Positions 1 to 14,915 of a DNA stretch of 14,915 nucleotides are shown here, piece by piece (positions within the stretch are counted from its first letter, which is position 1; the number at the start of each line of letters is the position of its first letter). Under the pieces are notes generated by a model, which was not told where the DNA came from, did not search any database, and saw nothing but the letters and a program-made list of their open reading frames with translations. The stretch covers positions 1 through 14,915 of the forward strand of contig JAGCEZ010000052.1 of the NCBI GenBank assembly GCA_017650365.1, given 5' to 3'. This DNA is from Fibrobacterales bacterium. GTDB taxonomy: Bacteria > Fibrobacterota > Fibrobacteria > Fibrobacterales > CADBQJ01. The translations under genes were made by a program, and so were the position numbers.

Positions 1-375
1 CGCCAGGGGCGAGACCACGACGTCCTCGCCGCCGTTCAGCGACGGGATGGTCATGAAGTAGCGGTACTGCGAGAAGGAGCGGTGGTTCTCCTTCGCCAGG
101 ATGTCGGAGAGCTTCTCGTTCAGACGGCGGAGCGAGATCTCGCCGCGCTGGCGCAGCGACAGCGACGCCTCGTTGCGGATCTGGGTGACGGTCTTGGAGA
201 CGAGGTCGACCGCGGCGACGGCGGTCAGCGCGAAGATGGCGGCGAAATAGACGCCGAGCGCCCGGGGATTGGTGGGCTGGAGGAACTTCAGCGCCTGCTT
301 GCCCGCCGCGGCCGCCCGTTCGGCGCCTTCGCGCGCGAGGGCCGCCGCGTGGAGCGCGAGGCGTCGGGAGCTCAT
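1..375 (-). CDS. Putative sensor histidine kinase, N-terminal portion; gene runs off the window at position 1
   Basis: I translated the reverse complement of 375..1 myself and found 125 codons with no stop. The product begins MSSRRLALHAAALAREG and contains a TM helix (LGVYFAAIFALTAVAAVDLV) followed by an extracytoplasmic segment. GC3 is strongly biased, as in the real genes here. The ATG at 375-373 overlaps the TGA of the upstream response regulator (ATGA), the classic response-regulator/kinase operon arrangement. The kinase core lies outside the window, so the assignment is inferential. Confidence 0.5.
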   Translation of the reverse strand, partial: MSSRRLALHAAALAREGAERAAAAGKQALKFLQPTNPRALGVYFAAIFALTAVAAVDLVSKTVTQIRNEASLSLRQRGEISLRRLNEKLSDILAKENHRSFSQYRYFMTIPSLNGGEDVVVSPLA

Positions 376-1109
376 TCCTCTTCGTCGGGATTGGGACGGA
401 GCATGTAGCCCTCGCCCCGCTGCGTGAGCAGGTAGACCGGCGCGCCGGGCACCTTCTCGATCTTCTTGCGGATCTTGGTCACGTGGATGTCGACGGTGCG
501 GGTGTCGATGGACTCGGCGTTGTCGTAGCCCCAGACGTCGCGGAGCAGTTCCTGGCGCGAGACCGTCTGCTTGCGGTGCGCGTTCAGGTACTGCAGGATC
601 TCGATCTCCTTGCGCGTGAAGGGGATTTCGCGCCCGTCGGCCGTCACGCCGGCGTATTCGCGGAAGTGGATCGTCAGGTCGCCGAGCTTGAGGTCGTTCT
701 CCTGGTCGATGCTGCGGCGGCTGCGGCGCAGCACCGCCTCGATGCGCGCGAAGAGCTGCGGGACGGAGAAGGGCTTGGAGATGTAGTCGTCGGCGCCGAG
801 GGCCAGGCCGTCGATGATGTCCTGGTCGGAGTTGCGGGCCGAGAGCATGATGATCGGCAGCTCGCGGTTCCGTTCGCGGATCCTGTTGCAGACCGTGAAC
901 CCGTCCATCTTCGGGAGCATGATGTCGAGGATGACCAGGTCGTAGTTGCCGGAGAGCGCCTCCTCGAGGCCCTTCTCACCGTCGGGCGCCCAGGTGGCTT
1001 TGAATCCGCGGTAGTCGCAGATGTCGACCAGACCTTCCGCGATGTTCTGCTCGTCTTCGACGATCAGGACGCGGTACTGTTCCTTTTCGGTGTTGGCTTG
1101 CGTTTCCAT
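372..1109 (-). CDS. OmpR/PhoB-family two-component response regulator (receiver domain plus winged-helix DNA-binding domain)
   Basis: 245 aa. Receiver-domain hallmarks are present: VLIVEDE, DLVILDIMLP (phospho-acceptor Asp), and LSARNSDQD...GADDYISKPF. C-terminal OmpR-type winged helix: LTRKEIEILQYL...TVSRQELLRDVWG...DTRTVDIHVTKIRKKIE. Confidence 0.9.
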   Translation of the reverse strand: METQANTEKEQYRVLIVEDEQNIAEGLVDICDYRGFKATWAPDGEKGLEEALSGNYDLVILDIMLPKMDGFTVCNRIRERNRELPIIMLSARNSDQDIIDGLALGADDYISKPFSVPQLFARIEAVLRRSRRSIDQENDLKLGDLTIHFREYAGVTADGREIPFTRKEIEILQYLNAHRKQTVSRQELLRDVWGYDNAESIDTRTVDIHVTKIRKKIEKVPGAPVYLLTQRGEGYMLRPNPDEEE

Positions 1110-1154
1110 GGCAAGAAAGATAGACTCAATTCTCCGGGCCGGGGGCGGCCGGAA

Positions 1155-1182
1155 ACGAAAAAAGGCCTCCGGAGAGGCCTTT
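1155..1182 (-). terminator. Rho-independent terminator for the 1205..1957 gene
   Basis: Hairpin AGGCCTC-CGGA-GAGGCCT at 1163-1180. On the minus strand it is followed by TTTTTCGTTT. It lies 25 nt downstream of the minus-strand stop at 1205. Confidence 0.55.
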
Positions 1183-1204
1183 CGGAAAGGGGGGGAGGAG
1201 GCGC

Positions 1205-1957
1205 CTAGATGCCGAGGCCGCCGCCCAGTTCCAGGGTGAAGCCGTTGTCCACGCCCTTGGGCAGGCCGCCGAAGTGGTACTTGCCGTTGGCGTAGACGCT
1301 GAAGAAGAGGAGCTTGGCGCGGACGCCGACCAGCGCGTGGCCGCCGAAGCCCGATTCGTTGTCGCCGTAGGCCTTCTCCAGGGCCTTCTGCATGGCCTTG
1401 GCCTGGGCCTTTTCGTCGGCGCCCGGAGCCGCGGCGGCGCCGTAGACGGCGTCGACCATGGCCTCGGCCATCTTCTTGTCCATGGGCTTGGTCGCGTAGA
1501 TCATCGAGGGGCCGCCGCCGACGTAGGCTTGCAGCCCGATCACGGCCAGCGAGAGGTCGAGGGCGCGCCAGGCGAGGGAGAGGTCGACCGACATCATCCC
1601 GAAGAGCGGCTCGGCGTCGCCCAGGAGCGGGAAGCCCAGGTCGGCCTTCATCGGCAGCTCCTTGCCGGTCGGGGTCGTGACGGTGGCGCCGTAGGTGCCG
1701 CCCTGGAAGTTGGCGGTCGCCTCGACGTTGAGGGGGATGAAGGGGACGTCGAGCCAGAGCTTGAGGCCGAAGCCGTTGTCGATGGAGGCCTCTTCGCGGG
1801 CGAACGTGAATTCCTGGCCGGCCATCGTGAAGTTCTGCGTCTTGCCGCCCACCGAGGCGCCGAAGTTCGGTGCCCAGTGGCCGCCGACGCCGACGAGGGC
1901 GAACGAGGGGGCCGCGGCGAAGGCCGCGACGAGGGCGATCAGAGAGAGTTTGCGCAT
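1205..1957 (-). CDS. Secreted, outer-membrane-like protein of unknown function
   Basis: 250 aa ORF with Sec-type signal peptide MRKLSLIALVAAFAAAPSFA. Good Shine-Dalgarno (AGGAGAA) 7 nt upstream of the ATG. Gly-rich, alternating beta-strand-like segments, with an Ala/Lys-rich helical insert in the middle. Has its own terminator. Confidence 0.75.
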   Translation of the reverse strand: MRKLSLIALVAAFAAAPSFALVGVGGHWAPNFGASVGGKTQNFTMAGQEFTFAREEASIDNGFGLKLWLDVPFIPLNVEATANFQGGTYGATVTTPTGKELPMKADLGFPLLGDAEPLFGMMSVDLSLAWRALDLSLAVIGLQAYVGGGPSMIYATKPMDKKMAEAMVDAVYGAAAAPGADEKAQAKAMQKALEKAYGDNESGFGGHALVGVRAKLLFFSVYANGKYHFGGLPKGVDNGFTLELGGGLGI

Positions 1958-2071
1958 GGAGTTCTCCTTTTTCCTAATCCGCTGTCTTCGAATTTAACTT
2001 AAAAGAGGCGGAAGCGAACCGGGAAAATCGCCCGCGGAGCCTCTTCGGAACCCCTTTCTAGCTTTGCCCGC

Positions 2072-3634
2072 ATGGAAAAGAAAGAGAACGCGGCCTCCCC
2101 GTCCCCGAACAAGTTCCTCTCCGGCCCGCGGCTCGGGCTGCTGCTCCTGCTGGTCTGGTCCGCCGCCCTCGCGATCTGGGGGTTCGACCCCAAGGTGGAC
2201 CTCAACGGCGACAACGTCGCCTACCTCTCCCTCTCCCGCGGGATCCTGTCGGGAGAGGGGTTCTGCCAGACGAGCGACCCGGCCTGCCCGCCCGAGAAGC
2301 ACTTCCCGCCGGGCTATCCGCTCCTGCTCGCGGCCGCGTCGCTGGTCTCGGGCGACCTCCTCTTCCTGAAGGCCCTCAACGGCGCGCTTCTGGTCGCGTG
2401 CGCGTTCCTGCTCCGCGCTCTCTGCCTGCGGCTCGGCCTGCCTCCGCTCCTTTCGCTCGCCGCGGCCTTCGCCGTTCCGGCCAACGCCCATCTTCTGCGC
2501 TCGTCGACGATCCTGATGTCGGAGATCCCGTTCCTCTTCTGGTCGCTCCTGCTGCTCTGGCTGGCCGCGGCGCCCGCGTCCGGACGCCCGTTCTGGAAGA
2601 CCCCGCGCTTCTGGGGCGCGGCCGTCGTCTCGGCGGCCGCGGTCTACACGCGCACGGCCGGCGTCGCGCTGCCCTTCGGCGTCGTCCTCGCGCTCCTCGC
2701 GGCGAAGCGGAGGAAGGAGGCCGCCGCCTTCGCGCTGGCGAACGCCGCGCTCCTCCTCCCCTGGCAGATCCGCAACGCCGGCCTGGCGGGCGAGTCCTAC
2801 GCGTCGCAGCTCCTGGCGGTCAACCCCTACCGGCCCGAGCTGGGCCAGGCCGGCGCCGCCGAGCTGGCCGCGCGGTTCGGGCGCAACGTCGCGCGCTACC
2901 TGGGCGAGGAGATCCCCTCCGCGCTGGCGCCCGCGTTCCATCCCGACGGACCGGGCGCCGGCGGCTGGATCCTCGGGATCCTCCTCGTCGCGCTCGCCGG
3001 ACGGGGTCTCTGGAAGCTGCCGAAGGGCCGCGCTCTCCTGGGCGGCGTCCTGCTCGGGAGCTTCGGCGTGATGTTCCTCTGGCCCGAGGTCTGGGGCGGC
3101 GTCCGCTTCATGCTCGGCACGGTCCCCCTCCTGACGGTCCTCGCGCTCTGGGGCGCGCAGGACCTCGTCTCCAAAAAGGCGAAGCTCCCGCCCGCGTGGG
3201 CCTTCGCGGTCCCCGTCCTCCTGCTCTTCGGCCTGGGCGGCGTCCGGACCATGGCCCGGGCGGACTACCCGGCGCCGTGGCAGCGCTACAAGGCGCTCGC
3301 GGAGTGGTGCTCGCGGAACACGCCCGACACGGCGCTGGTCGTGGCGCGCAAGCCGACGCTCTTCTGGCTCTGGAGCTCCCGGCGCTCGGTCAACTACAAG
3401 CTGACGACGGACGCGGACGCGCTGATCGCGGACCTGGACTCCGTCGGCGCGGACTACGTCGTGGTGGAGCAGCTCGGCTACGCCTCGACGGCGCGCAACC
3501 TGGTTCCCGCGATGCAGGCGAACCCCGGGCGCTTCGCCCCGGTGGTCGCCGCGCAGAACCCCTTTACGGCTCTCTACCGGTTCCTTCCGGAGCCGCCTCC
3601 GGCCCGATCTCCGGAATCTCCTTCCGCAGAATGA
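2072..3634 (+). CDS. GT-C fold glycosyltransferase, PMT_2/ArnT-like (GT39/GT83-type polyprenyl-phosphate-sugar dependent), multi-pass membrane protein
   Basis: 520 aa with about 10 or more hydrophobic helices. The first extracytoplasmic loop carries the ArnT/PMT signature pattern D-x-x-Y-x-x-x-S-R-x-x-L-x-x-G-x-F (GDNVAYLSLSRGILSGEGF). It ends with a soluble C-terminal domain, as in ArnT and PMT. Confidence 0.65.
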   Translation: MEKKENAASPSPNKFLSGPRLGLLLLLVWSAALAIWGFDPKVDLNGDNVAYLSLSRGILSGEGFCQTSDPACPPEKHFPPGYPLLLAAASLVSGDLLFLKALNGALLVACAFLLRALCLRLGLPPLLSLAAAFAVPANAHLLRSSTILMSEIPFLFWSLLLLWLAAAPASGRPFWKTPRFWGAAVVSAAAVYTRTAGVALPFGVVLALLAAKRRKEAAAFALANAALLLPWQIRNAGLAGESYASQLLAVNPYRPELGQAGAAELAARFGRNVARYLGEEIPSALAPAFHPDGPGAGGWILGILLVALAGRGLWKLPKGRALLGGVLLGSFGVMFLWPEVWGGVRFMLGTVPLLTVLALWGAQDLVSKKAKLPPAWAFAVPVLLLFGLGGVRTMARADYPAPWQRYKALAEWCSRNTPDTALVVARKPTLFWLWSSRRSVNYKLTTDADALIADLDSVGADYVVVEQLGYASTARNLVPAMQANPGRFAPVVAAQNPFTALYRFLPEPPPARSPESPSAE

Positions 3635-6183
3635 CCTGGGCGGCCGCCGGCACGAAGACCAGCGCGGTCAGGAGCGTGCAGGAGATGGCGACCACGGCCA
3701 GTTCGCCGATGGTCCGCATGCCGTGGTGCCCGATGAAGAGCACGCCCACGAACCCGCCGACCGTCGTGAGCGACGAGGCGACCACCATCTGCCCGACGGT
3801 GTCGTAGAGCCGGCGGACGTTCCGCAGGCCGAGGCGCTCCATGCCCGAGAGCAGGTGGATGGAGGAGTCGATCCCCACGCCGAGCGCCAGCGGGATGACG
3901 ATGATGTTGTAGACGCTGAAGCGGCCCAGGTCCATCGTCAGCGAGAGGATCCCCATGACGCCGACCGTCCAGAGCGAGCCCAGCACGAGCGAGCCGAAGG
4001 CCAGCAGCGCCTTGCGCCGCGAGTCGAGCGAGAAGAGCAGCGTCAGCAGCAGGACGGCCGCCATCAGCAGGGCCAGCTTGGCGCTGTCCTGGCGCACCGC
4101 CCGCACCACGTCGGAGAAGGTGAAGCTCGAGGAGAACGAGCGCAGCTGCCGCCCGCCGAAGGTCCAGTTCCCGTAGCGGTCCTGGAACTTCTCCGCGGCC
4201 AGCGCGTTCCAGCTCTCGAACTTGCCGTAGATGAAGCCGATCTTCCCGTAGCTGCCGTCGCGCTCCTTCAGCAGGTTGAGCGCCCATTCCGGCAGGTCCT
4301 CGGGCGTGAACGCCTCCACCTTCGACATCTCGCGCAGCTTGTCGACCAGCTCCCGCTCCTCGCCCTCGGCGCGGTCGAACGCGCGGGCGTCGATCAGCTC
4401 GGCGATCTCCTCGATCACCTCGAGCCGCTCCTCCTGCTCCTCCGCCGGCGGGACGAAGGTCTTCAGCGTGAGGAAGCTCTTCAGCACGGGGTCCTTGTCC
4501 ACGTGCAGGCGGACCATCAGCGTGTCGTAGAGCGCGTCGAGCTCCTCGCGCGTGTCGCCCAGCACCACGACGGGCTGCGACGAGGTGCGCTTGCCCCCCT
4601 GCGCGACGCCGGTGTGGAAGTTCGGGCCCGCGTCCGCGGAGGCGGGGCGGGCGGCGCGCAGCTTGCGGAAGTCGTTCTCGAACCCGCACCAGGGCGCGAA
4701 GCAGGCGAGGACGACGGTCGCCGCGGCGGCGGCCGCGGTCGCCCTCTTCAGGAACTTCGCGACGTCGGCGTCCGTCCAGCGCTTCGGGAAGACGGAGAAC
4801 GGGTGCGCGGCGGGCAGGCGGCCGATGCACAGCACGAGCAGCGGCAGCACCGTGAACGCCGAGACGTAGCTGATGAAGACGCCGACCGAGGCGATGGCGC
4901 CGAATTCGTAGAAGCCGCGGAACTTCGCCGCGAGCAGCGTCAGCATGCCGGCGACCGTGGTCAGGCAGGCGAGCGACATCGGCTTGAAGAGGTCCAGGAC
5001 CGTCCTGACGAGCGCCTCCTCGACGGAGTTCCCCTCGGCCCGGAGCCTTTGCGCGGTGCCGAGGAAGTGGATGGAGTAGTCGATCCCCATGCCCAGGATG
5101 ATCGCCGCGACGAAGAGCGTGAAGGGGTTGAGCTCGCCGTAGGAGACCGCGGTGAAGCCGAGCATGAGCGTCGCGGCGTTGGCGACGTTGAACATCGCCA
5201 GGAGGGCGGCCCAGCCGCGGAAGAAGACGATCATCATCCCCAGCAGGAGGACCGTGCTGATGACCGTGGAGACGAGCCCGTCCTGCTGCATCGCCTCGAC
5301 GTCCTCGAGGCCTTCGTAGGAGCCGGCCACGCCGAAGTGGACGGTCGTCCCCCAGTCGCGGGAGCGGAAGCGCTCCAGCAGCGAGTCGGTGCGCGCGAGG
5401 ACCAGCTTGGTGAAGTCGAGGTCGGTGGCCGATCCGGTCAGCTTGCAGAGCACGACGCCGTTGATCGTCCTGTCCTCCTCGTGCTGGCCGATCAGGCGGG
5501 CCTTGAGGTGCGAAGGCAGGCAGGCCTTGGGGTCCCACGCGACCGCGGCCGTGTCCTTCTTCCCGGCCTTGGCGGAGTCCTTCCGGACCAGCTTCGTGAA
5601 GCTGTCGAAGGCGTCGGCCGCCTCGTCGGGGAGACCCAGCTCCTGCGGGATGTCGGAGTCGAACCAGACGAGCTCCTCTTCCTTTTCGCCTTCCCCGGTC
5701 AGGTCCACGGTCAGGGGGCCCTTCGCCCCCATGCGGCGCTGGAGCGTCGCGAGGTTGTCGCGCACGCGCTCCAGGTGGCGGACGGGGAGGTAGAGCAGGG
5801 CGTGTTCCGCGAAGAAGTCCGTCGGCTGGTCGATCTGCGCGGAGACGAGGATGTCCTTCCACTCGGCGTCGAGGACGCGCTTGAGCGAGTCCTGCAGGTC
5901 GGCCACGAGGAGGGCGCTGTCGGACTGGATCACCAGCATGAACTTGTCGCTGGCGCCGAACCGCCTGTTGACCTCCTGGAGGGCGAGCACGCTCGGGGTG
6001 TCCTTCGGGAGGAGGGAGGAGAGGTCGCTGTTGATCCGGATCTTCGTCGCGGCGAGCCAGCCCGAAAGGGCGAGCAGGGCGAGGGTCAGGGCGAGGAAAG
6101 GCCAGCGGAATCGGCGCAGGCGGCCGATCAGCGCGCGGGCGAAGCGCTCGGTCTTGGTTCCGTTCATCTTCGTTTTTTCCATT
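3564..6183 (-). CDS. MMPL/RND-superfamily transporter (two-repeat 12-TM exporter, HpnN/MmpL-like)
   Basis: About 873 aa from the ATG at 6183 (MEKTKMNG...). Two repeats, each with a large soluble domain followed by a 5-6 TM bundle (GLVSTVISTVLLLGMMIVFF... and ...LLMAAVLLLTLLFSLDSRRKALLAFGSLVLGSLWTVGVMG...GVGIDSSIHLL). The six-frame ORF extends to 6407, but that stretch overlaps the divergent gene's start and looks non-coding. An alternative start is the ATG at 6168. Confidence 0.85.
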
Positions 6184-6249
6184 GGAATGCCAACTGAGGC
6201 AAAATAGAAAAAAGGGTCCTTTCGGCCCTCATTGTCTATTTTGTGGGGG

Positions 6250-7314
6250 ATGAACACGCTTTCCGGCATCCGTCTCCCCGGCGCGGGCCTCCTCGCGGCG
6301 CTCGCGTTCCTCGCGCTCTCCGCGCACGCGGCCCCGATCGTCGCCCCCGCGGGCGCCCCGCACGCGCCCGGCCCCGCGGAGATGGGCAGCCACCCCATCG
6401 ACAGCAAGACCTACAACGAGGTCTGGACCTGGCAGGCCCGCCTGAACGGCTCGATGGACCTCCTGGTCAACTTCACGCGCGGGAACTTCGGCTCGTTCAA
6501 GGACCCGGTCTGCGGCGCGAACGTCCTGCTCGTCGGGTTCGGCGGAAAGACGCATTCCGTCGCGCGCGAATACCCCAAGTCGAACTTCTCCTGGGACCCG
6601 GGCGCCGCGCGGATCCAGGTCCACAAGCAGATCTGGGCCGAGGGGCTCCCCCCGCAGAGGCACCACCTCCGCTTCGCCACGACGAAGAAGGGCGTGGAGT
6701 GGCTGGTCGACCTCGAGTTCACGCAGATCGCCCCTTCGCTCGTGCGCGGGAACGGCGTCTGGAAGCTGGGCGGGCACGCGTTCGGGCAGGTGATCCACGT
6801 CCCGTGGGCGAAGGTCTCCGGGACGATCGCCGTGGGCGGCGACACGGTCGCCGTGAACGGCACGGCGACGATGGACCACACCTGGCAGGACGACATGGCG
6901 CCCGAGATCGTCTCGCGCACCATTCGCTGGCGGACCACGGGCGCCTCGGGCGCGTGGGAGACCGCGTTCCTCGTCCGGCCCGAGGACGGGAAGGGCGTCG
7001 CGGGCTACGCGCTGCGCAAGGGTCCCGCGGGGACCGAGATGCGCGTTCCGCAGTCGTGGGAGGCCGCGGAGTCGAAGAAGGTCGGCGGGATCAAGGAGTG
7101 GCCGACGGTCCTGCTCGTGGACTACGGGCCGGCCGGGCGCGACTCCGTTTCGTTCGGCGACGCCTGGGCGAAGACCTCGGTGCTCGACGAGTTCGAGGGG
7201 GTCACGCGCTGGGCGGTCAAGAAGTTCCTCGGCGGCGAGGTGGTGGACTACCGCGGGCCCGCGAAGATCAACGGCAGGCCGGGCGCCTACGTGAACGCCT
7301 TCGTGAAGGACTGA
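6250..7314 (+). CDS. Secreted protein of unknown function, possibly lipocalin-like (AttH/CrtC-type); first gene of the nfo-exbBD operon
   Basis: ATG at 6250 gives [29 protein letters not shown], a clear signal peptide. 354 aa, rich in beta-like segments. The stop at 7312-7314 is 1 nt before the nfo ATG. The functional guess rests only on size and secreted character (low confidence). Confidence 0.8.
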
Positions 7315-7315
7315 G

Positions 7316-8164
7316 ATGAAGACGATCGGCGCCCACGTCTCCGCCTCCGGCGGCCTTTGGCAGGCGCCGCTCAACGCCGCCGCGATCGGCGCGACCGCGT
7401 TCGCGCTCTTCACCAAGAACCAGCGCCAGTGGACGGCGCCCCCGCTCTCCGCAGCGGAGATCGACCGCTTCCGGAAGACGTGCGAGGAGAAGGGCTACGG
7501 CCCCGCGCAAATCCTGCCGCACGACTCCTACCTCATCAACCTGGGCAACCCCGACGCGGACAAGCGGGCCGTCTCGCTCGGCTCGATGGTCCACGAACTG
7601 CGGCGGTGCGAGGCGCTCGGGCTGGACCGGCTGAACTTCCACCCCGGCAGCCACCTGCGCGAGATTTCCGAAGAGGAGTGCCTCGGGCTCATCGCGGACG
7701 GGATGAACCGCGCGCTCGAACAGACGAAGGGCGTGACGCTGGTGATCGAAAACACCGCTGGCCAGGGGAGCAACCTCGGGTACCGTTTCGAGCACCTCGC
7801 GCGGCTGATCGAGCTGGTCGAGGACAAGAGCCGCGCGGGCGTCTGCATCGACACCGCGCACACGTTCGCCTCGGGCCACGACCTGCGCACGGCGGAAGCC
7901 GTCCGCGCGACGCTGGACGAGTTCGACCGCGTCGTCGGGCTGAAGTGGCTGCGCGGCATGCACCTGAACGACTCCAAGGCGGCCCTCGGCTCGCGCGTCG
8001 ACCGGCACCAGAGCATCGGCAGGGGGCTGATCGGCGAGGAGTGCTTCCGGACGCTGATGAAGGACCCGCGCCTGGACGGGATTCCGCTGATCCTGGAAAC
8101 CATCGACCCGGAGCTCTGGCCGAGCGAGATCGCGTCGCTGAAGGCCTGGGCCGGAGAGGAGTGA
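7316..8164 (+). CDS. nfo: Endonuclease IV (AP endonuclease, Nfo)
   Basis: 282 aa. N-terminus [13 protein letters not shown] is canonical. Conserved metal-binding segments [29 protein letters not shown] and HLNDSK are present. Confidence 0.93.
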
Positions 8165-8171
8165 AAAGACC

Positions 8172-8711
8172 ATGCGCCTGATCGAATTCGTCGCGCTCGG
8201 CGGCACCATCGGCTGGATCCTGGTGATGATGAACGTCTTCGGCTTCGGGCTGATGATCCGGAAGTGGCTGGAGATCCGGCGCTTCCAGCGCGTCGTCCGC
8301 CCGGGGCTGGCGAAGCAGATCGAGGAGCGCCTGCAGAAGGCCGGCGTGCGCGGGACCGTGCTGCTGGAGGCGGCGCGGACCGAGGTGGCGCAGTCGTGCG
8401 CGCCGCTGGAGCGCGGGATGTCGGCGCTGCAGACCATCGCGACCATCGCGCCGCTGACGGGGCTGCTCGGCACCGTGGTCGGGATCTTCAACGCGTTCCA
8501 GATCGTCTCTGAGCGCGGCCTCGACGACCCGGCGCTCTTCGCGGGCGGCATCAAGCTCGCGCTGGTCACCACGGTGATCGGCCTGGTGGTCGCCATTCCG
8601 CACGTCGTGGCCTACAACGCCTTCGCCACGGCGATCGACGCCGAGCAGAACGCGCTCGAGAACGAGCTGCTCCTCGACCTCGGCGAGCAGGAGCGGCCGA
8701 AGGGGGCCTAG
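8172..8711 (+). CDS. exbB: MotA/TolQ/ExbB-family proton channel protein (ExbB-like, short form)
   Basis: 179 aa with three TM helices. Conserved C-terminal TM region IKLALVTTVIGLVVAIPHVVAYNAF is typical of ExbB/TolQ. It starts 8 nt after nfo. Confidence 0.85.
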   Translation: MRLIEFVALGGTIGWILVMMNVFGFGLMIRKWLEIRRFQRVVRPGLAKQIEERLQKAGVRGTVLLEAARTEVAQSCAPLERGMSALQTIATIAPLTGLLGTVVGIFNAFQIVSERGLDDPALFAGGIKLALVTTVIGLVVAIPHVVAYNAFATAIDAEQNALENELLLDLGEQERPKGA

Positions 8712-8714
8712 TCC

Positions 8715-9113
8715 GTGCCGAGACGCCGCCGTCCGCTCCTGAAGCTCGACATGACGCCGCTCATCGACGTCGTCTTCCTGCTGCTGATCTTCTTCCTGGT
8801 CACCTCGATCTTCCGCAAGGACCAGACCACGCTGAACCTGCAGCTCCCGCCCGTGGGCGCGGCGGCGACCGAAGTCCCCGTGCGCCCGCTCCAGGTCGAG
8901 CTCTCCGAGACGCGGCTCGCCTTCGGCGGCGAGGTCCTCTCGTTCGAGGAGTTCGACCGGACGCTCGGCGGCGCGCCCGACCGCGAAGTCCCGGTTTCGG
9001 TGAAGATCGACGAGAACGTCCGCTACGAGCGCATCGCCAGGATGCTCGAGATCCTGCAGCGCCACGGGTTCCGGAAGCTGGACCTGGTGCAGCGCGTCAA
9101 GGAGCCCCGGTAG
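8715..9113 (+). CDS. exbD: ExbD/TolR-family biopolymer transport protein
   Basis: 132 aa from a GTG start, with AAGGGGG Shine-Dalgarno upstream. N-terminal RRRR followed by the TM helix LDMTPLIDVVFLLLIFFLV, which contains the conserved protonatable Asp. Periplasmic domain as in ExbD/TolR. It starts 3 nt after the exbB stop. Confidence 0.85.
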   Translation: MPRRRRPLLKLDMTPLIDVVFLLLIFFLVTSIFRKDQTTLNLQLPPVGAAATEVPVRPLQVELSETRLAFGGEVLSFEEFDRTLGGAPDREVPVSVKIDENVRYERIARMLEILQRHGFRKLDLVQRVKEPR

Positions 9114-9134
9114 GGCTTTCCTTCCCGACTTCCC

Positions 9135-9150
9135 CCAGCGCCGCGAGCAC
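9135..9150. repeat. Left copy of a 16-bp imperfect direct repeat CCAG(C/G)GCCGCGAGCAC, a candidate att or duplicated yhcC 3' end
   Basis: CCAGCGCCGCGAGCAC at 9135-9150 matches CCAGGGCCGCGAGCAC at 11380-11395 at 15 of 16 positions. The pair brackets the low-GC island. On the minus strand the left copy encodes ...VLAALGEVGK, which resembles the yhcC C-terminus ...VLAALEETGRF. Confidence 0.4.
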
Positions 9151-9161
9151 AAGGCGGCCTG

Positions 9162-9350
9162 TCAAGAGCTGCACGCCCGGATAAGCCCTATGATGGCAAT
9201 GCACAGGACAAGGCAGCCCAGCGCGCTTTCCTTGGCGCTTTCCTTGGCCACTTGTTTTTCGGTTTTGGAGTCGCAGTATGGGCATTGCGCCGCATCGACT
9301 GGGACGGGCGCGCCGCAATGAGAGCAGGTGCTCGTTTTTTCTCCCGACAT
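9162..9350 (-). CDS. Small zinc-ribbon membrane protein (62 aa): N-terminal C-x2-C-x10-C-x2-C ribbon plus a C-terminal TM anchor
   Basis: ATG at 9350 gives MSGEKTSTCSHCGAPVPVDAAQCPYCDSKTEKQVAKESAKESALGCLVLCIAIIGLIRACSS. Codon usage is low-GC, as in the neighbouring island genes. It is transcribed divergently from the SPFH gene. The six-frame ORF extends to 9542, but only the part from the MSGEK ATG looks coding. Confidence 0.55.
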   Translation of the reverse strand: MSGEKTSTCSHCGAPVPVDAAQCPYCDSKTEKQVAKESAKESALGCLVLCIAIIGLIRACSS

Positions 9351-9379
9351 CGTCTTTCTCTTGAAAAAGTTCGTCGCTC

Positions 9380-9415
9380 TTGACGGATGTAAAAAAAACG
9401 CACATATTGTGCAAG
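9380..9415 (+). promoter_or_regulatory. Putative sigma70-type promoter (TTGACG-17-CATATT) with an overlapping GCACA-N3-TGTGC inverted repeat; drives the SPFH gene
   Basis: An AT-rich 97-bp divergent intergenic region. TTGACG is followed after 17 nt by CATATT, about 40 nt upstream of the ATG at 9448. The palindrome GCACATATTGTGC overlaps the -10 element. Confidence 0.35.
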
Positions 9416-9447
9416 GGGAATTTTCAAAAAACACCGGAGCGCGCGAA

Positions 9448-10653
9448 ATGGCCATTTTGGACGTCGTCAAGTTCGAATCGTCAGCCGACATATTGGCCTG
9501 GAAATTTCCCAAAAGCAAACTGACCACGAAAACGACGCTCATCGTGGCCGAATCGCAGGAAGCGATCTTTTTCAGGAACGGTCAGGCGCTGGACACGTTC
9601 GGTCCCGGCCGGTATCAGCTGACCACCGACAACCTTCCCCTTCTCCAGGGACTGGTCAACCTGCCCACGGGCGGCAAGGCGCCGTTTTCCGCGGAGGTGT
9701 GGTTCGTCAACAAGGCCTACAGCCTCAACATCCTGTGGGGCACGAGCACTCCCATCCAGCTGCAGGACCCCAAGTACGGCGTCTTTGTTCCGGTTCGCGC
9801 CTTCGGCCAGTTCGGCGTTCGGGTGGACGACGTCAAGAAGTTTCTGATCAAGCTGGTGGGAACGCTTCGTTTGTTCGACACCAAGACGCTGACCGGCTAC
9901 TTCAAAGGCTTCTACCTGACCCATGCGAAGACGATGATCTCGAAGTGCCTGGTGGAGCAGAAAATCCCGGTGCTCGAGATCAACGCCAACCTGCTCGCCC
10001 TTTCGGAGTCGCTCAAGTCGCAATTGCAGGGGGTCTTCGACGAATACGGCATCACGCTTGCGTCGTTCATGTTGAACTCCATCTCGGTGCCCGACGACGA
10101 TCCCGGCGTTCAGAGACTCAAGGCCGCGTTGGCCAAGAAGGCCGAGATGAGCGTCCTGGGATACGACTACCGCACCGAACGCAGCTTCGACACGATGGAA
10201 CAAGCGGCCTCGAACAAGGGGGTCGGAGCCGGACTGATGGACGCCGGGGTGGGGCTGGGCATGGGGCTCGGACTCGGAGGGCCCTTGGGCAAACTGATGG
10301 GCCAGGTGGCGTCGCAGCTGCAAACGCAGCCGCCGGCTTCCGCGTCGTCATCGGAAGCGACGATTACCTGCGACAAGTGCGGCGCCTCGTATCCGAAGGG
10401 AAGCAGGTTCTGCCCCAACTGCGGAGACGCGTTCAATCCCTGCCCCAAGTGCGGCGCCGACATGCCCGAGGGGAAACCCTGTCCCAAATGCGGCTTCGTG
10501 CCGAAAAAATGCCCCAATTGCGGGGCAACGCTTGCAGATGGCGTCAAGTTCTGTCCGGAATGCGGATCCGCCACTGTCAAGAAGTGTTCCGCCTGCGGAA
10601 CGGAATTGGCTCCCGGAGCCAAGTTCTGTCCTGAATGCGGCGCCAAAGCCTAA
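9448..10653 (+). CDS. SPFH/Band-7 family protein (Band_7_1, COG4260-type) with four tandem C-terminal zinc ribbons
   Basis: 401 aa. The N-terminus MAILDVVKFESSADILAWKFP...LIVAESQEAIFFRNGQALDTFGPGRYQLTTDNLPLL matches the conserved start of the PF13421/YdjI-like SPFH family. Then a Gly/Met-rich linker. The C-terminus carries 8 CxxCG motifs, which form 4 C-x2-C-x9-11-C-x2-C ribbons. Codon usage is low-GC and differs from the flanking genes. Confidence 0.85.
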   Translation: MAILDVVKFESSADILAWKFPKSKLTTKTTLIVAESQEAIFFRNGQALDTFGPGRYQLTTDNLPLLQGLVNLPTGGKAPFSAEVWFVNKAYSLNILWGTSTPIQLQDPKYGVFVPVRAFGQFGVRVDDVKKFLIKLVGTLRLFDTKTLTGYFKGFYLTHAKTMISKCLVEQKIPVLEINANLLALSESLKSQLQGVFDEYGITLASFMLNSISVPDDDPGVQRLKAALAKKAEMSVLGYDYRTERSFDTMEQAASNKGVGAGLMDAGVGLGMGLGLGGPLGKLMGQVASQLQTQPPASASSSEATITCDKCGASYPKGSRFCPNCGDAFNPCPKCGADMPEGKPCPKCGFVPKKCPNCGATLADGVKFCPECGSATVKKCSACGTELAPGAKFCPECGAKA

Positions 10654-10679
10654 GCTCATGCAACCATAGAGAGGAAGAA

Positions 10680-11354
10680 ATGTCATCCAAAGTCGTCACT
10701 CTGATTTGCGGGTGGGCCTTTGCTGCTCTTGTGGTCGCGGTAATGCTTCTGCTTGGCCATGACCAGACCGGCGGAAACATTCCCGTCGTTTACAAGACCG
10801 CATGCGCCTGCGTTTCCTTGGCAATCCTCGTGGGAACCCACTTGGCCGCGTTCTCGGGAGGGCATCCCAAACGCATAGCGACGGTGGTTCTCTGGGTCGC
10901 GCTATTGCTCTTTACGGCGGTTTACTCCACGTTCACGATGATGTCCGACGAACCCCGCCTGGTCGCCTACATCGCGGTCAATCTATTGACTTTTGGCGCC
11001 GTTTCCGTTTTGAGCTTCGTTCTTTGGAGTTCCGCTACACGCGGCGATGCAAGCCAGCGAGCCTGTTTCGAGACCAAACGGGCGATGCTCCGAAGCCGCA
11101 TCGTGGCAGACGCCATGTGTCATGGCGCCGCCGGCGTCAAGTACGCCGAACAGCTTCGGACTCTTGCCGAAAACCTTCGCTTCCAGGACGATTCGGCGAC
11201 TGTCGAACAAGACGAACAGATTTTGGATCGCCTAAACGACTTGTCGGAGCACCTTGCCGAAGAAGGTTATCCTGTCCAGGAACGCATCGACGAGATAGAC
11301 GACCTCGTCAAACAGCGCAACTTCGCGGTGAAGTCGCTGAAAAGCCTTCATTAG
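10680..11354 (+). CDS. Integral membrane protein (4 TM) with a C-terminal cytoplasmic acidic/coiled-coil domain; unknown function
   Basis: 224 aa. GAGGAAG Shine-Dalgarno 5 nt upstream of the ATG at 10680. Four hydrophobic helices within residues 5-116, then a charged helical tail (…EQDEQILDRLNDLSEHLAEEGYPVQERIDEIDDLVKQ…). Low-GC codon usage, as in the SPFH gene 26 nt upstream. Confidence 0.7.
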   Translation: MSSKVVTLICGWAFAALVVAVMLLLGHDQTGGNIPVVYKTACACVSLAILVGTHLAAFSGGHPKRIATVVLWVALLLFTAVYSTFTMMSDEPRLVAYIAVNLLTFGAVSVLSFVLWSSATRGDASQRACFETKRAMLRSRIVADAMCHGAAGVKYAEQLRTLAENLRFQDDSATVEQDEQILDRLNDLSEHLAEEGYPVQERIDEIDDLVKQRNFAVKSLKSLH

Positions 11355-11358
11355 CCCG

Positions 11359-12276
11359 TCAAAACCGACCGGTCTCCTCCAGGGCCGCGAGCACGGCCCG
11401 GACGATGGCGTTCCGGTCGCCGCTCCACGCGGGCGCGAGGAGCATGTCCGACGGGGTCTCGCCCGAGACGCGCTCCACCGCGGTCGAGCGCGGGAGGATG
11501 GACGCGAACTCCGCGACCCCGCGCGCGTACTCCTCCAGGGTCGGGAGCGCGAACTCGCCTCGTTCCCACTCCTCCGCCAGCCGCGTCCCCTTCACGACGT
11601 GGAGCGGGTGGATCTTGACGCTCTCCACGGGGTGCGCGGCCAGAAAACGCGCCGTCGTTTTCCAGTCTTCGGGCGTCTCTCCGGGCAGTCCGAGGATGAC
11701 GTGCGCCGCGAGGGAGACGCGCGGGTTCTTCGCGGGAGTCCCGTCGCGGAAAAGAGCCCGGGCGTCCGCCCACTCCGCGGCGGTGTGGCCGCGCCCGATC
11801 CGCGCCAGCGTCCGGTCGTTCGCGCTCTGCAGCCCGAGCTCCAGGACGATTGGCTTGCGTTCCGCCAGCTCCTCGAGCAGGTCGCGCACGCCCTCGTCCA
11901 CGCAGTCCGGGCGCGTGCCGATCGCGAGGCCGTCCACGCGCTCGTCGGCGAGGATCGATTCGTAGACCGCGCGGAGCCTTTCGGGCGCGCCGTAGGTGTT
12001 GGACCAGGGCTGCAGGTAGGCGAGGACCCCTGCGTCGGGGCGTTTCGCCTTCAGGCGCGCGATCCCCTCGTCGAGCTGCTCGGCGACGCTCTTCCGCGTC
12101 CCCGCCACGGGCGAGAAGGAGCGGTTGTCGCAGTAGGAGCAGCCGCCCGTCCCGCGCGTCCCGTCGAGGTTCGGGCAGCGGAAGCCGGCGTCGAGGACGA
12201 CCTTCCGCGTCTCCTTCCTCCCGGGAAAGAGTTCGCGCAGGAAGGAGGCGTAGCTCTTGAACGGGAGTCCGCTCAT
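11359..12276 (-). CDS. yhcC: Radical SAM protein, TIGR01212 (YhcC) family
   Basis: 305 aa. Motif KVVLDAGFRCPNLDGTRGTGGCSYCDN, with Cys residues in YhcC-family arrangement. The start overlaps the manC stop (ATGA). Confidence 0.88.
   Translation of the reverse strand: MSGLPFKSYASFLRELFPGRKETRKVVLDAGFRCPNLDGTRGTGGCSYCDNRSFSPVAGTRKSVAEQLDEGIARLKAKRPDAGVLAYLQPWSNTYGAPERLRAVYESILADERVDGLAIGTRPDCVDEGVRDLLEELAERKPIVLELGLQSANDRTLARIGRGHTAAEWADARALFRDGTPAKNPRVSLAAHVILGLPGETPEDWKTTARFLAAHPVESVKIHPLHVVKGTRLAEEWERGEFALPTLEEYARGVAEFASILPRSTAVERVSGETPSDMLLAPAWSGDRNAIVRAVLAALEETGRF
11380..11395. repeat. Right copy of the 16-bp imperfect direct repeat (inside the yhcC 3' end)
   Basis: CCAGGGCCGCGAGCAC lies inside the last codons of yhcC (…VLAALEE…). 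See the left copy at 9135-9150. Confidence 0.4.
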
Positions 12277-13658
12277 CCGCGCCTGTAGTCGTCGTCGAAG
12301 CGCTCGATGTCGTCTTCGCCGACGTAGCTCCCCACCTGGACCTCCACGATCTCGAGCCGCTCGGTCCCGGGGTTCTCCAGCCGGTGCATGCGGCCCGCGG
12401 GGATGTAGGTGGATTCGTTGGGGCGGATGGTCAGCACGTCGTCGCCGTTGGTCACCTTGGCCACGCCGGAGAGGACGACCCAGTGCTCGCTGCGGAAACG
12501 GTGCTTCTGCAGCGAGAGGCGGGCGCCCGGCTTGACGGCGATGCGCTTGATCTTGTAGCCCTCGCCCTCGCGGAGCACGGTGTACTTGCCCCAGGGGCGC
12601 GAGGCGGTCGTGTGCACGGAGGCCAGCTCGGAGCCGCTCGCCTGCAGGATCTCGACGATCGACTTCACCTGCTGCGACTTGCCGCGCGGGGCGACCAGCA
12701 GCGCGTCGGAGGTGTCCACCACGATCGAGTCGTGCAGGTCCACCGTCGCCACCACGCGGTCGCGCGCCAGGATCAGGTTGCCCGTCGATCCCACGGAGAT
12801 GTGCTTGTCGGAGAGGGTGTTGCCGGCGTCGTCGCGCGGAAGCTCGGCGTAGAGGCTCTCGAACGAGCCGAGGTCGTTCCAGCCGAAGTCGGAGGGGACG
12901 ACCTTCACGCAGTCGCTCTTCTCCATCACCGCGTAGTCGATCGACTTGGAGGGGATGGCGAGCATCGCCTGCATCGGAATCCGGACGAACCGCCCTTCCG
13001 CCTTCGACTCCTTCAGCGCGGCCTCGCAGGCCCCGAGGATCGCGGGCTCGCGCTTCTCCAGCTCGCGCAGCAGCGTTCCGGCCTTGAAGCAGAACATCCC
13101 GGAGTTCCAGAGGAAGTCGCCGCTCTCCAGGTAGAGCTTCGCCGTCTCCAGGTCGGGCTTCTCCACGAACCGGACGACGTCCTCGCCCTTCGCCTGGATG
13201 TAGCCGTATCCGGTCTCGGGCGCCGCGGGCTTGATCCCGAAGGTGACGAGGAAGCCGAGCCGGGCGAGCCGCTCCGCCTCGCGCAGGGACTCTTCGTACT
13301 TCGCCTTGTCGCGGACGAGGTGGTCGCTGGGCGTGGCCAGGACGACTTCCTCCGGGTCGAGCGCCAGGCAGGCGAGCGCGAGCGCGGGCGCGGTGTTCCG
13401 TCCGGTCGGCTCCAGGACGAAGCGCGACTCCGGCGCGCCGGGGACGCGGTCCGCGAGCTCGTCCAGCTGGTCCGCCGCGAGGAAGTACTGTTCGGCGTTC
13501 GAGACGACCAGCCGCTCCGGGCAGAGGGAGTTGCGGAGGACGGTCTCCTGGAAGAGCGAGCGCTCGCCGAGGAGGTGGACGAACTGCTTGGGCATCAGCT
13601 GGCGGGAAAGAGGCCAGAGCCTCGTTCCGGAGCCGCCGCAGAGAATGACGTTGATCAT
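12273..13658 (-). CDS. manC: Mannose-1-phosphate guanylyltransferase / mannose-6-phosphate isomerase (bifunctional, cupin C-terminus)
   Basis: 461 aa from the ATG at 13658 (AGGAAA Shine-Dalgarno). MINVILCGGSGTRLWPLSR nucleotidyltransferase motif. C-terminal cupin domain (EHWVVLSGVAKVTNGDDVLTIRPNESTYIPAGRMHRLENPG). The six-frame ORF extends upstream to 14015, but that part overlaps the Alg13-like gene and is Arg-rich shadow sequence. Confidence 0.92.
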   Translation of the reverse strand: MINVILCGGSGTRLWPLSRQLMPKQFVHLLGERSLFQETVLRNSLCPERLVVSNAEQYFLAADQLDELADRVPGAPESRFVLEPTGRNTAPALALACLALDPEEVVLATPSDHLVRDKAKYEESLREAERLARLGFLVTFGIKPAAPETGYGYIQAKGEDVVRFVEKPDLETAKLYLESGDFLWNSGMFCFKAGTLLRELEKREPAILGACEAALKESKAEGRFVRIPMQAMLAIPSKSIDYAVMEKSDCVKVVPSDFGWNDLGSFESLYAELPRDDAGNTLSDKHISVGSTGNLILARDRVVATVDLHDSIVVDTSDALLVAPRGKSQQVKSIVEILQASGSELASVHTTASRPWGKYTVLREGEGYKIKRIAVKPGARLSLQKHRFRSEHWVVLSGVAKVTNGDDVLTIRPNESTYIPAGRMHRLENPGTERLEIVEVQVGSYVGEDDIERFDDDYRRG

Positions 13659-14185
13659 GGTTCGTTTCCTTGCGCTTCGCCGGCGAAGAACCGGCGCAGC
13701 ATGGTGAAAACCGGCTTGTCCTCCCGGCGGAGGGCGTCGACGCGGAGCTCCGCCGGGTCGAGGGAGAGGATCCGCGCGCACATCTCCTCGGGCGAAACCT
13801 CGTCGAGCAGCGCGACGGCGAGCCCGCGTCCGGCGAGCTTGCGCGCGATCTGCAGCTGGTGGTCGTCCACGTGTTCCCCGAACTCCGCGCGCCGCGGAAC
13901 GACGACGGGCCTGCGCCCCTGCCGCAGCGACGACATCAGGATCCCCACGCCGGCGTGCGCGACGACCACGGGCGTCTCGCGCAGGCGGCGCGCCATCTCG
14001 TCGAACGGAAGCCACCGGACCGCGGTCAGGTTCTCCGCCGGCTTCGGGGAGGCCATGCCGTATTGGTAGAGCACGCGCCGGCCGCTTCGCGCGAGCAGCG
14101 CCGCCAGCTCGTCCATCCGCGCGAAGGGGGCGTCGAACGTCCCGAGCGTCGCGAACACGTCGAACTCAGAAGACGCTTCCGCCAT
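13655..14185 (-). CDS. Alg13-like glycosyltransferase subunit (Glyco_tran_28_C; PssE/Cps14G/EpsF-type)
   Basis: 176 aa. Small GT28 C-terminal-domain protein. The stop overlaps the manC start (ATGA). It follows the Alg14-like gene directly, the conserved Alg14/Alg13 pairing. Confidence 0.72.
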   Translation of the reverse strand: MAEASSEFDVFATLGTFDAPFARMDELAALLARSGRRVLYQYGMASPKPAENLTAVRWLPFDEMARRLRETPVVVAHAGVGILMSSLRQGRRPVVVPRRAEFGEHVDDHQLQIARKLAGRGLAVALLDEVSPEEMCARILSLDPAELRVDALRREDKPVFTMLRRFFAGEAQGNEP

Positions 14186-14669
14186 AGACTCCCTTGGGGT
14201 AGAACGGAGCGAGCTCCTCCCACTGGTAGAGGAAGAGATCCGCGAACCGCGCGCAGACCCGCCCCGTGGGCGACGGCCCGTCGACGCGCGCCAGCGTCTC
14301 GACGAAGCAGGTCCGCGTCCCGGGCATCAGCTTCGCGAGCAGGAAATAGGGGACGGCGATCGAGCTCCCCGTGCTGACGATCCGGTCGGGCCGGTATTTC
14401 AGCAGGAGGAGGGGCGCCTGGAGGAAGTCCCAGGCCACGGCGCCGAGCCGCGCGAGGTTCTTCGCGAACCCCAGCCGGGAGGAGACCCGCGCCACGCAGT
14501 CCTTCGCCCAGTGGACGGTCTTCCCCTCCAGCAGCACGACGGCGTCGTTCTTCTTCGGGACGACCCAGTGGATTTCGAGCCCCTCCGCGCAGGGTTCGGC
14601 CTGGAGGAGCTCCATGAGGTGCCCCCCCGCCGCGCAGACGAAAAAGGCGCGTCTTCTCTTCCCGTTCAT
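14166..14669 (-). CDS. Alg14-like oligosaccharide biosynthesis protein (PssD/Cps14F/EpsE-type membrane-anchoring subunit)
   Basis: About 167 aa from the ATG at 14669; the six-frame ORF starts at a TTG at 14675. G-x-GGH motif (VCAAGGHLMELL) typical of Alg14. It overlaps the Alg13-like start by 20 nt. Confidence 0.72.
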   Translation of the reverse strand: MNGKRRRAFFVCAAGGHLMELLQAEPCAEGLEIHWVVPKKNDAVVLLEGKTVHWAKDCVARVSSRLGFAKNLARLGAVAWDFLQAPLLLLKYRPDRIVSTGSSIAVPYFLLAKLMPGTRTCFVETLARVDGPSPTGRVCARFADLFLYQWEELAPFYPKGVYGGSVF

Positions 14670-14915
14670 CGTCAAGAAACTAGAAACTATGAATTAGCGG
14701 CCAAATCCCCCTAAACGACCCGAAACCGGCGATTCCGGAGAAAAATTTTCCATTCCCCCTTGCCAGGGGCCGGGGAAAAGCCTATGTTTGCGCTCACCCC
14801 CGAAAAAGGGGCGTCCGCCGCCGAGCGGACGAGCGCTTGAAAATCCGAGGACATATGCTTGTGCAGAGGCCTGCGTCGTTCGAGAGAACAAGACGCAAGT
14901 CTGTCTAGCGAACGA

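Follow-up and report, generated by a model that had tools for sequence, protein, structure and literature searches.

The closest described counterpart of the gene module considered here is the PspA-YdjGHI (SamGHI) system. The B. subtilis protein YdjI (SamI) combines an SPFH domain with a low-complexity linker, ends in a zinc finger or zinc ribbon, and has no membrane anchor (PMC8581546; bioRxiv 10.64898/2026.02.06.704340). It reaches the membrane via YdjG, which combines zinc ribbons with a transmembrane (TM) segment, and YdjH (PMC8581546; PMC11237479; bioRxiv 10.64898/2026.02.06.704340), and YdjG has been described as having an NTF2-like domain in addition to its 2 zinc ribbons and its TM helix (PMC11237479). 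The stretch of DNA analyzed here, referred to as the window, comprises 14,915 nucleotides from a Fibrobacterales bacterium and contains, between exbD and yhcC, a gene for an SPFH protein located together with the genes for 2 membrane proteins, one of which bears a zinc ribbon, as in the PspA-YdjGHI system.

Stomatin, prohibitin, HflK/C, flotillin, and QmcA are SPFH proteins that form rings or cages. In the classical SPFH assemblies (HflK/C-FtsH, QmcA-YbbJ/NfeD, stomatin, flotillin, and prohibitin) the gene for the scaffold adjoins the gene for the membrane protein that is enclosed or organized, and the window resembles them in that its SPFH gene also adjoins a membrane protein gene. SPFH proteins are, as far as we know, universal, and the roles of the anchor-less zinc-ribbon YdjI/SamI type are to our knowledge known from one organism only. 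We consider it probable that the window contains an old, strain-variable island at yhcC, which carries a PspA-independent SPFH membrane module from a Firmicutes-like donor.

Gene content and domain architecture

The first-pass annotation listed exactly 3 genes in the island, here called g1, g2, and g3, and the same 3 genes were found (Table 1). The spacer of 48 nt that it gave on the exbD side was correct, counted between the stop codons of exbD and g1, whereas the distance to yhcC, given as 5 nt, is in fact 4 nt, counted from the stop codon of g3 to the stop codon of yhcC.

Table 1. Positions of the genes, domains, and junction features of the island in the window
Feature	Position	Strand	Description
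g1, 62 aa	9162..9350	-	Zinc ribbon at the N terminus (CxxC-x12-CxxC), single TM helix at the C terminus
Candidate sigma-70-type promoter for g2-g3	9380..9408	+	TTGACG-17-CATATT, from a consensus scan; overlaps the palindrome CGCACATATTGTGCA
g2, 401 aa, soluble SPFH protein, YdjI/SamI type	9448..10653	+	Band_7_1, linker, 4 zinc ribbons
g2 Band_7_1 domain	~9499-10098	+	Pfam PF13421
g2 Gly-rich low-complexity linker	~10213-10356	+	aa 256-303, pLDDT < 50
g2 4 zinc ribbons	10369-10650	+	8 CxxC pairs, aa 308-397
g3, 224 aa, membrane protein	10680..11354	+	4 TM helices and a cytoplasmic helical tail
g3 4 TM helices	10686-11033	+	aa 3-118
g3 cytoplasmic helical bundle	11034-11351	+	aa 119-224, running on from TM4
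Left island boundary	9130..9151		Decayed orphan yhcC 3' end, minus-strand reading ..LVLAALGE..; direct-repeat partner of 11374-11395
Replacement yhcC tail, island-type	11359..11400	-	Ends ..RAVLAALEETGRF before the stop codon; from C-terminal translations and junction alignment; holds the right repeat 11374-11395
23-nt core	11401..11423		GACGATGGCGTTCCGGTCGCCGC, in yhcC; shared without mismatch by empty and occupied sites and by the orphan copy in L001

The g1 protein matched the Pfam family DZR (E = 1.1e-6), and lacked the TM2 domain when aligned to the ZnR-TM2 homologs from L001, L087, L097, L111, and L113. It is thus a shortened version of the ZnR-TM2 proteins that related islands encode at the equivalent position. 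The g1 sequence was identical in L003 and L004. Since the zinc ribbon and the TM helix fill the entire protein, an NTF2-like domain such as that in YdjG is excluded, and what g1 has in common with YdjG is no more than the general feature of being a membrane protein with a zinc ribbon. The candidate promoter for g2 and g3, which is a consensus match and not functional evidence, is located in a 97-nt AT-rich intergenic region (positions 9351 to 9447) between the divergent genes, and this promoter block was conserved in L001, L182, and L004.

The g2 protein matched the PF13421 profile with a score of 158.3 bits (cutoff 24, E = 2.7e-46) over profile positions 2 to 198 of 211, and no TM helix or hydrophobic helix was found in it. 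Judged by the published description of YdjI, its architecture is that of YdjI/SamI, with 4 zinc ribbons in g2 and 5 in most of its relatives. The AlphaFold2 model of g2 was of low confidence overall (pLDDT 64), with values of 70 to 88 in the SPFH core. A Foldseek search against PDB with this model identified stomatin (E = 1e-8), with prohibitin, HflK/C, flotillin, and QmcA also among the matches (E 1e-8 to 1e-5), so that g2 has the SPFH fold of the classical assemblies; a sequence search against PDB gave nothing significant. Unlike the classical SPFH proteins, g2 has neither a TM or hairpin anchor nor a long coiled coil or flotillin "lid"; it carries zinc ribbons and would be situated on the cytoplasmic side, where its ring or cage is a prediction. 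The next-best homologs of g2 were 55% to 58% identical and came from Clostridia, Firmicutes, and Deltaproteobacteria MAGs.

The g3 protein was modeled by AlphaFold2 with a pLDDT of 91.9, and could not be assigned to any family in Pfam or NCBIfam, where a sub-threshold match to DUF7937 was all that was obtained. Word-index searches with the single sequence or a profile returned almost exclusively close kin, and an exhaustive phmmer search and a custom HMM were required; phmmer identified 49 relatives, almost all of which were 215 to 239 amino acids long, along with a few shorter fragments. Searches against PDB gave nothing significant with the g3 sequence profile and no match at E <= 0.001 with the model in Foldseek, where the top-ranking structures were GPCR-BRIL fusions, which resemble g3 only in having a helix bundle after a TM bundle. 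With this architecture g3 differs from YdjH, which has a TPM domain, just as g1, with a single zinc ribbon and TM helix (ZnR-TM2 in its relatives), differs from YdjG. Neither g1 nor g3 matched NfeD or FtsH in Pfam or NCBIfam, which sets the locus apart from an SPFH-NfeD operon.

Gene linkage and neighborhoods of related operons

In 64 of 73 loci the SPFH gene was directly followed by a gene of the g3 family, and g3 is predicted to be the dedicated membrane partner of g2. The expectation that the genes form a coherent module and travel together was borne out by the best homologs outside the close kin, which for g2 (55% identity) and g3 (31% identity) were located on one and the same low-GC contig, along with a divergently oriented ZnR-TM2 gene placed as in the island. 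The gene order in L186 (40% GC) and L087 (46% GC), namely ZnR-TM2 on the minus strand followed by the SPFH zinc-ribbon gene and g3 on the plus strand, was that of the island. Of the 3 genes, g2 and g3 alone are near-universal partners, and the g1 type is limited to one subclade. The divergent upstream ZnR-TM2 gene was identified in 4 of 68 metagenome and viral loci, in addition to L186 and L001, and in those divergent-ZnR-TM2 loci for which downstream sequence was at hand no zinc-ribbon gene followed g3. In 42 of 55 loci, a zinc-ribbon membrane protein of another layout (a TM helix and a C-terminal zinc ribbon) was encoded downstream. The g2-g3 pair thus has a zinc-ribbon membrane protein as its recurrent third partner.

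In contrast to the PspA-YdjGHI system, no pspA gene was located next to the module or its sampled relatives. PspA_IM30 was found in none of the 57 downstream and at most 1 of the 51 upstream neighbors of related operons, and neither in the island nor elsewhere in the window. A distant homolog (36% identity) was encoded on a Butyrivibrio plasmid next to restriction-modification and toxin-antitoxin genes; it belongs to another subfamily, and there is no annotated gene directly after its SPFH gene.

The plasmid neighborhood, together with the strain-variable occurrence of the island, would fit anti-phage or superinfection-exclusion cargo, that is, an abortive-infection or exclusion system acting at the membrane instead of a housekeeping-type stress module. 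Tyrosine integrases adjoin 4 of 51 related operons, for which a resolvase, a DDE transposase, and an Ltp-type lipoprotein were also noted as neighbors, the operon in L089 is flanked by 2 reverse transcriptase genes with ThiF and by VbhA/Fic with a resolvase, and 6 IMG/VR contigs have the operon beside tail or recombinase genes. However, the upstream neighbors were mostly ordinary housekeeping genes, PADLOC-DB v2 contained no family matching g1, g2, or g3 at E <= 0.1, and matches to PHROG were confined to the zinc-ribbon segments. Viral sequences gave few matches, namely 6 among 2.9 million viral contigs and, among 50,697 phage records, 2 that were weak, and nuclease, NTPase, and other effector domains are absent from the module. 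We therefore regard a defense role as unlikely.

Base composition and probable integration at yhcC

The GC content of the region between positions 9114 and 11358 was 0.584, as compared to 0.688 across the remainder of the window. The first-pass annotation had correctly noted the fall, but its figure of 50% to 55% fits the minima only, because the values for 300-nt windows within the island spanned 0.51 to 0.67. The GC content climbs back to 0.65 to 0.67 at positions 10050 to 10500, which code for the Gly/Ala/Cys-rich linker and the zinc ribbons of g2. The GC3 values were 0.67 for g1, 0.80 for g2, and 0.67 for g3 vs. 0.93 to 0.98 for nfo, exbB, exbD, and yhcC, and the codons described as common in the island and scarce around it were indeed so distributed, with island and host counts of 20 and 2 for AAA, 11 and 1 for GTT, 4 and 0 for ATA, and 8 and 3 for TTT, and additionally 6 and 0 for GAT. 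The tetranucleotide distance between the island and the host was 0.492, as compared to 0.184 +/- 0.025 for 33 host windows of equal size (z = 12.4). The sliding-window GC, GC3, and tetranucleotide checks suggested in the first pass thus revealed a clear deviation, upholding a foreign origin on compositional grounds and confirming that the low-GC genomic island is real.

An empty site had been predicted in related genomes and was found in L005, where exbD is followed by one small gene for a host-like HTH protein and then by yhcC, and the island genes are absent. The HTH gene was rejected as a regulator of the island because of its host-like GC3 value (0.95) and its occurrence at the empty site; exbB and exbD were ruled out as members of the module on the same grounds, host composition and presence at the empty site. 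The site was occupied in L177 and L180, the yhcC bodies of which were 96% to 99% identical to that of L005, with yhcC tails of the island type. Other relatives contained shorter or longer versions of the island, with sizes from 2.2 to 4.1 kb, and with 2 lipoprotein genes, absent from the window, and a longer g1. None of the 80 other yhcC loci, from 80 species, contained g1, g2, or g3.

The junctions suggest that the island, at approximately positions 9151 to 11400, was integrated into the 3' end of yhcC (mnmL), which is a tRNA-modification gene. The direct repeat in the window was identical at 18 of 20 bases in a repeat search. Because 3 of 2,466 host background windows gave equal scores, this repeat was dropped as stand-alone proof and was weighed jointly with the junctions in L001, L181, and L177. 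In L001, a 47-nt direct repeat with 79% identity contains the 23-nt core in identical form, and the left end of the island consists of an orphan tail, coding for a yhcC end of the L005 type, and a hairpin. The left flank of L181 was 96.9% identical to the window as far as position 9150 and divergent beyond it. Occupied sites contained the island-type yhcC tail even in combination with a yhcC body of the L005 type (the window, L004, L177, and L180 vs. L005), and the 23-nt core is a putative att-like crossover site. Both L001 and L181 have a mosaic structure, which could stem from chimeric assembly or scaffolding; in the L181 scaffold, an N gap spans the starts of g1 and g2.

The insertion had been described as precise. 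Instead, the last ~13 codons of yhcC have been replaced and the old tail orphaned at the far end, and the 2 additional lipoprotein genes and longer g1 in the islands of relatives are further evidence to the same effect. The tight junctions in the window may be the result of later trimming. No integrase, excisionase, or transfer genes were found in any version of the island, including the 4.1-kb form in L001, and it is for this reason the junctions that argue for site-specific integration. The island is similar to integrative islands with att duplication in its foreign composition, its presence and absence in close relatives, and its target, the 3' end of a conserved gene, for which a substitute end is brought and the original left as a repeat. 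It differs from them in its very small size, in having no genes for integration or transfer, and in being old, partly eroded and mosaic between lineages.

Could the region instead be native, with a composition caused by amino acid content or expression constraints, and L005 be a lineage-specific deletion? Recombination between the flanking repeats would yield the exact structure seen in L005, the GC2 values of the island genes (0.41 to 0.56) are inside the host range, and several lineages have the island in common, at a synonymous divergence near that of the flanks. Against this stand the wide GC3 gap, which concerns synonymous positions, and the tetranucleotide deviation. Furthermore, the nearest homologs of g2 and g3 outside the close kin are on Firmicutes-like contigs of low GC content, where the order of the genes is the same, the genes are missing from the yhcC loci of the 80 other species, and the duplication and replacement of the yhcC tail are what an insertion leaves behind and not a trait of a native locus. 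A native origin is accordingly quite improbable.

Age and selection

The acquisition was thought in the first pass to be recent. However, the island was present in at least 3 lineages, the flanks of which differ by 10% to 17% at the nucleotide level, and the synonymous divergence (dS) between the window and L001 was 0.26 to 0.33 for g2 and g3, which matches the 0.32 estimated for yhcC. The sequence comparisons thus indicate that the island was horizontally acquired long ago. In the comparison of the window with L177, the dS value of 0.72 for g3 exceeded that of yhcC (0.32), which argues against simple vertical descent.

The dN/dS ratios were 0.22 for g2 and 0.13 to 0.20 for g3, as compared to 0.24 to 0.33 for neighboring housekeeping genes, and both genes, which are intact in the window, L001, L003, L004, L177, and L182, are under purifying selection. 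Parts of the module appear to be dispensable in some strains, since g1 is truncated in the window and g3 is frameshifted in L180. That the island is a decaying remnant with no present function in the host, as might be read from these 2 defects, the missing lipoprotein genes, and its complete absence from strains such as L005, is very doubtful in view of the intact g2 and g3 genes, their dN/dS ratios at or below those of the housekeeping genes, and the conserved promoter region.

Proposed origin and function

The account that we favor, an old acquisition of a PspA-independent SPFH membrane module, builds on the observed composition, site polymorphism, repeats, folds, gene linkage, and purifying selection. 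The donor would have been a low-GC, Firmicutes-like gut anaerobe with the 3 genes in the identical arrangement, and the recipient a high-GC ruminant-gut host. Entry would have taken place by recombination within the 3' end of yhcC, at the 23-nt core, whereby the incoming island supplied the substitute tail and the original tail was stranded as an orphan at the far end. The edges of the island would have been altered later, and in the window g1 has no TM2 domain and the 2 lipoprotein genes present in relatives are missing.

For the oligomerization, binding partners, and physiological role of the cargo, we infer that g1, g2, and g3 act as one functional module. The g2 protein would oligomerize into a ring or cage at the cytoplasmic face of the membrane, with g3 as its dedicated membrane receptor or enclosed client, and g1, a zinc-ribbon membrane protein, may serve as an accessory anchor. 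Such an assembly would most likely organize or monitor a patch of the cytoplasmic membrane, with a role in stress or homeostasis that does not involve an adjacent PspA.

On a broader scale, we tentatively suggest that the g2-g3 pair and a zinc-ribbon membrane protein could represent an undescribed, widespread, PspA-independent sub-membrane scaffold of gut and sediment anaerobes, which would move between phyla as a compact cassette and provide an envelope trait that can be selected for, for example resistance to membrane stress or phages. If so, its partner, with 4 TM helices and a helix bundle, would represent a family with neither a Pfam model nor a solved structure. The frequent linkage to g3, the usual presence of a zinc-ribbon membrane protein and the absence of PspA define a testable minimal system of 3 proteins, in which it can be asked how soluble SPFH scaffolds reach membranes and what they enclose. 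The locus by itself overturns nothing, as both this kind of protein and this kind of island are known already, and it provides a clean natural case of a tiny island that has no integrase and occupies the 3' end of yhcC/mnmL. The empty, short, and long states of the site were found to co-occur in co-resident rumen lineages.

Composition and gene content of the island

The GC content was 0.584 at positions 9114-11358, compared with 0.688 in the remaining window, and in 300-nt windows it fell from about 0.70 outside to 0.51 to 0.62 inside the island. The drop reported by the first-pass annotation was confirmed, but its range of 50% to 55% covers the minima only, because 300-nt windows spanned 0.51 to 0.67 and returned to 0.65 to 0.67 at 10050-10500, where the Gly/Ala-rich linker and Cys-rich zinc ribbons of the g2 protein are encoded. 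The GC3 values of g1, g2, and g3 were 0.67, 0.80, and 0.67, as against 0.93 to 0.98 in nfo, exbB, exbD, and yhcC. The expected tetranucleotide deviation was also borne out, with an island-host distance of 0.492 versus 0.184 +/- 0.025 for 33 equal-sized host windows (z = 12.4), and the codon counts agreed with the claim that AAA, GTT, ATA, and TTT are common in the island and scarce in the host (20 versus 2, 11 versus 1, 4 versus 0, and 8 versus 3, respectively). The compositional break is real, and the signal is carried by the synonymous positions.

The gene for the zinc-ribbon protein, g1, is transcribed divergently from g2 across a 97-nt AT-rich spacer, and the island genes are convergent with the host genes at both ends. 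The stop codons of exbD and g1 are separated by 48 nt, as stated earlier, and those of g3 and yhcC by 4 nt rather than 5. A near-palindrome, CGCACATATTGTGCA, preceded by a run of eight A, overlaps a candidate -10 element upstream of g2 and could be an operator; the block is kept in the related contigs L001, L182, and L004. Elsewhere in the window, 3 ORFs of host composition (GC3 0.94 to 0.96) had no Pfam match and were neighbored by transporter and response regulator genes.

Features of the window and of related loci
Sequence	Feature	Position	Strand	Length
Window	g1	9162-9350	-	62 aa
Window	g2	9448-10653	+	401 aa
Window	g3	10680-11354	+	224 aa
Window	Near-palindrome (candidate operator)	9397-9413
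Window	ORF, no Pfam match	1205-1957	-	250 aa
Window	ORF, no Pfam match	2072-3634	+	520 aa
Window	ORF, no Pfam match	6232-7314	+	360 aa
Window	MMPL-family transporter	3564-6407	-
Window	OmpR-type response regulator	372-1109	-
L005	XRE-type HTH gene	3503-3826		107 aa
L001	HTH gene	266-589
L001	Lipoprotein gene	3212-4162
L001	Lipoprotein gene	4265-4717
L180	Frameshifted g3	192-722		176 aa
L089	TM and C-terminal zinc ribbon gene	7928-8437
L091	TM and C-terminal zinc ribbon gene	8006-8656
L093	TM and C-terminal zinc ribbon gene	3944-4507
L089 / L102	SPFH-g3 operon and surroundings	689-12175
L092	SPFH zinc-ribbon paralog	6001-7326
L092	SPFH zinc-ribbon paralog	8696-10000

The island proteins

The g2 protein matched Band_7_1 (PF13421, E = 2.7e-46) and contained 8 CxxC pairs forming 4 zinc ribbons and no hydrophobic helix. 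Its model combined an SPFH core (pLDDT 70-88) with small ribbon units and a Gly-rich region (residues 235-303) that is disordered, and the core fold matched stomatin, prohibitin, HflK/C, flotillin, and QmcA with E values of 1e-8 to 1e-5. The g2 protein is an anchor-less SPFH protein.

The g3 protein belonged to no Pfam or NCBIfam family. An exhaustive phmmer search recovered 49 cluster representatives, nearly all of 215 to 239 amino acids, with a few shorter fragments. In the AlphaFold2 model (pLDDT 91.9), the fourth of 4 TM helices runs on into a cytoplasmic bundle of 3 more helices, and the structure search returned no solved structure resembling it. Both termini are predicted from the loop charges to be cytoplasmic.

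The g1 protein had a single zinc ribbon, of the type also present in g2, and one TM helix. Its counterparts in L001, L087, L097, L111, L113, and L186 were proteins of 130 to 150 amino acids with a zinc ribbon and a TM2 domain (ZnR-TM2), the latter being missing in the window. Between the window and L001, g1 was 50% identical over 40 residues, whereas g2 and g3 were 89% to 91% identical in nucleotides, and g1 may be degenerate.

Gene linkage and proposed function

An HMM of the g3 family was scanned over 87 distinct loci that an SPFH profile had retrieved from metagenome and viral contigs. Of the 73 loci with enough downstream sequence, 64 had a g3-family gene as the next gene after the SPFH gene in the same orientation, and in 58 of 61 loci g3 was followed by a further same-strand gene. 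This gene contained a zinc-ribbon motif in 50 of 55 cases, and in 42 of 55 operons it encoded a protein of no Pfam family with 1 to 3 TM helices, a middle region that is conserved, and a CxxC..CxxC zinc ribbon at the C terminus. A divergent upstream ZnR-TM2 gene was present in only 4 of 68 loci, all from the clade of SPFH proteins nearest to the window, and no zinc-ribbon gene followed g3 in these loci where downstream sequence existed. The 2 types of genes have a complementary distribution, and the third partner is thus almost always a zinc-ribbon membrane protein, supplied in one of 2 ways.

SPFH domains, including the structures matched by g2, form rings or cages on membranes that enclose or organize partner proteins. 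In Bacillus subtilis, the SPFH protein YdjI/SamI depends on its membrane partners to reach the membrane (PMC8581546). The g3 protein, which is integral to the membrane and has a cytoplasmic domain, is encoded by a nearly obligatory neighbor of g2. We propose that g2 would oligomerize at the cytoplasmic face of the membrane, where the helix bundle of g3 would dock it, and that zinc-ribbon contacts would perhaps tether g2 to g1-type proteins across the flexible linker, yielding a bounded patch of membrane in which envelope stress would be sensed or buffered. We consider the chances of this mechanism as a whole to be about even. The cargo represents a new form of SPFH module of the YdjI/SamI kind, in which the membrane partners are different and unannotated and PspA is absent (encoded by none of 57 downstream neighbors of the related operons and by at most 1 of 51 upstream neighbors).

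The 51 upstream neighbors were otherwise heterogeneous and included 4 tyrosine integrases, a resolvase, a DDE transposase and an Ltp lipoprotein. Homologs were also identified on 6 IMG/VR contigs and a few plasmids, and the SPFH-g3 operon fits a cassette that is mobilized now and then. Only such mobile-element neighbors suggest a role in defense or exclusion, and no PADLOC match and no effector domain was found. The operon in L089/L102 has 2 reverse-transcriptase (RVT_1) genes and ThiF on one side and VbhA/Fic and a resolvase on the other, which looks like a defense or mobile island, and the IMG/VR contig L092 contains 2 consecutive operons with SPFH paralogs.

States of the locus in related genomes

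The locus was identical in layout in L003 and L004 (98% nucleotide identity). All 3 genes were missing from the exbD-yhcC site of L005, a rumen MAG of 68.5% GC in which nfo, exbB, exbD, yhcC, and manC were 82% to 84% identical to the window. The first-pass annotation had anticipated an empty site in a relative with exbD directly before yhcC; the site exists, but an HTH gene of host-like GC3 (0.95) fills the gap, its stop codon overlapping that of yhcC. No trace of this gene was detected in the exbD-g1 gap (9114-9161) of the window lineage. The L005 contig (9.3 kb) is labeled Fibrobacter succinogenes, a species with a GC content of about 48%, well below that of the contig, and the label is doubtful.

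In L001, which is about 90% identical to the window, the island is 4.1 kb and contains, from left to right, the HTH gene, an orphan yhcC piece, a hairpin, a ZnR-TM2 gene (minus strand, 146 amino acids), the SPFH gene, g3 and 2 lipoprotein genes, followed by yhcC. The lipoprotein genes, extra cargo absent from the window, are low-GC paralogs with an LSGCSG lipobox and internal 432-nt repeats; the 316-residue product, the one scanned of the 2 (the other has 150 residues), had no Pfam match.

In L177-L180, g3 abuts yhcC as in the window and the yhcC body is 96% to 99% identical to L005. Occupied and empty sites therefore coexist in the L005-like species. In L180, a frameshift after about residue 124 gives g3 an unrelated tail, a hint that the module is decaying in one strain. 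A further 80 yhcC loci came from other species, and none of the 3 genes was found within 10 kb of any of them; the next yhcC relatives (47% to 49% identity) were Fibrobacterota MAGs.

Junctions at the yhcC 3' end

The yhcC tail was of one type at all occupied sites (..GDRNAIVRAVL[A/G]ALEETGRF*) and of another at the empty site (..GDRNAIVSAVLSELERLPAD*). In L177 and L180, an L005-like body is joined to about 13 final codons of the island type, which means that the tail moves together with the island. The 2 types meet at a 23-nt stretch, GACGATGGCGTTCCGGTCGCCGC, which is identical everywhere (11401-11423 in the window). At its far left end, the L001 island carries an orphan 60-nt fragment that still encodes the L005-type tail GDRNAIVAAVLSELERLPAD* and stops at the same core, resulting in a 47-nt imperfect direct repeat. 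A shorter, decayed orphan tail (read as ..LVLAALGE..) marks the left boundary in the window, where 18 of 20 positions agree between 9130-9151 and 11374-11395, a score reached by only 3 of 2,466 host background windows. The left flank of L181 is 96.9% identical to the window up to 9150 and divergent beyond.

These junctions are the scar expected from an element that carries a copy of a gene end and recombines inside the gene. The mechanism of integration can only be inferred, because no recombinase gene is present in any version of the island (window, L001). Recombination between the repeats would allow deletion of the island, restoring exactly the L005 state.

Origin and age of the island

The best homologs of g2 outside the kin group were 55% to 58% identical, the named ones being from Clostridia, Firmicutes, Deltaproteobacteria and Adiutrix MAGs. 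For g3, the best was P0127 (31% identity), encoded on a contig of 40% GC that adjoins rpsF-ssb-rpsR, directly after an SPFH gene (55% identical to g2) and opposite a divergent ZnR-TM2 gene. The same triad was identified in L087, a Clostridia MAG from ruminants. The 3 genes thus travel together elsewhere and therefore arrived together from a low-GC, Firmicutes-like lineage; their present GC3 values of 0.67 to 0.80 fit partial amelioration. We regard this history as very probable. A native origin followed by deletion in L005 is contradicted by the Firmicutes-like triads, the scar at yhcC, and a GC3 far below that of the host.

The synonymous divergence between the window and L001 was 0.26 for g2 and 0.33 for g3, similar to 0.32 for yhcC, and the island is therefore older than the split of these lineages. 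The view of a horizontally acquired, functionally coherent module is upheld, but the "recent precise insertion" must be abandoned: the island is genuine but ancient, with eroded edges. Compared with L177, g3 was more diverged than yhcC (dS 0.72 versus 0.32). The left 650 nt of L001 were 98.6% identical to L005 and the right flank only 82%, and in L181 a window-type flank (1-1090) is joined to L001-type cargo across an N gap. The mosaic flanks and the high g3 divergence therefore reflect either exchange between co-resident rumen lineages or assembly chimeras.

Finally, the possible degeneration of g1 would be in line with a functionless remnant, which is contradicted by the low dN/dS values between the window and L001: 0.22 for g2 and 0.20 for g3, compared with 0.28 for yhcC. 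Both g2 and g3 are under purifying selection.

Follow-up and report, generated by a model that had tools for sequence, protein, structure and literature searches.

An integrase-less islet at the 3' end of yhcC in an uncultured lineage of Fibrobacterales

Genomic islands encoding a tyrosine integrase insert in the 3' ends of tRNA genes or protein genes, bringing a substitute for the 3' end of the gene that they enter. Islets devoid of an integrase, among them the cis-mobilizable elements (CIMEs), are found at the 3' ends of the target genes of ICEs and IMEs (PMC5704250). A different origin has been proposed for the orphan 3' ends displaced at Rhs, CDI and T6SS effector loci, which are attributed to homology-facilitated illegitimate recombination (HFIR; PMC5361080), a process described in E. 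coli (PMC3240628). As far as cargo is concerned, the closest system is B. subtilis pspA-ydjGHI (samGHI), in which the SPFH protein YdjI is recruited by two membrane proteins, YdjG, featuring a zinc ribbon, and YdjH (PMC8581546, PMC9239133).

The locus described here lies in a window of 14,915 nucleotides, the whole stretch of DNA analysed, from a Fibrobacterales genome. It offers a clean case from nature, in uncultured rumen bacteria: a complete foreign gene module has settled at the very 3' end of a housekeeping gene, yhcC, which is not inactivated, and the yhcC locus yielded alleles that are empty, occupied or variant. The integrase-less islet is real but fairly ordinary: judging from sequence comparisons, the direct repeats at its two ends are the visible core of the junctions of an island that is small, non-autonomous and acquired by horizontal transfer, and that was inserted in the last yhcC codons.

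The island, its cargo and its target gene

The inserted island, an S variant in the classification used below, spans positions 9151 to 11374 and is missing from two contigs of the same species, L056 and L048. The segment between the repeats, 2,244 bp long, contains three genes and has a GC content of about 57%, compared with 69% for the genome; the GC profile falls from about 0.69 outside to 0.50–0.62 between the repeat copies. A preliminary description of this DNA had noted an island without integrase, and the domain search indeed detected no recombinase in the 14.9-kb window, inside the island or outside it.

The first gene (9162 to 9350, minus strand), divergent from the second, encodes a 62-aa membrane protein with an N-terminal zinc ribbon (Pfam DZR/Zn_Ribbon_1) and a C-terminal hydrophobic helix. 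A homologue at 72% is found in L078, and in L063, L068, L087 and L089 its place is taken by longer versions, combining zinc ribbon and TM2. The second gene (9448 to 10653, plus strand) encodes a 401-aa SPFH protein of the Band_7_1 family (PF13421, E=2e-46, 158.6 bits against a gathering score of 24), in which a Gly-rich linker is followed by several C-terminal zinc ribbons (Zn_Ribbon_1, E=1e-23). It has 5,507 homologues, the closest of which, outside the island family, share about 55% identity. The third gene, ORF3 (10680 to 11354, plus strand), encodes a membrane protein of 224 aa, whose C-terminal half is charged and helical; searches of Pfam, NCBIfam, PADLOC and PHROG gave no match. ORF3 is the third gene conserved in the module, being homologous to the gene that follows the SPFH gene in the Clostridia locus L068.

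These three core genes form a self-contained module, which evidently can be transferred as a unit and which is also kept by Clostridia and members of other phyla, at ordinary chromosomal positions. This combination of an SPFH-zinc-ribbon protein and two membrane proteins, one of them with a zinc ribbon and the other of 220 aa, is widespread, with thousands of homologues, and uncharacterised. None of the PADLOC anti-phage defence models was matched by the three island proteins, and no PspA gene was found in the window or in the L067 and L068 contexts. By analogy, a role of the cargo in membrane stress or membrane organisation appears plausible.

The target gene, yhcC/mnmL (11359 to 12276, minus strand), encodes a radical-SAM tRNA-modification protein of 305 aa, which scores 250.3 bits on NCBIfam TIGR01212 (cut-off 180) and matches Pfam Radical_SAM and Radical_SAM_C up to residue 300. 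As already described, the right copy of the repeat encodes the C-terminus of this TIGR01212 MnmL/YhcC protein, ...VLAALEETGRF*. The ETGRF* codons (11359 to 11378, minus strand), which take the place of the native tail, stand on the island side of the right repeat, to its left, and the ORF3-yhcC junction sequence is identical in S and M variants. At the opposite end, the left neighbour of the island is exbD (ExbD/TolR family; 8715 to 9113, plus strand; Pfam PF02472, E=1e-21).

Direct repeats and empty sites

A direct repeat matching at 15 of 16 positions had been reported around the island. The repeat was confirmed, with CCAGCGCCGCGAGCAC at 9135–9150 and CCAGGGCCGCGAGCAC at 11379–11394, the right copy having to be moved by one position from the 11380–11395 first assigned. 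Alignment of the two junctions extends the repeat to 20 nt, 18 of which match, between a left copy, TCCCCCAGCGCCGCGAGCAC (9131 to 9150), and a right copy, TCCTCCAGGGCCGCGAGCAC (11375 to 11394), contained within functional yhcC; the spacing is 2,244 nt and the perfect core, GCCGCGAGCAC, covers 11 nt (9140–9150 in the left copy). Matching differs from contig to contig, being 18/20 in the window, 19/20 in L080 and 34/35 in L078. The 16-mer is not a frequent motif within the 14.9-kb window, where no additional copy was found at up to two mismatches; its expected count is 0.20, and two or more matches were obtained in 8 of 200 shuffles. Direct matches of 15/16 between random zones of 100–300 nt, taken in the high-GC flanks, were seen in 0–2% of cases (400 trials per zone size).

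Direct repeats around an insertion are also produced by transposases as target-site duplications. Such an origin is extremely improbable, and is in fact refuted by the mismatches and by the variable length of the repeats: the two copies differ at 2 of 20 positions, with strains' flanks at least 99.7% identical, and the lengths of 20, 35 and 47 nt observed among related islands are not transposase-like. Neither terminal inverted repeats nor a transposase were found.

Comparison with island-free alleles defines the two junctions. Flanks are 99.1–99.5% identical in L056, and about 98% in L048; both contigs contain one repeat copy, and their two flank alignments overlap by precisely the 20-nt repeat. 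Here yhcC is contiguous and encodes 311 aa, ending in the sequence found to the left of the island in the window. Since the island-free gene runs into this sequence, the left copy belongs to the native 3' end, now displaced, of which it forms the inner edge, and the new tail, the last six codons of the working gene, is provided by the island side. The displaced end, VLAALGEVGKESPTGAP* (9097 to 9150, minus strand), severed from its gene, had been taken for a degenerate paralogous tail; it instead matches, without a difference, the 3' end of the functional L056 yhcC, and is 1 nt off that of L048. In island-free alleles the yhcC frame overlaps the final 17 nt of the convergent exbD, the two genes being called at 2746–3681 and 2400–2762, respectively, in L056.

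Within the species, junctions are identical in all occupied contigs. The flanks are strongly mosaic, which indicates frequent homologous recombination. The geometry of integration proposed in the preliminary description thus holds, with its empty sites, a stranded old 3' end and a new end supplied by the island, while the site-specific mechanism that came with it is not established.

Variants in other lineages and the route of insertion

Related islands of three sizes, S, M and L (2.2, 2.6 and 4.2 kb), lie at the same yhcC point in other Fibrobacterales lineages, and each variant adjoins the displaced tail of its own lineage. This tail is of B-type, overlapping exbD, in the window species and in L078, of C-type (AIVAAVLSELERLPAD*), adjoining an HTH gene, in L087, and limited to RLPAD* in L089; yhcC remnants are likewise found downstream in L080, L083, L078, L087 and L089. 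The functional yhcC of every occupied host ends in ...RAVL(A/G)ALEE, followed by ETGRF* or R*, and this includes C-type hosts, whose native end is AAVLSELERLPAD*. Between hosts, SPFH gene and ORF3 are 99.1–99.7% identical, and the adjacent yhcC 3' parts 84–87%.

The L variant features a longer TM2 gene at its left and two extra genes between ORF3 and yhcC, encoding a 316-aa lipoprotein-like and a 150-aa protein, both without Pfam match. No recombinase domain and no phage or conjugation genes were detected in S, M or L variants. The island had also been described as a possible remnant of a larger element, that is, a phage, ICE or IME having lost its recombination genes and kept its ends. Both junction repeats are kept, and the S variant does resemble a reduced L variant; however, the largest known form adds just the two genes mentioned, neither with a recombinase domain, phage or conjugation genes are present in no variant, and the three core genes are conserved as a self-contained module in ordinary chromosomal contexts, all of which makes decay from a larger element improbable.

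Distal joins are not conserved. Four distinct ones were identified, GAGCAC|AAGG, GACGATCG|GCAAAGG, GTCGCCGC|CATACTG and GAAGGCG|GACCGG, with repeat lengths of 20, 35, 47 and 0 nt; in window-equivalent coordinates, the stranded fragment ends at 11394 in the window type, at about 11406 in L078 and at 11423 in L087, L089 having no repeat. The stranded copy matches yhcC over 34 of 35 nt in L078, and over 47 nt, including GGDRNAIVAAVLSELERLPAD*, in L087. When L089 is compared with L001 (flanks 99.0% and 98.2% identical), 24 nt are found to have given way to 2,632 nt, nothing being duplicated, and the right exchange falls inside a block of identity of about 27 nt.

These joins bear on the possibility that the island is ancestral and the repeat a chance microhomology, the empty strains having arisen by a microhomology-mediated deletion, through which yhcC was joined to the non-coding sequence that follows exbD. 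The island-free tail is in fact 6 codons longer than the family norm and runs antisense into exbD, in a read-through-like fashion; moreover, occupied and empty alleles are found in both of two flank clades, and divergence between the clades is alike for the island (1.2%) and the flanks (0.7–1.4%). Nevertheless, the stranded copies of L078 and L087 are true yhcC fragments, not chance matches, and largely refute this order of events, which is to be regarded as very improbable; the B-type tail is functional in a second, more diverged lineage (P0136), and the composition of the island is foreign. Deletion between the repeats may account for individual empty strains, but not for the origin of the repeats.

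We favour, with moderate confidence, a homology-guided insertion, independent of any recombinase, over the action in trans of an integrase. The incoming DNA would consist of the island and a short yhcC 3' segment. A first exchange, within the yhcC homology, would be carried out by host homologous recombination, and the distal end would be closed by a short-homology or illegitimate join in the last 20–85 nt of the resident gene. Such a route amounts to HFIR or, equivalently, to a short-homology Campbell-type crossover, and a dedicated integrase would be unnecessary. The yhcC 3' end overlaps its left neighbour, exbD here and the HTH gene in sister lineages; joins located further left would damage this neighbour, and joins further right would generate long, unstable repeats. 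We infer that independent joins cluster in the yhcC tail because of these two constraints. Presence or absence of the island would afterwards spread among strains via ordinary homologous recombination in the flanks.

This insertion route is preferred because recombinases are lacking in the 2.2-, 2.6- and 4.2-kb variants and in the window flanks, because the distal join and the repeat length differ in each variant, because the L089/L001 pair features a replacement without duplication, because the flanks are mosaic, with signs of frequent homologous recombination, and because no integrase-bearing element was found at the site in about 35 contigs, nor any recurrent one downstream of yhcC in 31 distant loci. 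Homology-anchored recombination explains the data at least as well as an integrase. It must be said, on the other hand, that HFIR, like short-homology crossing over, is rare, whereas the junctions must have formed independently at least twice; that insertion at the 3' end of a conserved gene, with a surrogate 3' end, is a classical tyrosine-integrase signature; and that repeats of varied length could equally follow the trimming of one original att site.

If an integrase were involved, the repeats would be attL and attR of a CIME-like non-autonomous element, inserted, and possibly excised, by a tyrosine or serine recombinase provided by another part of the genome or by a helper element; the enzyme would have to recognise the 3' end of yhcC. 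We consider this possible, though doubtful. The direct repeats and the precise empty sites, the supply of a surrogate yhcC end, the choice of one target in different lineages, each with its own displaced tail, the 34/35-nt repeat kept in L078, and a near-identical cargo, although hosts differ by 14% in yhcC, are all compatible with it, and the CIME concept is established (PMC5704250). In addition, a 6-nt dyad, GGGCCG-CGAGCA-CGGCCC, lies on the right-copy core, and the left junction of the window breaks at the edge of its spacer; the dyad, however, is missing from the empty site and from L078, and has a background of 0.09 per 40 nt in the flanks. The reconstructed attP contains neither arm-type repeats nor a convincing dyad, and its joint (...CTCCTCCAGGGCCGCGAGCAC|AAGGCGGCCTG...) has no exact match among viral contigs.

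On this view, an integrase-bearing element at yhcC in a relative would carry the 33-nt segment CTCCTCCAGNGCCGCGAGCACGGCCCGGACGAT; about 35 contigs covering the locus gave no integrase-bearing ICE or IME, and no other helper, at this target. Contigs with an exact ORF3 are all chromosomal (10/10), and L077 ends in flanks rather than closing into a circle. For 97 ORFs downstream of yhcC in the 31 distant loci, no recombinase family is included in the 25 of 50 Pfam families listed, which are all those occurring in more than one ORF, so that a match in a single ORF is possible. With breakpoints varying between variants, L089 devoid of repeat, and an attP without arms, the att/integrase type of site-specific recombination suggested at first is doubtful. 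An extended version of it, according to which S, M and L are a family of recombinase-less, satellite-like cassettes, homing to the yhcC/mnmL 3' end across Fibrobacterales through a 33–65-nt copy of the target, moved by a trans-acting site-specific recombinase and carrying an SPFH/zinc-ribbon cargo with a possible function in stress or defence, is unlikely.

Should a trans-acting recombinase be found, yhcC would represent a new integration target, and the islands a new family of satellite-like elements. Under the homology-guided route preferred here, the classic "att scar" picture may form without an element-encoded integrase, and repeats of this kind are, alone, insufficient to infer integrases.

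Comparison with known systems

Like CIMEs, the island is bordered by attL/attR-like repeats in the 3' end of a gene, contains no integration or transfer genes, and is polymorphic, with precise empty sites. Unlike CIMEs, it has no related integrase-bearing element found at its target, its repeat length and distal breakpoint vary among variants, and it apparently does not derive from an ICE or IME backbone. With tyrosine-integrase islands it shares an element-borne surrogate end, which keeps the gene intact, and a short perfect core with imperfect flanking similarity; it differs from them in that a search in cis gave no integrase and that nothing indicates arm sites or a constant crossover point.

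The orphan ends of Rhs, CDI and T6SS loci resemble this locus in that the incoming DNA and the resident gene have a conserved stretch in common, a new 3' end arrives along with cargo, the old 3' end is kept downstream as an orphan (9097–9150 in the window), and the distal join is non-homologous and variable, with no recombinase involved. The target, however, is here a housekeeping tRNA-modification gene, of which only the last 6–12 codons are exchanged, and the cargo, instead of a toxin tip and its immunity gene, is an unrelated, complete module of three genes. As in pspA-ydjGHI, an SPFH protein of the Band_7_1 family goes together here with two membrane proteins, the first of them small and with a zinc ribbon; the module differs in lacking pspA, in gene order, and in having zinc ribbons fused to the SPFH protein itself.

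The island and its flanking repeats

The window contains a real genomic islet, polymorphic and lacking an integrase. To its left lie exbB (8172-8711, + strand) and exbD (8715-9113, +); to its right lies the MnmL/YhcC radical-SAM gene (11359-12276, -; TIGR01212, 250 bits against a cut-off of 180), called here yhcC, followed by manC and glycosyltransferase genes. Three genes are found in between, encoding a 62-aa zinc-ribbon protein with a C-terminal hydrophobic helix (9162-9350, -), a 401-aa SPFH/Band_7_1 protein with several zinc ribbons (9448-10653, +; PF13421, E=2e-46) and a 224-aa membrane protein, ORF3, with no family match (10680-11354, +). No recombinase domain was found in the island or in the rest of the window, which is the entire 14,915-bp contig of a Fibrobacterales MAG.

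The 15/16 direct repeat reported to flank the island in the preliminary description is real: the left copy, CCAGCGCCGCGAGCAC, occupies 9135-9150, and the right copy, CCAGGGCCGCGAGCAC, occupies 11379-11394, one base below the 11380-11395 originally assigned. Over 20 nt the two copies match at 18 positions, with an 11-nt perfect core, GCCGCGAGCAC, and the GC content drops from about 0.69 to 0.50-0.62 exactly between them. Allowing up to 2 mismatches, just these two copies occur in the window (expected count 0.20; at least 2 copies in 8 of 200 shuffles), and a 15/16 direct match between two random high-GC flank zones of 100-300 nt was obtained in 0-2% of trials; a general repeat finder, on the other hand, lists the pair as one among more than 60 short repeat families, from which it does not stand out. 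These within-window statistics are suggestive rather than decisive. A target-site duplication left by a transposase, as a source of the repeats, is given practically no weight.

Empty sites and the displaced yhcC tail

Same-species contigs were recovered from ruminant-gut metagenomes by a scan for YhcC relatives and by exact look-up of the ExbB protein. Two of them, L056 (left flank 99.5%, right flank 99.1% identical to the window) and L048 (about 98%), lack the island, and in both the two flank alignments share exactly 20 nt, corresponding to window 9131-9150 and 11375-11394. Their yhcC encodes 311 aa, terminating in ...VLAAL(G/E)EVGKESPTGAP*, and ends 17 nt inside the convergent exbD. Since the left junction of the window, from exbD through GAGCAC, is base-for-base the same as in L056, and the tail is intact in the empty sites, the left copy is part of the original yhcC 3' end, now displaced. 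Its right-hand counterpart is a hybrid, with six new codons (ETGRF*) on the island side. Junctions are identical in all occupied contigs of the species (L054, L055, L057, L064, L065, L070-L077 and L080-L086). Empty sites and identical junctions together confirm the geometry initially proposed, in which the island supplies a new 3' end and the old one is left stranded distally; the mechanism proposed with it, site-specific integration into the yhcC 3' end, is unproven.

One of the occupied contigs, the Logan contig L077 (corresponding to window 9109-11408), is made up of the island and no more than 26 nt past the left repeat and 14 nt past the right one; such ends would be expected from assembly-graph branching if occupied and empty alleles coexist in sample SRR12529117.

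Members of the TIGR01212 family make mnm5s2U in tRNA (10.1101/2023.12.21.572861; 10.64898/2026.05.18.725915). Among close relatives of yhcC, five different tails follow the ...VLxxLE motif, so that the end of yhcC/MnmL clearly tolerates change. A short similarity to L063, an island fragment, suggested that the ETGRF* tail might be a chance read-out of the ORF3 3' UTR; against this, the same ORF3-yhcC junction is kept in an island variant diverged by 16%, and in length the new tail is typical of the family. Where the island is absent, the final five yhcC codons (PTGAP*) are antisense to the last exbD codons (KEPR*; window 9097-9113, L056 2746-2762), and the 311-aa form exceeds the usual family length by 6 residues; this tail, denoted B-type, may be a read-through from an earlier rearrangement at this junction.

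Island variants and mosaic flanks

The small ORF has one homologue, 72% identical, which led to contigs L078 and L079, where the island lies at the same exbD-yhcC position. The 3' part of the host yhcC is 86.0% identical to that of the window, as against 99.42% for SPFH and 99.71% for ORF3 in the L078 cargo. The L078 repeat matches over 34/35 nt, and the stranded fragment encodes IVRAVLAALEELGGKGPTGTP*. Given this repeat and the empty sites, a repeat arisen by chance was dropped, and a chance repeat with deletion only is regarded as very improbable. In L083-L086, left flanks are 97-98% window-like and the island is 99% identical, while the yhcC alleles are just 84-87% identical. The window copy of the small ORF contains a perfect 12-nt tandem duplication (GCGCTTTCCTTG twice, 9223-9246), encoding KESAKESA, which is missing from the L078 version.

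A survey of YhcC tails revealed two further variants, in addition to the short one of the window. The L variant (4.2 kb), found in L087, includes a Zn-ribbon/TM2 gene, SPFH, ORF3 and two extra genes with no Pfam match; its SPFH-ORF3 region is 89.5% identical to the window. It sits between yhcC and a small HTH gene, in a host resembling the island-free contig L001, and its left junction holds a 47-nt piece of the host's own yhcC end, GGDRNAIVAAVLSELERLPAD*. The fragment L063 (2.6 kb, 55% GC), considered as a foreign donor context, is actually part of an L variant, 95.3% identical to L087. The M variant (2.63 kb), found in L089 and L090, is 84% identical to the window island. The flanks of the L089 host are 99.0% and 98.2% identical to L001, which is therefore the empty site of this variant: 2,632 nt stand in place of 24 nt of L001, with the old tail reduced to RLPAD* and no flanking repeat. 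Related islands are thus joined to at least two different native yhcC tails (B type, overlapping exbD, and C type, abutting the HTH gene), and a single origin followed by vertical descent cannot explain them. Alignment of the B-type tail with the C-type intergenic DNA gave unconvincing homology, and no repeats were found around the HTH gene of L001. The tail of L088 (EALREQ*), evaluated as another insertion at the same point, is a C-type tail minus 3 codons.

One position of the repeat (window 9139 and 11383), the third base of a yhcC Ala codon, differs in both copies between otherwise near-identical contigs, the adjacent bases being invariant: left and right bases are C/G in the window, T/C in L080, G/C in L083 and G/T in L078, with A in the right copy of L089 and C in the empty sites.

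The yhcC-exbD slot also varies beyond the SPFH islands (L001 3503-3826, L025, L058; L088 2123-2452). In some lineages it contains a gene for a 107-aa XRE-type HTH protein, with a stop codon overlapping that of yhcC and the palindrome GTTGCGAACTCGCAAC upstream; in L088 it contains a fragment of an Ion_trans-like gene, lower in GC. L001 (CADBQJ010000252.1, RUG14205) is titled Fibrobacter succinogenes, but its GC content is about 69%, and the relatives of its YhcC share only about 50% identity with YhcC proteins of Fibrobacter; at NCBI, the proteins of the window bear the name "Fibrobacterales bacterium". The species name given to L001 is probably an error.

Flank SNPs separate two clades, both containing occupied and empty members; island divergence between them is 1.17%, similar to that of the adjacent flanks (0.7-1.4%). 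Polarised flank SNPs conflict, which indicates recombination, and reading gain or loss from the flank phylogeny was abandoned on account of this conflict and of the mixed clades. Individual empty strains may be ancestral, may derive from deletions between the repeats or may have acquired the empty state through homologous recombination with island-free DNA. The flanks have a strongly mosaic structure: identity in L065 drops to 92% within the 5' half of yhcC, and in L058 a window-like exbB is followed by an L001-like exbD. Strong mosaicism is also seen from yhcC rightwards into the manC/glycosyltransferase region (window 11395-12276 on) in L065, L083-L086, L078 and L087, yhcC alleles being 84% to 100% identical among strains with 97-100% identical exbB/exbD; what looks like a recombination-prone surface-polysaccharide locus starts at the island. 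At the exbD N-terminus (window 8732-8743; RRRRPLLKL versus RRRRQLLRL), four SNPs in 12 nt set every occupied contig apart from the two empty ones and from the outgroups, unlike other flank SNPs; this patch may be a marker linked to the occupied haplotype, or a gene conversion from an exbD paralogue.

Mode of insertion, cargo and related systems

We favour, with about an even chance of being right, a homology-guided, recombinase-independent insertion. One exchange would have occurred within yhcC homology brought by the incoming DNA, and a short-homology or illegitimate join, in the last 20-85 nt of the resident yhcC, would have closed the other end; recombination in the flanks would later have spread the island. 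Clustering of the joins there may have a simple cause: at its end yhcC overlaps the gene to its left (exbD or the HTH gene), and a long repeat would be unstable.

A trans-acting integrase, moving the island like a cis-mobilizable element (CIME; defined in PMC5704250), is a possible but rather doubtful alternative. In its favour, the architecture follows the classical pattern, L078 has a long, almost perfect repeat, identity is far higher in the cargo than in the flanks, and the differing joins could result from a single original att site that was later trimmed. However, no recombinase is present in any variant or flank, nor was one seen on an element at this site in about 35 contigs; as a weak negative, the 25 of 50 families listed for the ORFs that follow yhcC in 31 distant genomes (97 ORFs) include no recombinase family. 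The reconstructed attP is devoid of inverted or arm-type repeats, and the 6-nt dyad GGGCCG-CGAGCA-CGGCCC occurs solely in the window, over the core of the right copy, and is missing from the empty site and L078 (6-nt dyads have a background of 0.09 per 40 nt in the flanks). Moreover, each variant has its own distal join, and the L089 insertion is a replacement, with nothing duplicated. The joint expected in an excised circle is CTCCTCCAGGGCCGCGAGCAC followed by AAGGCGGCCTGTCA, the 33-nt segment at yhcC being CTCCTCCAGNGCCGCGAGCACGGCCCGGACGAT; no circular forms of the island appeared in the viral-contig scan or among ORF3 contexts. That the island is a remnant of a larger element seems improbable.

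The cargo module is composed of a zinc-ribbon (TM or TM2) membrane gene, a divergent SPFH-zinc-ribbon gene and a gene for a membrane protein of about 220 aa. It is also found in Clostridia (L068/L069), in a housekeeping context, and, in a looser form, in contig L067. There (1-3000, 8587-9233), a 56%-identical SPFH-zinc-ribbon homologue lies by two reverse-transcriptase genes, a ThiF-like gene and a VbhA/Fic pair, a defence-island-like neighbourhood. Out of 5,507 SPFH homologues, the nearest outside the island family is about 55% identical. Island proteins gave no PADLOC match and no informative PHROG match; membership in a defence system was discarded on the former ground, and a viral origin of the SPFH gene on the latter and on the lack of close relatives in viral contigs. 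In B. subtilis, YdjG, a zinc-ribbon membrane protein, and YdjH recruit YdjI (PMC8581546, PMC9239133); by analogy, the cargo could plausibly act in membrane organisation or membrane stress. The two systems share an SPFH and a zinc-ribbon membrane protein, but no pspA gene is linked here.

The island thus carries a transferable module, widespread but uncharacterised, and is a clearly resolved example of att-like scars that probably formed with no integrase. Orphan 3' ends of the same architecture are described at T6SS, Rhs and CDI loci and ascribed to homology-facilitated illegitimate recombination (PMC5361080; PMC3240628).

Follow-up and report, generated by a model that had tools for sequence, protein, structure and literature searches.

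A horizontally acquired operon for a zinc-ribbon SPFH protein in a Fibrobacterales genome represents an uncharacterised operon type conserved in several phyla

The window analysed here, a stretch of 14,915 nucleotides from a Fibrobacterales bacterium, holds three intact genes at positions 9162–11354: a small gene for a 62-residue zinc-ribbon protein on the reverse strand (9162–9350, ATG at 9350), a gene for a 401-residue SPFH protein on the forward strand (9448–10653), whose ATG at 9448 agrees with the MAI... N-termini of all homologues, and a gene for a 224-residue membrane partner, also on the forward strand (10680–11354), which starts 26 nt past the SPFH stop codon and is served by a ribosome-binding site of its own, GAGAGGAAG. 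These genes are carried by an inserted island of 2,244 bp (9151..11394), from which the radical-SAM gene on the reverse strand (11359–12276) has also received a new 3' end. A repeat search of the window detected a direct repeat with 18/20 identity and a spacing of 2244, of which the left copy of 20 nt, TCCCCCAGCGCCGCGAGCAC (9131..9150), delimits the island on the left and is what remains of the original 3' end of the radical-SAM gene, whereas the right copy, TCCTCCAGGGCCGCGAGCAC (11375..11394), has been taken into the present 3' coding end of this gene. The locus is recognised as an insertion because the empty site was found without the island in another contig (L094), in which exbD directly adjoins the radical-SAM gene; the window agrees with this contig letter for letter as far as position 9150, the ExbB proteins of the two are identical, and the radical-SAM protein consists of 305 residues in the window versus 311 at the empty site. 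The island region is indeed lower in G+C content (0.57–0.64 versus 0.68–0.72 in the flanks), and the horizontal transfer suspected there is borne out by the empty site. The island has been horizontally acquired, and is present in some members and absent from others within one population.

The N-terminal part of the SPFH protein belongs to the Band_7_1 family, as had been proposed: residues 18–217 (nt 9499–10098) match PF13421 over profile positions 2–198 of 211 (E-value, 2.2e-46; 158.6 bits; cut-off, 24). This domain is followed by helices extending as far as residue ~254, a Gly/Met-rich region (residues 247–303 in the AF2 model, nt about 10186–10356), and four zinc ribbons, C308–C325, C332–C348, C355–C372, and C380–C397 (nt 10369–10422, 10441–10491, 10510–10563, and 10585–10638, respectively). 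The tandem C-terminal ribbons read from the sequence at first pass correspond to four Zn_Ribbon_1 stretches in Pfam, with the pattern C-x2-C-x9/10-C-x2-C (spacing, x10, x9, x10, and x10); all 16 cysteines are invariant among 44 homologues. The window protein has four ribbons against the family norm of five, the first one being missing. In the AF2 model, pLDDT is about 80–88 in the SPFH core and below 50 in the Gly/Met-rich linker. A Foldseek search of the PDB with this model placed stomatin, prohibitin, HflK/C, flotillin, and QmcA at the top (E, 3e-9 to 1e-5; probability, 1.00), with target-normalised TM-scores up to 0.75 for isolated SPFH domains, and the SPFH profile, run against PDB sequences, returned zinc-ribbon matches only and no solved Band_7_1 structure. 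No hydrophobic segment was found by hydropathy analysis, and the protein is predicted to be soluble.

Hydropathy analysis of the 224-residue protein supports the earlier description of the third gene product as a 4-TM protein, with hydrophobic segments at residues about 5–27, 36–58, 64–88, and 94–118 (nt about 10692–11033). The remaining C-terminal domain (nt about 11034–11351) is all-helical, with low confidence, in an AF2 model that is poor overall (pLDDT, 61; pTM, 0.37), and presumably faces the cytoplasm, judging only by hydropathy and charge distribution. Pfam searches of 45 family members (the 224-residue protein and 44 homologues) gave no consistent family and no NfeD match, and an NCBIfam search gave no meaningful matches. 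A word-indexed protein search with the single sequence retrieved only 6 close relatives, and one with the 45-sequence profile, whose candidate list was filled up by TM-like words, only 11; the extent of the family was revealed by phmmer and hmmsearch on fetched loci and by an exhaustive search of representatives, which yielded at least 658 representatives (clusters at 50% identity; E ≤ 1e-3). The partner family is undescribed and without a Pfam model. Its conserved residues comprise a Glu in TM2, present in 89% of members and replaced by His54 in the window copy, a YSD motif, and Arg213. Both core genes, those for the SPFH protein and the 224-residue partner, are under purifying selection at dN/dS of about 0.2 (0.22 for the former, and 0.20 and 0.17 for the latter, between Fibrobacterales lineages).

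The small gene encodes one C-x2-C-x10-C-x2-C ribbon (C9–C26, nt 9273–9326) with the x10 spacing of the SPFH ribbons, and a single hydrophobic C-terminal tail (residues 43–60, nt 9171–9224; length, 15–18 residues), in keeping with the first description. In Pfam, the protein scores 29.1 bits for DZR (cut-off, 27.3) and 24.3 bits for Zn_Ribbon_1, slightly below the cut-off of 25. Its N-terminal C-x2-CGAP...CxYC ribbon is homologous to that of divergently encoded neighbours in the closest relatives, which are proteins of 127–154 residues with a zinc ribbon and a TM2 domain: the ribbon matches the 146-residue protein of locus L101 (E, 8e-11; 16/32 identical), no match to the same protein was found past the ribbon, and phmmer gave weak matches to the proteins encoded upstream at L009, L010, L016, L018–L020, L024, and L077. 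A TM2 domain (PF05154) was detected in the neighbour at L009 (E, 1.3e-17) and weakly in that at L101, whereas Pfam gave no such match in the 62-residue protein. The gene is a short form of the relatives' gene. Truncation by the island boundary was considered and rejected because the full-length L101 gene also ends near the left boundary repeat; internal loss or replacement is more likely. The exact sequence is absent from a collection of 15 billion proteins, and the gene, which has a weak ribosome-binding site and was not called by gene finders, is missing from the NCBI record, where protein numbers run consecutively from ExbD to the SPFH protein. Between the small gene and the SPFH gene lies a divergent spacer of 97 bp (9351..9447) with a predicted sigma-70-like promoter of the SPFH operon on the forward strand (TTGACG-17-CATATT, 9380–9408; 1 site observed versus 0.4 expected in a promoter scan), the −10 element of which is overlaid by a palindrome, GCACA-TAT-TGTGC (9399–9413). 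A spacer block is ~86% identical in L091/L101 even though the adjoining small gene has diverged, and the promoter is kept in 88%-identical relatives.

To place the locus among related ones, we surveyed the neighbourhoods of homologues in 80 genomes, mostly Bacillota together with deltaproteobacterial and Synergistaceae MAGs, which made 89 loci with the window and 8 contigs of the same lineage. A homologue of the 224-residue protein adjoins the SPFH gene on the same strand in 70 of the 80 genomes, from several phyla, with a median gap of 14 bp (72 loci with a partner homologue within 5 kb). Searches begun from the partner family likewise ended beside Band_7_1 genes, and a Butyrivibrio plasmid copy also has this neighbour. 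A zinc-ribbon membrane protein is encoded within 2.5 kb in 74/80 genomes, in one of three architectures (2TM-wHTH-ZnR, ZnR-TM2, and YdjG-like). The expectation that both partners are conserved neighbours therefore stands for the 224-residue family and for a zinc-ribbon membrane protein in general, but not for the 62-residue form itself. As stated at first pass, the window lacks PspA: none of the genes called on the contig matched PF04012, and jackhmmer with a PspA of the B. subtilis type hit no ORF of the window. This lack, however, is not the special feature it had been taken for, but the rule in this SPFH subfamily; PspA was found within 8 kb at only one of the 89 loci, 5.6 kb away and outside the operon, from which it is separated by four genes on the opposite strand. 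The absence of PspA is thus an ancestral trait of the operon type rather than a local loss. Literature on Band_7_1/PF13421/COG4260, and on SPFH proteins with a zinc ribbon, a TM2 domain, or an anti-phage role, yielded nothing on this arrangement, and the locus represents a distinct, conserved, and uncharacterised operon type.

Altogether, we moderately favour the interpretation that the island carries a PspA-independent SPFH membrane module, of this operon type, with a role in envelope stress or membrane homeostasis. The core pair consists of the Band_7_1 SPFH protein, soluble and ending in tandem ribbons behind a flexible Gly/Met-rich linker, and the 4-TM protein, whose helical domain would be cytoplasmic; the third, variable component is a membrane protein whose zinc ribbon would likewise be cytoplasmic, in the window the short form of 62 residues. 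How these proteins would dock at the membrane, oligomerise, and be oriented, and what they would do for the cell, is inferred as follows. The 4-TM partner may dock the SPFH protein to the inner membrane face, possibly aided by ribbon-to-ribbon contacts with the zinc-ribbon membrane protein, and the docked SPFH protein would oligomerise like other SPFH proteins, to form an assembly that scaffolds or restrains its membrane partners. Such a device would be comparable to SamI (YdjI) restraining SamG/SamH, with other partners and with no requirement for PspA. In B. subtilis, YdjI is soluble, and its membrane foci need YdjG/YdjH (PMC8581546), while the restraint of SamGH by SamI constitutes a phenotype for which PspA is dispensable (bioRxiv 10.64898/2026.02.06.704340). 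Probably both systems follow one logic, in which the SPFH protein is brought to the membrane by partners that it in turn regulates.

The mobility of the island raises the question of a conflict system (anti-phage, abortive-infection, or toxin–antitoxin-like), in which the 4-TM protein would be a membrane-damaging effector that the SPFH assembly restrains and a trigger sets free. Besides the presence or absence of the island within one population, copies are found next to an R-M S subunit and a YoeB/RelB pair on a small rumen plasmid, and next to TnpV/HTH genes, small RHH/HTH regulators are linked at some loci, and the TM2 Glu is an acidic residue kept within the membrane in 89% of members; also, in B. 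subtilis lacking SamI, a harmful activity of SamGH is set loose (bioRxiv 10.64898/2026.02.06.704340). Against these observations, none of the three proteins matched any family of PADLOC-DB 2.0 at E ≤ 1, PHROGs matches were confined to the ribbons, conserved neighbour clusters of the 80 loci contained no recurrent defence genes, the module is near-absent from phage genomes (2 weak records in a phage collection), and the TM2 Glu is His in the window copy. We consider this explanation unlikely, and found nothing in support of the phage-defence role that had been suggested for the window genes. Similarly doubtful is a self-contained mobile system in which a cage-forming SPFH protein would hold a potentially ion-conducting 4-TM protein inactive via the intramembrane Glu, to be released by envelope damage or infection; if true, a new kind of SPFH-gated switch for stress or abortive infection would be spreading among gut and rumen anaerobes.

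The window copy is reduced (four ribbons, a zinc-ribbon gene without TM2 domain, and His54), and may work differently or be partially degenerate. It could even be supposed that the locus is a passenger in decay, trimmed down from a larger island and without function in its host, since the first ribbon, the TM2 domain in the zinc-ribbon gene, the conserved TM2 Glu, two lipoprotein genes, and an HTH gene, all present in relatives, have been lost from it, and since its small gene is weakly equipped for translation and escaped the gene finders. This supposition is quite improbable for the locus as a whole, where both core ORFs are intact with dN/dS of about 0.2 across three Fibrobacterales lineages, the promoter is conserved, and an identical SPFH protein is encoded on contigs from 8 different samples (14 sequences in its 90%-identity cluster); decay of the 62-residue gene alone is plausible.

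Very improbable and largely refuted is an orthologous YdjGHI/SamGHI locus minus pspA, with the 62-, 224-, and 401-residue proteins as YdjG, YdjH, and YdjI, which draws on the common Pfam family and overall layout of the SPFH protein and YdjI and on true YdjG-like proteins that 8 related deltaproteobacterial loci encode beside SPFH proteins of this subfamily (1e-36 to 1e-43), and is opposed by the ancestral absence of PspA and by direct comparison with a pspA-ydjGHI locus of the B. subtilis type (L090). In this reference, YdjH is a TPM_phosphatase protein (E, 3e-23), a TPM-domain membrane protein of the kind named as the conserved PspA partner by Ravi et al. (2024). It is not detectably related to the 224-residue protein (BLASTP E, 34; hhalign probability, 0.3%), which itself has no TPM match, and jackhmmer with YdjH found a TPM protein in 0/89 loci. 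YdjG has no significant match to the 62-residue protein (best E, 0.23), and YdjI is just 21% identical to the window SPFH protein. The trio is therefore not "ydjGHI-like" in the sense of homology implied at first, and the locus resembles the Bacillus stress module only loosely.

To our knowledge, YdjGHI/SamGHI of B. subtilis is the sole Band_7_1 system that has been studied, and it has been interpreted via its link to PspA. The window locus is a member of a much larger operon type in several phyla, in which the SPFH–zinc-ribbon protein occurs without PspA and without a TPM partner. This speaks for the recent proposal that soluble SPFH proteins control their membrane partners with no need of PspA, and a partner family is defined whose conserved residues (TM2 Glu, the YSD motif, and Arg213) are open to direct tests. 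Because the window copy has been trimmed and came by horizontal transfer, it points to this family without being its best representative.

In comparison with known systems, B. subtilis pspA-ydjGHI (samGHI) shares with the window operon an SPFH protein co-encoded with membrane proteins, one of which has a cytoplasmic zinc ribbon, and YdjI has the same domain order of Band_7_1, G/M-rich linker, and C-terminal ribbon (E, 4e-19), with one ribbon instead of four. The two differ in pspA, which is present in the former and absent from the operon in the window and in 88 of the 89 searched loci, in the membrane partner (the TPM-domain protein YdjH versus the 4-TM/helical 224-residue protein), and in the small protein, whose one ribbon has a generic likeness to YdjG, a protein of 341 residues with two ribbons and an NTF2-like part. 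Co-encoding of an SPFH protein with a dedicated membrane partner is likewise found in the SPFH–NfeD pairs (QmcA–YbbJ, and FloA/FloT with NfeD-type partners) and in HflK/C–FtsH, and the predicted SPFH fold fits the cage formers QmcA, flotillin, and HflK/C. Unlike these proteins, the window SPFH protein has neither a TM anchor nor a long coiled-coil wall; its 224-residue partner lacks an NfeD/OB-fold domain (no Pfam match), and no protease gene is linked to the pair as in HflK/C–FtsH. A third comparison is with the uncharacterised operon of Clostridia, Paenibacillus, and termite-gut Deltaproteobacteria, annotated only as "SPFH domain-containing protein" and "hypothetical protein", which encodes an SPFH protein with five ribbons, a 4-TM partner, and 2TM-wHTH-ZnR proteins. 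The window locus departs from it in the zinc-ribbon gene, which lies upstream in divergent orientation instead of downstream and is cut to 62 residues, in the missing first ribbon, in the His for the TM2 Glu, and in being a 2.2-kb insertion in a Fibrobacterales genome. The core pair is nevertheless the same: the SPFH proteins are 44–55% identical over their full length by tblastn (53–58% in MAFFT alignments), and the homologues of the 224-residue protein (phmmer down to 1e-28; profile, 1e-36 to 1e-65) are encoded at the same position and in the same orientation.

The locus comprises three genes, all present as described in the first-pass annotation. A 62-aa zinc-ribbon (ZnR) protein is encoded on the reverse strand (9162–9350, from an ATG at 9350), separated by a divergent spacer of 97 bp from the gene of the 401-aa SPFH protein (9448–10653, forward strand), which is followed by the gene of the 224-aa partner (10680–11354, forward strand), starting 26 nt past the SPFH stop with a ribosome-binding site (GAGAGGAAG) ahead. 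The assignment of the SPFH protein to PF13421 was upheld by Pfam (Band_7_1; E value, 2.2e-46), together with four Zn_Ribbon_1 stretches of the form C-x2-C-x10/9/10/10-C-x2-C. The ribbon of the 62-aa protein, scored as DZR just above the cut-off, is C-x2-C-x10-C-x2-C, in agreement with the earlier statement that the two proteins share the same spacing. The 224-aa protein belongs to no Pfam family, and has four hydrophobic segments and a C-terminal half that is all-helical in a low-confidence predicted structure. In the deposited annotation (MBO7500426-431), the SPFH gene is a 'SPFH domain-containing protein' and its partner a 'hypothetical protein', the 62-aa gene is left without an entry, and the SPFH gene starts from a GTG at 9328 (441 aa), overlapping the 62-aa gene and the promoter. 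This start is probably too far upstream, because all homologues begin at the equivalent (MAI...) of the ATG at 9448. Inside the 62-aa gene, a 12-nt tandem duplication (GCGCTTTCCTTG x2; 9225–9248) encodes an AKES-AKES repeat in the stretch that links the ribbon to the hydrophobic tail.

Thousands of full-length homologues of the SPFH protein (~50–55% identity) were found, most of them with five ribbons, the first of which is missing in the window protein. The neighbourhood survey covered 80 genome loci from Clostridia, Paenibacillus and its relatives, Synergistaceae, MAGs of termite-gut Deltaproteobacteria, and further groups, with a local search of their ORFs. The 224-aa protein proved to be a conserved neighbour, with a homologue adjoining the SPFH gene on the same strand in 70 of the 80 genomes, usually immediately downstream and occasionally upstream or on both sides (median gap, 14 bp in the 72 loci with a partner within 5 kb); the reverse search starting from the partner returned Band_7_1 neighbours. 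Within 2.5 kb of the SPFH gene, 74/80 genomes encode a membrane protein bearing a C-x2-C...C-x2-C ribbon, in three forms: 2TM with a wHTH-like region and a C-terminal ribbon (~190–250 aa; 56 loci, often duplicated), an N-terminal ribbon with a TM2 domain encoded divergently upstream (~130 aa; the 10 closest relatives), and a YdjG-like form (415–750 aa; 8 deltaproteobacterial loci). In 89 loci, comprising these genomes, the window, and its 8 same-lineage contigs, TPM proteins were absent, and PspA was found within 8 kb only once, 5.6 kb off across four opposite-strand genes. Some loci (L042, L086, L107, and L108) have, directly ahead of the SPFH gene, a second partner paralogue that itself follows a 65–70-aa RHH-like gene, giving the extended order RHH, partner', SPFH, partner, and two ZnR-membrane genes.

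Clustered at 50%, the partner family comprises at least 658 representatives, whose lengths fall narrowly within 220–240 aa, and no Pfam model matched consistently in 45 members. Its most conserved transmembrane residue is a Glu in TM2 (89% of 62 members), and further conserved positions are a YSD-like motif, Leu188, and Arg213. A protein with the C-terminal motifs of the partner is also encoded, after a more distant two-ribbon Band_7_1 gene, on the 20-kb rumen plasmid pNP21 of Butyrivibrio fibrisolvens (5001–6950), where a 330-bp gap suggests that the partner gene is either disrupted or annotated from a start lying too far downstream.

The horizontal acquisition proposed for the region was borne out by its G+C content (0.57–0.64 vs 0.68–0.72 in the surroundings), by alignments placing the island junctions at 9150/9151 and ~11394, and by contig L094, which encodes an identical ExbB protein and represents the empty site, because exbD there directly abuts the radical-SAM gene. 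The island is bordered by a 20-nt direct repeat (9131–9150 and 11375–11394; 18/20 identical) corresponding to the 3' coding end of the radical-SAM gene (TIGR01212). In L101, a relative with 88% identical proteins, a 4.1-kb island occupies the same place as the 2.2-kb window island. It carries the SPFH and partner genes together with two lipoprotein genes and a ZnR+TM2 gene of full length (146 aa); to its left there is again a remnant of the radical-SAM 3' end (L101 604–650), and an HTH_3 gene lies immediately beyond the left boundary. Two islands of different size, each flanked by a duplicated gene-end piece, and an empty site in the same population suggest that insertions recur at the 3' end of the TIGR01212 gene; neither island contains an integrase or transposase. 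The two L101 lipoprotein genes (3203–4717, downstream of the partner) are paralogous and internally repeated, with lengths of 319 and 175 aa in the ORF listing and of 316 and 150 aa in the gene calls, and have neither Pfam matches nor counterparts in the window. The SPFH promoter block is conserved, and a palindrome (GCACA-TAT-TGTGC, 9399–9413) overlaps its -10 hexamer. The palindrome may be an operator, since small HTH_3 or RHH genes occur on related islands (L101, L107, and L108); the window island itself has no regulator gene.

A role of the module in conflict or defence is compatible with this mobility, and the insertion polymorphism, the TnpV/HTH neighbours, the conserved intramembrane Glu, and the plasmid pair, which adjoins an R-M S subunit, a recombinase, and a YoeB/RelB pair, all fit such a role. 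However, none of the three proteins was matched by PADLOC and defence genes did not recur among the neighbours in the 80 loci, so that the phage-defence function suggested in the first-pass annotation has no positive support.

The window copy is reduced relative to the family, because it has four rather than five ribbons, His54 (10839–10841) in place of the TM2 Glu, a replacement shared with the Fibrobacterales relatives, and a ZnR gene without the TM2 domain. For the core pair, dN/dS (SPFH, 0.22, and partner, 0.20, vs L101; partner, 0.17, vs L103, another Fibrobacterales lineage) contradicts the reading as a decaying remnant, and both core genes are under purifying selection. Decay is possible for the 62-aa gene, which keeps the ribbon (E value, 8e-11 to the L101 protein), terminates after one short hydrophobic stretch, and may or may not be functional.

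The SPFH core, predicted with confidence (pLDDT, ~80–88), has its closest structural matches in the cage-forming stomatin, prohibitin, HflK/C, flotillin, and QmcA, and residues 247–303 (pLDDT <50) are read as a flexible linker with the ribbons as a flexible tail. In the partner, the charges (HPKR after TM2 and an Arg/Lys-rich stretch after TM4) fit an N-in/C-in topology, which would place its helical domain in the cytoplasm. Of the relatives, a single one has been studied: YdjI of B. subtilis requires YdjG/YdjH to arrive at the membrane (PMC8581546), and SamGH (YdjG/YdjH) is restrained by SamI (YdjI), a phenotype for which PspA is dispensable (bioRxiv 10.64898/2026.02.06.704340). From these precedents, the partner topology, and the absence of a membrane segment in the SPFH protein, we infer that the 4-TM protein may dock an oligomer of the SPFH protein at the inner face of the membrane, where further contacts would come from the array of zinc ribbons and from the third protein's ribbon; in envelope homeostasis, such an assembly would act as a scaffold for its partners or hold them in check.

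For comparison, a reference pspA-ydjGHI locus was obtained by a metagenome scan with the published ydjI primer (PMC8581546). Its domains, PspA_IM30 in PspA, Zn_Ribbon_TF in YdjG (two ribbons, a large domain, and a C-terminal TM), TPM_phosphatase plus TM in YdjH, and Band_7_1 plus one ribbon in YdjI, agree with Ravi et al. 2024 (PMC11237479). YdjI aligns with the window SPFH protein over the SPFH domain, G/M-rich linker, and ribbon (21% identity; E value, 4e-19), whereas YdjH has no similarity to the 224-aa protein (hhalign probability with the partner-family profile, 0.3%) and YdjG no significant similarity to the 62-aa protein. Three of the four testable defining features of YdjGHI thus fail, and of the proposed ydjGHI-like trio the SPFH part stands and the other two do not; the likeness is architectural and confined to the SPFH protein, the only one that aligns with its counterpart. 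Our literature search found no paper on the SPFH/4-TM-partner operon type. The family-level finding, useful for workers on SPFH and PSP systems though not startling, and represented in the window by a trimmed copy, is that this operon type is a Band_7_1 SPFH-ZnR system which, without PspA or TPM, employs a different, undescribed membrane partner.
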